Positions 1 to 64,000 of a stretch of 64,000 nt of DNA are shown here, in pieces. Source of the stretch: an uncultured delta proteobacterium. Lineage in GTDB: Bacteria; Desulfobacterota; Binatia; JACPRU01. The stretch lies in the NCBI GenBank assembly GCA_963745025.1, contig CAVUWD010000014.1, positions 128,001-192,000 of the forward strand, given 5' to 3'. A program made the position numbers and the translations under genes. A model generated the notes under the pieces. It worked only from the letters and a program-made list of their open reading frames with translations, did no database searches and was not told where the DNA came from. Each line of letters opens with the position of its first letter. Within the stretch, counting starts at the first letter, position 1.

Positions 1-268
1 CGGCGTCGTGCGCGGCGAGATCCACGCGACCGAACGCCTCGAGCTGCATCGCACGGCTCGTGTGAAGGGATTGATCCGCGCGCCGCGGATTCGCATCGAC
101 GAAGGAGCGGCCTTCGAAGGCGAGTGTCGGATGGCGTCCAAGGACGCGGCGGCTAAGGCGGAGCCGCCGAAGGAAGAGAAGCGCTCCACCCCGCTGGCGC
201 TGACCCCGCCTGCCGGGCAGGCAGGCCCTGCGACGCGGCCGCCCCCGAAGACCGCCGCCCAGAGCTAG
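1..268 (+). CDS. Polymer-forming cytoskeletal protein (bactofilin), 5'-truncated by window edge
   Basis: GEIHATERLEL...ARVKGLIRAPRIRIDEGAAFEGEC is the typical bactofilin C-terminal pattern, followed by a Pro/Ala tail. Confidence 0.85.
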   Translation, partial: GVVRGEIHATERLELHRTARVKGLIRAPRIRIDEGAAFEGECRMASKDAAAKAEPPKEEKRSTPLALTPPAGQAGPATRPPPKTAAQS

Positions 269-283
269 AACGGAGCTAAGATA

Positions 284-640
284 CTAGGACGGGGCGGAGA
301 CGATCGAGGCCCCTCCCGACCGCTCGTCGCTCTCGTGCCGGAGGCGTGAGATTTCTTCGTCCCGCGCCCGGAGCTGGCGCTCGAGGATCTGCACGCGCAG
401 CTCGAACTGACGAAGCGTTCCGATCTCCTGAACCGCCTCGGTCAGCCGGCGCTCGAGCTTGCCGCGCACCAGGCGCAGGCGGCGGACCTTTCTCTCCAGG
501 GCCTCGACGGCTTGCCGGCCGAGCGGCGCCGCCTTCCGAGCGCGCCTCGGCTTCTTCGCGGATCGCTTCGGTCGCGGCGACTTCTTCGCCCCTCGCCGGC
601 TTCGGCTCGGCGCTTTCGCGCGTCTGCGGGTCGGCTTCAT
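284..640 (-). CDS. Hypothetical protein, Lys/Arg-rich N-terminus plus coiled coil
   Basis: 118-aa ORF with basic low-complexity N-terminus and heptad-like C-terminal half. Confidence 0.65.
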   Translation of the reverse strand: MKPTRRRAKAPSRSRRGAKKSPRPKRSAKKPRRARKAAPLGRQAVEALERKVRRLRLVRGKLERRLTEAVQEIGTLRQFELRVQILERQLRARDEEISRLRHESDERSGGASIVSAPS

Positions 641-687
641 CGACCGCCGCTTTTACTGTGGAAGCGCCGCCAGCGGCAAGCGTGAAT

Positions 688-1617
688 TCAATAGATCGAG
701 GGCTCGCCGAGCGGGCGGGTGCGCCAGCGCTTGTGCATCCAGATCCAGTGGTCGGGATGCTGGCGGACCATCGCTTCGAACACGCGGTTGAAGCGGCGCG
801 TGTTCTCGACCGTATCGCGCTCGCGGCCCCCGCCGCGCACGGTCTCGACGCGCGGCAGGATGACGATCTCGTGTCGCGGCGATCTGTCCTTTCGCACCAG
901 AAACACCGGATAGACCGGTGCTCCCGACAGCTCATGCAGGCGCGCCAGGCCCGGATGCGTCGACGCGGGGACGCCGAAAAACTCCGCAAAGACGCCCCAG
1001 CGGCCGGTGGCGTTCTGATCGAACGGCACGGCGACGATCCCACGCTGCCTGAGCACCTGGATGATCTCGTGCGCGGCCCGGCGCTTGGAGATCAGCACGG
1101 TCCCGGAGCGTCGTCGCTCGGCGTTGACGAAATCGTCGAACCGCGGATTGCGAAACGGCCGGTGCACCAGATGGATCGGGTTCCCGTAGATGCCGATTGC
1201 GTGCGCGAGGAGCTCCCAGTTGCCGAAATGGCCGGTGAGCACGAGGATGCCGGTCGAGCCGATGATCGTCTGCGCCTCGCCGTACCAGAATTCCGGATCC
1301 TGGAACGTGACGCGCTCGCCGATTGTTTCCTTGGTCAGCCGGTACATGTGACACCACTCGGCGGCGAAGCGGCCGAAGTTGCGCCAGGACTCGCGAAGGA
1401 TCTCGAGGCGCTCGGTTTCGGGCTTCTGCGGGAACGCGATCCGGAGATTGACGAGCGCGACGCGCCGCTGCGGGCGGGCGATCACGTAGGCGAGATCGCC
1501 GAGCCGCTCACCGAGCCGGAACGCGTTGTCGAACCCGAGCCCGCGAAACATCTTCACCGGCACGGAAAAACAGGCGAACTCGAGCTTGGCTCGCAGCGGT
1601 GACAACGGGCGCGGCAA
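688..1617 (-). CDS. Lipid A lauroyl/lysophospholipid acyltransferase (LpxL/HtrB family); start approximate
   Basis: Motifs LTGHFGNWE, PFDQ, FFG.PA and HPDHWIWMHKRWRT. Confidence 0.9.
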   Translation of the reverse strand: MPRPLSPLRAKLEFACFSVPVKMFRGLGFDNAFRLGERLGDLAYVIARPQRRVALVNLRIAFPQKPETERLEILRESWRNFGRFAAEWCHMYRLTKETIGERVTFQDPEFWYGEAQTIIGSTGILVLTGHFGNWELLAHAIGIYGNPIHLVHRPFRNPRFDDFVNAERRRSGTVLISKRRAAHEIIQVLRQRGIVAVPFDQNATGRWGVFAEFFGVPASTHPGLARLHELSGAPVYPVFLVRKDRSPRHEIVILPRVETVRGGGRERDTVENTRRFNRVFEAMVRQHPDHWIWMHKRWRTRPLGEPSIY

Positions 1618-1675
1618 GAGGGCTTGGTTTAGCCTTCGCGAGCGTCTACTTCCAGAGAGGGACGGAGGAGATTCC

Positions 1676-2398
1676 ATGATCCGCATCCGAAAGAGCGCCG
1701 AGCGCGGCCACGGAGAGCATGGCTGGCTCGACACCCGACACACGTTCTCGTTCGCGGATTACTACGATCCGCGGCACATGGGCTTCCGGGCGCTGCGCGT
1801 GATCAACGACGACCGCGTGGCGCCGCGAATGGGATTTCCCTCGCACCCTCATCGCGACATGGAGATCCTCACCTACGTAATCGAGGGCGCGCTCGCGCAC
1901 GAGGACAGCATGGGCAACGGGTCCGTGATCCGCGCGGGCGACGTACAGCGAATGAGCGCCGGCACGGGAATCGTCCACAGCGAGGTCAACGCCTCGCCGT
2001 CGCAGGCGCTGCGTCTCTTACAAATCTGGATCCTGCCCGAGCGCCAGGGACTGCCGCCGAGCTACGAGCAGAAGACCTTCTCGGAGAGCGAGAAGCGCGG
2101 TCGCCTGCGGCGCGTCGTCTCGCGCGATGGCGCCGAAGGCTCGGTCAGCATCCACCAGGACGTAGACGTCTACGCCACGGTCCTCCGCGCCGGCCAGGTG
2201 GTCCGGCACACGCTCCGCCCCGGCCGCCACGCCTGGCTGCAAGTCGCCGAGGGGGCGGTGACGTTGAACGGCCGGGTGCTCGAAGCCGGTGACGGCGCGG
2301 CGGCGAGCGACGAGACGACGCTCGAGCTTGGCGGGGAGGGGCCGCAAGCAGGGCGTGACGAGGGCGGAGCCGAGGCCCTGCTCTTCGACCTAGCGTAG
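1676..2398 (+). CDS. Pirin family protein (YhhW-like)
   Basis: RGHGEHGWLDTRHTFSFADYYDP, HPHRDMEI, MSAGTGIVHSE, LLQIW; GGAGGAG Shine-Dalgarno before ATG 1676. Confidence 0.95.
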   Translation: MIRIRKSAERGHGEHGWLDTRHTFSFADYYDPRHMGFRALRVINDDRVAPRMGFPSHPHRDMEILTYVIEGALAHEDSMGNGSVIRAGDVQRMSAGTGIVHSEVNASPSQALRLLQIWILPERQGLPPSYEQKTFSESEKRGRLRRVVSRDGAEGSVSIHQDVDVYATVLRAGQVVRHTLRPGRHAWLQVAEGAVTLNGRVLEAGDGAAASDETTLELGGEGPQAGRDEGGAEALLFDLA

Positions 2399-2602
2399 GG
2401 CGGGTGGCATGCGCGCAGCCTACGCAGTGCTCGCTGGCGACTCCGCCACGCGCCTCGACGACTGCGGCAAGTCGGGCGGCGGAGCCCACACGAATCCGGG
2501 CAGCCACGGCAGCTCCAGCGGCTACCAGCACCCCGGCGGAAGTAGCCCCCGCCGGGCGGCACCCTTCCAGCGTCCACCCGGTTATTCTAGTCTCCCCGCC
2601 GC

Positions 2603-3751
2603 GTGGGCCGGACTGGGCGGATCATTCTCTGGCTGCTGCTCCTCGTCGTCGGCGCCTTGCTGGCGCTCGTGCGCTTCACGCTCGGCGGCGGCGAACGCAT
2701 GAAGGACCGGACGACCTATCCGACGCTTCCCGCTTCCGCATTGCAGGTCGTGGCCGACTTGCCACTCCCGCCCGGAAACCTTGCAGTGTCGAAAGGTGGC
2801 CGGATCTTTTTCACGTTCCATCCCGAAGCGAGCCCCGCGATTCATGTCGCCGAGCTGGTCGACGGCAAACCCGTTCCCTATCCTGACGAAGCCTTCCAGA
2901 AGGCCGAGCGCGCAACGCCTCACTTCCGGACGCCGCTGGCGGTACGGATCGACCGCCAGGATCACCTGTGGGTTCTCGACCACGGCGGCTACGGTATCAC
3001 GGGTCAGCCACGGATCCTCGCGTTCGACCTGAAGACCAACCAGCTGATCGATCACTACGAGTTCCCACCGAGCATCGCGGGCATGTTGTCGATGCTGAAT
3101 GACTTCCAGGTCGATCCGGAAGGAAGAAAGATCTACATAGCCGACACGAGTCTCTTCGCCAGGCACCCGGCGCTCATCGTCTACGACGCCAAGAACAGAA
3201 CCAGCCGTCGCCTGCTCGATCGCCACTCGTCGGTGATGCCGAAGGACTACCTCATGAACGCTGCCGGTCGCGACATGATCTTCTTCGGGCTGGTGACTCT
3301 CGAGATCGGCGTCGACTCGATCGCCCTCGACAAGCAGGGGAAGTGGCTCTACTTCGCGCCCGTTTCCGACAGCCGCATGTTTCGGATCGCCGTGCGCGAC
3401 CTGAACGACGAGTCGTTGAGCCCCGGGGCACTCGGCGAGAAGGTGGAAATCTGGGGGCGAAAGACCCTGAGCGACGGCATCACCATGGACCTCGAGGACG
3501 ACATCTACATCTCGGATATGGAGCACTCGGCGATCTTGGAGCTGCGGCCAGACCACACGCTGGTGACTCTTCTCAAAGACGAACGCCTGCGCTGGCCGGA
3601 CGGCTTCAGCTTCGGGCCCGACGGCTGGCTCTACGTGAGCTGCAGCGCGCTCCACCAGGTGATCCTGCGAAGCAGCCGCGCGATTCACGCGCGTGCGCCC
3701 TATCAAATCTTCCGCTTCAAGCCCGGGCCGGCCGGCGTGCCGGGGCACTGA
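2603..3751 (+). CDS. Major royal jelly protein / yellow-like beta-propeller, N-terminally anchored
   Basis: N-terminal hydrophobic helix; LWVLDHG, LNDFQVD, IYIADTS, GVDSIAL, RLRWPDGFSF motifs. Confidence 0.8.
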   Translation: MGRTGRIILWLLLLVVGALLALVRFTLGGGERMKDRTTYPTLPASALQVVADLPLPPGNLAVSKGGRIFFTFHPEASPAIHVAELVDGKPVPYPDEAFQKAERATPHFRTPLAVRIDRQDHLWVLDHGGYGITGQPRILAFDLKTNQLIDHYEFPPSIAGMLSMLNDFQVDPEGRKIYIADTSLFARHPALIVYDAKNRTSRRLLDRHSSVMPKDYLMNAAGRDMIFFGLVTLEIGVDSIALDKQGKWLYFAPVSDSRMFRIAVRDLNDESLSPGALGEKVEIWGRKTLSDGITMDLEDDIYISDMEHSAILELRPDHTLVTLLKDERLRWPDGFSFGPDGWLYVSCSALHQVILRSSRAIHARAPYQIFRFKPGPAGVPGH

Positions 3752-4213
3752 GCTTTTCGCGAAGCCAGGAAGGGGCCTGCGGAGAATCGGCCAGAAGTAC
3801 GCGTGCGCGTCCTCCAAATGCGTCGGCCAATCGACGAGGAGTGTAGCAACAAGCTCGCCGTGAAGAACTCGCCCGTACGGTTTCTTCGCCATAGGAACCA
3901 CGCGCCGAGCAGGAGAAAGATCGGGATCGAGTGAAACGCATCGAATACCGTTTGCCAGCGGGGCTCGAAGTAGAGGGTTCCGAAGATCCGCTCCATCGGC
4001 TCGCGTCGGACCGCGGCTTCGAACAGGAAGAATGCGAGTATCGGTAGGTCGGGCACTACGGCCCCCAGCAGGATCCAGCCGCGGGGAGCCCCGCGCACGA
4101 TTCCGAGGGCTAGCTCGGTAAGATGTGTGTATCCCCTTTGATGGCGCCCAACGGGCGCGATCCGTGAGGTACGCTCCTAGGACGTTGAGGGCGGCGTGAG
4201 TCGGGGTGTGCAC
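3750..4213 (-). pseudogene. Membrane metal-dependent hydrolase-like protein, disrupted
   Basis: Reconstructs as VHTPTHAALNVLALG...GAVVPDLP...FDAFHS...LLHSLVDWPTHLEDAHAYFWP across three frame segments; broken by the 4110-4180 insertion and a frameshift near 3838. Confidence 0.7.
4110..4180. mobile_element. 63-bp insertion flanked by CTAG direct repeats (MITE-like or IS scar)
   Basis: CTAG at 4110-4113 and 4177-4180; removing 67 bp restores the frame AAC GTC CTA GCC CTC GGA. Confidence 0.7.
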
Positions 4214-4223
4214 CGCCGCGCGA

Positions 4224-4691
4224 TCAGACGTCTCGCTTGAGCGTCCGTTGCTCGGCGGCACGCAGCCGCTCGAGGGGCCTGTCCGCCGCAGCCCGCGGGA
4301 CCGAAGGCGTCCGGCTCTTGAGGATCTTCAGCACCTCGCTTTCTACGTTTCGTTCCCTCGTTCGTGACAGCTGCCGGCCGCGACTGAGCATCCACAGAAT
4401 CGCCAGGACTGCGAGGATCGGAAAGGCGTGCGGCACGACCGCCAGGATCACGAGCACGGCGACGATCCAGACGATCCTCGGTACACTGCGCAGCTTCGGC
4501 GAGAGCTCCTTCAGCGCCTGAGCCGAAGCCGCCGAGCCGGCGCCCGTTTTGGTCGCCTGGCTCGCCGCCTCCGTTGCGACGGCGACCGCGGAGGCGAGGC
4601 TCAGGCCCGCCGGCGATCGGCCGCAGTTCGGGCAGCGCTCGAGTGAATCGCTGGTGTCGATGCCGCAACTTTTGCAGCGAACGAGCGCCAT
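4224..4691 (-). CDS. Hypothetical membrane protein with N-terminal zinc ribbon
   Basis: MALVRCKSC...RCPNCG followed by a long hydrophobic segment. Confidence 0.7.
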   Translation of the reverse strand: MALVRCKSCGIDTSDSLERCPNCGRSPAGLSLASAVAVATEAASQATKTGAGSAASAQALKELSPKLRSVPRIVWIVAVLVILAVVPHAFPILAVLAILWMLSRGRQLSRTRERNVESEVLKILKSRTPSVPRAAADRPLERLRAAEQRTLKRDV

Positions 4692-4701
4692 CCGAAATGG
4701 C

Positions 4702-4889
4702 TCAGAAGTTCAGCTGGAGGCCGGGCCGCGGACATTCATCGACGCGAGCTTCCCGGTTCCCGAAAGCGTGATGTAGGCGGTGCTGAGATCGCGGCCGCCG
4801 AAGCAGATGTTGGTGGCGAGCGGATCGGGCATCGCAACCGGGCCTTCGGGAAACTGGAGTCCTGAGGCGATCTCGCGGATCTCGGCCAT
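4702..4889 (-). pseudogene. SMP-30/gluconolactonase family remnant with large internal deletion
   Basis: MAEIREIASGLQFPEGPVAMPD joined directly to PLATNICFGGRDLSTAYITLSGTGKL...PRPGLQLNF; GGAGAA RBS upstream. Confidence 0.8.
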
Positions 4890-5045
4890 GGGGCTTCTCC
4901 TCGTTCGTTCGCTGCGACCCTACGATACACGACGTCGCCGTGGACAACGAGCATCGCCGAGGCCGCGCCGACGCCGTGGACTCGGCGGCCTCCGAGTCGC
5001 CGCCTCTCGCCAACGGGCAGAGGGGATTCGTGGCGACCAGGGCCA

Positions 5046-6275
5046 CTACACGCGGGCAGCAAGTGCGGCGCGGAAATCCGGATGCGCGATCGCGACGAGC
5101 GCCTCGGCTCGCGCGCGGAGCTCTTTGCCTCTCAGGCGAGCGACGCCGTATTCGGTGACCACCGTGTCGATGGCATAGCGAGGCGTGGTGACCGGCGTGC
5201 CCGGCAGGAAGCGCGCGACGATGCGCGAGCGTTTGCCGTCCTCGGTCGTCGACGGCAGCGCGAGGATCGAGATCCCGCCGCGGCTCTGGGTTGCGGCTTC
5301 GATGTAATCGAGGCTCCCGCCGACCCCGCTGATCTGCACGTCGCCGATCGTCTCACCGTTCGCCTGCCCCTGAAGATCGACCTCGACGGTCGAATTGATC
5401 GACACGAAGCGCGCCAAGCGCGCGAGCGTGGCCACGTCGTGCGTGACGCGGCTCGTCGCCATGCGCACGAGGCGCGTCCGCCCGCAAAACTCGTAGAACT
5501 TCGCGTCGCCGACGAGTTCGCCGGTCGTGACCTTCGGCGTATGCTTCGCCGATTCGACGAAGGTCTCGAGCCCTTGAGAAAGCATGCCGGAGAAGAGATT
5601 CACCCCACGCTTTTCCGCCAGGCGCGAGAGTACCCGGTCGGGGATCGCGCCGAGGCCGAGCTGCACCACGGCGCCCTCGGGAACGAGGTCGAGCACGCGA
5701 TCGACGATCTGCCGGTCGCGCTCGTTCGGCGGCGGCCTGCGGTACTCGCCGAGCGGCGCATCGGATTCGACCGCGAGGTCGATACGCTCGACCGGCACTC
5801 GACTGTTTCCCGCGGTCCACGGCATGTGCGGGTTGACCTCGGCGATCACCAGCTTCGCCGCGCGCACGAAGTCTTGGTTGAGGGCGACCGAGATGCCGAG
5901 GCTCACCTCGCCCCTCCGAGGCGGCGAGACCTGTACGAGCAAGACGTCGGGGCGGATCGACCCCGCTCGCGAGACCACGCGATGGATGTCGCCGAAGCGG
6001 ATCGGCACATAGCCGATCTTGCCGGCGGAAACGAGCGGCCGCAGGCGCGGCGATGCCTGCCAGGTCACGTAGTGGAAGTGTTCGCCGAGGCCGCGATCGA
6101 GGAAGCGATAGTCGCCGAAGGACAAGCCCGAGTAGATCGTCAGATCGCGAAACCGCTCGACCTCGTCGCCGAACGCCCGGTAGAGCTCGACGAGATCGAC
6201 GGTGCCGTGCGGGAAGATCACCGCCGAGCCGTCGGGAATGGCGCGGATCGCCTCGCTCGCGGTCACCTTCCTCAC
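5046..6275 (-). CDS. Acetyl-CoA hydrolase / 4-hydroxybutyrate CoA-transferase family
   Basis: IAEVNPHMP, VQLGLGAIPD, SINSTVEVDLQGQ, SGVGGSLD, VVTEYGVA. Confidence 0.9.
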   Translation of the reverse strand: MRKVTASEAIRAIPDGSAVIFPHGTVDLVELYRAFGDEVERFRDLTIYSGLSFGDYRFLDRGLGEHFHYVTWQASPRLRPLVSAGKIGYVPIRFGDIHRVVSRAGSIRPDVLLVQVSPPRRGEVSLGISVALNQDFVRAAKLVIAEVNPHMPWTAGNSRVPVERIDLAVESDAPLGEYRRPPPNERDRQIVDRVLDLVPEGAVVQLGLGAIPDRVLSRLAEKRGVNLFSGMLSQGLETFVESAKHTPKVTTGELVGDAKFYEFCGRTRLVRMATSRVTHDVATLARLARFVSINSTVEVDLQGQANGETIGDVQISGVGGSLDYIEAATQSRGGISILALPSTTEDGKRSRIVARFLPGTPVTTPRYAIDTVVTEYGVARLRGKELRARAEALVAIAHPDFRAALAARV

Positions 6276-6343
6276 GCGGAGGTCTTCCCAGATCGTAGTT
6301 CTCGTGTCTATGTTTCCGGGCGAGCAGAACCGCGGAGGACACG

Positions 6344-7510
6344 ATGGACTTCGAGCTCACGGGGGAGCAGCAAGACATCCGCAATCAGGTACAGGCGCTC
6401 TGCGCGCGATTCCCGGACGAGTACTGGCGGGAGCGCGACCGGACGGCCGAGTTTCCCTGGGAGTTTTACCAGGCGATCGCCGGCGCCGGCTGGCTCGGCA
6501 TCACCATCCCGCGCGAGTACGGCGGAGCCGGCCTCGGTATCACCGAGGCGTCGCTCGTCATGCAGACGGTGGCCGAATCGGGCGGCGGCACGCAGGCCTG
6601 CTCGTCGATCCATCTCGGCATCTTCGGCCTCGAGCCGCTGCTCAAGTATGGCACCGAGTCCGCCAAGGGGAAGTACCTGCCGGAGATCCTGAGCGGCAAG
6701 ATGCACGTCTCCTTCGCGGTCACGGAGCCCGATGCGGGCACCAACACGACCGAGATCACGACCTTCGCGACGCGCAAGGGGGACGGGTACGTCGTCACCG
6801 GTCGCAAGGTCTTCATCACCAAGGCGCGCGAGTCCCAGAAGATGCTGCTGCTCACGCGCACGACGCCGATCGAGCAGGTGAAGAAGAAAACCGACGGGAT
6901 GACGCTCTTCTTCGCCGACATCGATCGCAGCGCGGTCGAGGTCCGCGAGCTCCACAAGTGCGGCCGCTCCGCCGTCGACACCAACATGCTCTTCATCGAC
7001 AACCTCTACGTCGCGCTCGAGGATCGCGTCGGCGAAGAGGGCAAGGGATTCTCCTACATTCTCGACGGCATCAATCCCGAGCGCATCCTCATCGCCGCCG
7101 AGGCGATCGGCATGGGCAAGCGGGCGCTCGACCGCGCCGTGCGCTACGCCAAGGAGCGCGTGGTCTTCCACCGCCCGATCGGCATGAACCAGGGCATCCA
7201 GTTTCCGCTCGCGGACTCGGCCGCGAAGCTCGAGACGGCGGAGCTCATGGTCTACAAGGCCGCCTGGCTCTACGACCACGGCCGGCCCTGCGGCAAAGAG
7301 GCGAACATCGCCAAGTACATGTCCGCCGACGCCTGCTTCGAGGCCGCCGACCGCGCCATGCAGACGCACGGCGGCTACGGCTACATCAAGGATTACGACG
7401 TCGAGCGCTACTGGCGCGAGTGTCGCCTCTTCCGCATCGCGCCGATCTCGCAGGAGATGGTGCTCAACTATGTCGGCGAGCACGTGCTGGGGCTGCCGCG
7501 ATCGTACTGA
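6344..7510 (+). CDS. Acyl-CoA dehydrogenase
   Basis: FAVTEPDAGT, GRKVFIT, QTHGGYGY, VERYWRE. Confidence 0.95.
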   Translation: MDFELTGEQQDIRNQVQALCARFPDEYWRERDRTAEFPWEFYQAIAGAGWLGITIPREYGGAGLGITEASLVMQTVAESGGGTQACSSIHLGIFGLEPLLKYGTESAKGKYLPEILSGKMHVSFAVTEPDAGTNTTEITTFATRKGDGYVVTGRKVFITKARESQKMLLLTRTTPIEQVKKKTDGMTLFFADIDRSAVEVRELHKCGRSAVDTNMLFIDNLYVALEDRVGEEGKGFSYILDGINPERILIAAEAIGMGKRALDRAVRYAKERVVFHRPIGMNQGIQFPLADSAAKLETAELMVYKAAWLYDHGRPCGKEANIAKYMSADACFEAADRAMQTHGGYGYIKDYDVERYWRECRLFRIAPISQEMVLNYVGEHVLGLPRSY

Positions 7511-7537
7511 GGGGAACCCGCTTACGTCTCGTGGTGC

Positions 7538-8860
7538 TCAACTCTGGAGGCGAGCACGTGCCGGGGTTGCCGCGGTCGTGCGGATCGAGCTGGTCGAGTT
7601 CTGAACCAGCGAGGGCTCGGTAAGCGGGACGTCAGCAGGAATCGGAAAGCGCAGCGTGAAGCGTGACCCCTTGCCGGGCTGAGACTGCAGGGTCACCGCG
7701 CCGCCGTGCGCTTCCGCGATCAGGCGCACGATGAAGAGCCCAAGACCGGTCCCCGCTTCTTCGCCTTCCGAGACGTAGGGCTCGAACAGTCGCTGCCGAA
7801 CCCCTACGGGGATTCCCGGACCGTTGTCGCTAACCGTCACCGTCACGGCGCTGCCGTCGATGCCCGTCGCGAGCTCGACCCGCCCGCCGACGGGCACGAA
7901 CTTGACCGCATTCCAGAGGAGATTGGCGATCGCACGCTGAAGATGACTCCGGTCTCCCGAAATCGCGGGCAGATGCTCGGCGAGCCGAGCTTCGAGGCGG
8001 ATTTCCTTTTCGGCCGCCGCTCGGCGCTGGTGGTGGAGCGCTTCCTTGGCGACTGCATTCAGGTCGACGAGCTGCCGTGGAGTGGCCCTCGCACCCGCCG
8101 CCGCGGACGCCATCGCGAGGAAAGTGGCGACCAACTCGGCGCTCTCCGTCGCCGCCTTCTTGATGGATTCGCAGAGGTTTCGCCGCGCGGCCTCTTCCAG
8201 CGTCTCGGGGTCGGCGAGCAGGAGATCGGCCATTGCCGCGATCGCCGAGAGCGGCGTCTGCAGGTCGTGCGTCAGCGTCGCCAGCAAGTCGGTGCGGAAC
8301 CGCTCGCGCGCGTGTGCAATCTCGGCTACGCGCCGCTCCTGTTTCGCGATCGTCACGAGGTAGCCGTAGAACGTGCCGATGCCGAAGAGAAACGGGAAGC
8401 GGAGCAGCACCGAAGGCGTCAAGATCTCCCGCAGCGGCTGGGTGCGGAGCAGGAAGAGCAAATACAGGAAGCCGATCAGCGCACAGCCACCGGCGATCAT
8501 CCCCACGCTCTCGCCGAGGGCCGCTAGAAACAACACGGAGAAGTAGAGCAGGAAGAGCTCGCCGCTGTGCTCGCCGGCGAGATACATGCCGAGGCTGATC
8601 CAGCACGTGTCGAAGAGCACGAACGTCGAGCGCAGCCACACGCTCTCGTAGGCCCGCCCCGGGAGCGCCGCGCCGACGAGGTTCGTCGCGAAGAAGATGG
8701 CGATGAACGCGAGAATCCGCGGATCGGTGCCCGCAAGGGGCCTGTCGAAAAGGACGAGGTAGGAGGCGGTGATGATCACCACCCAGCGTAAGAAGAGGAG
8801 CGTACGCTTCTTCGAGCGTAAGAATTCGGGGACGGTTGCGAACGATTCGGCGCGGCTCAC
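7538..8860 (-). CDS. Membrane sensor histidine kinase
   Basis: Multiple TM helices, H-box THDLQTPL, N-box NLLWNAVKF, DNGPGI, GTGLGL; GTG overlaps the upstream stop. Confidence 0.9.
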   Translation of the reverse strand: MSRAESFATVPEFLRSKKRTLLFLRWVVIITASYLVLFDRPLAGTDPRILAFIAIFFATNLVGAALPGRAYESVWLRSTFVLFDTCWISLGMYLAGEHSGELFLLYFSVLFLAALGESVGMIAGGCALIGFLYLLFLLRTQPLREILTPSVLLRFPFLFGIGTFYGYLVTIAKQERRVAEIAHARERFRTDLLATLTHDLQTPLSAIAAMADLLLADPETLEEAARRNLCESIKKAATESAELVATFLAMASAAAGARATPRQLVDLNAVAKEALHHQRRAAAEKEIRLEARLAEHLPAISGDRSHLQRAIANLLWNAVKFVPVGGRVELATGIDGSAVTVTVSDNGPGIPVGVRQRLFEPYVSEGEEAGTGLGLFIVRLIAEAHGGAVTLQSQPGKGSRFTLRFPIPADVPLTEPSLVQNSTSSIRTTAATPARARLQS

Positions 8861-9330
8861 GCCTGCGACTCCCTGGCCAGCTTGTTGTAGACGAGAGCCG
8901 CCTGCAGGCGGCTGGCGACGCCGAGCTTCTCGAAGTTGTGACTCAGGTGGCTCGTGACCGTCTTCTCCGAGATCGACAGCTGCGCGGCGATGTCGCGGTT
9001 GGAGAGCCCGTTGGCGACGAGCTTGATGACCTCCATCTCTCGCTGGGAAAGAGCCCGCAGAGGATCCGGCGCACCGTCCCCTTCCCGCCCGCGAACCGGA
9101 TGAATTCTCGATGCGACGTGACCGAGAGCATGGGTCCGCCCAGACTTCGCCGCGAGCCACGTGCTGAATGGCTTCGAGGAGCGGCTCCAGAGGCCCGCTC
9201 TTGAGCACGAACCCCTTGGCTCCCATGCGCGCAACCAGCGCTACGCTGTCAGGGTCGGCAAAGCCCGTCAGGATGATGAGCCGGGTCTTCGGCGACGCAG
9301 CGCGGATCCAACGACGCGTGACCGAATTGG
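8857..9330 (-). pseudogene. NarL/LuxR response regulator, N-terminally truncated and frameshifted
   Basis: Second half of a receiver domain (RLIILTGF...GAKGFVLKS) plus LuxR HTH (LSQREMEVIKL...SEKTVTSH); no start codon or phospho-Asp segment; two frame changes at about 9070-9135. Confidence 0.75.
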
Positions 9331-9370
9331 ATGTCAGAAGCCGGGAAAGGTTCGGCCGACGGTCCGAGCG

Positions 9371-9395
9371 AAAAAGCGATCCGGTCCCTTTTTCA
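9371..9395 (-). repeat. Short A/T-flanked palindromic REP-like element
   Basis: AAAAAGGGACCGGATCGCTTTTT; similar to AAAAGGGACCCGGTCGGTTTTTT at 57043. Confidence 0.5.
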
Positions 9396-10070
9396 GCCAC
9401 CGTAGTCGCGGCTGACGATCTTCCCCGGCTCTTTGGCGTCGCGCACCAGCGCCAACGCGTCACCGAGGATCCGCTTCTGGAGGGCCGGGTCGTTCGGCCT
9501 CCCCAGCGAGTGACCGGGAACGAACGGCCGCGGGTGGAGCGCGCGCGGCGGATTGGCCTGCGCGCTCTGCTCGGGATCGACGGTGATCAGTACCGTCGCG
9601 ATTCCTCGAAGCTCGATCAGCCGCTGCACCGTCACGACCGTGCGGTGGCAGAGGCCTCAACCGCCGGTCAGGACGACGATGTCGGGTCGAGCCGCCTCGA
9701 TCTCTTTCAAGAGCTTCGGAAACGTGTCGTCACGAAGCTCGCGAAGCTTCATCGAGAAGCCGTAGGAGAAGTGCTTCGCGGTCGGCCCCTTGATCGTGCC
9801 GTCGGCCTTCATCTCGGCGAGCCGATCGATCGGGAAGATGCAGTTGATGTCCCGATCGGCGCAGGCATGATCGTAGTGACTGTCATCGTAGGCGAGGTCG
9901 GAGCCCGCGCCCTCGATCACACGGAACGTGCTGTCGCCATCGGTATTGAACGGCGGATCCGTCTTCTTGCGAACGCCCGCCGAGGAGACGATGCACACGG
10001 TCGAGTCGCCAAGGCTCCCCTTGAAGGGCGTCCAGGGAATGCAGTGTCGCGAGAGCTCGGGCTGATCCAT
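9393..10070 (-). CDS. PrdB/GrdB-like reductase selenoprotein (Sec at TGA 9657-9659)
   Basis: ORFs 9657-10070 and 9393-9635 are in frame; read-through gives VLTGG-U-GLCHRTV, matching the PrdB-type GUxxCHR motif; also SSAGV, HYDH, DINCIFP. Confidence 0.9.
9627..9647 (-). promoter_or_regulatory. Putative bacterial SECIS hairpin
   Basis: CACCGCAC-GGTC-GTG(A)CGGTG; G-starting loop 17 nt after UGA. Confidence 0.7.
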
Positions 10071-10073
10071 CGG

Positions 10074-10105
10074 GAAAAGGGGACGACCCGCCGCGGGTCG
10101 CCCCC
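10074..10105 (-). terminator. Intrinsic terminator-like hairpin after the peroxiredoxin gene
   Basis: GGGGGCGACCCG-CGG-CGGGTCGTCCCC followed by TTTT on the minus strand. Confidence 0.6.
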
Positions 10106-10114
10106 ATCAATCGA

Positions 10115-10612
10115 TTATTTCAACTTCTTCAACGCCTCGAAGATCTTGTCAGTCGGCGGCTGCTTGGTGATGTCGTGAATGTTGATGTAGGCGATCTTCC
10201 CCTGCTTATCGACGACGAAGATCGCTCGCTCGGAGATTCCCGCGTCGCGCAGCGAGTTGTACTTGAGCGAGACCATGCCGTGCGGGAAGAAGTCCGAGAG
10301 CAGTGGGTACGAAAGGCCGCCCATACTCTTCGCCCACGCCTCGTTGCAGGGAACGTTGTCCACGGAAATGCCCAGGACCTGGGCATCGAGCCGCTCGAAC
10401 TCGGAGAGATCCTCCTCGTACGAGGGCATCTGGACCGTTCAGACCGGTGTCCAGGCAGCGGGGAAGAATGCGAGCACCACGTTCTTCTTGCCGCGATAGC
10501 TCGAGAGCGTGATCGCCGTCCCCTTTTGCCCTTTGCCGGCAGTCTGCCCGGTTGCCGGCAGAGTGAAGTCGGGAGCTTCGTCGCCGACTTCGAGTCGATA
10601 GACCGCTTTCAA
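10115..10612 (-). CDS. Selenocysteine peroxiredoxin (AhpC/TSA, AhpE-like; Sec at TGA 10439-10441)
   Basis: ORFs 10439-10663 and 10115-10429 are in frame; [14 protein letters not shown] places TGA at the peroxidatic Cys of PxxxTxxC; GGAGGT RBS before TTG 10612. Confidence 0.92.
10414..10425 (-). promoter_or_regulatory. Putative bacterial SECIS upper stem-loop
   Basis: CCTC-GTAC-GAGG; G-starting loop 17 nt after UGA. Confidence 0.6.
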
Positions 10613-10673
10613 TGTCCACCTCCTCTGTTCGTGTCGTTCCCGGCTCCATGCCGGTGAACGCAATTCGAATTTT

Positions 10674-10701
10674 AGGATAGCACCTCATTCGAAAGCGGCA
10701 A
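10674..10701 (-). promoter_or_regulatory. Sigma70-like promoter for the peroxiredoxin gene
   Basis: TTGCCG-16 nt-TATCCT with extended -10 TG. Confidence 0.5.
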
Positions 10702-10729
10702 CCCGGCCGTTCGGGAGCGCTGCGCCGAC

Positions 10730-12605
10730 CTAGGCCGTCGAGGACGCCATGCGCGCGTGAGACTCGATCGTCTCGAGGAGCCGCGGTCCGATCTCCGCGA
10801 GCTTCTTCTCGCCGAGGCCGCGGATCCGCCGCAGATCCTCGAACGAGGTCGGCCTGAGGCGTGCCAGCTCGCGCAGCGTGGAATCGTGCAAGACCACGAA
10901 CGCCGGCACGCCGCGCGCGGCAGCGATCTCCCGCCGCAGCCCCCGTAGGCTCTCGAAGAGACCCGGATCGACGTCCCGCCACGACGCCTCCTCGAGACGC
11001 GTCTTCTCGGCCTTCCGCCGGCGTGGCTCGACGAGCTCGACCGTGCGACGCCCGCGCATCACCTCCCACGACGCCGCGTTCAGCCCGAGCACCGGCCGGT
11101 CGCCCGAGGTGCGCTCGAGGAAGCCGGCGTCGATGAGCTGGTAGATGACGTTCACCACGCTCCTCCGCGGCATGTCCCGAAGCAGACCGAACGTCGATAG
11201 GCGGTCGTGCCCCCACCGCCGGACTCGCTCGCTCGTCCCGCCCATCAGCACCTCGGCGACGTGCTCGATGCCGAAGCGCTCCTCGGTGCGCGCGACGCAG
11301 GAGAGGATCTTCTGCGCGAGCACGGTGGCGTCGGCCAGGCCCTCCACTTCCCCCAGGCAGACGTCGCAGGCGCCACACGACGCCTCCTCGTAAGGCTGGC
11401 CGAAGTACGCCGTGAGCGCGGCGTGGCGGCAGCGGAGCGCGTTCGCGAAGCGGCGCATGTCGTCGAGCAGGCGCTTGGCCGTCTCGATCACGGCGCCGCC
11501 GCCGTCGTCGGTCGTTCGCTCGAGCAGCGCTTGCCAGCGCAGCACGTCCGCCGCCGAGTAGAAGAGCACGCACTCGGCGGGCAGGCCGTCGCGGCCGGCG
11601 CGGCCCGTCTCCTGCTGGTAGTGCTCGATCGACTTCGGCATCGTGGCGTGGATGACGCAGCGGACGTCGCTGCGGTCGATGCCCATGCCGAAGGCGACGG
11701 TCGCCACGACGACGTCGATCTCTTCGGCGGCGAAGCGATCCTGCGTGCGCCGGCGCTCTGCGGCCTCCATGCCGGCGTGATAGTGCGCAGCGCGAACGCC
11801 ACTCCCCGCGAGATGCTCGGCCATGTCCTCGGCGTCGCGGCGGGAGAGGCAGTAGACGATCGCCGCTTCCCCCTCGTGGCGGCGCAGAACGTCACGCACC
11901 TGGCCACGGACGTCGACGCGCGGCACGACGCGATAGACGAGGTTCGGACGATCGAACCGACCGACGAGCATCCGCGGCTCGACGAGCCGCAGCTGCTCGA
12001 CGATGTCCTTGCGCACGCGCTCGCGTGGCCGTCGCGGTGTAGGCATGGAGGCTGGCGGCCGGGAAGAGCTCGCGAACCCCCGCGAGCTGACGGTACTCCG
12101 GCCGGAAGTCGTGCCCCCATTGGCTGATGCAGTGCGCCTCGTCGATCGCGAAGCTCGCGACGCCGAGTCGGGCGGCGAGCTCGAGGAATCGCGGCGTCAG
12201 CAGCCGCTCGGGGGCGACGAAGACGAGATGGTGGCGCCCGCCGGCGATCTCGCGCTCGGCGGCGCGGATCTCGCCGGCGTTCATGCCGCTGTGGATGGCC
12301 ACGGCCGGGAAGCCGCACGCCCGTAGCCCATCGACCTGGTCCTTCATCAGCGCGATCAGCGGCGAGACGACGACGTCGGTCCGGCGGGCGACCGCTGGGG
12401 GCACCTGGTAGCAGAGCGACTTGCCGCCGCCCGTCGGCATCACGACCAGCGAGTCGCGCCGCTCGAGGCCGGCGTAGATGGCCTCTTCCTGAAGCGGGCG
12501 AAGAGCCTCGAAGCCCCAATAGTGCTTCACGACGGCGAGCACGGCGTCGCGCGACCGCTGCGCAACGTCCCGGGCCACGCTCGCCGACGGCTCGCCGCTC
12601 TCCAC
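10730..12605 (-). CDS. recQ: ATP-dependent DNA helicase RecQ (frameshift near 12030, probably sequencing error)
   Basis: MPTGGGKSLCYQ, DEAHCISQWGHDFRP, ATVAFGMGID, QETGRAGRDG, Zn/RQC and HRDC domains. Confidence 0.93.
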
Positions 12606-12886
12606 GCCCGCATCATGACGGGACCGAAGCGGCGGCGCCAGCACGACCAGCTCCAGGTCGAGCCGAAGCCGACGCTTCTCGGCCCACATCACGATCTTCC
12701 GACTCCAATCCTAACGATCCACTCCCCCAGTGACCATGATCGTGACCACTCGGCCGGTCCCGAGAACGCGACAAGCCCATCGACGAGCAGCCGGTCGTTT
12801 GGCCGATCAACGCCGCAGATCAACGCCACGACCATCGAGCCGTCTTCCCGGCCATGCTAGTCTGCGCGGATCACGGAGGCTCGCCC

Positions 12887-14053
12887 ATGCCGTATGCCGA
12901 AGGCCGCATCATCCACGACGCCGACTCGCACGTGATGGAGACGCCGGACTGGCTGGTGCCGTATGCGGATCCAAGCATTCGCGACCGTCTCGAGCCGCTT
13001 CGGCTGACCGGTTGCAAGCCGGGAGAGGAGACGTTCATCGAAGAGCTCCAGCGACGCCATCGCGACCCGGCGGAGCGCCCCGAGGCCGAGCAGAAGATCA
13101 TGATCCGAAAGAATTGGAGCGCGATGGGCGCATTCATTCGCGAGGATCGGCCACGGGCGCTCGATTGTCTCGGCTTCGCGAGCCAGCTCGTCTTCAACAC
13201 GTTCCTGTCCGATCACTTCGTCCGTTACGAGCATCGAGGAGACCCAGACTTCACCTACGGCGCCGCGCGTGCGCACAACCGCGCCATCGTCGACTTCTGT
13301 TCGGTCGATCGCCGTCTGCTGCCGGTTGGCTTCGTGCCGCTCGTCGATTTCGAGCGCGCGCGAGCGATGGCTTTCGAGGCGGTCCACATGGGCTGCAAGG
13401 CGCTGCTCGTCTCCTCTGCGTGCCCGCCAGGGCACTCGCCGAGCCACGTCGGCCTCTTTCCCGTTTGGGAGGTCTCGCAGGAAGCCGGCCTGCCGATCGT
13501 CTTTCACGTCGGCGGCGGCGGACGGCTACTCGATCCGAATTATTTCGAGAACGGCCTTCCCCCCGTGCCGGACTTCCACGGCGGCGCCGAGAACTTCCGC
13601 TCGATCGACTTCATGGCGATCCCCTACCCGCCCATGCAGACACTTGCGACGATGATCTTCGACGGCGTGCTCGACCGCTTCCCGCGCCTGATGTTCGGCG
13701 TCGTCGAACAGGGCGCGGTGTGGCTGCCCTCGTGGATGCGCCAGCTCGACACGGCGCTCCACGCCTTCGCCAAGAACGAGGAGCGACTGCGCAAGCTGCG
13801 GCTGCGGCCGAGCGAGTACGTGCGGCGCCAGATCCGTGCGACCCCCTACCCAGCCGAGCCGGTCGGCTGGATCATCGAGCAGGCGGGTGAGGAGGTTTGC
13901 CTCTTCTCGACGGACTACCCGCACGTCGAGGGCGGGCGGAATCCGCTCAAGCGGTTCGAGGATTCGATGGCGGGCCTCTCCGAGCGCGCCAAGCAGAGGT
14001 TCTATTGCGACAACTTCGTCGATCTGATGGGTAGCGGCATGCCGGGTGAATAG
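12887..14053 (+). CDS. Amidohydrolase family protein (Amidohydro_2)
   Basis: HDADSH at the N-terminus, VFH, FSTDYPHVEG. Confidence 0.9.
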   Translation: MPYAEGRIIHDADSHVMETPDWLVPYADPSIRDRLEPLRLTGCKPGEETFIEELQRRHRDPAERPEAEQKIMIRKNWSAMGAFIREDRPRALDCLGFASQLVFNTFLSDHFVRYEHRGDPDFTYGAARAHNRAIVDFCSVDRRLLPVGFVPLVDFERARAMAFEAVHMGCKALLVSSACPPGHSPSHVGLFPVWEVSQEAGLPIVFHVGGGGRLLDPNYFENGLPPVPDFHGGAENFRSIDFMAIPYPPMQTLATMIFDGVLDRFPRLMFGVVEQGAVWLPSWMRQLDTALHAFAKNEERLRKLRLRPSEYVRRQIRATPYPAEPVGWIIEQAGEEVCLFSTDYPHVEGGRNPLKRFEDSMAGLSERAKQRFYCDNFVDLMGSGMPGE

Positions 14054-14119
14054 TCTCTCTCTTCGGGAAGAGGCCGCCGGCGAAGCAGGCGGAGAGGGAG
14101 AGCCGTTCGCGGAGAGACC

Positions 14120-15298
14120 ATGATCGATTTGTTGAATCCGACCGAAGAGCATGCGGCGCTGCGCCGCACGCTGCGAGAGTTCGTGGAGCGCGAGGTCGAC
14201 CCGCAGGCAGCCGCCCACGATCGCAGCGAGTCGTTCAATCTCGAGCTGTTCCGCAAGCTCGGCGATCTCGGCGTTCTCGGCATCACGGTGGCCGAAGCGT
14301 TCGGCGGCGCCGGCATGGACGCCGTTGCCGCCGTGCTCGTTCACGAAGAGCTCGCGGCCGCCGATCCCGGCTTCGCGCTCGCTTACCTCGCCCATTCGAT
14401 GCTCTTCGTGAACAACTTCTACCAGAACGCGAGCGACGCACAGCGCGCCCGCTACCTTCCCGACGTCTGCTCCGGAAAGAAGATCGGCGGCATGTGCATG
14501 AGCGAGCCGTCGGTCGGCACCGACGTGCTCGGCATGAAGACGACGGCAACCCGCAAGGGCGACGTCTACGTGCTCTCCGGCGCCAAGATGTGGATCACCA
14601 ACGGCGCGGTGAGCGATACCGAGCTCGGCGACGTCTTTCTCGTCTATGCGCGGACCGGCGACAAGGGCACCCGCGCGCTCTCGCTCTTCCTCGTCGAGAA
14701 AGGCCTCCCCGGATTCAAGCTCGGCCAGAAGCTCAAGGACAAGCTCGGCATGCGCGCCTCGACGACGGCGGAGCTCGTCTTCGATGAGTGCGAGGTGCCG
14801 GTCGCGAATCGCATCGGCGAGGAAGGCGATGCCGTACTGCACATGATGCGCAACCTCGAGATCGAACGCCTGACGCTCGCCGCCATGAGCCTCGGCATCG
14901 CCCGGCGCTCGATCGAGGTGATGAACCGCTACGCGAGCGAGCGGCACGCCTTCGGCCAACCGATTCGCGAGTTCGGGCAGATCCAGAGCCACATCGCGAC
15001 CTCGTACGCCGCGTGGATGGCGGGACGCTGCTACGTCTACGACACCGCCGCCCGTCTCAGCCTCGAGCGCGGCGGAAACCGAATCGACTCCGACGGCGTG
15101 AAGCTCTTCTGCTCGACGATGGCCAAAGAGGTCGCCGATCGAGCGATCCAGGTGCTCGGCGGCTACGGCTACGTCGGCGAGTACCAGGTCGAGCGCCTGT
15201 GGCGCGACGCCAAGCTCCTCGAGATCGGCGGCGGCACGGTGGAAGCCCACCAGAAGAACATCGCGCGGGACCTCGCGCGGCTGACTACGCTGCGGTAG
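14120..15298 (+). CDS. Acyl-CoA dehydrogenase (isovaleryl-CoA dehydrogenase-like)
   Basis: MSEPSVGTDV, GAKMWITNG, KLGMRAS, LGGYGY, RDAKLLEIGGGT. Confidence 0.92.
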   Translation: MIDLLNPTEEHAALRRTLREFVEREVDPQAAAHDRSESFNLELFRKLGDLGVLGITVAEAFGGAGMDAVAAVLVHEELAAADPGFALAYLAHSMLFVNNFYQNASDAQRARYLPDVCSGKKIGGMCMSEPSVGTDVLGMKTTATRKGDVYVLSGAKMWITNGAVSDTELGDVFLVYARTGDKGTRALSLFLVEKGLPGFKLGQKLKDKLGMRASTTAELVFDECEVPVANRIGEEGDAVLHMMRNLEIERLTLAAMSLGIARRSIEVMNRYASERHAFGQPIREFGQIQSHIATSYAAWMAGRCYVYDTAARLSLERGGNRIDSDGVKLFCSTMAKEVADRAIQVLGGYGYVGEYQVERLWRDAKLLEIGGGTVEAHQKNIARDLARLTTLR

Positions 15299-15365
15299 CG
15301 GCCTACGAAGAGCACGACGCGAAGCGGGAGGAAGAAATGAGAATCTTCGTTTTGCCGAGGCCCCA

Positions 15366-16283
15366 ATGAGCTTGGAACCTGCCGAGGAGCTGGAGCACCT
15401 GAAGCTCGCGACCGACCTCTCGGGCGTCGCCGTGTCCCAGATCGTGCGTCCCGAGAGCTGCCACGTCGTGGTCGGCGGCATGCGGCTCCACTATCTGGAC
15501 TGGGGAACGATCGGGCAGCCGTTGATCCTCTTTCTCCACGGCGGCGCTCTCAACGCCCACACCTGGGACGTCGTCTGCCTCGTCCTCCGCACCGAGTACC
15601 ACTGCGTCGCCCTCGACCAACGGGGACATGGCGACAGTGAGTGGTCGCCGGGGATGGACTACGCACCGGAAGCCCACCTGCGCGACATCGAGGGCCTCGT
15701 CGAGCATCTCGGCCGCGACCGCTTCTTGCTCGTCGGCCAGTCGATGGGTGCGCTCAACGCCTTCGTCTACGCCACCCACCACGCCGATCGGCTGGCGGGG
15801 CTCGTGCTGATCGACGCCGGTCCCAACGTTCGCGCCGCTGGCGCGCAGCGAATCGGCGCGTTCGTCTCCGAAACGGCGGAGATCGATTCGATCGACGCCG
15901 CGATCGGCAAAGCGCTGGCGTTCAACCCGCTGCGCGATCCACGATTGCTCCGCCGGAGCCTGCTCTACGCGTATCGCGAGCTACCGAACGGACGCTGGGC
16001 GCGGAAGATCGACATGAGGCATTGGGGCCGCGAGGACTTTCGGAGCCGCGCCGCGCAAGCCGCCGCGCGCTGGCAGCACACCGCGCGAGTGGCCTGCCCG
16101 ACGCTCGTCGTCCGCGGCGCCGAGAGCGACGTATTTCTCGACGAAGACGCGGAGAGCTTCGCGCGAGCGCTGCCCGATGCGCGCTGGGTGAAAATCGCCG
16201 GCGCGGGGCACACGGTACAGGGAGACAACCCGCGCGGTCTCTGCGAGGCACTGCGGCCGTTCTTCGCCGCGCGTTCAAGGTAG
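15366..16283 (+). CDS. Alpha/beta hydrolase
   Basis: FLHGG, DQRGHGDS, GQSMG nucleophile elbow, AGHTV. Confidence 0.92.
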   Translation: MSLEPAEELEHLKLATDLSGVAVSQIVRPESCHVVVGGMRLHYLDWGTIGQPLILFLHGGALNAHTWDVVCLVLRTEYHCVALDQRGHGDSEWSPGMDYAPEAHLRDIEGLVEHLGRDRFLLVGQSMGALNAFVYATHHADRLAGLVLIDAGPNVRAAGAQRIGAFVSETAEIDSIDAAIGKALAFNPLRDPRLLRRSLLYAYRELPNGRWARKIDMRHWGREDFRSRAAQAAARWQHTARVACPTLVVRGAESDVFLDEDAESFARALPDARWVKIAGAGHTVQGDNPRGLCEALRPFFAARSR

Positions 16284-16303
16284 ACCCACGGGAGACAGAC
16301 GCC

Positions 16304-17459
16304 ATGTCCGAAGATCTCTATTCCACCCCCGAGCACGAGCGCTTCCGCCGGACGGTGCGCCAGTTCGTCGAGCAGGAGCTCGCGCCCGCGCGCCCGCGAG
16401 TTCGATCAGATGGGCCGCTTCGACAAGCAGCTCTATCCGCAAGATGGGCGACCTCGGCATGCTCGGCCTCAGCTACGATCCGAAGTGGGGCGGCGCCGGC
16501 CTCGACTGGTCGTACACGGCGGTCATGTTCGAGGAGCTCGTGCGCTGCGACAACGCCGGGCGTCGTCATGGGCATCAGCGTGCAGACCGACATGGCCACG
16601 CCGTCGCTGCACCAGTTCGGGAGCGGACGAGCTCCGTCGGCGCTACCTGGTGCCGGCGATCCAGGGCGAGATGGTGGCGGCGATCGCGGTGACCGAGCCC
16701 GACGCCGGCTCCGACGTCGCCGTCGATCAAGACGCGCGCGGTGCGCGACGGCGACGACTGGGTGATCAACGGCCGCAAGATCTACATCACGAACGCGGCC
16801 ACCGCCGACTGGCTCTGCCTGCTCGCCGTCACCGATCCGGAGGCCGGCTACGGCGGCTTCTCGCAGATCGTCGTGCCCACCGACTCGCCGGGCTTCAGCT
16901 ACGAGCTGCTCGACAAGATCGGCAACTGGGGCTCCGACACCGGCCTCATCTTCTTCGAGAACGTGCGCGTGCCGGTCGCCAACACGATCGGCGAGATCGG
17001 CCGCGGCTTCCAGCAGCAGATGATGCAGTTCCAGGACGAGCGGCTGGTCGGCGTGCGTCAGCTCGATACGCGGGCGCGCAGGAGCTCTGGGAGAAGACGC
17101 GCAAGTACTGCGAGGAGCGCGACGCTCTTCGGCGAAGCCGCTGATCGAAGATGCAGGTGACGCAGTTCAAGTTCGTCGAGATGCTCACGCAGATCATCGC
17201 GGCACGTGAGCTCACCCACGCCTGCATTCGCAAGCGTCTGCGGGCGAGGACGCCACGCTCGAGATCTCGATGGCGCAAGCTCTTCTGCGGCCGCATGAGC
17301 CGCTACGTGGCCGACGACTGCATCCAGCTCCACGGCGGCTTCGGCTACATGAAGGAGAGCGCCGCCGGGCGCGCCTTCGTCGACACGCGGCTGATCTCGA
17401 TCGGCGGCGGCGCGGACGAGACGATGATTCACTACATGGCGAAGATGCTCCGCATGTAG
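16304..17459 (+). CDS. Acyl-CoA dehydrogenase (several frameshifts; error or pseudogene)
   Basis: Segments AVTEPDAGSDV, INGRKIYITN, QLHGGFGY, SIGGGADE spread over all three frames. Confidence 0.8.
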
Positions 17460-17558
17460 TCCCGTCCTCGTGGCGCCCGCACGGATCCGCCACACCATCC
17501 GGCGTGGAGGTTCACGGTCGGCGCGCTTCGAAGAAGCCTCGTCGACGAGACTTCCGGC

Positions 17559-17587
17559 TTGACGACCCGTAAATATGGGTTTACGGT
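17559..17587 (+). promoter_or_regulatory. vapBC promoter with overlapping operator palindrome
   Basis: TTGACG-17 nt-TACGGT; inverted repeat CCGTAAA-TATGGG-TTTACGG between the boxes. Confidence 0.65.
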
Positions 17588-17594
17588 ACGCGGT

Positions 17595-17840
17595 GTGAAG
17601 ACGACGATCGAGTTGCCCGACGCGCTGCTGATCCGCGCCAAGCAGCGCGCGGCCGAGCTCCGGCGGCCGCTGCGGGCGCTCGTCGAAGCGGGGCTGCGGC
17701 GCGAGCTCGAACAGGGCCGAGCAAAGAAGCGCGAGCAACGCGCCAGGATTCGCTGGGTGACCGCCCCTGGCGGGCTGCCGGACGACCTCGACGTCGCCGA
17801 TCGCGAGCGCATGCACGAGTGGCTGCGAAGGCACCCGTGA
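17595..17840 (+). CDS. vapB: VapB-type ribbon-helix-helix antitoxin
   Basis: MKTTIELPDALL..AK..A RHH signature; stop overlaps the toxin start (GTGA). Confidence 0.85.
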   Translation: MKTTIELPDALLIRAKQRAAELRRPLRALVEAGLRRELEQGRAKKREQRARIRWVTAPGGLPDDLDVADRERMHEWLRRHP

Positions 17841-18265
17841 TCGCAATCGATACCAACCTCCTCGTCTATGCGCACCGATCCGGCGTTCCCGAGCACCGCC
17901 GCTCGCGTCGCGCGATCGAGTCCGCAGCGCGCTCCGAGCGGGGCTGGGGGATCGCGTTGGCCAGCGTCGGCGAGTTCTGGAGCATCGTCACCCATCCGCT
18001 CGTCGGTCGAGCAGCGGCAACGGAACGCGCTTCGGCGTTCCTGCGGACGCTCGCCGCCCAGGCTGACATGCTCGTCTGGATTCCGGGGCCGGGCTTCGAG
18101 GCGCGACTCATGGAACGCGCCTGCGAGCTCGACGTCCGCGGGACACGGGTGTTCGACCTGCAAATCGCGCTCACCGCTCTCGATCACGGGGTCACAGAGA
18201 TCTGGACGCACGATGCCGGCTTCGTGAGGGTTCCGGGGATCATCGTGCGCGACCCGCTCACGTGA
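17837..18265 (+). CDS. vapC: VapC PIN-domain toxin
   Basis: IAIDTNLLVYA, EF, VFDLQIA, IWTHD..F. Confidence 0.9.
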   Translation: MIAIDTNLLVYAHRSGVPEHRRSRRAIESAARSERGWGIALASVGEFWSIVTHPLVGRAAATERASAFLRTLAAQADMLVWIPGPGFEARLMERACELDVRGTRVFDLQIALTALDHGVTEIWTHDAGFVRVPGIIVRDPLT

Positions 18266-18313
18266 ATCCTGCGCCACGCCTCGGTGTCCTCCGCCCACGA
18301 TTTTCGCTCGCCG

Positions 18314-18395
18314 GAGAAGGGGACGTTGTAACCGCTGGTAACCGATCAGGCGGAATCACAGAGGCGGTTACCAGCGGTTACAACGTTCCCTTCTC
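18314..18395. repeat. Long inverted repeat (31-bp arms), REP/MITE-like
   Basis: GAGAAGGGGACGTTGTAACCGCTGGTAACCG and its reverse complement, 1 mismatch. Confidence 0.85.
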
Positions 18396-18443
18396 TTGTC
18401 CCCGCATTCGTGTCAGCTTCTTCGAATCTGAGGAGCCTCGACG

Positions 18444-20061
18444 ATGACCGCTAGCGAAAGTGGCAGTCGGCTCACCGCTTCCGTCTCCCCCGCTCACCGC
18501 GAAGGCCCGACCGAGGTGGGATCCGAGCTCATTCGCGCCGGGGATCCGGTCACGGTCGTGATCTTCGGCGCCTCCGGAGATCTCGCCAAACGCAAGCTCA
18601 TCCCCGCGCTCTACCGCCTCCAGGAGTCCGGTTACCTGACCGATCGCTATGCGGTGATCGGCTTCTCGCGCACGCCGATGAGCGACGAGGCCTACCGGGA
18701 GGGGATGCGCAAGGTGCTGTCCGAGACGGTGAACGACGGCGGCGAGGAGGTCTCGGCCGAGAACCCGCTCGTCGGCGCGCTCTACTACCACGCCGGCGAC
18801 GCGGACAAGCTCGAGTCGTTCCAATCGCTCAAGGCGAAGATCGAGCAAGTGGAGCGCGAGCGGAACCTGCCGGGGAATCGTCTCTTCTACCTCTCGGTGG
18901 CGCCGGAGTTCTTCGCGGTCATCGTCGGGCATCTCGCCGCGGCCGGCCTCATCCACGACAAGAACGAAACGGTCTGGTCTCGGGTGATCATCGAAAAGCC
19001 CTTCGGCCACGATCTCGAGAGCGCCCGCACGCTCAACACGGCGGTCACCAAGGTTCTCGACGAGAGCCAGATCTACCGCATCGATCACTACCTCGGGAAG
19101 GAAACGGTCCAGAACATTCTGTCGTTCCGCTTCGGCAACTCGATCTTCGAGCCGCTCTTCAACCAGAAGTACGTCGACAACGTGCAGATCACCGTCGCCG
19201 AGACGCTCGGCATGGAGGGCCGGCGCGGCGCTTACTACGACACGCGCCGGCGCGCTGCGCGACATGGTGCAGAACCACATGCTGCAGCTTCTCTGCCTGA
19301 TCGCCATGGAGCCCCCGTCGGCGCTCGAAGCGCAGTCGATCCGCGACGAGAAGGTCAAGGTGCTGCGCGCCCTCGACCCGCTGACGCGCAAGGAGGTCGC
19401 CGACTCGACGGTGCGCGGGCAGTACGGGGTCGGAGAGCAGGACGGCAAGGTCGTCAAGGGGTACCGTCAGGAAGAAGGCGTCAACCCGAAGTCCGTGACC
19501 GAGACCTACGTGGCGCTGCGCATCCGCATCGACAACTGGCGGTGGGCCGGCGTGCCGTTTCTGCTGCGCTCCGGAAAGCGTCTCGGCAAGCACGTCTCCG
19601 AGATCGCCGTGGCCTTCAAGCAGCCGCCGATGCACCTTTTCCGGCAATACGACGACGCCAGCGACGAGGTCGTCGTCGCGCGGCCGAAATCGAATCTCCT
19701 CGTGCTGCGCATTCAGCCCGACGAGGGCATCAGCCTCTCGTTCGCGTGCAAGCGGCCCGGAATCAAGATCCAGCTCGACGAAGTGCACATGGATTTCTTC
19801 TACGGGCGCGCCTTCCAGCAGCGCTCGCCGGAGGCCTACGAGCGATTGCTGCTCGACGCGCTCCGCGGCGATCCTTCGCTGTTCACGCGCTCCGACGAGG
19901 TCGACTACGCCTGGCGGTTCATCAGCTCCATCCATGAGGGTTGGGTGAGCCTGCCCCCGCCCGCGTTCCCGAACTATTATCCCTTCACCGACGGGCCCGA
20001 CGAAGCGAATCGGCTACTCGAGGGCACGCAGGCCCGCTGGCGTTCACTGGCCGAGATGTGA
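18444..20061 (+). CDS. zwf: Glucose-6-phosphate 1-dehydrogenase (frameshift near 19245)
   Basis: IFGASGDLAKRKL, EKPFG, RIDHYLGKE, DMVQNH, RWAGVPF, YERLLLD. Confidence 0.95.
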
Positions 20062-20159
20062 ACCGTCCGCCGCTTCGGGAAATCGTCGCGCGGGATCGGA
20101 ACGAGCTCGCCGGGCACGTTGCCGAGCGGATCTCGCCGGTGGAGGGGGAGACTCCGTGA
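20058..20159 (+). pseudogene. Probable internally deleted 6-phosphogluconolactonase remnant (33 aa)
   Basis: [33 protein letters not shown]; GTGA overlaps with both the zwf stop and the glk start; resembles a Pgl N-terminus. Confidence 0.5.
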
Positions 20160-21151
20160 AGTTCATTCTCGCCGGGGACATCGGCGGCACCAAGACGGAC
20201 CTGGCGATCTATTCGGTTTCGGCGGTCGAGCGAAACGGCGGCCCCTCGGTCGTCCGCGAAGGCACGTTTCCGAGCCGGCGGTACAAGGGGCTCGACAGGC
20301 TCGTCGCGGAGTTCCTCGCGGTCGAAGGGGAAACGATCCGCGCCGCCGCCTTCGGCATCGCCGGGCCGGTGCTCGACGATCGGGTGAAGACTACGAATCT
20401 GCCGTGGGTCGTTCGCCGGGCGAGTCTCGCGCGCCTGCTCGGCACGGAGCGCGTCCGCCTGATGAACGATCTCGAGTCCATGGCGTACGGCGGCCTGTTC
20501 CTGCCCCCGAAGCAGATCCATCGGCTCGCCCGCGGCAAACGGCGCGAAGGCACGATTGCGGTGATCGCCGCCGGCACCGGGCTCGGGCAAGGGTTTCTCT
20601 TCTGGGACGGCGAGCGCCACCACCCGGTGGGCACCGAAGGGGGGCACATCGACTTTGCGCCGCGCAACGACAAGGAGCTCGCGCTGCTCGTCTACTTGCA
20701 AAAGAAGTTCTCGCGGGTGTCCTACGAGCGCGTGCTGTCTGGGCCGGGGCTCGTCAACATCTTCTCGTTCTTCGACGAGGAGCTCGGGCGCCCCGTGTCG
20801 CCTCGCGTGCGCGAACGGCTGAAGACGGAGGATCCTGGCGCCGTGATCGGCGAGTCCGGCGTCGCCGGGAACTGCCCAACGTCCGTCGAGGCCGTCGAAA
20901 CGTTCGTGAGCCTCTATGGCGCCCAGGCGGGCAACCTCGCGCTCACCGTCATGGCACTCGGCGGGGTCCTCGTCGGCGGGGGAATCGCTCGAAAGCTGCT
21001 GCCGAAAATGACGGACGGTCTCTTCATGAGGTCGTTTCTCGACAAAGGCCGCTACCGCGCTCTCATGTCGACGATACCGGTCGGCGTGCTGATGGACCGG
21101 AAGACCGGGCTGCTCGGCGCCGCACACGCGGCTGCGGAGCTCCTTCGGTAA
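20156..21151 (+). CDS. glk: Glucokinase
   Basis: [39 protein letters not shown]. Confidence 0.95.
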
Positions 21152-23858
21152 TGGCAGGGACGGGGGAAGAGCGGGGGCGTGGGGGTGGTTCCTCCGAAGG
21201 AGGAGCGTCCCGCGAACGCGCATGCGCTCGCGAACAGAACCGCATCGACGAGGCGGCTCGCCGCGCGGTGCACTGGCGCCGCTGGGGGCCGTATCTCAGC
21301 GAACGCCAGTGGGGAACCGTGCGCGAGGACTACAGCCGCGACGGCGCAGCCTGGGGCTACCTGACGCATGATCACGCGCGGTCGCGCGCCTATCGATGGG
21401 GCGAGGATGGCGTCGGCGGGATCTGCGACAACCACCAGCGGCTGTGCTTCGCGATCGCTCTGTGGAACGGCCGCGATGAGATTCTCAAGGAGCGCCTGTT
21501 CGGGCTCTCGGGGGCCGAGGGAAACCACGGCGAGGACGTGAAGGAGTACTACTTCTATCTCGATTCCACGCCGACCCACTCCTACCTGAAGTTTCTCTAC
21601 AAGTATCCGCAGGCGCCGTATCCCTACGCCTTGCTCCTCGACGAGAGCCGCCGCCGCGGGCGAACCCAGCCGGAGTTCGAGCTGCTCGACACGGGTGTAT
21701 TCGACGGCGATCGCTATTTCGACGTCTTCGTCGAATACGCCAAGGCGACGCACGAGGACGTGTTGATCCGCATCACCGCGATCAACCGCGGTCCGGAGCC
21801 GGCGACGCTCCATCTCCTACCCACGCTTTGGTACCGTAACACCTGGTCGTGGAGCCACGTCGCGCGGCGGCCGCGCCTTCGTGACCGCACGGCGAGCGCC
21901 GATTTCGCGACCATCGAGGCCGAGCACGAGACGCTCGGCAAGCGTTGGCTCCATGCCCGCGGCGCTCCCGAGCTGCTCTTCACCGAGAACGAGACGAATC
22001 TGAAGCGCTTCCCGACGCGCGCGATCGAGCGGCCCTACGTGAAGGATGCGTTTCACGAGTACCTCGTCCGCGGCCGACGAGAGGCGGTGAACCCGCAGCG
22101 CGTCGGTACCAAGGTGGCGGCGCACTATCCGTTGATGATGGCGCCCGGCGCGCAGGTGACGCTGGAGCTCCGCCTGCGCGAGACGAATCAACCGCGCAGG
22201 GGGTCTTCGGGGCGGAGTTCGACACCGTCTTCGCGCAGCGTCTCGCCGAGGCGAACGAGTTCTACGCCGCACTGCTTCCGTCCGCGCTCGACACAGACCG
22301 CCGCAACATCTGCCGGCAGGCATTCGCCGGGCTCTTGTGGGGCAAGCAGTTCTACAATTACGACGTCCCGACCTGGCTGCGCGGCGACCCTACGGAGCCG
22401 CCTCCGCCGGCGGAGCGGCTCCATGGCCGGAATTCCGACTGGACGCATCTTTACAACGAGGACGTGCTGTCGATGCCCGACAAGTGGGAGTATCCGTGGT
22501 ACGCCGCCTGGGACCTCGGTTTTCACTGCGTGGCGCTTGCGCTCGTCGACCCCGATTTCGCGAAGCGGCAGCTGAAGCTCTTGCTGCGCGAATGGTACAT
22601 GCATCCGAACGGCCAGATCCCCGCTTACGAATGGGCATTCGGCGACGTCAACCCGCCCGTGCACGCGTGGGCGTCCTGGCGCGTCTACAAGATCGAGGAG
22701 CGCCACGGCGGCCGCGTCGATCCGGTGTTCCTCGAGAAGGTCTTCCACAAGCTCCTGCTGAACTTCACCTGGTGGGTCAACCGCAAGGACCTCACGGGTA
22801 ACAACATCTTTCAGGGAGGCTTCCTCGGTCTCGACAACATCGGCGTCTTCGATCGCAGCGCGGAGCTCCCGGTCGGCGGATTCGTCGAGCAATCCGACGG
22901 CACGAGCTGGATGGGAATGTACTGTTTGAACCTGCTCGAGATCGCCATGGAGCTCGGCCGCCTGAATCCGAGCTACGAGGACGTGGCGAGCAAGTTCTTC
23001 GAGCACTTCATGTACATCGCGCACGCGATGAACACCCTCGGGCTCTGGGACGAGGACGACGGCTTCTTCTACGACGTGCTGCGCCTGCCGAACGGGCGGG
23101 TCCAGCCGCTCAAGGTGCGCTCGATGGTCGGGCTGATCCCCCTCCTCGCGGTCGGCACCGTCGGAGAAGAGGATCTCGTCAAGCTACCGCGCTTCCGCTC
23201 GCGGTTACTCTGGTTCGTGCGCAACCGGCCCGACATCTGCGAGACCGTCGCCAAGCTGAATCAACTCGGCCCGAGCAAGCGCCGCATCCTCTCGATCCTC
23301 AACGCCGAGCGCTTGCGGCGCGTGCTCAGGGTCATGCTCGACGAGACCGAGTTCCTCTCGCCGTACGGCGTGCGCGCGCTCTCGCACTACCACCGGAACC
23401 AACCCTACGTGCTCGCCGTCGACGGCACCGAGCATCGTGTGCAATACGAGCCCGCCGAGTCGTCGACGGAAATCTTCGGCGGCAACTCGAACTGGCGCGG
23501 TCCGATCTGGTTCCCGCTGAACTTCCTGATCATCGAGTCGCTACAGAAGTATCACTACTACTACGGCGACGACTTCCAGGTGGAGTTCCCGACCGGATCG
23601 GGCAACATGCTGACGCTCTGGGAGGTCGCCCGCGAGCTGTCGAAACGCCTGGCATCGATCTTCCTCCGCGACGAGAGCGGACGCCGACCCGTCTACGGCG
23701 GCACCGAGAAATTCCAGAGCGATCCCCACTGGCGCGACTTGATCCTCTTCCACGAGTACTTCCACGGCGACAACGGCGCCGGTATCGGCGCGAGCCACCA
23801 GACCGGATGGACCGCACTCGTCGCCAAGCTGCTGCTGCAGATCGCGGGTCAAGCATGA
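21151..23858 (+). CDS. GH63/MGH1-like glucosidase (frameshift near 22195)
   Basis: [53 protein letters not shown]. Confidence 0.9.
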
Positions 23859-23961
23859 AAGCCGGCCACCGGCTTCCACCAAGGGTTCGCGGAGTCGTTT
23901 GCGGTAGCCCGTGGAAACTCGAACAGGTCGATCAGTTCGGAGCTGAGCGGGATACGGAGAC

Positions 23962-24708
23962 GTGCCGAAGATCCTGATCGTCACCGGCGCTAGCCGCGGT
24001 ATCGGCGCTGCGACCGCCCGTCTGGCGGCGCTACGCGGCTACGCCGTTTGCGTGAACTATCGCCGCAATCAATCCGCGGCGGACGCCGTAGTCGGCGACA
24101 TCGTCCGTGAGGGCGGCACGGCGATTGCGGTCGGCGCCGACGTCAGCTCCGAGGCCGAGGTCGTCCGCTTGTTCGAAGCCGTCGATCGATCGCTCGGTCC
24201 GGTGAGCGCACTGGTGAACAACGCCGGCATCGTCGAGCGGCAAACGCGCGTCGAGCACATGGACGGCAACCGGCTGAGCCGCGTGCTCGCGACGAACGTG
24301 ACCGCATGCTTCTTGTGCGCTCGCGAGGCCGTCCGGCGCATGTCGACGAGGAACGGCGGCGCCGGAGGGGCGATCGTCAACGTCTCTTCGGCCGCCTCGC
24401 GCATCGGCTCGCCGAACGAGTACGTCGACTACGCCGCCTCCAAGGCTGCCATCGACGCGCTGACGATCGGCCTGGCGAAGGAGGTCGCCACCGAAGGCAT
24501 TCGCGTGAACGCGGTACGCCCCGGCGTGATCTATACCGAGATTCACGCCAGCGGCGGCGAGCCGGACCGCGTGGACCGCGTCAAGGAATCCATCCCCATG
24601 AAGCGAGGCGGCCAAGCCGAGGAGGTCGCGAAGGCGATTCTCTGGCTGCTGTCCGACGAAGCCTCGTATTCGACCGGCGCGATCATCGACGTCGCCGGCG
24701 GCCGCTGA
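23962..24708 (+). CDS. SDR family oxidoreductase
   Basis: TGASRGIG, NNAG, YAASK. Confidence 0.95.
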   Translation: MPKILIVTGASRGIGAATARLAALRGYAVCVNYRRNQSAADAVVGDIVREGGTAIAVGADVSSEAEVVRLFEAVDRSLGPVSALVNNAGIVERQTRVEHMDGNRLSRVLATNVTACFLCAREAVRRMSTRNGGAGGAIVNVSSAASRIGSPNEYVDYAASKAAIDALTIGLAKEVATEGIRVNAVRPGVIYTEIHASGGEPDRVDRVKESIPMKRGGQAEEVAKAILWLLSDEASYSTGAIIDVAGGR

Positions 24709-24715
24709 CCGCACC

Positions 24716-24743
24716 GGGAAAAGGGGGCGGTCCCGTCTCCCCG
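24716..24743 (-). terminator. Intrinsic terminator-like hairpin between convergent genes
   Basis: GGGGAGACGGGACCGCCCCC followed by TTTT on the minus strand. Confidence 0.45.
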
Positions 24744-24848
24744 CCACAGCTCGAGCCCGCCCCGGCGGCGCAGCCGAAGCAGTGGCTCGCGGTGGCAATC
24801 GGCCGTCGGCCGCAGGCAGCGGCCGCCGACCCGCTGTTGGTTGCGTGC

Positions 24849-26721
24849 CTACGGCACGTCGACGTTCTTGATGGTGACAGGGTGGTTCCCGGTCGGCACG
24901 CCAGCCTTCGAGAAGTTGCCGCTGCCATTCGTCGTCGTCGAGCCTCCGCCGTTGCCGATCTTGATCGTCTTGCCGACCTCGCCGACCCCGTCGACCGAGA
25001 CTTTGCCCGAGTATGTGCCGGCGCCACAGTACTGCTTGATCTTGATCGTGTAGGTGCCGGGGCTCACCGACGAGAAGGTGTAGTTGCCGCTGCCGTGGGT
25101 CGTGGTCGTCGTGACAGTGGAGCCCCCCTGCCTGAGCAGCACGGTCTTGCCGTTCTGGCCGACACCGTTGACGCGGAGGTTACCGGTCACGGCCGTGGCC
25201 GCGCCGATGCTGGTCTGGGCAATCCAGGTGCCCCATTCGGCGCCGCCCTCGATCCGCGCGTACTCGCCGGAGACCCAGGCTTTACTCTGGTCGGACGGAT
25301 CGATGGCCACCGAGGAGAAGTCACCCCAGCGCGGGACGGGGGGGTCGTAGTGGGCCGTACCCGCCTTGATCAAGGTCGGGGACTGATAGGTGTTCAGGGC
25401 GTTGCTGGCTGGGCCGGCCGCTGGCCCATACCCCGGCGAACTCGTTCGCCGAGGAGCGCGAGAAGACCGAGATCACGTCACCCGCGCTGGTGATCGTGAG
25501 CGCCGGGAAATACATGTAGATGCCGCTGAGTCCGAAGTCGAAGTCTTGATTGACGGTCGCCGTCGTCGCCGGGTTCAAGATCTCGATCACCCGCAGGCAG
25601 GCGCGCGTCGAACCGTCCCCGGGGGGAATGCAGCCCGAAGTGCCCGTCGTGAAGAGCGAACCGTCCCGGAAAGCGGCATCCAGCAGCCGGTTGTCGTTGG
25701 TAGCGATCCGTGGCGCGCCGCCACTCTGCTTGGCATCGGGCGGGACCGCGATGCTCCCGATGGTGCGGTCCACCGTCGAGGAGCTGGTGCCACCACCCAC
25801 GCCCGGAACGCCCGTGACCCGGTAGACCCGGAGGGTCGTGCCGATGTGCGGGTACATCGTCATGTAGATGGTGTTGTCAGACGACAGGTTCTGCGCAGCG
25901 CGGATCGTGAAAGCGGTGTTGTCGGGCGCGAAGAAGTCGGCCGCCGCCGCCGCCGCGCCGGCCACCAGGCTCGCCTTGTCGATGACGAGGAACTCGGCGC
26001 CCTGGAAGGTTGTGCCGCACGGGTTCGTGCACAGGAAGGCGTTAGCCGTCAGAACGACCTTGTCGTCGCTGATCCCCATGTTGGGGAAGTCGGGCAGGCT
26101 GTCGGGTGTGATAGCCTGGTACAGTACGAAGGAGCCCGTGGGGTCGTTGCTGGTCGAGACCGCCAGCAGCCAGCGGGAACCGCCGTTCTCGACGGTGATC
26201 ATGCCGACGAACCAGCGGTTCGTGGTCGGGTCGAAGCGCATGATCGGGTCCGTGAGCGCGACCCCGGGGACGGCGAAGAACGTGTTGAGGTTGATGGTGG
26301 AGATGGTTCCGCCGGTGGTCTTGTTGAAAATCCGGCCCGCCACGTTGACCGCCTCGAAGACATGGTTGGGACCAACGGCCGTAGCGTTGTCCGGCGGGAT
26401 GAACCCGGCGGTGTCCGAGAAGCGCAGGCCGATGAAGTTGGTGAGCAGGTTGACGTTCAGCGGCCCGACAGTCACTTCCGGCTCCTCGGCGCCCTCGGCC
26501 CCACCAGCGTCGGCTGCCGCCTTCTCGTCCTGCAGACGCTCCGAGTCGGGGTGGAGCTGCCGCTCCCGTTGGAAGAATACAGGCGGATTCGGGTCCACAT
26601 CCGCCTGTGGTAACTGGCTGACGTTCACCGTCGCATAGGGCTGGATCACGACGTGCTGGCCCGACTGGGCCTGGGCCCCGAGGGGCGTCAAGAGCAGCAG
26701 CAGCGTAGCGAGGACAAACAT
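24849..26721 (-). CDS. Secreted beta-rich protein with two C-terminal carboxypeptidase-regulatory-like repeats (frameshift near 25410)
   Basis: Signal peptide LLLLLTPLGAQA; PPDNATAVGPNH, RWGDFS motifs; two similar G.GKT...TT.GSGN repeats. Confidence 0.7.
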
Positions 26722-26824
26722 CGTCGCGACGACACCCGTCGCCTGTCGAATGCTGCCACCCTGTCTATGAAATGCCTCCTCGGAGATCGATACGGAATTC
26801 GGACGCTTGCGGCGCCTTTCCTCA

Positions 26825-27421
26825 CTACCCAACCAAGCTCGCGACGATCGCGTCGACCGCGTGCGCCGCCATGGCGCGAAGCTCGTCGTCGGTCCGGTCC
26901 TGTACCGGATGCGGGACGTAGACGGCCGCTGGATCGGAGCCGAGCGCACGCGCCTGACGCTCGGCGCCGTCGACGAACGCTTCGGTGGCGACGAACACGC
27001 CGGGAATCCCGCGGCTCTCGAGGTCGACGATGTCGTGCACACTGCACGACGTGCACGATCCTCAATCGGCGAGCGCTTCGATGACCGCATGGCAGCGCGC
27101 GGCGATCTCGTGGCGGAGATCGACCGGCGCCGGCTTCGTGAAGGTCGGCTTCGTGAAGCGCACGACCTCGGCGCCGCGGCTGCGAAGTAGCTCGCCCACG
27201 CGGTCGAGGAAGACGTCGCCGCGGGGCTTGGAGATGTCGAGAAGGCCGAGCTTCCGCCCGGCGAGCGAGGCAAGCCGCGGGGCGCGCGGTCGGATCGCGA
27301 GCGTACGCTCGCTCGTGGGATCGAGCAGGATACGCGTCTTTCCGTCGTTCGCGACAGCGTTACGTCGCTCCCTCTGGTCGGCACGCCGGCTCCGGCTAAA
27401 CGTCCTACCAAACTCGCTCAT
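26825..27421 (-). CDS. UGSC-family selenoprotein (Sec at TGA 27062-27064)
   Basis: In-frame read-through gives IEALAD-U-GSCTSCSVHD; ATG overlaps the upstream stop. Confidence 0.9.
27032..27050 (-). promoter_or_regulatory. Putative bacterial SECIS hairpin
   Basis: Perfect 8-bp stem GTCGTGCA-GTG-TGCACGAC; loop 19 nt after UGA. Confidence 0.65.
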
Positions 27422-28863
27422 GGCCGAATCTCCTTCAGAACGGGCGTGCTGCCGATCGCGCCGCTCGCCCAGCCGCCGATCATGACCGAGAAGAGACCCG
27501 CCGGTCCACCCGCGTGGACGACGCGAAGGCCCCCCGGACGGAACTTTGGCAGCGTCGCGCCGGCGAGATGCGCGGGCACGCCCTCGGCGATGCCGCCGGC
27601 GCCGCGGACGAGCTCTTGTCCCGGTATCTGCAAGAGCTCGCCGAGCCGTGCGAGCAGCTTGTCCTTGCTCCAGCCCGCCTCGCGGAAGACGCGCGAGTGC
27701 TCCGGGCCGATCACCAAGAAGCAATCGAAGACCATCACCAGCTTCGGGTGATGGAGGGTCCGCAGATTCACCGCAAGCGTGCGCGCCAGCGATTCGGGGT
27801 CGCGCGACAGCTGATCCACGATGCAGCGAGGGCCTTCGCCCGCGAACAGCGTAACCGTGTTCGCTCCCGGCTTCGCTCCGAAGTCCACCGACAGCGGCGG
27901 CCACGGAGAGCCTTCTTCGTCCTCGGCGAACGACAGCCCGACCTTCCCCGGGTTTCCGTGGGTCGCGCGGTCGACCTCGCCGGGCCGTCCACCGCCGACG
28001 TTGCGGACCACGAGCTGAAGCGCGCGGCCGATCGTCGAGTTCGCCCGGTTTCCCTGACCGAGCACGTTGATCCCAGAGTTCATGCCGATCGCCCGCCGGA
28101 TCGGTCCGTTGACGATGATGACCGGGCCGACCGGCATCGTGGTCGCGAGCACTCCATGCGCATTGAACTCCTCGGTGCAGGCGGCCTCTACGGCGGCGAG
28201 CACGACGGGCAGGTACTCGGGCTTGCATCCCGCCATGACGGCGTTCACCGCCACCTTCTCGACCGTGCACTCGACGAGGTCCGGCGGCACCACGGCGACG
28301 ATCTCGTCCGGCCTCCGTCGCGTGCCTTCGAGCATCGCCATCACCCGGCGCTCGGTCGGCGGCACGACAGGAAGACCATCGGTCCAGCCGCGCCCGAAGA
28401 GCGCCTCGTGCTCGTCTTCGAGCGCGGCGAGCTCGACGCGCCGGGAACGCAGGCGCGAGCCCCCGAAACGGACGAGCAGCTCCCCTTGCCGGTCGGGATC
28501 GACGCTCAACGAACCGCATCCGGGGCGGTACGGAGGCAGCTCGGGTCCGAGGTCGGCGACGCCAGTCAGCTCTTCCCATTCGCCACGGTGCCAGCCGACT
28601 GCGCGCCCCGTCACCTCTCCGTTCTCCACGCGGAGGAGCGTCGGCACGGCCTCGATACCGTGATGCCACGACAATTCGAGCAGGCGGTCGTCGATGATCT
28701 TCGTTCCGGGCGGAAACGCGGGGTCGTCCTGGCTGACGACCGTGATCTCCGCGTCGCGAGCGAGCCGAGCGAGAACCGGCGCCACCAGGACGCAGGTCGG
28801 GCAATCGTGCTTGACGAAGGCGACCAGACCGGAAGGAAGCGACGGCTTGACGGTCTCCGACAT
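27418..28863 (-). CDS. Thioredoxin-like (CPTC) domain fused to UGSC-associated domain
   Basis: VKHDCPTC; GWTDGLPVVPPT, NAVMAGC, GNRANSTIGRA. Confidence 0.8.
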   Translation of the reverse strand: MSETVKPSLPSGLVAFVKHDCPTCVLVAPVLARLARDAEITVVSQDDPAFPPGTKIIDDRLLELSWHHGIEAVPTLLRVENGEVTGRAVGWHRGEWEELTGVADLGPELPPYRPGCGSLSVDPDRQGELLVRFGGSRLRSRRVELAALEDEHEALFGRGWTDGLPVVPPTERRVMAMLEGTRRRPDEIVAVVPPDLVECTVEKVAVNAVMAGCKPEYLPVVLAAVEAACTEEFNAHGVLATTMPVGPVIIVNGPIRRAIGMNSGINVLGQGNRANSTIGRALQLVVRNVGGGRPGEVDRATHGNPGKVGLSFAEDEEGSPWPPLSVDFGAKPGANTVTLFAGEGPRCIVDQLSRDPESLARTLAVNLRTLHHPKLVMVFDCFLVIGPEHSRVFREAGWSKDKLLARLGELLQIPGQELVRGAGGIAEGVPAHLAGATLPKFRPGGLRVVHAGGPAGLFSVMIGGWASGAIGSTPVLKEIRP

Positions 28864-28870
28864 TCCCGAG

Positions 28871-30844
28871 TTATGCCTTCAGCTCCCTTACCAGAACACG
28901 AACGAGCTCGGCCACGCTCCACGCCTGTGCGACGCAGCCCGCGGGCGGGTGCGGCGGGTCGCCATCGAAGATCTCGGCCAGCTGCCCGACGCCCTCGCTC
29001 GACAGGTGACGAAGCAACGGCTCGACGAGGCTCCGCGCGTGCTGTCGGGCCATCACCGTGCGCCCGTGGACCTTCAAGTACGCGCTCACGTAGGGACCGA
29101 TCAGCCACGGCCAGACGGTGCCTTGGTGATACGCGCTGTCGCGCACACGCGGGTCGCCGCCGTAGTGGCCGACGTAGCGGTGATCCCGTGGTGAGAGCGT
29201 GCGCAAGCCGAACGGGGTGAGGAGCTCGCGCTCGACGAGCGCCACGACGGCTCGCGCCTTCGCATGGTCGACGAGTGGCGTGCGCGGTAACGCGAGCGCG
29301 AAGATCTGATTCGGCCGCAGCGTGGGGTCGTCGCGTCCGTCTGGGCAATCGACCACGTCGTAGAGGTATCCGCCGTCGGCATACCAGAACCGTCGTGCGA
29401 ACGACTCGCGCGCGGCGCGCGCCAGCTCGACGCACTCCGCTACGGGGGCATCGTCGCCGAGCTTACGCGCGAGGGCGGCGGCCGTCTCGAGCGCATCGAT
29501 CCACAGCGCCTGCACCTCGACCGGCTTACCCGCGCGTGGCGTGACCGCCCAATCGCCCACGCGGGCGTCCATCCAGGTGAGCTGGGTCGTCGGGTCTCCC
29601 GCGCGAAGGAGACCGTCGGTATCGACACGGATGCCATAGCGAGTCCCGCCGCGGTGCTGGCGCACCACCTCGAGCAGCGCCGGCAGCAACACGGCCTTCG
29701 CCGTCTCGAGGTCGCCCGTGGCGTCGACGTAGTCGCCGCATGCGCGCACGAACCAGAGCGTGCCGTCGACGTTGTTGTACTCGGGGCTCTGTCCCCCATC
29801 GGGAAAGAGGTTCGGAATCATGCCGCGGTCGAGCGCGCGAGCGAAGGTGGACAGGATGTCGCGCGCCTCGGAGAAGCGTCCGGTCGCGAGGCAGAGGCCC
29901 GGCAGCGAGACCATCGTGTCGCGGCCCCAGTCCGTGAACCACGGATATCCGGCGACGATGGTCCGCCCACCCCCGGCGCGCTCGACCACGTAGGCGTCGG
30001 CGGCGAGAGCCAGCTGCGGATCGAGTTCGGGCGCGTGCCGGCGCGCGGCCGCGACGACCTCTCGCCGCCGCTCGAGCTCCGCCCGCTCGAGGCTCCGGGC
30101 GTCGGGCCTGACGGCGCGGTCGAGTGAGGCGGCGACGAAGACCGAAGCGCCCGTGGAGAGCTCGAAGCGCAGCGCAAACGGGCTGAAGAGATCCTCCTCG
30201 AAGTCGAGCCCGCGCTCCGCCTCGCGCGGGTACTGGTTGCGCATCCACCAGTCGCCATAAGGAAGGACCTCGCGCGCGTCGTGATGAAAATGAAGCGTGG
30301 GCAGGTCTGCGTAGGGCCGGATCGAGACCGTTCCGTTCTTCCGCTCCATGCGTCGGTCCAAGGCATCGTTGCGGTGCGTGAGCGAGTGATAGTCGCGAAA
30401 GGCGATGAATGGACGGACCTGGAGGAAGCAGCCCGGCCCCGCAAACAGCGTGTAGCGGATCACCACCGTGTCTTCGCCCCCGACGAGGAAGACGGCCTTG
30501 TCTAACCCGCGCTCGCCCACCCAGTAGGTGAAGATCGGGAACGGATCGAGGCGGAACGAGCTGAGAAATTGGTTGCCGCGCGGATGCACGACGCCGGGGT
30601 AGAAATTGCAGGCGAGCTCGACCGCCTTGCCCTCGGGCTCGATCGTCTCTTCCACGCGCGAAAGCAAGACGTGGCGGCGAACCGGCGGAGACAGCGCCGC
30701 CGTGAGCATGCCGTGATAGCGCCGCGTGTTCGCGCCGATCACGCTCGAGGACGCGAACCCGCCCTTGCCGTTGGTCTCCAGCCACTCGAGCCGGCCGGCG
30801 CGCTCGGCGTCCGACAGCAGGCCGCTATCGAACTCGATCGGCAT
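28871..30844 (-). CDS. Glycogen debranching enzyme (amylo-alpha-1,6-glucosidase)
   Basis: EWLETNGKGGFAS, RRYHG, AGYPWFTDWGRD, LTWMDA, YHQGTVWPW, AQAWS. Confidence 0.93.
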   Translation of the reverse strand: MPIEFDSGLLSDAERAGRLEWLETNGKGGFASSSVIGANTRRYHGMLTAALSPPVRRHVLLSRVEETIEPEGKAVELACNFYPGVVHPRGNQFLSSFRLDPFPIFTYWVGERGLDKAVFLVGGEDTVVIRYTLFAGPGCFLQVRPFIAFRDYHSLTHRNDALDRRMERKNGTVSIRPYADLPTLHFHHDAREVLPYGDWWMRNQYPREAERGLDFEEDLFSPFALRFELSTGASVFVAASLDRAVRPDARSLERAELERRREVVAAARRHAPELDPQLALAADAYVVERAGGGRTIVAGYPWFTDWGRDTMVSLPGLCLATGRFSEARDILSTFARALDRGMIPNLFPDGGQSPEYNNVDGTLWFVRACGDYVDATGDLETAKAVLLPALLEVVRQHRGGTRYGIRVDTDGLLRAGDPTTQLTWMDARVGDWAVTPRAGKPVEVQALWIDALETAAALARKLGDDAPVAECVELARAARESFARRFWYADGGYLYDVVDCPDGRDDPTLRPNQIFALALPRTPLVDHAKARAVVALVERELLTPFGLRTLSPRDHRYVGHYGGDPRVRDSAYHQGTVWPWLIGPYVSAYLKVHGRTVMARQHARSLVEPLLRHLSSEGVGQLAEIFDGDPPHPPAGCVAQAWSVAELVRVLVRELKA

Positions 30845-30896
30845 CGTCAGCGGCTTCCCCCCACCACTTCGACAGGCGAGGCTCGGAAGGTATCGC

Positions 30897-30965
30897 CTTC
30901 CGCGCTCCGCGCGGTTGCGGCTGGTTGCGGTAGACCCGAGTACGGCTCGACCGCAGCCAGCCGCG
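30897..30965 (+). repeat. Structured repeat, copy 1 (leader + hairpin with CCGAGTACG loop)
   Basis: Near-identical to the reverse complement of 48389-48457. Confidence 0.85.
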
Positions 30966-31009
30966 TTCTCCATCATATCGGAGCGTTCTAATCGAGACTG
31001 AGGCCGAGC

Positions 31010-32349
31010 TCACGAGCGTCGTTTCCGCCTCGCCGCGCCGGAGCGCGCGCGCGCGGTCGTCTTTGGCTCGGCGAGACGGAGCCTTGCGCATCGACTTCGT
31101 GCGGCGCGACTTCGTCTTCACCGCGCTCTTGCGCGGCTTCTTCGCGGCGCTCCCCTTCTTGCGGCGGGCGCACCGCCTTCTTTCGCGGCGGCCTGCGCCG
31201 CGGCTTCGCCCGCGCCGGCCGCCTCGCCGCGAGGGCCTCCTGCCGGCGCTTCTCGACGGTGACGATCAGCGAGTCGAACGATTTCGTGAAGGAGGCCACA
31301 CCGTCAATCTCGAGCTTCCTGGTGACCTCGTCCATGTGAATCCCGGCCTCGGCCAGCTGGTCCATCGCGCGGCGAGCCTCGTCCAGGTTCTTGTCGATGC
31401 GGACCTCGGGATTGCCGTGATCCTTGTACGCGGCGAGCGTCGCCGGCGGCATCGTGTCCACGGTATCGGGGCCGACGAGCGCTTCGACATAGTAGGTATC
31501 AGGATACGCCGGGTTTTTCGTCGAGGTGCTGGCCCAGAGCGGCCGCTGCAGTCGCGCGCCGTGGTTCCTGAGCCCGGCGTACGCCTCGGTCGAGAACTTC
31601 TTACGAAACTCGGCGTACGCGAGCTTGGCGTTGGCGATCGCCGCCTTGCCCTTGAGGCTCGCGAGAAGCTCCTTCCGCTCCGCCCCCGCGGCGATCTTCT
31701 CGTCGAGCAGCTTGTCGACCAGCGTGTCGACGCGGCTCACGAAGAAACTCGCGACCGACGAGACGCGATCGATCTTCTGGCCCGCCTCGAGCCGGCGAAT
31801 GAGCCCGCGCAGATACGCGTCCATGACCTCTTCGTAGCGCTTGAGCGAGAAGATCAGCGTGACGTTGATGCTCAGGCCGTCGGCGATCGACTGCTCGATC
31901 GCCGGGACGCCCGGGGCGGTCGCAGGAATCTTGACCATCAAGTTCGGCCGATTGACGGTGCTCCACAATCGCCGCGCTTCTCGAATCGTCGCCTGCGTTT
32001 CGTTGGCGAGCTTCGGCGCGACTTCGATCGAAACGAAACCGTCGGCGCCGCCGGTGCGTTCGAAGACCGGCGCTAGCACGTCGGCGGCGTTCCTGATGTC
32101 GTCGATCGCCAGCGCGTCGAAGATCTCTTCCGCGGTCTTGCCGTCGCGGGCCAGGCGATGAAGATCCGCGTCGTAGTCCGTCGAGCCGCCGATCGCCTGC
32201 TCGAAGATCGTCGGGTTGGAGGTGAGGCCGGTGATGTCCCCGTCGTCCACCATCCGCTTGAGCGATCCCGAGGTCAGCTGCTGGCGCCGGATGTTGTCGT
32301 GCCAGGGAGACTGGCCGAGCTGCCGGAGTCGGATCAACGGATTCGCCAT
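31010..32349 (-). CDS. tal: Transaldolase with Lys/Arg-rich C-terminal tail (tail frameshifted; stop approximate)
   Basis: GQSPWHDN, TSNPTIF, VSIEV, VKIPAT, NVTLIFS, ASFFVSR, RPLWAST. Confidence 0.93.
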
Positions 32350-32431
32350 TGCGGTCTCCTTCCCGTCCGAGCGGAGCGATCCTCCCTGCCCGGTTACCAC
32401 AGGGATCGGAGGCGGCTCAATCCGCCCCGGA

Positions 32432-34480
32432 TTACAGCATCCCGAGCGCTCGGGCGACGACGTGCTCCGCCGTGAAGCCGAACTCCTTCATGAGCGTCGG
32501 CCCGGGAGCGGAGGCGCCGAAGCGGTCGATGCCGATCGTTTGGCCGCACTCGCCCACCCACCGGTGCCACCCGAGCGTGATTCCCGCCTCGACCGAGAGG
32601 CGGCGCCTGAGCGCCGGAGGCAGCACGCTCTCGCGATAGTCTTTCGGCTGCTCCGCGAAGAGCTCCCAGCACGGCATCGACACGAGCCGTGTCTTCACCC
32701 CCTTGTCGGCGAGCACCCGTTCGGCGGCGACGATGTGCTGCACCTCGGAGCCGGTGGCGATGAGCGCGATGTCGGGCGCGTCGAGCTTCGGATTCAGCAC
32801 GTACGCACCGCGGCGCAGTCCCTCGGCAGGGGCGTACCGCGAGCGATCGAGCGTCGGCAGGTTCTGCCGCGTCAGGGCCAACACCGTCGGCCGATGGCGA
32901 TTTTCGATCGCCACTCGCCACGCCCACGCGGTCTCGTTCGCGTCGGCCGGGCGAATGAAGACGAGATCGGGGATCGCCCGCAGCGCCATGTAGTGCTCCA
33001 CCGCCTGATGCGTCGGTCCGTCCTCGCCGAGACCGATCGAATCGTGGGTATAGACCCAAATCGCACCGAGGCGGCTGAGCGCCGACAGGCGGATCGCGGG
33101 CCGCATGTAATCGGAGAAGATGAGGAACGTCGAGCCGTAAGGGATAAGCCCCCCGTGGAGCGCCATGCCGTTCACGGCCGCGCCCATGGCGTGCTCGCGC
33201 ACGCCGAAATGGAGGTTTCGCCCCTCGTAGCCCCACGCCCCTCCGACCCGGCCTTGCGCTCCGTCGGGAGAGACCGCCGCGCTCTCGAAGTCCCCTTCGC
33301 CCTTGAGCCAGGTGAAGGTCGAGGGATCGAGATCAGCCGATCCGCCGATGAGCTCGGGGAGCGCTTTGGCGAGCGCTTGCATCACCGCTTCGGAGGCTTT
33401 TCGCGTGGCGAGACCCTTCCCGTCGGCGGGAGAACGTCGGCAGACTCCGCGTCCCAGCCCTCCGGGCAGCTCCGCGCCGAAGGTCCGGCGGAGCTCCGCG
33501 GCGAGATCCGGAAAAGCGCGGCCGTAGGCGTCGAGCCGCTGCTCCCAGCTCCGACGCGCCTTCTTCCCTTCGTCCAGGGCGCGCCGGAAATTGGCGAGCG
33601 CGGCGGCAGGAATGTGAAAGGGCGGCTCCAACGGCCAGCCGAGCTTCTGCTTGGCCGCCTTGACCTCGTCGGGGCCGAGCGGCGAGCCGTGCGCCTCGAA
33701 CGTCCCCGCCTTGTGGGGCGCGCCGTAGCCGATCTCGGTCCGCACGATCACCAGCGAGGGTCGGCGCGTCTCGCTCCGCGCGCTCTTCAAGGCGCGATCG
33801 ACGCCATCCGGATCGTTACCGTCCGCGACGTGCTCGACGTGCCAGCCGTAGGCCGCGAACCGCGCTCCCACGTCTTCGCTGAAGCACAGCGACGTCGATC
33901 CCGCGAGGCTGATGCGATTGTCGTCGTAAACGACGATCAGCTTGCCGAGCCCGAGATGCCCGGCGACCGAGCAGGCCTCGGAGGCGACGCCCTCCATCAG
34001 GTCACCGTCGCTCGCCAGCACGTAGGTGTGGTGATCGACGATCGCATGTCCCGGGCGGTTGAAGCGCGCCGCCAGGTGCGCCTCGGCGATCGCCATGCCG
34101 ACGGCATTGGAGATCCCCTGGCCGAGCGGGCCCGTCGTGGCCTCGACGCCGGGGGTCAGGTGATTCTCCGGATGCCCGGGGGTGCGGCTGCCCCATTGCC
34201 GGAATTTCTGGATGTCCTCGAGCGACAGGTCGTAGCCGGTCAGATGAAGCAGCGAGTAGAGCAGCATCGAGCCGTGTCCGGCCGAAAGCACGAAGCGGTC
34301 GCGGTCGGGCCACTTGGGATCCGAAGGGTCGTGCTTCAAGAAGCGCGTCCACAGGACGTATGCCGTCGCCGCCGCACCCATCGGCAGCCCGGGATGGCCC
34401 GAGTTGGCCGCCTGCACCGCATCCACCGAGAGAAAGCGGATCGTGTTGATCGAAAGCGAATCGAGCTCCGTTGCCGGCAT
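32432..34480 (-). CDS. tkt: Transketolase
   Basis: [35 protein letters not shown]. Confidence 0.97.
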
Positions 34481-34493
34481 CGGAAGACCTCTT

Positions 34494-35183
34494 TCAGGAT
34501 ACTCGCTCGCGAACGCGGACGGCGTTTCCGTCCTGCACGAGCACTCGCTCCGCCATACCGATGAACAGGCCGGTCTCCACCACGCCGGGAATTTCCCGGA
34601 TGGCGCGATCGACCACGGCGGGGTCGTCTATACCTCCGAACCCACAGTCGAGAATGTAGTTTCCGTTGTCGCTGACGAACGGGCCCTGGGCAGCCTTGCG
34701 GAGCACCGGATTGGCACCGAGCGCCGCCAGGCGCCGCTCGCAGAGCGCGAGCCCGAACGGAACGATCTCGACCGGAAGCGGGCAGCGCACGCCGAGACGC
34801 TCGACGATCTTCTCGGCGCCGACGACGACGATCAGCCGCTGCGACGAGGCGGCAACGATCTTTTCGCGCACGAGCGCGCCGCCGAGGCCCTTGATGAGGT
34901 CGAGACGAGGATCGACCTCATCTGCGCCATCGATCGTGAGATCGAGTTCGCCGGTTTCGGCGAGCATGGTGAGGCAAAGACCCAGCCTCTCCGCGCGTCG
35001 ACGGGTCGCCTCGGAGGTCGGCACGCAGATCACCGTCAACCCTTGGCGCACCCGACCAGCCAGCGCAGTGACGAACGCCATCGCGGCTCGGCCGGTCCCA
35101 AGCCCCACCTTCATCCCATCCTCGACGTATGCGGCCGCCGCCTCTCCCAACGCCCACAGCGCGCCTTCCGCGGTCGTGCCCAT
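34494..35183 (-). CDS. rpiA: Ribose-5-phosphate isomerase A
   Basis: GLGTG, DGADEVD, KGLGGAL.REK, SDNGN. Confidence 0.95.
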
Positions 35184-35372
35184 CGCTCGAGCACGATATC
35201 AATTCGACACCACCGCTAGAAGCCCCCGCGAGTCATCGGCTCGAGCGTCGCCGAGCGTCGTTCCCGATGCCGAACGATCATGGAGGATCCGCCCACGAGA
35301 CGCATGGCTGGGTCGCAGATCGCTCCCGTTGGTCGCGCATCGGCTTCGACCGTGCCGCCTATCGAGCGAGCG

Positions 35373-36269
35373 CTACACCCCCGCCTCGGGGATCGCCTCC
35401 TCCGGCGCTTCTTCCGCACGCGGTCCCATCAAGCGGATCGCGAGGAACCCGGCCAGGCCGACGAGCAGGGCGCCGGCCAACGAGAACGTGTCGGGCACCT
35501 CGCCCCAGAAGAGCCATCCGAACAGCGCCGCGAACACGACGGAGCTGTACGTGAAGGGGCCGATATGCGCGGCCGGAGCCAAAGCGTAGGCGCGCGTGAG
35601 GAGAAGCTGACCGGAGGTCGCGAGCACGCCGACGAGGACGAGCAGCGCAAGCGTGGGGAGCGATGGGGTTCGCCAGCCCCAGAGAAGCGGCGGCGCCGAC
35701 GCGAGCGAGCAGACGGCCCCGAAGTAGAAGACGATGCGCGTGGTCGGCTCTTCGCGCGCAAGTCCGCGAATCGCGACCATCGCGGTCGCCGTGAGCACAC
35801 CGGACGCCAGCCCGACGATCGAGGCGAGGGACAAGAACCCGAGACCGGGCTTCAGGATCAGGGTGATGCCTGCAAAGCCGGCACCGATCGCCCAACCGAT
35901 GCGCCCCGGGATCGGCTCTCCGATCCAGAGCCAGGCGATGAACGGGATGAACAGCGGCGAGGAGTAGTTGAGAAGCATCGCTTCGCCGAGCGGCAGGTGC
36001 GCGATCGCGTAGAAGAAGCAGTACATCGCCGCGAGGCCCGCGAGCGCGCGTGTCACCTGTCGGCGCGGATAGGGGGTGCGCAGCGCCGCAGAGCCGCCGC
36101 GGACGAGCCACGGTATCAGCGCGACGAGACCGAAGAAGCTCCGGAAGAAGACCACCATTTGGTTTGTCGCCTGCGCCGATGCGAGCTTCACCGCGGCGCC
36201 GGCCGAGGCGAACAGGAAGGAAGAGCCGAGCAGCAGAAGGGCGGCGAGATTCCGATCTTCGCGGTCCAT
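35373..36269 (-). CDS. DMT/EamA family transporter
   Basis: About 10 TM helices in two EamA repeats; VFFRS, SPLF, GE.I. Confidence 0.85.
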   Translation of the reverse strand: MDREDRNLAALLLLGSSFLFASAGAAVKLASAQATNQMVVFFRSFFGLVALIPWLVRGGSAALRTPYPRRQVTRALAGLAAMYCFFYAIAHLPLGEAMLLNYSSPLFIPFIAWLWIGEPIPGRIGWAIGAGFAGITLILKPGLGFLSLASIVGLASGVLTATAMVAIRGLAREEPTTRIVFYFGAVCSLASAPPLLWGWRTPSLPTLALLVLVGVLATSGQLLLTRAYALAPAAHIGPFTYSSVVFAALFGWLFWGEVPDTFSLAGALLVGLAGFLAIRLMGPRAEEAPEEAIPEAGV

Positions 36270-36487
36270 CGTTGGAAAAGCGCCAGACTCTGTCATGGGT
36301 GGATGCCTGCGGCAATCCAGGGGCGCGGAACGACACCGTGATCGACCGCTCGGATGTGCTCGAGGACGCCGATTCGGAAGTCGCGCTCACGCGCGCCAAA
36401 CGATTGCCAAGCGGACCGGATCCGGCTCAAATCCGTCCGGATGGCGCAACCAAGCCGCAACTTCGCACCGATCGTTGACGCGGCGGC

Positions 36488-37825
36488 ATGAGCCTCCGCG
36501 ACCGGCTCGATCGCCGCTTCGCGGTCTCCGCATCGGGCTCGACGCTCGGGCGCGAGACGCTCGGCGGCTTCACCACCTTTCTGTCGATGGCGTACATCGC
36601 GGTGGTGAACCCGGTGTTTCTCGCCGCCGCCGGCATCGCTCCCGAGGACGCCATCCTCGCGACGATTGCGGCCGCGGCATTCGCGACGATCCTCATGGGG
36701 CTCGCCGCCAACCTTCCCGTCGCGCTCGCGCCAGGAATGGGCCTGAACGCCTTCTTCGCCTACACGATCTGCATCCAGCACAAGGTCCCGTGGCAAACCG
36801 GGCTCGGCCTGCTGGCAATCGTGGCGATCGTGTTCTTGGGGCTGACCCTCGGCCGCATTCGCGAGATCCTCACGGAGGCGGTGCCGAAGACCCTGCGCTT
36901 CGCCTCGGCCGTCGGCATCGGTCTCTTCATCAGCGTCATCGGCCTCGAGCACAGCGGTATCGTCGTCGCGGATCGCGCCACACTGGTCACGCTCGGCGAT
37001 CTGCGCGCGCCGCCGACACTCTTGGCGCTCGCCGGTCTCGCCGTCACGCTCGCGCTGATGGCGCGTGGAGCGCGCGCCGCGGTCTTCTGGGGCATGGCGA
37101 CCACGGTCGCAATCGGTTGGGCCTCCGGCGTCGTCGACATCGGCCCGCCCTGGATGCGGCTGCCGCGCGGCCGGTTTCCGGGCCTCGAGATGGATCTTGC
37201 CGGAGCGCTCCGGCTCGATCTTCTGCCGCTCGCCGTCGTTCTCCTCTTCTTCGCGATCTTCGATGCCATGGGGACGCTCTTCGCGGTCGGCGCCGAGGCG
37301 GGTCTCCTCGACGAGCAGGGACGGTTTCCTCGCCTGGGCGTGGCGCTGATGGTCGATGCGATCGGTGCGCTCGCCGGCGCGCTCGCCGGCACGTCCTCGG
37401 TCACCTGCTACATCGAGAGCGCCACCGGCGCCGCCGTGGGCGCGCGCACGGGCCTGGCCAATCTCGTCACCGGGGGTTGCTTCCTCGCGGCGCTATTTCT
37501 CATTCCGCTCGTCGCGCAGATCGCCGCCGGGATTCGCGTCGGCGACCACGTCTTCTATCCGGTGACCGCGCCGGCGCTGATCGTGGTCGGCGTTCTGATG
37601 GCGCAGACCGTCGTGCGCATCGACTGGAGCGACCTCACGGAAGCGGCGCCAGCGTTCCTGACGCTCGCGCTGATGCCCGCGACCTTCAGCATCTCGCACG
37701 GACTGGCAGCGGGCTTCGTCAGCTACGCCGGCATGAAGCTTGCCGCCGGCCGCGCGCGCGAAGCGCACTGGCTCGTCTATGCGATCGCGCTGCTCTTCAC
37801 CTGGCGCTACCTCTTTCTGAGTTGA
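36488..37825 (+). CDS. NCS2 family (AzgA/PbuG-like) purine permease
   Basis: GGFTTFLSMAYI.VVNP, APGMGLNAFF, YIESATG, GARTGL. Confidence 0.93.
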   Translation: MSLRDRLDRRFAVSASGSTLGRETLGGFTTFLSMAYIAVVNPVFLAAAGIAPEDAILATIAAAAFATILMGLAANLPVALAPGMGLNAFFAYTICIQHKVPWQTGLGLLAIVAIVFLGLTLGRIREILTEAVPKTLRFASAVGIGLFISVIGLEHSGIVVADRATLVTLGDLRAPPTLLALAGLAVTLALMARGARAAVFWGMATTVAIGWASGVVDIGPPWMRLPRGRFPGLEMDLAGALRLDLLPLAVVLLFFAIFDAMGTLFAVGAEAGLLDEQGRFPRLGVALMVDAIGALAGALAGTSSVTCYIESATGAAVGARTGLANLVTGGCFLAALFLIPLVAQIAAGIRVGDHVFYPVTAPALIVVGVLMAQTVVRIDWSDLTEAAPAFLTLALMPATFSISHGLAAGFVSYAGMKLAAGRAREAHWLVYAIALLFTWRYLFLS

Positions 37826-37882
37826 TCGGGGCGCTCGCTCGACAGGCTGCGCCGGCCGGAGACGGTTCGCGACCAACGGGAG

Positions 37883-38128
37883 CTACCGGTTCGGGTGGAA
37901 TCTCTCGGGCAGGGTCTCGTGCTCGGCGCGACCCGGGTAGAGGGCTACGCGCGTGGTGCCGTATTCGACGCCGCACTTTCGGCACACGCGGCGGTGTGGG
38001 AGGCGCGCGGCGCGTTGATCGGCGGCATCGACGATGATGCCGCCGCCGCAGTTCCGGCAGATCTCGCGGCCGATCTGGCCGACGGGGGGCTCCTTGCCGA
38101 GAAGGCTTGCGCTCAATCGCTTGGCCAT
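37883..38128 (-). CDS. Small hypothetical zinc-ribbon protein
   Basis: CRNC and CRKC pairs; ATG 7 nt after the upstream stop. Confidence 0.5.
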   Translation of the reverse strand: MAKRLSASLLGKEPPVGQIGREICRNCGGGIIVDAADQRAARLPHRRVCRKCGVEYGTTRVALYPGRAEHETLPERFHPNR

Positions 38129-38135
38129 CGTCGTT

Positions 38136-38519
38136 TCAGAGCCGGCGGTACTCGACGTAGATGTGGTCGACGCGGCCACGGTCGTTGATAAACACGTTGA
38201 GAACGAAGCTCACCAGGCTGAGGACCAGCGCGCCGATCAGCGCCGAGCCGAAGCTGTCCACCGTGAAGCCCCGGACGATCGACCCGGTGAGCTCGAGCAT
38301 CACCGCGTTGATCACGAACGTGAAGAGGCCGAGGGTCAGGAGATTGATCGGCAGCGTGAGCAGCAGGAAAAAGGGGCGCACCAGCGCGTTCAGGATGCCG
38401 AGCACCAGCGCGGCCACGAGCGTGGCGACGGCGCCCTCCGCATGGATGCCGGGCACGATCTCGCTGACGACCCAGAGCGCGAACGCGTTCAATACCCAGC
38501 GCAGCGCGAGGCCCAGCAT
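38136..38519 (-). CDS. 4-TMS phage-holin-like membrane protein (YvlD family)
   Basis: LNALVRP, LTLP..LLTLGLF..VINA, FGSALIGAL. Confidence 0.9.
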   Translation of the reverse strand: MLGLALRWVLNAFALWVVSEIVPGIHAEGAVATLVAALVLGILNALVRPFFLLLTLPINLLTLGLFTFVINAVMLELTGSIVRGFTVDSFGSALIGALVLSLVSFVLNVFINDRGRVDHIYVEYRRL

Positions 38520-38525
38520 GGACGA

Positions 38526-38750
38526 TCAGGATCCCGCTTTCGCCGATTCGAGCCGGAAGCCGACCTTGAGCACGACCTGGAACTCGGCGACCTTGCCGTT
38601 CTTGATGAACCCTCGCTGATTCACGACCTCGAACCAATCGAGGTTGCGCAACGTCTCGGACGCTTTGGCGACGGCGTTCTTCGTCGCCTCCGCGTAGCTC
38701 TTGTCGGAAATGCCGCAGAGCTCGATGATCTTGAAGGTCTTCCCTGGCAT
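38526..38750 (-). CDS. Dodecin flavin-binding protein
   Basis: KIIELCGIS, ASETLRNLDWFEV, FQVVLKVGFRL. Confidence 0.93.
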   Translation of the reverse strand: MPGKTFKIIELCGISDKSYAEATKNAVAKASETLRNLDWFEVVNQRGFIKNGKVAEFQVVLKVGFRLESAKAGS

Positions 38751-38880
38751 GGCTTCCTCCTCGTGGGCGGAGAGTCTAGACCAACCTGCTGGCTACCGGC
38801 TACGGCAAGGGGCGCCACGGGCTCATGCGCCCCCCTTTCAAAGTCTCACTTGTAGTGCCGGCCCGATGGGCGGGTCAATC

Positions 38881-38936
38881 GGCACGGGAATCTCGGCACG
38901 GGAATCTCGTCACGGGAATCTCGTCACGGAAATCTT
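38881..38936. repeat. 14-bp tandem repeat x4
   Basis: GGCACGGGAATCTC x2, GTCACGGGAATCTC, GTCACGGAAATCTT. Confidence 0.9.
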
Positions 38937-39035
38937 TCGTTTGACGGATGCTTCGGCTCTTTGTCAGGCCTCGCGAGCCAGATCACGATCGGTCGGCCTT
39001 GAAGTTCCCCCGCAAGGTGGCGGTGATGAAGGCCT

Positions 39036-39692
39036 TCACGCAGGCGCTTTCGCATAGGCGGAGATCAGCCATGCGGAGAGCTGGATGAGATGCGCGCGAA
39101 TGCGACGAGCGATCTCCGGATCCGCGATGCGTCCGCCGAGAATGTGCGCGTACTGCTGGCTGTCGAGGGTGAAGAGTAGCAGCGTCGAATTCAGCGTGAG
39201 GATCAGGATCTGCGCATCGACGTCGCGGATCCTCTTGCCGCTGTACTCCTTCACCCAGCCACCCAACTCCTTCCACGACGGTAAGAGAACGCCGCCCTCG
39301 GTCGTGTCGCCGAACTCCTCGTTCTCGAGGGTCCGTCGCAGCAGCAAACGCGGAATGTTCGGGTTCGCCGCGAAATGATCGAAGACGCGGCCAACCGAGG
39401 CTTCGTGCACTCCCCGCGGCGAATCGCCTCGGGCCGTCGTCGGCAGCACCGAATCGCGCGAGATCTCGATCAGCTGGTTGTAGATGTTCTGGAAAACCGC
39501 GTGGTAGAGCGTCTCCTTCGATTCCCAATGATAGTGGAGGCTCGAAATGTTGACGCCCGCCTTGGCGGCGATTTTCCGCGTCGAGGCACCCTCGAAGCCC
39601 TTGGTCGCGAACACTTCCTCCGCGGCCTCGAGGATGCGCACCTTGGTCGATGCCGGTACGTCCCGGATCCTTCGCGACGACGCCTTCGCCAT
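39036..39692 (-). CDS. TetR/AcrR family regulator
   Basis: ILEAAEEVFATKGFEGASTRKIAAKAGVNISSLHYHWESKETLY. Confidence 0.95.
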   Translation of the reverse strand: MAKASSRRIRDVPASTKVRILEAAEEVFATKGFEGASTRKIAAKAGVNISSLHYHWESKETLYHAVFQNIYNQLIEISRDSVLPTTARGDSPRGVHEASVGRVFDHFAANPNIPRLLLRRTLENEEFGDTTEGGVLLPSWKELGGWVKEYSGKRIRDVDAQILILTLNSTLLLFTLDSQQYAHILGGRIADPEIARRIRAHLIQLSAWLISAYAKAPA

Positions 39693-40000
39693 GAGTTCCC
39701 TCCCGTTTCCCTCGAGAACAGCAAATCCTGGTTCGATTGATTAAATCGTTTGATTGGATATGTCGGGCAGAGGCCGGCTCGTCAAGAGACCCGGCCTCGG
39801 GCTTCGGGCTCCCATCGCGCCCCGGGCGCCGATGCGGCGAGACGTCGGCGAGCGCAGCCTATGAACGTCGCCCCAGGCTATGGCGCGCTGAGAGGCGCAA
39901 CCGACGGCTCGACCCGGAGTTCCACGGTTCCCTTCTTGTACGTTGCTTGTCGGGCCCGCCAAAAGTCAATCACCCACTCCCGAACTTTCGGAACTTTCGA

Positions 40001-40029
40001 TTGAGGCGCGCCCCCCTCACCGTTAGGAT
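40001..40029 (+). promoter_or_regulatory. Sigma70-like promoter
   Basis: TTGAGG-17 nt-TAGGAT, preceded by tandem GAACTTTCG x2. Confidence 0.5.
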
Positions 40030-40088
40030 ACTCTCGTGTCCAAATCGCGGTTCGAGGGCGGACGTCCGCCGGTGCGGGAGGTTCGACG

Positions 40089-41000
40089 ATGACGCGATCG
40101 AGGGTTCTCCTTCGCCTCCTCGCGTCCTTTCTGCTCGCCGCCGCGTGCGGCGGCGGGCGCAGCGACACGGGCGTCGCTGACAGCGCCTCCGATCTCGTCT
40201 CGAACCAGCCCGCGGCCGCCAAGACCACGCGCCGTTCGAGCACGGCGCCACAGAGCGTGGTATCGACGATCCAGGGAAACGTGTCGAACCTTCAGGTCGC
40301 GCTCCACCCACCGCGGCAGCCACGCGCGGCTGCCCCGTCCCTGCTGGCTTCGCTGCGTGGTCTTCCGCCCTTCGCGTCCGTAGCCAGTGCTGGAACCGGT
40401 TTCGAGGGCATCCACGTGAGCATCGACGGAGCCGACGTCCGCGCGGAGACCGATGCCAGCGGCGTTTTCTCGGTCGTGGGCCGCTATTTTGGCCCGACGA
40501 CGCTTCGCTTCGACCGTGAGGAAGACGACCTCCATGCGCACATGCTGCTCAACGTTCCGAACGGTGGCTCACTGTTCCTGCGCGACGTGACACTCGACGA
40601 CTCGACGGGCCAAGCCAGCGCCGCAATCGAGGATCTCACGTTCGACGGTGTCGTGCTCGACAAAGAGTGCCTCCGCAAGCAGATACAGGTGGCGAGCCGA
40701 TACGCCGCCGGGGGACAGCGCTACGTCGTCGATCTCGCGGACTCGGTGGTGAGCGACGACTCCGGTGAGCCACGCCGCTGCATCCAGCTTCGAAGCGACG
40801 CCGAGGTCCTCGTGCACGGCCTGGTGCAACCGGACGGAAGCATCGGCGGCGGCAACGTGACCGTGTACGACGAGGATCGAACGGCCGAGGCCACGTCCTC
40901 GAATCCCGACGTCACGGGGTCGCCGGCGCGGACGCCCGTGTCGGCGCCACCGGCATTTCCCGATCCGCAAGCTCCGACGCCCGGGCTGCGGACGCAGTAG
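40089..41000 (+). CDS. Hypothetical lipoprotein
   Basis: Signal peptide with lipobox LAAAC; beta-rich body and Pro-rich tail. Confidence 0.7.
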   Translation: MTRSRVLLRLLASFLLAAACGGGRSDTGVADSASDLVSNQPAAAKTTRRSSTAPQSVVSTIQGNVSNLQVALHPPRQPRAAAPSLLASLRGLPPFASVASAGTGFEGIHVSIDGADVRAETDASGVFSVVGRYFGPTTLRFDREEDDLHAHMLLNVPNGGSLFLRDVTLDDSTGQASAAIEDLTFDGVVLDKECLRKQIQVASRYAAGGQRYVVDLADSVVSDDSGEPRRCIQLRSDAEVLVHGLVQPDGSIGGGNVTVYDEDRTAEATSSNPDVTGSPARTPVSAPPAFPDPQAPTPGLRTQ

Positions 41001-41002
41001 AG

Positions 41003-41100
41003 AGTGGGGACGTTGTCCCCCTTGCGGCGAATCGAAATCCGCAGGCCGTTCTCGGCCCAGCCGCCTCGGTCAAATCCGGTACGGCGGCAACGTCCCCGCT
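41003..41100. repeat. Element with about 15-bp terminal inverted repeats between convergent genes
   Basis: AGTGGGGACGTTGTC ... GGCAACGTCCCCGCT; shares GGGGACGTTG with 18314-18395. Confidence 0.65.
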
Positions 41101-41103
41101 CCC

Positions 41104-41403
41104 TCAGCCCATGAATCCCACGATCCAGCCGCGCGTGAGGAAGTCACTCAATGTGAAGGTGAGCAGGAGCAGCAGCCAGACGAATCCGGCCGCGGCGAAG
41201 ACGGCGACGAGCGCGGGAGCGTAGCGCACGTGCATGAAGTAGAGAATCACGAGCGTCGCTTTGGTCGTCGCCACCGCGAGCGCGATGTAGATGCTCAACA
41301 TCCCGAACTTGTAGGTCGCGACGTCCACGGTGACGAGCGTCAGCAGAAGCAGCGTGGCGAAGATGACGGCGTAGATCTTGAACGGAACGACGTGCTCGGA
41401 CAT
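41104..41403 (-). CDS. ctaF: Cytochrome c oxidase subunit IV
   Basis: Three TM helices; KATLVILYFMHVRY. Confidence 0.9.
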   Translation of the reverse strand: MSEHVVPFKIYAVIFATLLLLTLVTVDVATYKFGMLSIYIALAVATTKATLVILYFMHVRYAPALVAVFAAAGFVWLLLLLTFTLSDFLTRGWIVGFMG

Positions 41404-42071
41404 CAGCCCCCCCGGATCAGGTAGAGCAACGGAAAGAGATAGATCCACACGATGTCGACGAAGTGCCAGTAGAGTCCGCCGAGCTCGACCGGCGTGTAAT
41501 ACTGCGAAGAGAAGTTTCCGCGCCAGGCGAGCACGGTGAGCGTGCTCAGCATGCCGATGCCGATGATCATGTGGACGGCGTGCATCCCGGTCATCGCGAA
41601 ATACAGACTGAAAAAGATCTGCGCTTCTCGGCCGTAGGGTCCCTCGAAGTGGAAGTCGCTCCCGGGCACCAGGTGGTGGAGGAACTTGTCGTGGTACTCG
41701 ACCACCTTGATGCCGAGAAAGGTCGACCCCAGCACGATCGTCAGCAGCAGGAATACGACTTGACTCCGCCGGTTGCCGAGCTGGGCCGCGCGCACGGCCA
41801 GCGCCATCGTCATGCTGCTGCCGATCAGCACGCCGGTGTTGATCGCGCCGATGATGTAGTTGAGGTGTTGGCTCGCCGCCGAGAAGGCCTGCGGATACAA
41901 GTAACGATACACCGTGTAGGCCCCGAACAGGCCCCCGAAGAACATCACCTCGGTGACCAGGAACGCCCACATGCCGAGCGTGGACGTCTCCTGTTGCTGC
42001 TCCATCGTCTCGAACTGATGCTGCTGATGCGGAGCCAGCGTGTGCGGTTCCGCCTGCGCGTGATCAGCCAA
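41403..42071 (-). CDS. ctaE: Cytochrome c oxidase subunit III
   Basis: [35 protein letters not shown]. Confidence 0.95.
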
Positions 42072-43704
42072 CGTTTCTCTCCATCGCGGGGTAGTCGTAG
42101 GCTTCCTGAGTGACCACCGGAACACGGTCGAAGTTGTGTGTCGGTGGCGGCGACGGTGTCTGCCACTCGAGGCCGGTCGCGTTCCAGGGATTCGAGCTCG
42201 CCTTCGGCCCGTAGCGCATCGACCAGATCAGATAGACGATCGGCAGGAAGTAGCCAATGCCGAGGATGGACGCGCCCGCGGTCGACATCACGTTCAGCAC
42301 CTGAAACTCGGGTGGGTAGGCGTGATAGCGCCGCGGCATTCCCAGGTAGCCGAGGAGAAACTGCGGGAAGAAGGTCAGGTTGAAGCCGAGGAAGATGATC
42401 GCACACGCGATCTTCGCCCAGAATTCCGGGTAGAGCCGGCCGGTGATCTTCGGCCACCAGTAATGCAGGCCGCCGAGATAGGCCATGATCGCGCCGCCGA
42501 CCATGATGTAGTGGAAGTGCGCGATCACGAAGTAGGTATCGGTGAGGTGGACGTCGAGGCCGATGGCGGCGAGAAACAGCCCCGTCAGACCCCCGATCGT
42601 GAAGAGGCCGATGAACCCGAACACGTATAGCATCGGCGTCTGCCAGGAGATCCGGCCCTTGTAGAGCGTCGCGGTCCAGTTGAAGACCTTGATCGCCGAT
42701 GGGATCGCCACCAGGTACGAGAGCAGCGAGAAGAGGACGCCGGCATACACGGATTGGCCGCTGACGAAGAGGTGGTGGCCCCAGACGAGGAAGCCGATGA
42801 CGGCGATCCCGAGGCTCGAGAAGCAGATGAACTTGTAGCCGAAGATCTGCTTGCGCGAGAAGCAGGTGACGATCTCGCTGATGACTCCCATGCCGGGCAG
42901 GATCATGATGTAGACGGCGGGATGGGAGTAGAACCAAAAGAGGTGCTGGAAGAGGACCGGGTCGCCGCCCAGATTGGGGTCGAAGATGCCGATGTGGAGG
43001 CCCCGCTCGAGCAGCAACAGCACGAGCGTGATCGCCAGCACCGGCGTGGCGAGCATCTGAATCAGGCTCGTCGCGTAAATCGCCCAGACGAAGAGCGGCA
43101 GCCGGAACCAAGTGAGGCCCGGCGCGCGCATCTTGTGCGTGGTGACGATGAAGTTGAGCCCGGTGAGGATCGAAGAGAAGCCGACGATGAAACCGGCGAG
43201 CACCGTGGGGATCACCTGCGTCTGCGAGGACGAGGTGCTGTAGGGCGTGTAGAAGGTCCAGCCGGTGTCGACGCCGCCGGCGATGATCGCGTACGTGCCG
43301 AAGATCGCGCCGACGATGTAGACATACCAGCTGAGCAAGTTGATGCGCGGGAAGGCGAGGTCGCGCGCGCCGAGCATCAGCGGCAGCAGGAAGTTGCCGA
43401 GCACGGCGGGGATCGACGGAATCAGGAAGAAGAAGATCATGACCACGCCGTGCATGGTGAACAGCTTGTTGTAGGTGTCCGCCTGTACGAAGTCGCCCTT
43501 CGGGGTCAGCAGCTCGACGCGGAGCGCCGCCGCGAAGAGACCGCCGATCGAGAACATGATCGTGATCATCACCAGGTAGAGGATGGCGATGCGCTTGTGG
43601 TCGATCGTGAGCAACCACGACCGGATGCCGTAGTCGGCGTTCAGATAGTTGAACTCTTGGAGCGCCGAGCCCGGGTCTTCGGCCAACGCGTGCGAAGTCT
43701 TCAT
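42064..43704 (-). CDS. ctaD: Cytochrome c oxidase subunit I (A2 type)
   Basis: [35 protein letters not shown]. Confidence 0.97.
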
Positions 43705-44732
43705 GGTGTCGGTTCCTTCGCCGCCGCGACGGTGGAGGGCGGGGCGCCTCCATCCTTCGCGCCGAGCGTGCGGATGTAGGCCATCAGCTCGAGGAGCTGC
43801 TCCTCGCTGAGCTGCCCTTGGAAGGTCGGCATCTGCGGCACGTAGCCGGCGACGATCTTCGCCATCGGATTGAGGATCGATTCGCGAACGTAGCTCTCGT
43901 CGGCCTTGACGGTTCCGCCGCCTTCGAGCTTCACCGTGGAGCCGAGAACCCCGACGAGCGACGGGCCCCTGCCCTGGCCGTTCGGTAGATGACACGTGAT
44001 GCAGGCGCGTTCGTTGAACAATCGCTCTCCGAGCTGCGCCAGAGACTGGCCGGGCGCCGCGGCGCCGCCGCCTCCCGCGAGCCACGCCTCGTAGTCCCTC
44101 GGTTCCATCACGGTCACGCTGCCGATCATGCCCGAGTGCTGGGTGCCGCAGTATTCCGCGCAGAAGAGATGAAAGGTGCCCGTACGCGTGGGATGAAACC
44201 AGGTCTGCGTGTAGCGTCCGGGCACGACGTCTTGCTTCACCCGAAACGCGGGAACGAAGAAGCTGTGGATGACGTCCTCCGAGGACATCGTGAGCCGGAT
44301 GTCTTGGCCGAGGGGCACGTGCAGCTCGTTGATCTCCCGGACACCCTCGGGATGCTGGAACTTCCACATCCATTGCTTGCCGACCGCGTACAGCTGCAGC
44401 GCGCCGGCGGGCGGCCGCTCCAGCGTGAAGTAGAGGCTCGTGCCCCAGGCGAACATCACCATCGCCAGCGCGAACGGGATCACCGTCCAGACGATCTCGA
44501 GCATGATCGCGCCCCGGCCGTGCCCGTGCGTCGTCGCATGCTCGAGGTCGTCGACGGCCGGGCGTCCCGCCTCGACTCGAGTCTCGTGATAGCGAAGCGC
44601 GAAGAACACGATCAGGCCGGCGATCAGCAGCGAGAAGAAGCCGCTCACCGCGACCATGAAGTAGAAGAACAGGTCCACCTGCGCGGCCACGCTGGACGCT
44701 TGCTCGGGGATGAAGAATAGGAGTCTGTTCAT
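43701..44732 (-). CDS. ctaC: Cytochrome c oxidase subunit II with fused cytochrome c (caa3)
   Basis: DVIHSF, CuA motif [13 protein letters not shown]-terminal CITCH. Confidence 0.96.
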
Positions 44733-44768
44733 CCGATGTCCCTGAGGAGTCTGTTCATCCGATTTCCG

Positions 44769-45587
44769 TCACGCTCGCGAGCCCTCGTGGCGGAGCTGCA
44801 AGGCGACGAAGGCCACGAGACCGACGAGCGTCAGCACTCCGCCGATCCGGACCGCCGCCATCGCGGCCGGCCCGTATTTCCCCGTCGCGGGATCGTAGTG
44901 ATAACAGAAAAGAAGCAGTTGATCGGCGAGCGTTCCGATCTTCCGCTCCGACGCCTCCACGAGAGCGAGACGCAGGTCGCGCGGGGCATAGTCGATGCCG
45001 TAGAGGACTCTCGAGATGCGCCCTTGCGGTGTCAGCACGAAGAGACCCGTCGCGTGCGCGAACTGGTCGTTCGTCGCCTCGTAGCGGTAGCGGAAACCGA
45101 CGGCATCGGCGAGCCTGCGAACCGTCTCGTCGTCTCCGACCAGGAAATGCCAGCCCTGCGCCGCTCCCGGGCGCCCGTAGTCGGAGACGAGCGTGCGCTT
45201 CTTCTCGGCGGCCTGCGCGGAGGTTTCGCGCGCGTCGATGCTGACGGTCACGATCTGAAACTCATCCCCCACGTTCCACGCGAGCGGCCGAAGGCTTCGC
45301 ACCAAGCCCTCGAGCGCCATCGGACAGAGCATCGGGCAATGGTAGTAGGCGAGCGAGAGCAAGACCGGCTTCTGGCCGAAGAAATCGGCGAGCCTCACGG
45401 CGTTGTCTGATTCGTCGCGGAAGGAGAGATCGAGGGGCACGACGTGGTCGAGCTTCTGCTCGATGCCGACGTCGCGGAGCGCCGGGGGAGGCGCCGTCGT
45501 GTCGGCAAATGCCGGAGCGGCGAGCGCGCCGATCGCCAGCCAGAGACTCGCCGCAAATCGTGTCGCTTCAAGGCCCGGGGTTTTCAT
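44769..45587 (-). CDS. SCO/SenC family protein
   Basis: YYHCPMLC, FAH, LLLFCYHYDP. Confidence 0.9.
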   Translation of the reverse strand: MKTPGLEATRFAASLWLAIGALAAPAFADTTAPPPALRDVGIEQKLDHVVPLDLSFRDESDNAVRLADFFGQKPVLLSLAYYHCPMLCPMALEGLVRSLRPLAWNVGDEFQIVTVSIDARETSAQAAEKKRTLVSDYGRPGAAQGWHFLVGDDETVRRLADAVGFRYRYEATNDQFAHATGLFVLTPQGRISRVLYGIDYAPRDLRLALVEASERKIGTLADQLLLFCYHYDPATGKYGPAAMAAVRIGGVLTLVGLVAFVALQLRHEGSRA

Positions 45588-45982
45588 GGGGATTTGCCCG
45601 GCGACGGACGGCTCTGCAGGCCTTCCTTGGCGACGAGTTCCATGGCGCGCACGATCGGAATGCGGACGATTCCGCGCTCCTTGTCGACCCAACCGTAGGT
45701 GTCGAGAAGCTCTTCTTCTTCCTTGCGCGCCGAGACGAGAGCGTCGTGCTCCTTGACGAGAAGACGAGGCTCCGGGGGCAGCTGGCTCTCGGCGGCGGCC
45801 AGCGGCGAGACCTTGGGGTCCCGGCGCGCGGCCCGTTCGGCGAGCACATTGAAGAACACCCACGCCGCGACCACCGAGACGATGATCACCGCGACCAGCA
45901 ACCCGACCCACGCGAGCAGGGTTCCGGGATCGACGTCGCTGGTCTCGTAGCCCGAGTTCGCCGATGGCTCAGTGTCCGACAT
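45584..45982 (-). CDS. Alternative complex III ActG-like subunit
   Basis: GYETSD, single TM, LPPEPRL, YGWVD...RIPI.RAM; position after actF. Confidence 0.7.
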   Translation of the reverse strand: MSDTEPSANSGYETSDVDPGTLLAWVGLLVAVIIVSVVAAWVFFNVLAERAARRDPKVSPLAAAESQLPPEPRLLVKEHDALVSARKEEEELLDTYGWVDKERGIVRIPIVRAMELVAKEGLQSRPSPGKSP

Positions 45983-47150
45983 TTTCGAAGGTTTCCCGCA
46001 GGTAAGGGTCGTGAAGGGGCAAGAGCGGCCGCGCGCGGAGCTCGCGCAGAAACATCCACAGCCAAACGCCGCCGATCCCGGCCGGCGCGGCTACGTCCAG
46101 CCAATGCACGGTCAGGCGTTCGGGATGGAAGAGCGGCACGATCGTCCAGAACAGGTCGACGAAGCGCATGACCATGACGAGCAAGGCCACGCCCGCGAGC
46201 AAGCGCATGTTGCGCTTCAAATCCCGTGAGAGCAGCAAGAAGAACGGCACGAAGAACTGAAAGACGATGATGAAGAGTCCGAGCGCCAGCCAGCCTCCCT
46301 TCGAGTGCCCGAGGTACCAGTGGATCTCTTCGGGGAGGTTTCCCGCCCAGATGATCAGGAACTGAGAGAAGGAAAAGTAGGCCCACACCATCACGAACGC
46401 GAGCAAGAGTTTGCCGAGGTCCTGAAAGACGCTCGGCTGGATCACTCCCGCAAAGGGCGCGGAGCCCGACAGCAGCGCGAGCAGCAGGATCGCGAAGGAG
46501 AATGCATTCAGCACCTGGCCGACCGCGATCAGCGGCCCGAAGATCGTCGAGTACCAGTGCGCATCGATCGCCATGACCCAGTCGATCGCCGCGAAGGTGA
46601 CGGCCAGGAAGTAGAAGACGATGCCCGGGCCGCTGAGAACCTGCATCCGGCGCGCGAGCGCGGCGTCGCCCGTGCGGTCCTGCTCGCGCGACCAGGCCGT
46701 GAGGCGGGAGCCGAGACCGATCCAGATCGCGAAGTAGACGACCGCGCGCGCGATCCAGAACGCCCGATTCAGATACGGCGCCTTGTGGCGCAGCACCTCG
46801 TCGGCGGCCACCACGTCCGCATGCGTCCACGAATAAGAGATGGAGTCCATGCCGAGGACGATGGGAACGAACAGCAAGACCATGAAGGGAAGCGTGCGCG
46901 TGGCGGCTTCGAGCAGTCGACGGATCGCCAACCCCCAGGCGCCGCCGGTCAGGTGCTGAAGCATGACGAGCGGCAGCGAGCCGAGCGCGATGCCGAACCA
47001 GAAGAGGTAGCCAATCAAATACGACCGGAAGAACTGGTCGGGGCTCGTCATCCAGCCGATGGCCGAGAGACCGATTCCGGCCACGCCGACGCCGAGGGCG
47101 AGCGCCTGCGGACGGTCGAGGTCCGAATGTGCGGTGGTGGAATTCGTCAT
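45969..47150 (-). CDS. actF: Alternative complex III subunit ActF
   Basis: Polytopic; DWVM, WYSTIFG, DLGKLL, FSQFLIIWAGNLPEE. Confidence 0.9.
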   Translation of the reverse strand: MTNSTTAHSDLDRPQALALGVGVAGIGLSAIGWMTSPDQFFRSYLIGYLFWFGIALGSLPLVMLQHLTGGAWGLAIRRLLEAATRTLPFMVLLFVPIVLGMDSISYSWTHADVVAADEVLRHKAPYLNRAFWIARAVVYFAIWIGLGSRLTAWSREQDRTGDAALARRMQVLSGPGIVFYFLAVTFAAIDWVMAIDAHWYSTIFGPLIAVGQVLNAFSFAILLLALLSGSAPFAGVIQPSVFQDLGKLLLAFVMVWAYFSFSQFLIIWAGNLPEEIHWYLGHSKGGWLALGLFIIVFQFFVPFFLLLSRDLKRNMRLLAGVALLVMVMRFVDLFWTIVPLFHPERLTVHWLDVAAPAGIGGVWLWMFLRELRARPLLPLHDPYLRETFENVGH

Positions 47151-47169
47151 CGTCTGCGCTCGTCTCGAC

Positions 47170-47754
47170 TCATCCGCCAGACTTGAGCTTCGCCGCCTCC
47201 TCGGGCGGCACGTCGGCGAGGGTCGCCTGCTGGCTCCACTGCAGCGCGCGGATGTAGGCGACGATCGCCCAGCGATCCGCCGCCCCGACCTGGGCTCGAT
47301 AGTCGGGCATCGCCCCGAAGCCGTTGGTCATCACGTCGAAGAAGTGCCCGACCGGCGCCTGCCGCAGGCGGTCGATGTGGTACGAGGGCGGCGCCTTGAA
47401 GCCGCGTCGCACGACCATTCCCCGTCCGCTCCCGACGCGATCGTGGCAAGGGCTGCAATAGATGTTGAATCTCTCCTGACCGCGCTTCAGCAGCTGGGGA
47501 GTGAACGGCAGCGGCAGCGCTTCGACGAGCGTTCCGCTGGCCGTCTTCCCCGTGTAGAACTCGACGTCGTCGTCGAGGTGGCCGCGCGCGACGGTGTTCT
47601 CGACGAGCGGGCGCGCCGACGCACCATTGTCCCAGAAGCGGCTCGCCGCCAGCGGCTTGTACTTCGGCTGATCTTGCATGTCTTGGCGGCAACCGACGAC
47701 GAGCGCCAGCGACGCCGCCATGCCGAGTGCCGAGAGCCGACCGACGAACGTCAT
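47170..47754 (-). CDS. actE: Alternative complex III monoheme cytochrome c lipoprotein ActE
   Basis: Lipobox VVGC-RQDMQDQPK; CSPCH; GFGAMP. Confidence 0.9.
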   Translation of the reverse strand: MTFVGRLSALGMAASLALVVGCRQDMQDQPKYKPLAASRFWDNGASARPLVENTVARGHLDDDVEFYTGKTASGTLVEALPLPFTPQLLKRGQERFNIYCSPCHDRVGSGRGMVVRRGFKAPPSYHIDRLRQAPVGHFFDVMTNGFGAMPDYRAQVGAADRWAIVAYIRALQWSQQATLADVPPEEAAKLKSGG

Positions 47755-48303
47755 TTACGGCGCCACCTCCAGGACCGAGCGCGGGGAAAACTGCTCGAGG
47801 AATTTCTGGGTCCCTTCGCGGTCGAACTTTGGATCCGCGGATTCGATGCAGAGGAAGAATCGATCGCGGCTGGCAAGCGCGAAGCTCGGCACGTTGAAGA
47901 CCGGATGGTACGGCATCGGCAAGCCGTTCAGCGCCAGCATCCCGAGCACCGCAGAGAGCGCGGCGATGAGAATCGCAAGTTCGAACGTCACCGGAACGAA
48001 CGCCGGCAGGCTGAAGAACGGCTTGCCGCCGACGTTGAGCGGGTAGGCGACGACCGAAACCCAGTATTGCAGTCCGAGGCCGCCGAGACCACCAAGGATT
48101 CCGCCGCAGAGCACGATGAGCGGCATCGCGTTCGCGTCGAGCCCCAAGGCCTCGAACACCGCCTCCATCGGGAATGGCGTGTAGGCGTCCATGCGCCGGT
48201 AGCCCGCTTCACGCGCGGCGCGACAGGCCCGCACCAGATCGACCGGCTTGTCGAATTCGGCCATCAGCCCCCAGGGGCCCGGCGTGCGGATCGGCGCGCT
48301 CAT
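47755..48303 (-). CDS. actD: Alternative complex III subunit ActD (DUF3341)
   Basis: GLMAEF, DAYTPFP, VGGKP, PVTFEL. Confidence 0.9.
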
Positions 48304-48388
48304 AGCGGGACCTCCGCCGACTCCCGAGCCCGACCGCTCATGCGTGATGCCTCAGCTTCCGCCGAGAACGTTTCGGCAAGACGGAAGG

Positions 48389-48552
48389 CGCGGCTGGTTG
48401 TGGTCGAGCCGTACTCGGGTCGACCACAACCAGCCGCAACCGCGCGGAGCGCGGAAGCAATCACTATCGGTGCTCGTCTATTACCTCCGCGCTCCGCGCG
48501 GTGGCTGGAGTTTCCGGTCGGGCCGAGTACGTCCCGACCGGAAACTCCAGCG
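48389..48552. repeat. Head-to-head pair of structured repeats (copies 2 and 3), BIME-like
   Basis: Copy 2 (minus, 48389-48457) and copy 3 (plus, 48485-48552) share leader TCCGCGCTCCGCGCGGT and loop CCGAGTACG. Confidence 0.85.
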
Positions 48553-48598
48553 CTTCTAGAAATTCGCAGCGATCGTACGGAGACTGAGGTGTTGCCCC

Positions 48599-49993
<1,395 letters not shown>

Positions 49994-50001
49994 CGGCGGA
50001 A

Positions 50002-53000
50002 TCAGCCTCCCTCGCGCTCCGCGCGCGTCGCGTCGAGCGTGGCGATCTCGGGGTTCGGGTTCCGCACGCGCGCCAGGTAGGTCGTGCGCGGTCGGGTGTT
50101 CAGCTCGGCGAGCAGCCCGTAGTTGCGGGGATCCGCTTTGAGCTTCGCGACACGGCTTGCGGCGTCGTTGACGTCACCGAAGACGATCGCGTCGGCGGGG
50201 CAGACTTGCTGGCACGCGGTCACGATCTCGCCGTCGCGCACCTTGCGATCCTCCTTCTCGGCCGCGATCTTCGCGGCGTTGATGCGCTGCACGCAGTAGG
50301 TGCACTTCTCCATCACGCCGCGGCTGCGCACGGTGACGTCCGGGTTGCGCATCAGGCTTTCAAGCTCTCGGTCGCCCAGTCGGAGTAAAGGAAGAAGTTG
50401 AACCGGCGCACCTTGTACGGGCAGTTGTTCGAGCAGTAGCGGGTGCCGACGCAGCGGTTGTACACCATGTCGTTCAGGCCCTCCGCGCTGTGGACCGTCG
50501 CACCGACCGGGCAGACGACCTCGCACGGGGCGTTCTCGCAGTGCATGCACGGAACCGGCTGGACGTACGTCTCGGGGTAATCGGCGCTGCCCTTGTAGTA
50601 GCGGTCGAGGCGGATCCAGTGCATCTCACGGCCGCGGCCGACCTGGTCCTTGCCGACGACGGGGATGTTGTTCTCCGCCTGGCAGGCGATGACGCAGGCA
50701 TTGCAGCCGATGCAGGCCGATCAGGTCGATCGCCATGCCCCAGGCGTAGCCGTCGTAGGTCCACGGAGGCTTGTACATCGTGTCGCCGGGCGCCGGCGAC
50801 TCGCCGAGCTTCTGCGCGAACTCGGGGTCCTGGCGAAACTCCGCGAACGAGGCCGAGCGAACGACGTTCCGCCCCTCCATCGACTGCTGGTACTGCGTGC
50901 AGGCGAGCTTCGTCCGCCGCGCGGTCTTGCGGACCTCGAGGCCGGATGCCGCCCAAGGCGCCTTGGAGCTTCGGATCTGGTAGGCGTTGAAGCCCGTGCC
51001 GGTGCCGACGCGCCCCGTCGTCGTCCGGCCGTAGCCGAGATGGACGGTCACGCAGTCCTCTGCCTGGCCCGGCTGGATCCACACCGGCGCCTCGACGCTG
51101 CGGCCGTCGATCGTGAGCTTGACGACCATCTCGGTCTCGAGCCCCAGCCGATTCGCCGTGCCCGGGCTCATCATCGCGACGTTGTCCCAGGTGAGCTTGG
51201 TCTGCGGCTTGGGCAGCTCCTGGAGCCAGCCGTTGTTCACCCAGCGGCCATCGAAGATCGTCGGGTCCGGGCGGAACGCGAGCTCGAGGGCATGCGGCTT
51301 CGGCTCTTCCGCCTTCGGCAGGCGACTGATCCAATCGGGCTTCAGGGTCACGGTCTTGGCGCCTGCCGCGCTCCCTTCGACGACCCCGTCGTGGAGCGAG
51401 CGTCGCCAGAAGCGCTCGAGTGAGGCCTTGTCTTTGTCCGTGGCGTAGGTCTCGCGCACGAGGTCGTAGCTCGTCTGATCCCCCTGCGCGCCGAACAGCG
51501 TGGCCAGGAGCTCGTGCTCGGACTTTCCTTCGTAGAGCGGCGCGATCAGCGGCTGAAGGATCGTGATCGTGCCGTCGTAGGCGCGAGCGTCGCTCCAGGT
51601 CTCGAGCGGGTGAGTCGCCGGAACGTTCCAGTGGCAGAGCTCGGCGGTCTCGTCGTTGCGGAGGGTCCAGTAGACGCGCAGGCCGACCTTGGAGAGGCGC
51701 TTCCCGAACTCGAGGTCGGCGGGCGCCGTGAACACGGGATTGCCGCCGAGGATCACCAGGACGTCGACGAGCCCCTTGTCCATCTCGTCGACGAGCTGCT
51801 TGAGCGCCTCGAGTTGGTTCTGCGGAGCCGCCTCGACGGGCTCGGTGTAGACGATCGTCTTGCCGACGTTGTCGAGCGCCTGGTTCATCGCGTGCGCAAG
51901 GAGGTGGACGGAGGCGGGCTGCTCCTCGCCGGCGATCACCAGGCTTTCGCCCGCGTTCTTCTTGAGATCGCGGACGAGCCCCTCGATCCACGCCGCATGC
52001 TCCGGCGCGGCAACCTCGGCGCCGACGCCGAGCCCGAGGCCTGCGGCCACCGCGCGCGCGAACGCCTCGACCTCGCTCGGCTTGAGCGCGAGTCGATGAT
52101 CCGCGTTTCCTCCGGTCGCCGTCGGCGAGGTCTCCACGCAGTAAAACCGGCTCATCTCGCCATTCTCGGGATCCACGCGCCGCGCGGCGACGAAGTCGCG
52201 GGCGTAGCGCAGGCTCCCCGGCATGCTGCCGACGAAGTCCGCGTCGATCGACAAGATCAGCCGCGCGTTGCGGAAGCGATATTGCGCCTCCACCGGCTCG
52301 CCGAACGCGAGCCGGGCGCCCTCGCGAGCGCCGTCCCGCGTCGCCGGCTCGTATTGGATCCATTTCGCCTCGGGGAGCTGCTGGAGCGCTTCGCGGATCT
52401 GTCGAGCGAGCGTCGGCGAAGTGACCGTCTCGGTGAGGAGACGCAGGCGGGCCCCCTTGTTCGAGCGCTGCGCGTCGATCGAGGCCCGCAGGACGTCGCG
52501 GAACGCCGACCAGGGGCGGATGCGATCCACGCGTCGGAGCGCCTGCAGGCGATCGGGATCGTAGAGGTCGAGCACCCACGCCTGGCCGAATACGTCGGTG
52601 GCACCGAGGCTGGCGGGATGATCGGGGTTGCCCTCGATCTTGGTCGGCCGTCCTTCGTGACTCTCGACGATCACGCCGTTCGCATAGCCGCGCAGCGTGA
52701 CGGCGGTGGCGAAGAACAGCGGCTTGCCGAGAACGAGCTCCTCCGGCTGCTTGACGTAGGGCACGATCGACTCGCGCGGCTGACGAGTACAGCCGGAGAG
52801 TCCCGCGAGGGCGATCGAAGCGCCCATCAGGTTGAGGAACTGGCGGCGGCTGACGGGGTCGAGCCACTCCGAGGCCGCTTGCGGGAACTCGCGATGGATG
52901 AGCTCGCGGAACTCTTCCGTGTCGGCGAGCTCCTCGAGACCCCGCCAATACTCCGGGCCCCGCGCGCCATCGAGGCGGGCCCGGATCGCCTCTAGATTCC

Positions 53001-53013
53001 GTCGATCAGCCAT
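50002..53013 (-). CDS. actB: Alternative complex III subunit ActB (molybdopterin-oxidoreductase-like + Fe-S domain), frameshifts near 50720 and 50360
   Basis: YWRGLEEL, Tat-like [44 protein letters not shown]. Confidence 0.93.
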
Positions 53014-53025
53014 TGGGTGATCTTT

Positions 53026-53685
53026 CTACCGATGACACGTCGAGCACGAGACCAACACCTTCGTCGGCTGGATCGCATACGCCTTCACGAGCCGCGCGCC
53101 CTGCTCAAACTGGTCGGGCGGCGGAATCCAGTCCATGTTGAAGACCTCCTCGCGCGGGCGCACATACTGCGCCGGATTGCCGTGGCAGTTGACGCACCAA
53201 TTCATCTGCAGCGAGCTCTCCTGCCAGGTGAGCGGCATTTGGTCGACACGCCCGTGGCAGGTGGAGCAGCCGACCCCTTTGTTCACGTGGATGCTGTGAT
53301 TGAAGTAAACGAATTCCGGAAGGTCATGGACGCGCGTCCATTGCATCGGCTTGCCGGTCTTGAAGCTCTCGCGCACCGGCTCGAGGGCCGGGCTGTTGGC
53401 CCAGATCTGCGAGTGGCAGTTCATGCACGTCTTGGTCGGCGGGACCCCAGCGAATGCCGACGTTTCGACCGAAGCGTGACAGTAGCGGCAGTCGAAGCCC
53501 TCGCCGCCGACGTGGTGCTTGTGACTGAACGCGATCGGCTGGACGCGGGCGGTGTTGGCCTGCGTCACGTACGAGGAGCGGCTGATGGTATCGAGCAACC
53601 AACCGAGTCCCGCCACGATGAACACCGCGCCGAAGATGCTCACACGCGAGATCGTGTTCGTACTGCGGTGGAAGACCTGCGACAT
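53026..53685 (-). CDS. actA: Alternative complex III pentaheme cytochrome c ActA
   Basis: Five CxxCH motifs (CRYCH, CMNCH, CSTCH, CVNCH, CSTCH) and an N-terminal TM. Confidence 0.95.
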   Translation of the reverse strand: MSQVFHRSTNTISRVSIFGAVFIVAGLGWLLDTISRSSYVTQANTARVQPIAFSHKHHVGGEGFDCRYCHASVETSAFAGVPPTKTCMNCHSQIWANSPALEPVRESFKTGKPMQWTRVHDLPEFVYFNHSIHVNKGVGCSTCHGRVDQMPLTWQESSLQMNWCVNCHGNPAQYVRPREEVFNMDWIPPPDQFEQGARLVKAYAIQPTKVLVSCSTCHR

Positions 53686-53974
53686 TCTCCTCGTCCCTTC
53701 GCGTCCCCTGCGGTGCTCCGCCTAGCCGGTCGTCGGGAAACGTCGGATCGCGCCATCGGATCGGGCACCTCGGATTGCGTGCGAGTACGGCGTGTGGGAT
53801 GCCGCGCCGATTGTTGGATGTATGGTGACCACAGTTCGCAGCTCAGCAGCCGGCTGAAGGCGGCGCACTATTCAACGGAGCGACGAAGCTTTCAAGTGGA
53901 ACCCATGTCCCGCGGCGGACCGGCCGGACGCTTTCTGGAATTGACGGCGGTTTCCAGCTATTCCCCATCCACCC

Positions 53975-55348
53975 GTGGGCCGTAAAACCAAAAAGCTCTG
54001 GCAAGGAAGATTCTCGGCGCCACCCAGCCGTTTGGCCGAAGAATACACGGCCTCGCTCGGCTTCGATCGCCGCCTGTGGTCGTACGACTTGCGTGGCAGC
54101 GAGGCGCATTGCCGGATGCTGGCGCGCCAGAAAATCATCCCGGCGAAGGAGGCGGAGAAGATCCTCGCCGGGCTCGCGCAGATTCGCAAGGAATTTCTTT
54201 CCGAGCGCTTCCGGTTTCTCGCCTCCGACGAAGACATCCACTCGGCGATCGAACGACGCCTGACCGAGATCGTCGGCCCGCCGGGCGGTCATCTGCACAC
54301 CGCGCGCAGTCGCAACGACCAGATCGTTCTCGACGTCCGTCTGTATCTGAAGGACGTGATCGGCAACCTTCGGGTGGCGCTCGACGAGGTCCGTGAGGTG
54401 CTCGCGCGCCTGGCACGCCAGACGATCGACCTGGTGATGCCCGGCTACACGCATCAGCAGCGCGCGCAGCCGGTGCTGCTCGCCCACCACCTCTTCGCTT
54501 ACTACGACATGCTCGGACGCGACGATGAGCGCTTCGCGGATTGCCGCTCGCGCGTCGACATGATGCCGCTCGGCTCGGGCGCGCTCGCCGGTGTGCCCTA
54601 CCCGATCGATCGCGCGTTCGTCGCGCGGCAGCTCGGCTTTCACCGCATCTCGGAGAATTCGATCGACGCCGTGTCGGATCGCGACTTCATCGCCGAGTTT
54701 CTCGCCGCGACGTCGATTCTCTTCGTGCATCTCTCGCGGCTCTGCGCCGACCTCACGCTCTGGGCGACGGCGGAATTCGGATTCGTCGAATTTCCCGACG
54801 AGTTCTCGACCGGCAGCTCGATCATGCCGCAGAAGAAGAACCCCGACGTCGCAGAGCTCGTGCGCGGCAAGAGCGGCCGGATCTTCGGCAGCCTGGTCGC
54901 CGTGCTCACGGTGATGAAGGGCCTGCCGCTTGCCTATCAGAGCGACCTGCAGGAGGACAAAGAGCCGATGTTCGACGCGGCGGACACGGCGCTCGCCACG
55001 CTGCGCACGCTCGCGGCGATGCTCCCTGCCCTGCGCTTCGATGGCGAACGCATGCGCGCGGCTGCGCAGGGGTTCCTGCTCGCAACCGAGCTCGCCGATT
55101 TTCTCGTCGAGAAGGGCTTGCCCTTCCGCGAGGCGCACGGGGTGGTCGGTGCGGTGGTGCGACACTGTCTGAAAACGAAGAAACAATTGGAAACGCTGAC
55201 GCTCACCGAGCTTCGTCGCTTCTCTCCGCGGTTCGACCGCGAAGTGCTTCGCCGCCTCACTCCCGAGGCGGCGATCGCGCGCCGCCGTGCCCCCGGCGGC
55301 ACGGCACGCGAGAACGTCGAGCGGCGGCTGGAGAAGCTCGGTGTCTGA
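53975..55348 (+). CDS. argH: Argininosuccinate lyase
   Basis: LWQGRF, HTARSRNDQ, GSSIMPQKKNPD, PFREAH. Confidence 0.97.
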   Translation: MGRKTKKLWQGRFSAPPSRLAEEYTASLGFDRRLWSYDLRGSEAHCRMLARQKIIPAKEAEKILAGLAQIRKEFLSERFRFLASDEDIHSAIERRLTEIVGPPGGHLHTARSRNDQIVLDVRLYLKDVIGNLRVALDEVREVLARLARQTIDLVMPGYTHQQRAQPVLLAHHLFAYYDMLGRDDERFADCRSRVDMMPLGSGALAGVPYPIDRAFVARQLGFHRISENSIDAVSDRDFIAEFLAATSILFVHLSRLCADLTLWATAEFGFVEFPDEFSTGSSIMPQKKNPDVAELVRGKSGRIFGSLVAVLTVMKGLPLAYQSDLQEDKEPMFDAADTALATLRTLAAMLPALRFDGERMRAAAQGFLLATELADFLVEKGLPFREAHGVVGAVVRHCLKTKKQLETLTLTELRRFSPRFDREVLRRLTPEAAIARRRAPGGTARENVERRLEKLGV

Positions 55349-55781
55349 CCAGAGGAGACTCCCGTTGCGACGATTGACGACACTCGTTCTCTGCGCCGCG
55401 ATCTTCGCCACGTGCGGTCTGAAGTCCGACCCGCGCGGCGCCGATCAGGTCCGCCCGAAGACGATCTCGAGCCTCACCGGCAAGCTCGCGGCCGACGGTG
55501 TGCACCTCGCCTGGCAGCGGCCCGCAACGTACGTGAACGGCCAGCGCATGGACGACCTCGGCGGCTTCCTGGTGTTTCGCGGGTTGCCGGGCCAGCAGGC
55601 CGAGCAGATCGGCGAGGTGCCGGTCATCGATCGCGACCGCTTCCGCCCCGAGAAGAAGTTCGAGTACGTCGACAAGCAAGTGTCGAAGGGCGCGACGGTC
55701 TACTATCGCGTGATCACCTACACGACCGACAAGTACTACAGCCTCCCCTCGAATGAGGTGACGGTTGCCGCCCAGCCATGA
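55341..55781 (+). CDS. Lipoprotein with LptM/LppL-like N-terminus and FN3-like domain
   Basis: C-G-L-K-x-x-P after the signal peptide; LAW..P, YYRV, SLPSN; sits upstream of lysA-dapF. Confidence 0.7.
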   Translation: MSDQRRLPLRRLTTLVLCAAIFATCGLKSDPRGADQVRPKTISSLTGKLAADGVHLAWQRPATYVNGQRMDDLGGFLVFRGLPGQQAEQIGEVPVIDRDRFRPEKKFEYVDKQVSKGATVYYRVITYTTDKYYSLPSNEVTVAAQP

Positions 55782-57037
55782 ACTTCTTCCGCTACCAGGG
55801 CAGCGAGCTCTTCGCGGAGGAGGTGCCGCTGCGCACGATTGCCGACGAGGTCGGCACGCCCTGCTACGTGTACAGCCTGGCAACGCTCCGACGTCATTAC
55901 CGTGTCTTCGACGAGGCCTTCGCCGCCGCGCCGCACGTCGTCTGCTACTCGGTCAAGGCGAACTCGAATCTCGCCGTGCTCGCGGCCTTCGCGAAGGAAG
56001 GCAGCGGCTTCGACATCGTTTCGGGCGGCGAGCTCTATCGCGCGCTCGCGGCCGGGGCCGACCCGCGGAAGATCGTCTTCTCGGGAATCGGCAAGACCCG
56101 CGACGAGATGGCCTACGCTCTCGGCGTGGGGATCCTCGCCTTCAACGTCGAGTCTGCGGCGGAGCTCGACCTGCTCGACGCGGTCGCCGCCGAGATGGGC
56201 AGGAAGGCGCCGGTCGCGCTGCGGGTCAATCCCGACGTCGACCCCAAGACCCATCCCTACATCTCGACCGGCATGAAGAAGTCGAAGTTCGGGATCGACG
56301 CCCGTCGCGCGCTCGACGAATACGAGCGGGCGAAATCGCTCGAGCATCTCGACGTGATCGGCATCGATTGCCACATCGGCTCGCAGCTGACCGACGTTTC
56401 GCCGTTTCGCGACGCGCTCTCGCGCGTTCGCGGCATCCTTCTCGAGCTCCGCGCCCGCGGCTTGAGCATCCGTTATCTCGATTTCGGCGGCGGCCTCGGC
56501 ATCACCTACAGCGACGAGACGCCGCCGACGCCGAAGGACTATGCGGACGCGGTTCTCGGCGATGGCATCGAAAATCTTGGCGTCACACTGCTCCTCGAGC
56601 CCGGGCGCGTGCTGGTCGGCAACGCCGGCATCCTGCTCACGAAGGTCCTCTACTTGAAGCAGACCGAGACCAAGAAGTTCGTGATCGTCGACGGCGCGAT
56701 GAACGATCTCATCCGCCCGTCGCTCTACGGCGCGCACCAGGAGATCGAGCCGGTGATGCGCAGCGAGCGTCCGTCGGCCGTGGTCGACGTCGTCGGACCG
56801 GTGTGCGAGAGCGGCGACTTCTTCGCCAAGGATCGCGAGCTCGAGGAGGTGACGCCGGGAGAGCTGCTCGTCGTCCGCAGCGCCGGTGCCTACGGCTTCG
56901 TGATGTCCTCGAACTACAACACCCGACCGCGGGCCGCGGAGGTGTTGGTCGACGGCGGCGTCTACCACGTGGTGCGAGCACGGGAGACGCTCGCCGACCT
57001 CGTGCGCGGCGAGTCGATCCCGGAATCCCTCCGATGA
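55778..57037 (+). CDS. lysA: Diaminopimelate decarboxylase
   Basis: [32 protein letters not shown]. Confidence 0.97.
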
Positions 57038-57042
57038 CCTCC

Positions 57043-57065
57043 AAAAGGGACCCGGTCGGTTTTTT
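57043..57065 (+). repeat. Short A/T-flanked palindromic REP-like element
   Basis: AAAAGGGACCCGGTCGGTTTTTT; similar to 9371-9395. Confidence 0.5.
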
Positions 57066-57068
57066 GGA

Positions 57069-57910
57069 ATGAAGATCCCATTCACGAAGATGCACGGGGC
57101 CGGGAACGATTACGTCTACGTCGAACGGCTTCGAGGTGACGCTCGCCGATCCGGGAGCCGTCGCGCGTGCGGTCAGCCCGCGCCGCACGGGCGTCGGCTC
57201 CGACGGCTTGATTCTGATCCAGCCGTCGGCGGTCGCCGCCGTGCGCATGGAGATGTACAACGCCGACGGCAGCCGCGGCGAGATGTGCGGAAACGGCATC
57301 CGCTGCGTCGGCAAGTACGCGTACGAGCACGGCCTCGCCCAGGAGAACCCCCTGCGCGTGGAGACCGACGCGGGCGTCAAGACGCTCGAGCTCGACGTCG
57401 CCGATGGCAAGGTCGCGCAGCGTCAACGTCGACATGGGCGCGCCGATTCTCGACCCTGCGCGCATTCCCGCGCGGTTCGACGGGACCCGGGTGGTGGACG
57501 CTCCGCTCGAGGTCGAGGGCGAGACCTGCCAGGTCACCTGCGTGTCGATGGGGAATCCTCACTGCGTGCTCTTCCTCCCGGAGATCGCCGCGCTCGATCT
57601 CGAGGCGATCGGCCCGCGCTTCGAGCATCACGAGCGCTTCCCGAAGCGCGTGAACACCGAATTCGTCCAAGTATTCTGGCGAGGCGAGGTGAACATGCGC
57701 GTGTGGGAGCGCGGCTCGGGCGAGACCGCCGCGTGCGGCACCGGCGCGTGCGCGGCGGCAGTCGCGGGGGTTCTCACCGGTCGCACCGACCGCCGCGTCC
57801 TCGTCCACCTCGCCGGCGGCGACCTCTCGATCGAGTGGCGCGAGCGTGACGGCCACGTGTACATGCGCGGCGAGGCCGTCGAGGTGTTCCGAGGCGAGGT
57901 CGAGGTCTAG
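57069..57910 (+). CDS. dapF: Diaminopimelate epimerase (two frameshifts)
   Basis: FTKMHGAGNDY, EMCGNGIRC, SMGNPH, WERGSGETAACGTG. Confidence 0.93.
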
Positions 57911-57982
57911 TGCGTACTCGTTGCCGCGCGGAGAAGAACGAGAAGACGATCGACGGCGCGTCCGCCATTCACCGATCTTAGG

Positions 57983-58528
57983 ATGTCGCTGGACGATGCC
58001 CTCGAGCTCCGTCTGGCCACGCCGGCCGATCTACCGGCGCTCCATGATCTCATTCCCCTCTCCGTTCGCGGGTTGAGCCGCGGGTTCTACTCGGACGCCC
58101 AGATCGAGAGTGCGATCCGCCACGTCTTCGGACCCGACACCCAGCTGATCGCCGATCGAACCTACTTCGTCGCCACGGCCGGCGGCATGCTGGTCGGCTG
58201 CGGCGGGTGGAGCCGGCGGCGGACGCTCTTCGGCGGCGATCAGATGAAGACCGCCGAGGACCCGCTACTCGACCCGAAGGCGGAGCCCGCACGCGTGCGG
58301 GCTTTCTTCGTCCACCCCGATTGGGCGCGACGCGGCATCGCTGGAGCGATCCTCGAGGCCTGCATGAACGCCGCGCGCGCCGCGGGATTCCGCCGCGTCG
58401 AGCTCGTGGCCACGTTGCCGGGAGAGCCGCTCTACCGGGCGTTCGGCTTCGACGTACTCGAGCGCTTCGAGGCGGCGATGCCGGACGGCCTGACGCTCCC
58501 GGTCGTCCGCATGATGCGCGTCCCCTGA
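57983..58528 (+). CDS. GNAT family N-acetyltransferase
   Basis: GCGGWS, FFVHPDWARRGIA, GEPLYRAFGF. Confidence 0.92.
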   Translation: MSLDDALELRLATPADLPALHDLIPLSVRGLSRGFYSDAQIESAIRHVFGPDTQLIADRTYFVATAGGMLVGCGGWSRRRTLFGGDQMKTAEDPLLDPKAEPARVRAFFVHPDWARRGIAGAILEACMNAARAAGFRRVELVATLPGEPLYRAFGFDVLERFEAAMPDGLTLPVVRMMRVP

Positions 58529-58740
58529 GCACCGGAGCCCTTCACGCTCTGGCTCGGAGGTAAGAGCGAAATATAGAGGAATCATTTTTTCGTTACCAAT
58601 GTCAAAAAAATGCCGCTTATATATGCGACAATTGTCTGATATTTCCACCTGACATCCAGTCATTTCTCACTTTTTCTATCCGGCCAAAGTGGGCACGAGA
58701 AATGCGTGGGTCTCTGTCAATTGCGCAAAAGGAGGTGGAA

Positions 58741-60831
58741 ATGGCTCCGCTGAGGTCTTTGGCCTGGCTCTGGGGCCTGACTCTGCTTGGCCTGGCCGGG
58801 ATATCCGCCGCTCAGCCCTTAAATCCACAGGCACTAAACGCGCCGCGGTTTGCGCCCGACAGGGTGCTGGTCAAGTTCAAGCCCGGCACGGCTGCTTCGG
58901 CGGTCGGCGAGGCCCATCGACAGGCCGGGGGTCACAAGCTCAAGACCATCCCCGGCATCGGCGTGCAGGTGGTCGCGGTTCCCGCCGGCACGGTCTTGGC
59001 GAAGGTGGCGGCGTACGAGGCGAATCCCAACGTGCTGTACGCCGAGCCGGACCAGTATCGTGTCTTGGTCATCCCCAACGAAGGAGCCGGGACCCACACC
59101 CGCGGGACAAACCAACTACTTCGGCGAGCAGTGGTACCTGAACAACACCGGACAATCGCACACCCGTGTGAGCAGACGATACTCGGACCGGACCTTGCGA
59201 CGTCACACAGGGACCACGGACGCCGATATCGATGCGTCCAGAGGCTTGGGACCGTACCAAGGGGTTCTTGACGACCGACCCCACGGCCGCGAACACCCCC
59301 AAGGTGGCCGTTCTCGACAGCGGCGCCGACTGCGACACGCTCGAGCTACAGGGCAAGTGTCTCGAGCAGACGAATCTGGTCGGGCTGAATCCGGGCTTCT
59401 TCGAGTTGGATGCCTGTCCGCCCGAAAAGCCCGCTTGCGACAACTTCGGGCACGGCACCTTCGTCGCCTCGGAGCTGGCAGCCAATACGGACAATGGCGA
59501 GGGCATCGCCGGCGCCGGCTGGAACACCAGTTTCGGCGTATTCAAGGTCTGCTACCTGGAGACTAGTTATCGACGACGCGGGGAACATCTTCCGCAGTCG
59601 GCCTTTGCCCGCTCTCGGCCTCGGCGGAGGCCATCACGCTCGCCGCAAGCGACCAGTTCGATGCCGCGGGCAACCTGACCAGAAGCCAGTACCATGTCAT
59701 CACCATGAGTTACGGCAGCGATCTGATCGATCCCGATACCGGTGAAATGACGCCGAGCTCTCCGCCCAACACGGAGTGCGATGCAGTCCTCTACGCATGG
59801 AACCACGGCGTGGTCGTGGTGGCCGGCGCGGGCAACAACGGAAATACTGACAAGTTCTATCCCGCAGCCTGCACCGACGATCCGGCTGACTGGCACCGGC
59901 CAGTCCACCGTGATCGCGGTGGCGTGCCTCCGATCACGACGACAACCGTGCGAGCTTCTCCACCTACAGCACCGACGCGGACGACTGGGTGTCGCTGGCC
60001 GCACCCGGCGAGGCGATCGTCGGCGTCTTGCCCGACGCGCAGTGCGAGCTGCCGACCGGCACGGATACCTGCGTGAACTGGTTGGACGGGACCTCCATGG
60101 CGACCCCGCTCGTGGCGGCAGGAGCGGCGCTCGTCTGGGCGGACCTCTACCAGTCCGATGCCGTAGACGGTGCTCCCGCGCCGTTCGGATGCACGGTTGG
60201 CGGCACGCCCTGCAATCGAGTGGTTCGGGAGCGTCTCGAGAACGGGGCGGACAAAGTGGGAGCACAGGGCCAGGACCTACTCCAATGGACCCGGCACGGC
60301 CGATTGAACATCGCGAACGCCGTAGCCAACGTTCGAAGCGATGCCACGCCGACAGTAACTCCGACGTCGCTTCCACCGACCGCGACGCCCACGTCACCTC
60401 CGCCGACCGCAACTCCGACCTCGACGCCGACGGCGAGTGCGACAAGCACGCCGACACCGACCGCGACGCCCACCTCGCCTCCGCCGACCGCGACTCCGAC
60501 CTTGACACCGACGGCGACTGCGACACGCACGCCGACACCGACCGCGACACCCACCTCGCCCCCGCCGACTCCGACTCCACCAATCGCCCCCACGGCCGCG
60601 TTCACCTCCAGCTGCAGCGCCCTCAAATGCCTCTTCGATGGGGGCACCAGCACCGACGACCAGGGAATAACGCGCTACAGGTGGGACTTCGGAGACGGAA
60701 AGGGAGGCCGCGGCGTAACTGTCTCACATAAGTACGCAAGCGCGGGTACCTACACGGTAACGCTCACGGTGCGCGATGCCAGCAACCTGACGGACACGGC
60801 CACGGCCACGGTCAGCGTCAGCAGGCGGTGA
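58741..60831 (+). CDS. Secreted S8 (subtilase) peptidase with Pro/Thr linker and PKD domain; several frameshifts
   Basis: Signal peptide, propeptide (VLVKFK...YAEPD), VAVLDSG, HGTFVA, AGNNG, GTSMATP, WDFGDG. Confidence 0.88.
60345..60595 (+). repeat. Coding Pro/Thr repeat linker
   Basis: Repeated PTATPTSPPPTATPT units within the S8 gene. Confidence 0.85.
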
Positions 60832-60966
60832 CGGCAGCCGCGGAGGGATAGTAGGGGCAACTGTCCGCCCGGCAAGGCCGCTAAAGGGAAGTGTGGAGCC
60901 GGGAGCCTGGCACGAGCGGTTCCACAGAGAGGTTCGCGCCGGTAGAGCCGCTGGCTGCAACGGCGA

Positions 60967-62388
60967 TCATGCTCGGCACACAACCAAATGGCTCCAGGCC
61001 GCCTCCGCGGCCTGCTCCCCCGAACGGATGCAGTCGGGGAGCCCGACGGCGCCGAGCGTGCTGCCCGCGACGACCAGACCGCGATGCGCCGCCGCCCGGC
61101 GCGTGATCGATTGCGCTCGCTCGGGAAAGCCGACCTCGTACTGCGGCATCGCGCGCGGGAAGCGGATCGTGCGGGCGAAGAGCGGCTCTCGCGCGATCGC
61201 CAGCAGCGAACGGAGCTCCGCATGCGCGAGCTCCGCAAGAACGTCCTCGGGAAGGTCGGCGAGCGCGGGCCGCAGAGCGCCGCCGAGAAAGCAGCGCACC
61301 ACGAGCTCGCCCTCGCGCACCCGCTTGGGGAATTTCCGACTCGTGAAGCTCGCGGCCAGCAGATCGATGCCTTCACGGCGCGGCACGAAGAAGCCGTATC
61401 CCGCGAGCGGCTTGCCGACGTCGCCGGCGCGATAACAAAGGCTCACGGTGGCGCACGAGGCATAGTGGAGGCGGCCGAGCTCGTCCGCGAGCGCGCGATC
61501 GAGCTCGGCGAGGGCGGCAGCAGTCGCATAGGCCGGGCACGCGAGCACGACGGCGTCGGCGAAGACCGGATCCGAGTCTCCCACACGGAGCCGCCAGCGA
61601 CCCTCCGCGCTCCTCGTGAGACCGTGAAGCGGTGCCTCGGCCCGCACCGCTCCCGCGGGAAGCCTCGCGAGAAGCCGCTCGACGATCGTCGCGGTGCCCG
61701 ACGCCACATAGGCGAACCCGCCTCCACCGTGGGGACGCCCCGGGGAGACAGCGAGCGCCTGAAGCAGGCCACGCGTCACGCTGCCGAAGCTCCGCTCCAT
61801 CTCGACGAAACGCGGCAGCGCGGCCGCGATCGAGAGCTTGTCCGCGTCGGCCATGAAGAGGCTCGCCGCCACCGGCTCGGCCACACGCTCGAGCGCCTCG
61901 CGGCCGAAGCGGCGAACGACGAACGAGGCGAGGCTCTCGTCGCCGGTCTGCGGCGACGCGGGGAGGAAGCGCTCGGCGGCGATCCGCAGCTTCGCCGCCG
62001 GCGAAAAGAGCGAGGAGCACACGAACGGCCAGAGCCGGGTCGGCGCCATCATCAAGAACCCGGCGGGAATCTCGTGCAGCCGACCGCCGACGAGAACTCT
62101 CGGCCCGCCCGTCCCCTCGATGCGCACGAGCTCGCTGCCCAGGCCGAGCCGCTCGCAAAGCTCCAGGCCTGCAGGCTTGGCCGTCAGGAAGGAGTCGGGC
62201 CCCCCCTCGATCAGCATCTCCTCGACGCGCTCGGTGCGAATGTGCCCACCGAACCGCTCGCTCGCCTCGAGGACCAGCACCGACGGGGATTCTCCGCGCT
62301 CACGTGAGAGCTCACAGAGCCGATGGGCAGCGGAAAGACCCGTGATGCCCCCGCCCACGACCACGAATCGGAACACCGCGGAACTCAT
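60967..62388 (-). CDS. hemY: Protoporphyrinogen oxidase (HemY type)
   Basis: VVGGGITGLSAA, EGGPDSFL, GYGFFVP, AMPQYEVG, GLPDCI. Confidence 0.93.
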   Translation of the reverse strand: MSSAVFRFVVVGGGITGLSAAHRLCELSRERGESPSVLVLEASERFGGHIRTERVEEMLIEGGPDSFLTAKPAGLELCERLGLGSELVRIEGTGGPRVLVGGRLHEIPAGFLMMAPTRLWPFVCSSLFSPAAKLRIAAERFLPASPQTGDESLASFVVRRFGREALERVAEPVAASLFMADADKLSIAAALPRFVEMERSFGSVTRGLLQALAVSPGRPHGGGGFAYVASGTATIVERLLARLPAGAVRAEAPLHGLTRSAEGRWRLRVGDSDPVFADAVVLACPAYATAAALAELDRALADELGRLHYASCATVSLCYRAGDVGKPLAGYGFFVPRREGIDLLAASFTSRKFPKRVREGELVVRCFLGGALRPALADLPEDVLAELAHAELRSLLAIAREPLFARTIRFPRAMPQYEVGFPERAQSITRRAAAHRGLVVAGSTLGAVGLPDCIRSGEQAAEAAWSHLVVCRA

Positions 62389-63440
62389 GAGGCGAGCCAG
62401 CCCGAGGCATCGCGGGCGATCGCCACCACCGCATCAGCCCACGAATCGCGTGCGTTGAGCGACGGCACCAGGCGAAGCCGCTGGCCGCCATGTGCCCGCC
62501 AATCGGCCTCGGCCCGGATGCCGATCTCCTCGAGCGTCTCGAGACAATCGGCGACGAACGAGGGGACGACGATCACGGCTCGCCGCACACCGCGCCGAGC
62601 CGCTTCACGCACCTCGACGTCGGTGAACGGACGGATCCAAGGCGTGCGACCGAGCCGGGACTGAAAGCAGACGATGCGCTGCTCGCCGGCGATGCCGAGC
62701 GATTCGGCGAGTAGCCGTGCGGTCGAGAAGCACTGGGCGCGATAGCAATCCCCGAGCGCCGTCGGGTTCCGCTCGGGCGCCTGCTCGCAGCAGTCGTCGC
62801 TCTGCAGGCAGTACGCCCCGTTTCGGTCGCTCTTTCGAATCTGTCGCTCGGGAAGACCGTGGAAGCTGAAGAACACGAGTTCCGGCTCGACCTCCTGCAA
62901 GCACGGCGCGGCCGCCTCGGCGAAGCAAGCAATGTAGCGGGGGTGGTCGTAGAACGGTGGCACGACCTGCAACTGAGGAACGTTCCACATCCGCGAGGCG
63001 GCCACGAACACGGCCTCCTGCGACGACCCCGTCGCCGCCGAGCTGTATTGCGGATAGAGCGGAAAGACGACGATGCGGCGAACGCCCCGGCGGTGGAACG
63101 AGTCCAACGCCTGGGCAATCGAGGGCGACCCGTAGCGCATGGCGAGCGCGACCACGGCCGACCCGCCGAGCCGCGCCTGGACCTTGGTCGCGAGGTCTCG
63201 ACCGTGGACGAGGAGCGGCGAGCCCTGCTCGGTCCAGACCTTTGCGTAGGCTTCGGCCGAGCGTTGCGGACGAAACGGAAGGATGAGGAGATTCAGCACT
63301 AGCCAGCGGAGCGGTGCCGGCATGTCCAGTACGCGCGGGTCGGAGAGGAACTCGCGGAGATAGCGGCGAACTTCCACCGTCCGCGGCGCATCGGGCGTCC
63401 CGAGATTGACGAGCAGAAGGCCGACGTCGGGGGGAGGCAT
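62385..63440 (-). CDS. hemH: Ferrochelatase
   Basis: LVNLGTP, AMRYGSP, PLYPQYS, FSFHGLP, FQSRLG, FVADCLETLEEI. Confidence 0.96.
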   Translation of the reverse strand: MPPPDVGLLLVNLGTPDAPRTVEVRRYLREFLSDPRVLDMPAPLRWLVLNLLILPFRPQRSAEAYAKVWTEQGSPLLVHGRDLATKVQARLGGSAVVALAMRYGSPSIAQALDSFHRRGVRRIVVFPLYPQYSSAATGSSQEAVFVAASRMWNVPQLQVVPPFYDHPRYIACFAEAAAPCLQEVEPELVFFSFHGLPERQIRKSDRNGAYCLQSDDCCEQAPERNPTALGDCYRAQCFSTARLLAESLGIAGEQRIVCFQSRLGRTPWIRPFTDVEVREAARRGVRRAVIVVPSFVADCLETLEEIGIRAEADWRAHGGQRLRLVPSLNARDSWADAVVAIARDASGWLAS

Positions 63441-63445
63441 CGAGG

Positions 63446-64000
63446 CTAACCCGACCGCGCTTCCTCGAGCACGCGCCGCGAGCGCCAGAATACCTCGTCG
63501 AGGCCCATCGCGTCGGAGCCATAGTAGCCGCGGAGCCCGCCGCTGCCATCGACGAGGAGGATCTTCCCCGTGTGCGCGATGTCGAGAAGGCCCGCTTCGG
63601 TGCGCTCCGGCTCGCCGAGCGCGACCTGAAAGCCGCCGACGGCGAGGGCGCGAATGCGCTCCCGCGGGCCCGTGAGCAGCACCCACCGAGTCGGATCGAC
63701 GCCGTAGTCGCTTTCGGCCTTTCGCAGGCGCTCCGGCGTGTCGCGCTCGGGATCGACGGTGATGCTCACCAGGCGGATCGAATCGAGCTTCTCCTCACGA
63801 TAGCGCTGCTGGAGCCGGGCCATTCCCTTCATCAGCGTCGGGCAAACCGACGGGCAGTCGGTGAAGAAGAAGCTCACGATGTAGACGTGCCCGCGGAGCT
63901 CGTCGCTGCCGAACGGCTGGCCGCTCGACTCGACGAGCTCGAACCGCGGCAGCTGACGGAGAACCGGCGGAGGCGGCGGCTCGCGACGGAGCAGCGGCCG
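63446..64000 (-). CDS. SCO family protein, 5'-truncated by window edge
   Basis: FFFTDCPSVCP, SITVDPERDTP, IAHTGK.LLVD. Confidence 0.9.
   Translation of the reverse strand, partial: RPLLRREPPPPPVLRQLPRFELVESSGQPFGSDELRGHVYIVSFFFTDCPSVCPTLMKGMARLQQRYREEKLDSIRLVSITVDPERDTPERLRKAESDYGVDPTRWVLLTGPRERIRALAVGGFQVALGEPERTEAGLLDIAHTGKILLVDGSGGLRGYYGSDAMGLDEVFWRSRRVLEEARSG

Follow-up and report, generated by a model that had tools for sequence, protein, structure and literature searches.

We found that two neighboring genes on the minus strand of a 64,000-nt window (the whole stretch of DNA analyzed, from contig CAVUWD010000014.1 of an uncultured delta proteobacterium) encode a peroxiredoxin (Prx) and a PrdB-like protein which are, with high confidence, real selenoproteins in a conserved pair. 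On balance, and with modest confidence, we favor the view that they form a compact, mobile operon of two cytoplasmic selenoproteins, in which the UxxC protein reduces the AhpE-like selenocysteine (Sec) Prx. Under translation table 11, the minus strand displays four ORFs at this locus, 10439..10663 (74 aa), 10115..10429 (104 aa), 9657..10070 (137 aa) and 9393..9635 (80 aa), and, as a sequence-only reading of this DNA had proposed, translation collapses them into two genes once TGA is read through. The upstream gene, 10115..10612 on the minus strand, encodes an AhpE-like Prx of the one-Sec type (165 codons plus TAA); its TTG start agrees with homologues beginning MK.VY.L and lies 6 nt after a GAGGAGG ribosome-binding site (10619..10625, minus strand) read off the sequence. 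The UGA of this gene (10439..10441, minus strand) corresponds to Sec58, the peroxidatic residue, in the motif PAAWTPVU, which follows the pattern PxxxTxxU. The downstream gene, 9393..10070 on the same strand (ATG start, 225 codons plus a TGA stop), encodes a PrdB-family UxxC selenoprotein, and its internal UGA (9657..9659, minus strand) corresponds to Sec138 in LTGGUGLCHR, at the junction between strand 131-135 and helix 139-154 of the structural model. Such genes had been suspected to be cut by gene callers, and 69 of 79 database homologues are indeed fragments of 136-175 aa. Given that both genes are routinely split and the second is misnamed, a dedicated model would help annotation pipelines.

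The pairing of these genes recurs in distant lineages. Species-representative genomes hold at least 577 related loci, and among the best 80 of these, which we examined, 72 have a Prx gene immediately upstream in the same orientation, with a gap of 5-239 nt (median 45) between the aligned ends of the adjacent genes. At the remaining eight, a Prx is found within about 1.2 kb in four, a contig end cuts one, and three have no Prx. By record titles, the related loci come from Myxococcota/"delta proteobacteria" (32), Acidobacteriota (14), Bacillota (14), Chloroflexota (11), Methylomirabilota (2) and others, and the linked ones span at least five phyla. No conserved third gene was found in the cluster among the loci examined, the next commonest neighbor cluster occurring at only 13 of 81 loci. 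Conservation of the pair, on which the sequence-only reading had made its case depend, held well beyond the host genome and broke down among the genomes searched from the host's own genus and family, where the three close relatives compared lack the cassette. The cultured holders, again by record titles, include Neobacillus, Ammoniphilus resinae DSM 24738, Evansella vedderi DSM 9768 and Calidifontibacillus oryziterrae ZYK, so that the proposed function is directly testable. Holders also include soil Bacillales, Ktedonobacteria and Terriglobia, which are mostly aerobic groups, and the recurrence of the pair in many soil bacteria suggests an antioxidant role for the PrdB-like protein. The host itself carries an aerobic oxidase, as anticipated, with a COX1 gene at 42265-43593 of the window.

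The linkage is asymmetric. In a sample of 301 genomes of the host phylum, Prx homologues with 42-58% identity are present in 71, while no orthologue of the partner was found in the same sample, the best match being 42% identical and located elsewhere. At 12 of 12 loci of unlinked Prx homologues, no PrdB-like sequence was found within 2.5 kb, and no other gene recurs as a partner beside them; in the tree, these 12 proteins nest within the linked Prxs. Since close homologues of this Prx exist without a PrdB-like neighbor, the Prx subfamily cannot strictly require the partner.

Read through its UGA, the upstream protein aligns to Pfam AhpC-TSA with 118 bits (cut-off 26), which bears out its earlier assignment as a peroxiredoxin. 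Its active site reads P51-A-A-W-T-P-V-U58, and an alignment of 33 sequences shows no variation at P51, U58 or R129. No Cys position is invariant in this alignment apart from the Sec/Cys column, the residue at Cys88 being S, T, A or C in the other sequences. Judged from these sequences, the protein is of the 1-Cys AhpE-like type, lacking a conserved resolving Cys. AhpE itself is reduced by mycoredoxin-1/mycothiol, a system that is not known to be encoded beside AhpE. The nearest solved chain to our Prx is that of Mycobacterium tuberculosis AhpE (Rv2238c; PDB 1xvw, 4x1u), matched over residues 5-144 with an E-value of 8.6e-28; the two share a one-cysteine mechanism with an external resolving thiol, and differ in that the mycobacterial enzyme carries Cys instead of Sec, whereas here a UxxC selenoprotein gene lies directly downstream of the Prx. 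PMC13188914, citing Sohling et al. 2001, traces the "Prx, TxxU" selenoprotein family to PrxU of Eubacterium acidaminophilum, and a 2006 survey (PMC1794560) lists three Sec-Prxs in Anaeromyxobacter dehalogenans. Our Prx shares with this family the AhpC/TSA fold and the peroxidatic Sec in PxxxTxxU; it departs from PrxU in being AhpE-like, in lacking a conserved second Cys and in its linkage to a PrdB-like gene. The PrxU equivalog NF040737 was considered and rejected (57.8 bits, cut-off 270).

As the Prx has no conserved resolving Cys, the UxxC protein is a plausible reductant for it, a role proposed from gene linkage and chemistry. In the mechanism we propose, the Prx selenolate would reduce a hydroperoxide and become a selenenic acid, which Sec138 of the partner would attack to form a mixed Se-Se bond. 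Resolution of this bond by Cys141 of the partner would then set the reduced Prx free, with the partner now carrying an intramolecular Se-S bond. Since the partner shows no evident flavin or NAD(P)H domain, a further electron donor would be needed, and the oxidized partner could be reduced by an unlinked general system, e.g., thioredoxin/thioredoxin reductase. By analogy, the arrangement would resemble the AhpC-AhpF and AhpC-AhpD operons, in which a Prx is co-encoded with a dedicated CxxC-type recycling protein; it differs from them in that the folds of AhpF and AhpD are unrelated to that of the PrdB-like partner and that selenium is placed in both active sites. AhpF is tied to its Prx more tightly than the Prx to AhpF, the same asymmetry as here. 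Against a reductant role count the Prx subfamily's lack of need for a partner in cis and the lack of an electron source encoded in the cluster. A search for fused Prx-PrdB forms of 395-2000 aa returned none, which also counts against this role, as weak evidence.

If the reductant reading is true, it would give a function to part of a very abundant "orphan" selenoprotein family of oxic environments and contradict the view that aerobes avoid selenoproteins. The conserved operon with a one-selenocysteine Prx offers a concrete, testable function for one large "PrdB" branch, and the pair is a candidate answer to the question of what reduces AhpE-type peroxiredoxins outside mycobacteria. We tentatively extend this to a broader proposal, which may well prove wrong, that the Prx-linked "PrdB" branch is a previously unrecognized class of Prx reductant, forming with the AhpE-like Sec-Prx a self-contained, mobile, all-selenium peroxide-reduction cassette of oxygen-exposed soil and sediment bacteria from many phyla.

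The structure of the partner bears on this question. Its AlphaFold2 model is confident (pLDDT 92.3) and places U138, C141, H142 and R143, all invariant in 37 partner sequences, at a strand-to-helix junction. Further invariant residues beyond the UxxC motif (U138-G-L-C141, with Sec) are Y66, D74, N76, H142, R143, R150, E153 and R176. A wide VIA-align search with the model retrieved generic folds of the Rossmann-like, LacI-like and SDR kinds, with a best Z of 9.1, and identified no specific relative of solved structure; Foldseek against the PDB gave nothing at E up to 0.001, the PDB sequence search gave only a glutaredoxin at a chance-level E of 0.75, and Pfam gave no family at E up to 0.01. The predicted fold thus appears Rossmann-like rather than thioredoxin-like, which would suit a substrate-binding enzyme as well as a simple redoxin.

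Both the many invariant residues and the predicted Rossmann-like alpha/beta fold weigh against a reductant, and they fit a second reading, in which an unknown, PrdA-free substrate reductase performing Stickland-type C-N/C-X cleavage has the PrdB-like protein as its catalytic selenoprotein. The Prx would then serve the partner, and not the reverse, by protecting or re-activating the oxidation-prone selenol of the PrdB-like protein in oxic cells or by passing oxidizing or reducing equivalents to it. Homology to PrdB and GrdB, which are substrate-specific subunits, points the same way, as does the asymmetric linkage, the partner clade being nearly always found with the Prx and the Prx subfamily often without the partner. 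In addition, the host genome encodes four other PrdB-like selenoprotein paralogues, none of them next to a Prx, which suggests that the family has functions of its own. We nevertheless regard such a reductase as rather unlikely, given that no PrdA/GrdE, GrdA-type carrier or other conserved neighbor was found that could supply the substrate-activating group, and that the unit conserved across at least five phyla consists of these two genes only.

It is also conceivable, if quite improbable in our estimate, that the pair is a peroxide-sensing redox relay, in which the highly reactive Sec-Prx is oxidized first and passes its oxidation to the UxxC protein, which in its oxidized form regulates or switches another process, bulk peroxide removal not being the purpose. 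The first steps of such a relay would be chemically identical to those of the reductant mechanism, the module is small and without a reductase, and the strong hairpin between the genes at some loci, the host's included, could set unequal expression. The partner, however, has no DNA-binding or signaling domain, no conserved regulator lies beside the pair, and the response regulator adjoining it in the host is a truncated pseudogene left by a rearrangement.

Whether the second protein could be a proline reductase subunit was addressed with profiles, trees and gene content. To our knowledge, the only biochemistry established for "proline reductase PrdB" is that of clostridial Stickland fermentation. 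The best NCBIfam match of the PrdB-like protein is TIGR04483, at 148.8 bits against a cut-off of 300, where true PrdBs score 306-434 bits. The GrdB-type selenoprotein B model of glycine/betaine/sarcosine reductase, TIGR01918, was rejected (31.9 bits against 65.45, with residues 64-166 alone matching). The proposed PrdB/GrdB relationship thus stood as homology, and neither curated cut-off was reached. A quick tree of 102 rows groups the Prx-linked PrdB-like proteins into a single clade (81 leaves, SH-aLRT 97), which leaves out the four other host paralogues and 12 true PrdBs; PrdB-like and bona fide PrdB proteins fall into separate clades (SH-aLRT 97 and 100). True PrdB from Clostridium sticklandii and Clostridioides difficile shares with our protein the superfamily and a UxxC motif whose Sec is aligned, and is similar in length (about 230-240 aa). 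It differs in its genomic company, since prdA adjoins prdB in five of five genomes, while the PrdB-like holders that we searched are without PrdA. In a profile search for PF09338 (PrdA/GrdE), none of five holders was positive, namely the host genome, a MAG of 92.65% completeness and 7.6% contamination, and four others, two of which are complete chromosomes by record titles. The same search found PF09338 in five of five genomes with true PrdB, one match adjoining prdB in each. The earlier remark that no such partner gene lies nearby therefore extends to the assembled host genome. Judged by score, clade and gene content in the searched holders, the PrdB-like protein is not a D-proline reductase subunit. 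A genuine PrdB whose PrdA is encoded elsewhere or in sequence missing from the assembly would account for TIGR04483 being the best match, for the filing of such genes as "proline reductase PrdB" in the catalogues (extracts of PMC1088965 and PMC2398784) and, with a genome just 92.65% complete, for the missing PrdA. We consider it very improbable, with a score half of the curated cut-off, a separate clade, and no PF09338 in the five holders searched, complete chromosomes among them, when the same search finds it beside prdB in every true-PrdB genome.

The label "orphan" given to this gene by the sequence-only reading does not hold, as the protein belongs to a large catalogued selenoprotein family; our gene would count as a member of the "proline reductase PrdB" UxxC family (Zhang, Gladyshev et al. 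2005-2008; reviews 2022, 2026). Extracts of PMC1088965 and PMC2398784 count this selenoprotein family, with 42 Sargasso Sea genes and 235 GOS genes, as one of the most abundant of its kind in samples from the oxic ocean, and give it the function of the clostridial enzyme. The selenoprotein-operon section of the 2026 review does not include the Prx-PrdB pair, and the "three selenoprotein operon" of the literature is a different system. We did not find the Prx/PrdB-like pairing in the literature searched; supplementary selenoproteome tables may list such operons. Both selenoprotein families have long been catalogued.

The decoding of both TGAs as Sec is supported by genome content, codon alternation and RNA structure. 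The host genome contains the Sec machinery, with profile scores of 571 bits for selA, 397 bits for selB and 385 bits for selD, and a tRNA-Sec with anticodon TCA. The host selD itself contains one TGA. The Sec codon of the Prx is TGA in 64 and TGC/TGT in 12 of 76 related genes, and at the 80 loci related to the PrdB-like gene the aligned codon is TGA 70 times and TGC/TGT 10 times, so that the expected alternation of Sec and Cys was seen in both families. Among the 72 adjacent pairs, 60 combine TGA with TGA, six Cys with Cys, and six are mixed. In alignments of 33 Prx and 37 partner sequences, coding conservation continues downstream of the TGA in both genes. Both TGA codons are covered by contigs from three DNA runs, and the Prx TGA alone by one RNA-library contig; none of the 40 differences listed in these independent contigs falls on either codon. 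Together with covarying SECIS hairpins, these comparisons support the assignment of both TGAs as selenocysteine codons. An explanation of the TGAs by errors of sequencing or assembly, or by pseudogenes, is scarcely credible and stands contradicted by the present data. The host genome is indeed a MAG with some contamination, and the neighboring response regulator and RecQ genes do have frame breaks, but the same codon is TGA in most other assemblies, coding sequence is conserved past both TGAs, the hairpins covary, independent contigs span both codons unchanged and the Sec machinery is present.

The Prx SECIS hairpin (10390..10427, minus strand) spans nt 15-52 counted from the U of the UGA in the minimum free energy structure, and its apical loop, GAUCU (10407-10411), begins 27 nt after the UGA. 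Across 65 sequences, 85.7% of the cells are paired and nine of the 13 pairs have changes on both sides; the score observed is attained by 0 of 500 shuffles. The hairpin decays in Cys forms, from a mean of 11.45 of 13 pairs in Sec genes to 6.0 of 13 in Cys genes. The sequence-only reading had placed a G-starting loop 17 nt after the UGA in both genes. For the Prx this was not upheld: a small hairpin, CCUC/GUAC/GAGG, can be drawn there, without covariation (one cell with a change on both sides, and a score no better than shuffles). For the PrdB-like gene it was correct, the hairpin (9628..9646, minus strand) having seven pairs, one bulged A and a loop GGUC (9636-9639) that begins 17 nt after the UGA. 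This register is kept in 25 relatives, with 92.6% of the cells paired and covariation of pairs 15-31 and 18-27; in most other lineages it is shifted by 3 nt, and five of seven pairs covary there. Decay in Cys forms is seen here too (mean 6.81 of 7 pairs for Sec, 5.2 of 7 for Cys). Single-sequence folding energies are no different from those of shuffles (z -0.87 and +0.07), so it is the comparative data alone that support the structures. Scanned against Rfam with E up to 10, positions 9300-10800 gave chance-level matches only, the best (E 0.61) being to an archaeal snoRNA model and none to a SECIS family.

The promoter that the sequence-only reading had placed upstream was not recovered, a scan of 9200-10850 finding no sigma-70-like site. 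Between the genes lies a GC-rich stem-loop followed by UUUU (10075..10105, minus strand; arms 10079-10091 and 10093-10105), which ends 4 nt before the ATG of the second gene. The inverted repeat is 92% complementary, with -35.5 kcal/mol for the 91-nt stretch, and may act as a partial terminator or an mRNA-stability element; some related loci have a comparably strong intergenic hairpin and many do not. The terminator scan did not call it because it is followed by only four T, and the only terminator-like site called lies inside recQ, on the plus strand. Despite the lack of a detected promoter and the presence of this terminator-like hairpin, we infer that the pair is co-transcribed. An RNA-library contig over 10161-10548 is compatible with transcription of the Prx region and is not proof of it, since such libraries can contain DNA.

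The two genes occupy a segment (9307..10750) without a counterpart in the compared same-genus and same-family genomes, which match its flanks. This 1.4-kb cassette has a GC content of 60-62%, against 65-73% in the flanks, and the nearest homologous locus shares window positions 9401-10611 only, at 72% identity and without the flanks. The lack of the cassette in the three relatives compared, together with the adjoining response-regulator gene, truncated by a rearrangement, suggests that the host genome probably acquired the pair horizontally, and from such comparisons the two-gene operon appears to move between lineages. At the cassette borders there are short, imperfect repeats only, on which we base no conclusion; one example is a 20-nt inverted pair (9284-9303 and 10717-10736) with 75% complementarity.

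Under translation table 11, the minus strand of 9393-10663 holds four ORFs of 74, 104, 137 and 80 aa, which join into two frames once TGA is read through. Gene 1 (10115..10612, minus strand, TTG start after GAGGAGG) encodes 165 residues with U58 followed by TVQ and is an AhpC/TSA peroxiredoxin (Prx; 118 bits in Pfam, where the cut-off is 26); among solved structures, that of the M. tuberculosis 1-Cys peroxiredoxin AhpE is the closest (E 8.6e-28). Gene 2 (9393..10070, minus strand, ATG start) encodes a PrdB-like protein of 225 residues with the motif VVLTGG-U138-GLCHR. It had no Pfam match at E up to 0.01 and weak matches to the GrdB models; its best match, to NCBIfam TIGR04483 (D-proline reductase PrdB), scored 148.8 bits, roughly half of the curated cut-off of 300. 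No signal peptide was evident by eye in either translation.

We conclude with high confidence that both UGAs are selenocysteine codons, based on the decoding machinery, codon conservation, SECIS covariation and independent assemblies. The machinery on which the sequence-only reading depended is present in the host genome (5.65 Mb, 20 contigs, 92.65% complete): selA (571 bits), selB (397 bits) and selD (385 bits) adjoin outside the window on contig C20 (20417-25012), and a tRNA-Sec with anticodon TCA was found. With one in-frame TGA of its own, selD encodes a selenophosphate synthetase that is a selenoprotein too. Gene 2 has at least 577 relatives in species-representative genomes; among the best 80, the codon at the U138 position is TGA in 70 and TGC or TGT in 10, and the U58 position reads TGA in 64 and TGC/TGT in 12 of the 76 loci with a Prx. 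In these loci both aligned codons specify Sec or Cys, and the encoded protein sequence is still conserved 3′ of both TGA codons. In a large protein collection, 69 of 79 gene 2 homologues are truncated to 136-175 aa and span no more than 61% of the query, and all seven aligned fragments stop one residue before the Sec position, showing that gene callers cut this family at the UGA, as had been suspected. Three DNA runs, each from a different study, gave contigs that cover both codons, and one RNA-library contig covers the Prx codon alone; none of the 40 differences listed (73 in all) among these independent contigs falls at 9657-9659 or 10439-10441.

The SECIS signal is clear in comparative analysis, unlike in single-sequence folding, which was not significant against shuffles (z -0.87 and +0.07); an Rfam search for SECIS gave no match. 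In most lineages, gene 2 forms a stem of 7 bp (nt 17-23/28-34, numbered from the U of UGA), with 85.3% of cells paired across 71 sequences and changes on both sides in five of the seven pairs. Pair 21-30, for instance, is G-C in 17, U-A in 14 and C-G in 12 sequences, both positions being synonymous third positions of Thr codons. The covariation score of this register was reached by none of 500 shuffles, and slid controls collapse. The window's own gene 2 fits a register shifted by 3 nt, with seven pairs interrupted by one bulge and a loop, GGUC, starting 17 nt after the UGA, exactly as first drawn; this register shows two covarying pairs and 92.6% of cells paired in 25 sequences, a figure biased upward since these were picked for poor fit to the main register. 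The 4-bp hairpin originally drawn for gene 1 did not hold up, as it lacks covariation. A longer hairpin spans nt 15-52, with its apical loop GAUCU beginning 27 nt downstream of the UGA. In 65 sequences it has 85.7% of cells paired, and 9 of its 13 pairs change on both sides (67 cells); none of 500 shuffles attained its score. The hairpins decay where Cys replaces Sec, from 11.45 to 6.0 of 13 pairs in gene 1 (64 Sec and 12 Cys loci) and from 6.81 to 5.2 of 7 pairs in gene 2 (70 and 10 loci), although the groups are phylogenetically clustered and test statistics therefore overstate the case.

The two genes form a pair in distant bacteria. At 72 of the 80 loci, the gene immediately 5′ of the PrdB-like gene, in the same orientation, encodes the Prx, with 5-239 nt (median 45) between aligned ends; four loci have another arrangement with the Prx within about 1.2 kb, three have none within 4 kb, and one is ended by the contig end. 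By codon type, the 72 adjacent pairs are Sec/Sec in 60 cases, Cys/Cys in 6 and mixed in 6. Record titles assign the 80 loci to Myxococcota (26), "delta proteobacteria" (6), Acidobacteriota/Terriglobia (14), Bacillota (14), Chloroflexota (11), Methylomirabilota (2), Planctomycetota (1), Proteobacteria (1) and unclassified bacteria (5). Clustering of all flanking ORFs at 81 loci revealed no third conserved gene, the commonest cluster after both genes and their antisense shadows reaching 13 loci. Bacillota pairs have an AAGGAGG site for the second gene within a short spacer, many Myxococcota genes nearly abut, and a strong GC hairpin separates the genes in the window and in several Acidobacteriota. 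The pairing is conserved well beyond the host genome, but not in the host's own genus or family among the genomes searched.

How might the two proteins cooperate? The peroxidatic column is the sole invariant Cys/Sec column in the Prx alignment (33 sequences, among which Cys88 of the window Prx is variable), so that the oxidised enzyme would need an external thiol or selenol to resolve it. Gene linkage, together with a Prx lacking a conserved resolving Cys, makes it plausible that the partner is this resolving reductant, and we propose this mechanism as the most economical reading. In 37 partner sequences, T135, G137, U138, C141, H142 and R143 are invariant, and a confident AlphaFold2 model (pLDDT 92.3, pTM 0.91) places U138 at the junction of strand 131-135 into helix 139-154, the strand-to-helix junction being the usual site of a redox-active CxxC. 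The fold is a generic Rossmann-like alpha/beta, and searches of solved structures with sequence and model found no specific relative. The partner may instead be an enzyme acting on its own substrate, as many further invariant residues lie outside UxxC and the host genome holds four unlinked PrdB-like paralogues. Returning to the reductant role, the evidence speaks against an obligatory partnership. In a host-phylum sample, 71 of 301 genomes have Prx homologues (E up to 1e-30, 42-58% identity; mostly Cys and few Sec forms), and no partner orthologue was found among the 301, the best match being 42% identical and always at another place. No PrdB-like similarity was found within 2.5 kb of 12 fetched Prx loci from this phylum, and these unlinked Prxs nest inside the tree of linked ones. 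The partner clade therefore depends on the Prx far more than the reverse. Two loci from the host's phylum, L130 (G371:C227) and L136 (G332:C24), have a Sec-peroxiredoxin of the same subfamily without a PrdB-like neighbour; at L136 it shares one TGA-read-through frame with an upstream ORF bearing a DsbA-like CxxC motif (GDFQCSFCARAHP), and L130 has a similar long frame. This upstream ORF could be a different, cis-encoded reductant.

Gene 2 is not D-proline reductase, given its score below the cut-off, a separate clade and no PF09338 (the PrdA/GrdE proprotein family) found. PF09338 was found neither in the host genome at 92.65% completeness nor in four other holders (an Ammoniphilus, a Neobacillus, a Terriglobia chromosome and a Dictyobacter), extending to five genomes what the sequence-only reading had noted for its neighbourhood. 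As the standard control genomes had no PF09338 match, a positive control was made from 301 Bacillota genomes, 18 of which have an above-cut-off TIGR04483 match; all five of these that were searched contain PF09338, with one match within about 0.4-0.6 kb of prdB on the same strand. A quick maximum-likelihood tree (102 proteins) groups the window protein and those of the 80 loci in one clade (SH-aLRT 97) that leaves out the host's four other PrdB-like paralogues and five from relatives, and 12 true PrdBs form their own clade (support 100) outside it. The four host paralogues (C12:17529-18188, C17:10400-11065, C16:1089540-1090094 and C12:101957-102616, all outside the window) have one in-frame TGA each, are 28-35% identical to gene 2 and do not adjoin a peroxiredoxin homologue; unlike gene 2, they have orthologues in the same genus and family.

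Among 40 relatives of the host, including one same-genus (82% complete) and six same-family genomes (65-84% complete), the pair was not found, paralogues reaching only 31-41% identity. With a 12-kb DNA query, matches to the same-genus genome (86-96%) ran up to 9306 and those to same-family genomes (73-86%) lay on both sides of the two-gene segment, and 9307-10750 had no match in the three relatives compared. On the left, the segment ends within a LuxR-type response-regulator gene, whose remnant (8860-9307, minus strand) lacks residues 1-72 of the 225-aa same-genus protein, the receiver-domain N-terminus, and is otherwise broken into three frames; the histidine-kinase gene downstream (from ~7538) looks intact. 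The nearest homologous locus, L027, shares the two genes (Prx ~90%, partner 67% identical) with no flank match, and GC is 60-62% in the segment against 65-73% around it. Given this absence from relatives, the sharing of genes only and the GC difference, the two genes behave as a small transferable cassette; no convincing terminal repeats were seen at its borders. The region has been rearranged, since in relatives recQ is not beside the kinase and regulator genes. Here a RecQ-like helicase lies in overlapping minus-strand ORFs in different frames (N-terminal part 11892..12692, C-terminal part 10730..12046), as the result of a frameshift or of a misassembly.

Selenoproteome catalogues have included Sec-peroxiredoxins and "proline reductase PrdB" UxxC proteins since 2005. 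There are 43 Prx and 42 PrdB selenoprotein genes in the Sargasso Sea survey (PMC1088965) and 253 and 235 in that of GOS (PMC2398784); for Anaeromyxobacter dehalogenans, a 2006 survey records three Sec-peroxiredoxins and one "proline reductase" (PMC1794560). These selenoproteins are real and from catalogued families, and their existence is not new. The operon section of a 2026 review (PMC13188914) names grdA-grdB, prdB-prdC, frhA-frhD-hdrA, Prx with SelW-like, Prx-like with AhpD-like, SAO and Tso, the last with a different protein set, and does not include Prx with PrdB. No description of the pair was found in the open-access main texts searched, though it may have been published elsewhere. Within that scope, we did not find it reported that one "PrdB" clade is the conserved operon partner of an AhpE-like Sec-peroxiredoxin in at least five phyla, that no PrdA was found in the holder genomes searched, or that the pair is here a cassette which the three close relatives compared do not have.

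The host can respire oxygen, as it has heme-copper oxidase subunit I genes, one at 42265-43593. A second COX1-like region outside the window (G000:C14:214437-215723, in the host genome) is in several pieces with two TGA and one TAG inside and is probably a decayed oxidase gene. On the same contig, a further peroxiredoxin homologue (G000:C14:93431-93815), 36-43% identical and in two frames, may be frameshifted. In the window, a dispersed short repeat of ~60-80 nt lies at ~4100-4190; the same-genus genome has over 30 matches to it (78-92% identity), spread over many of its contigs.
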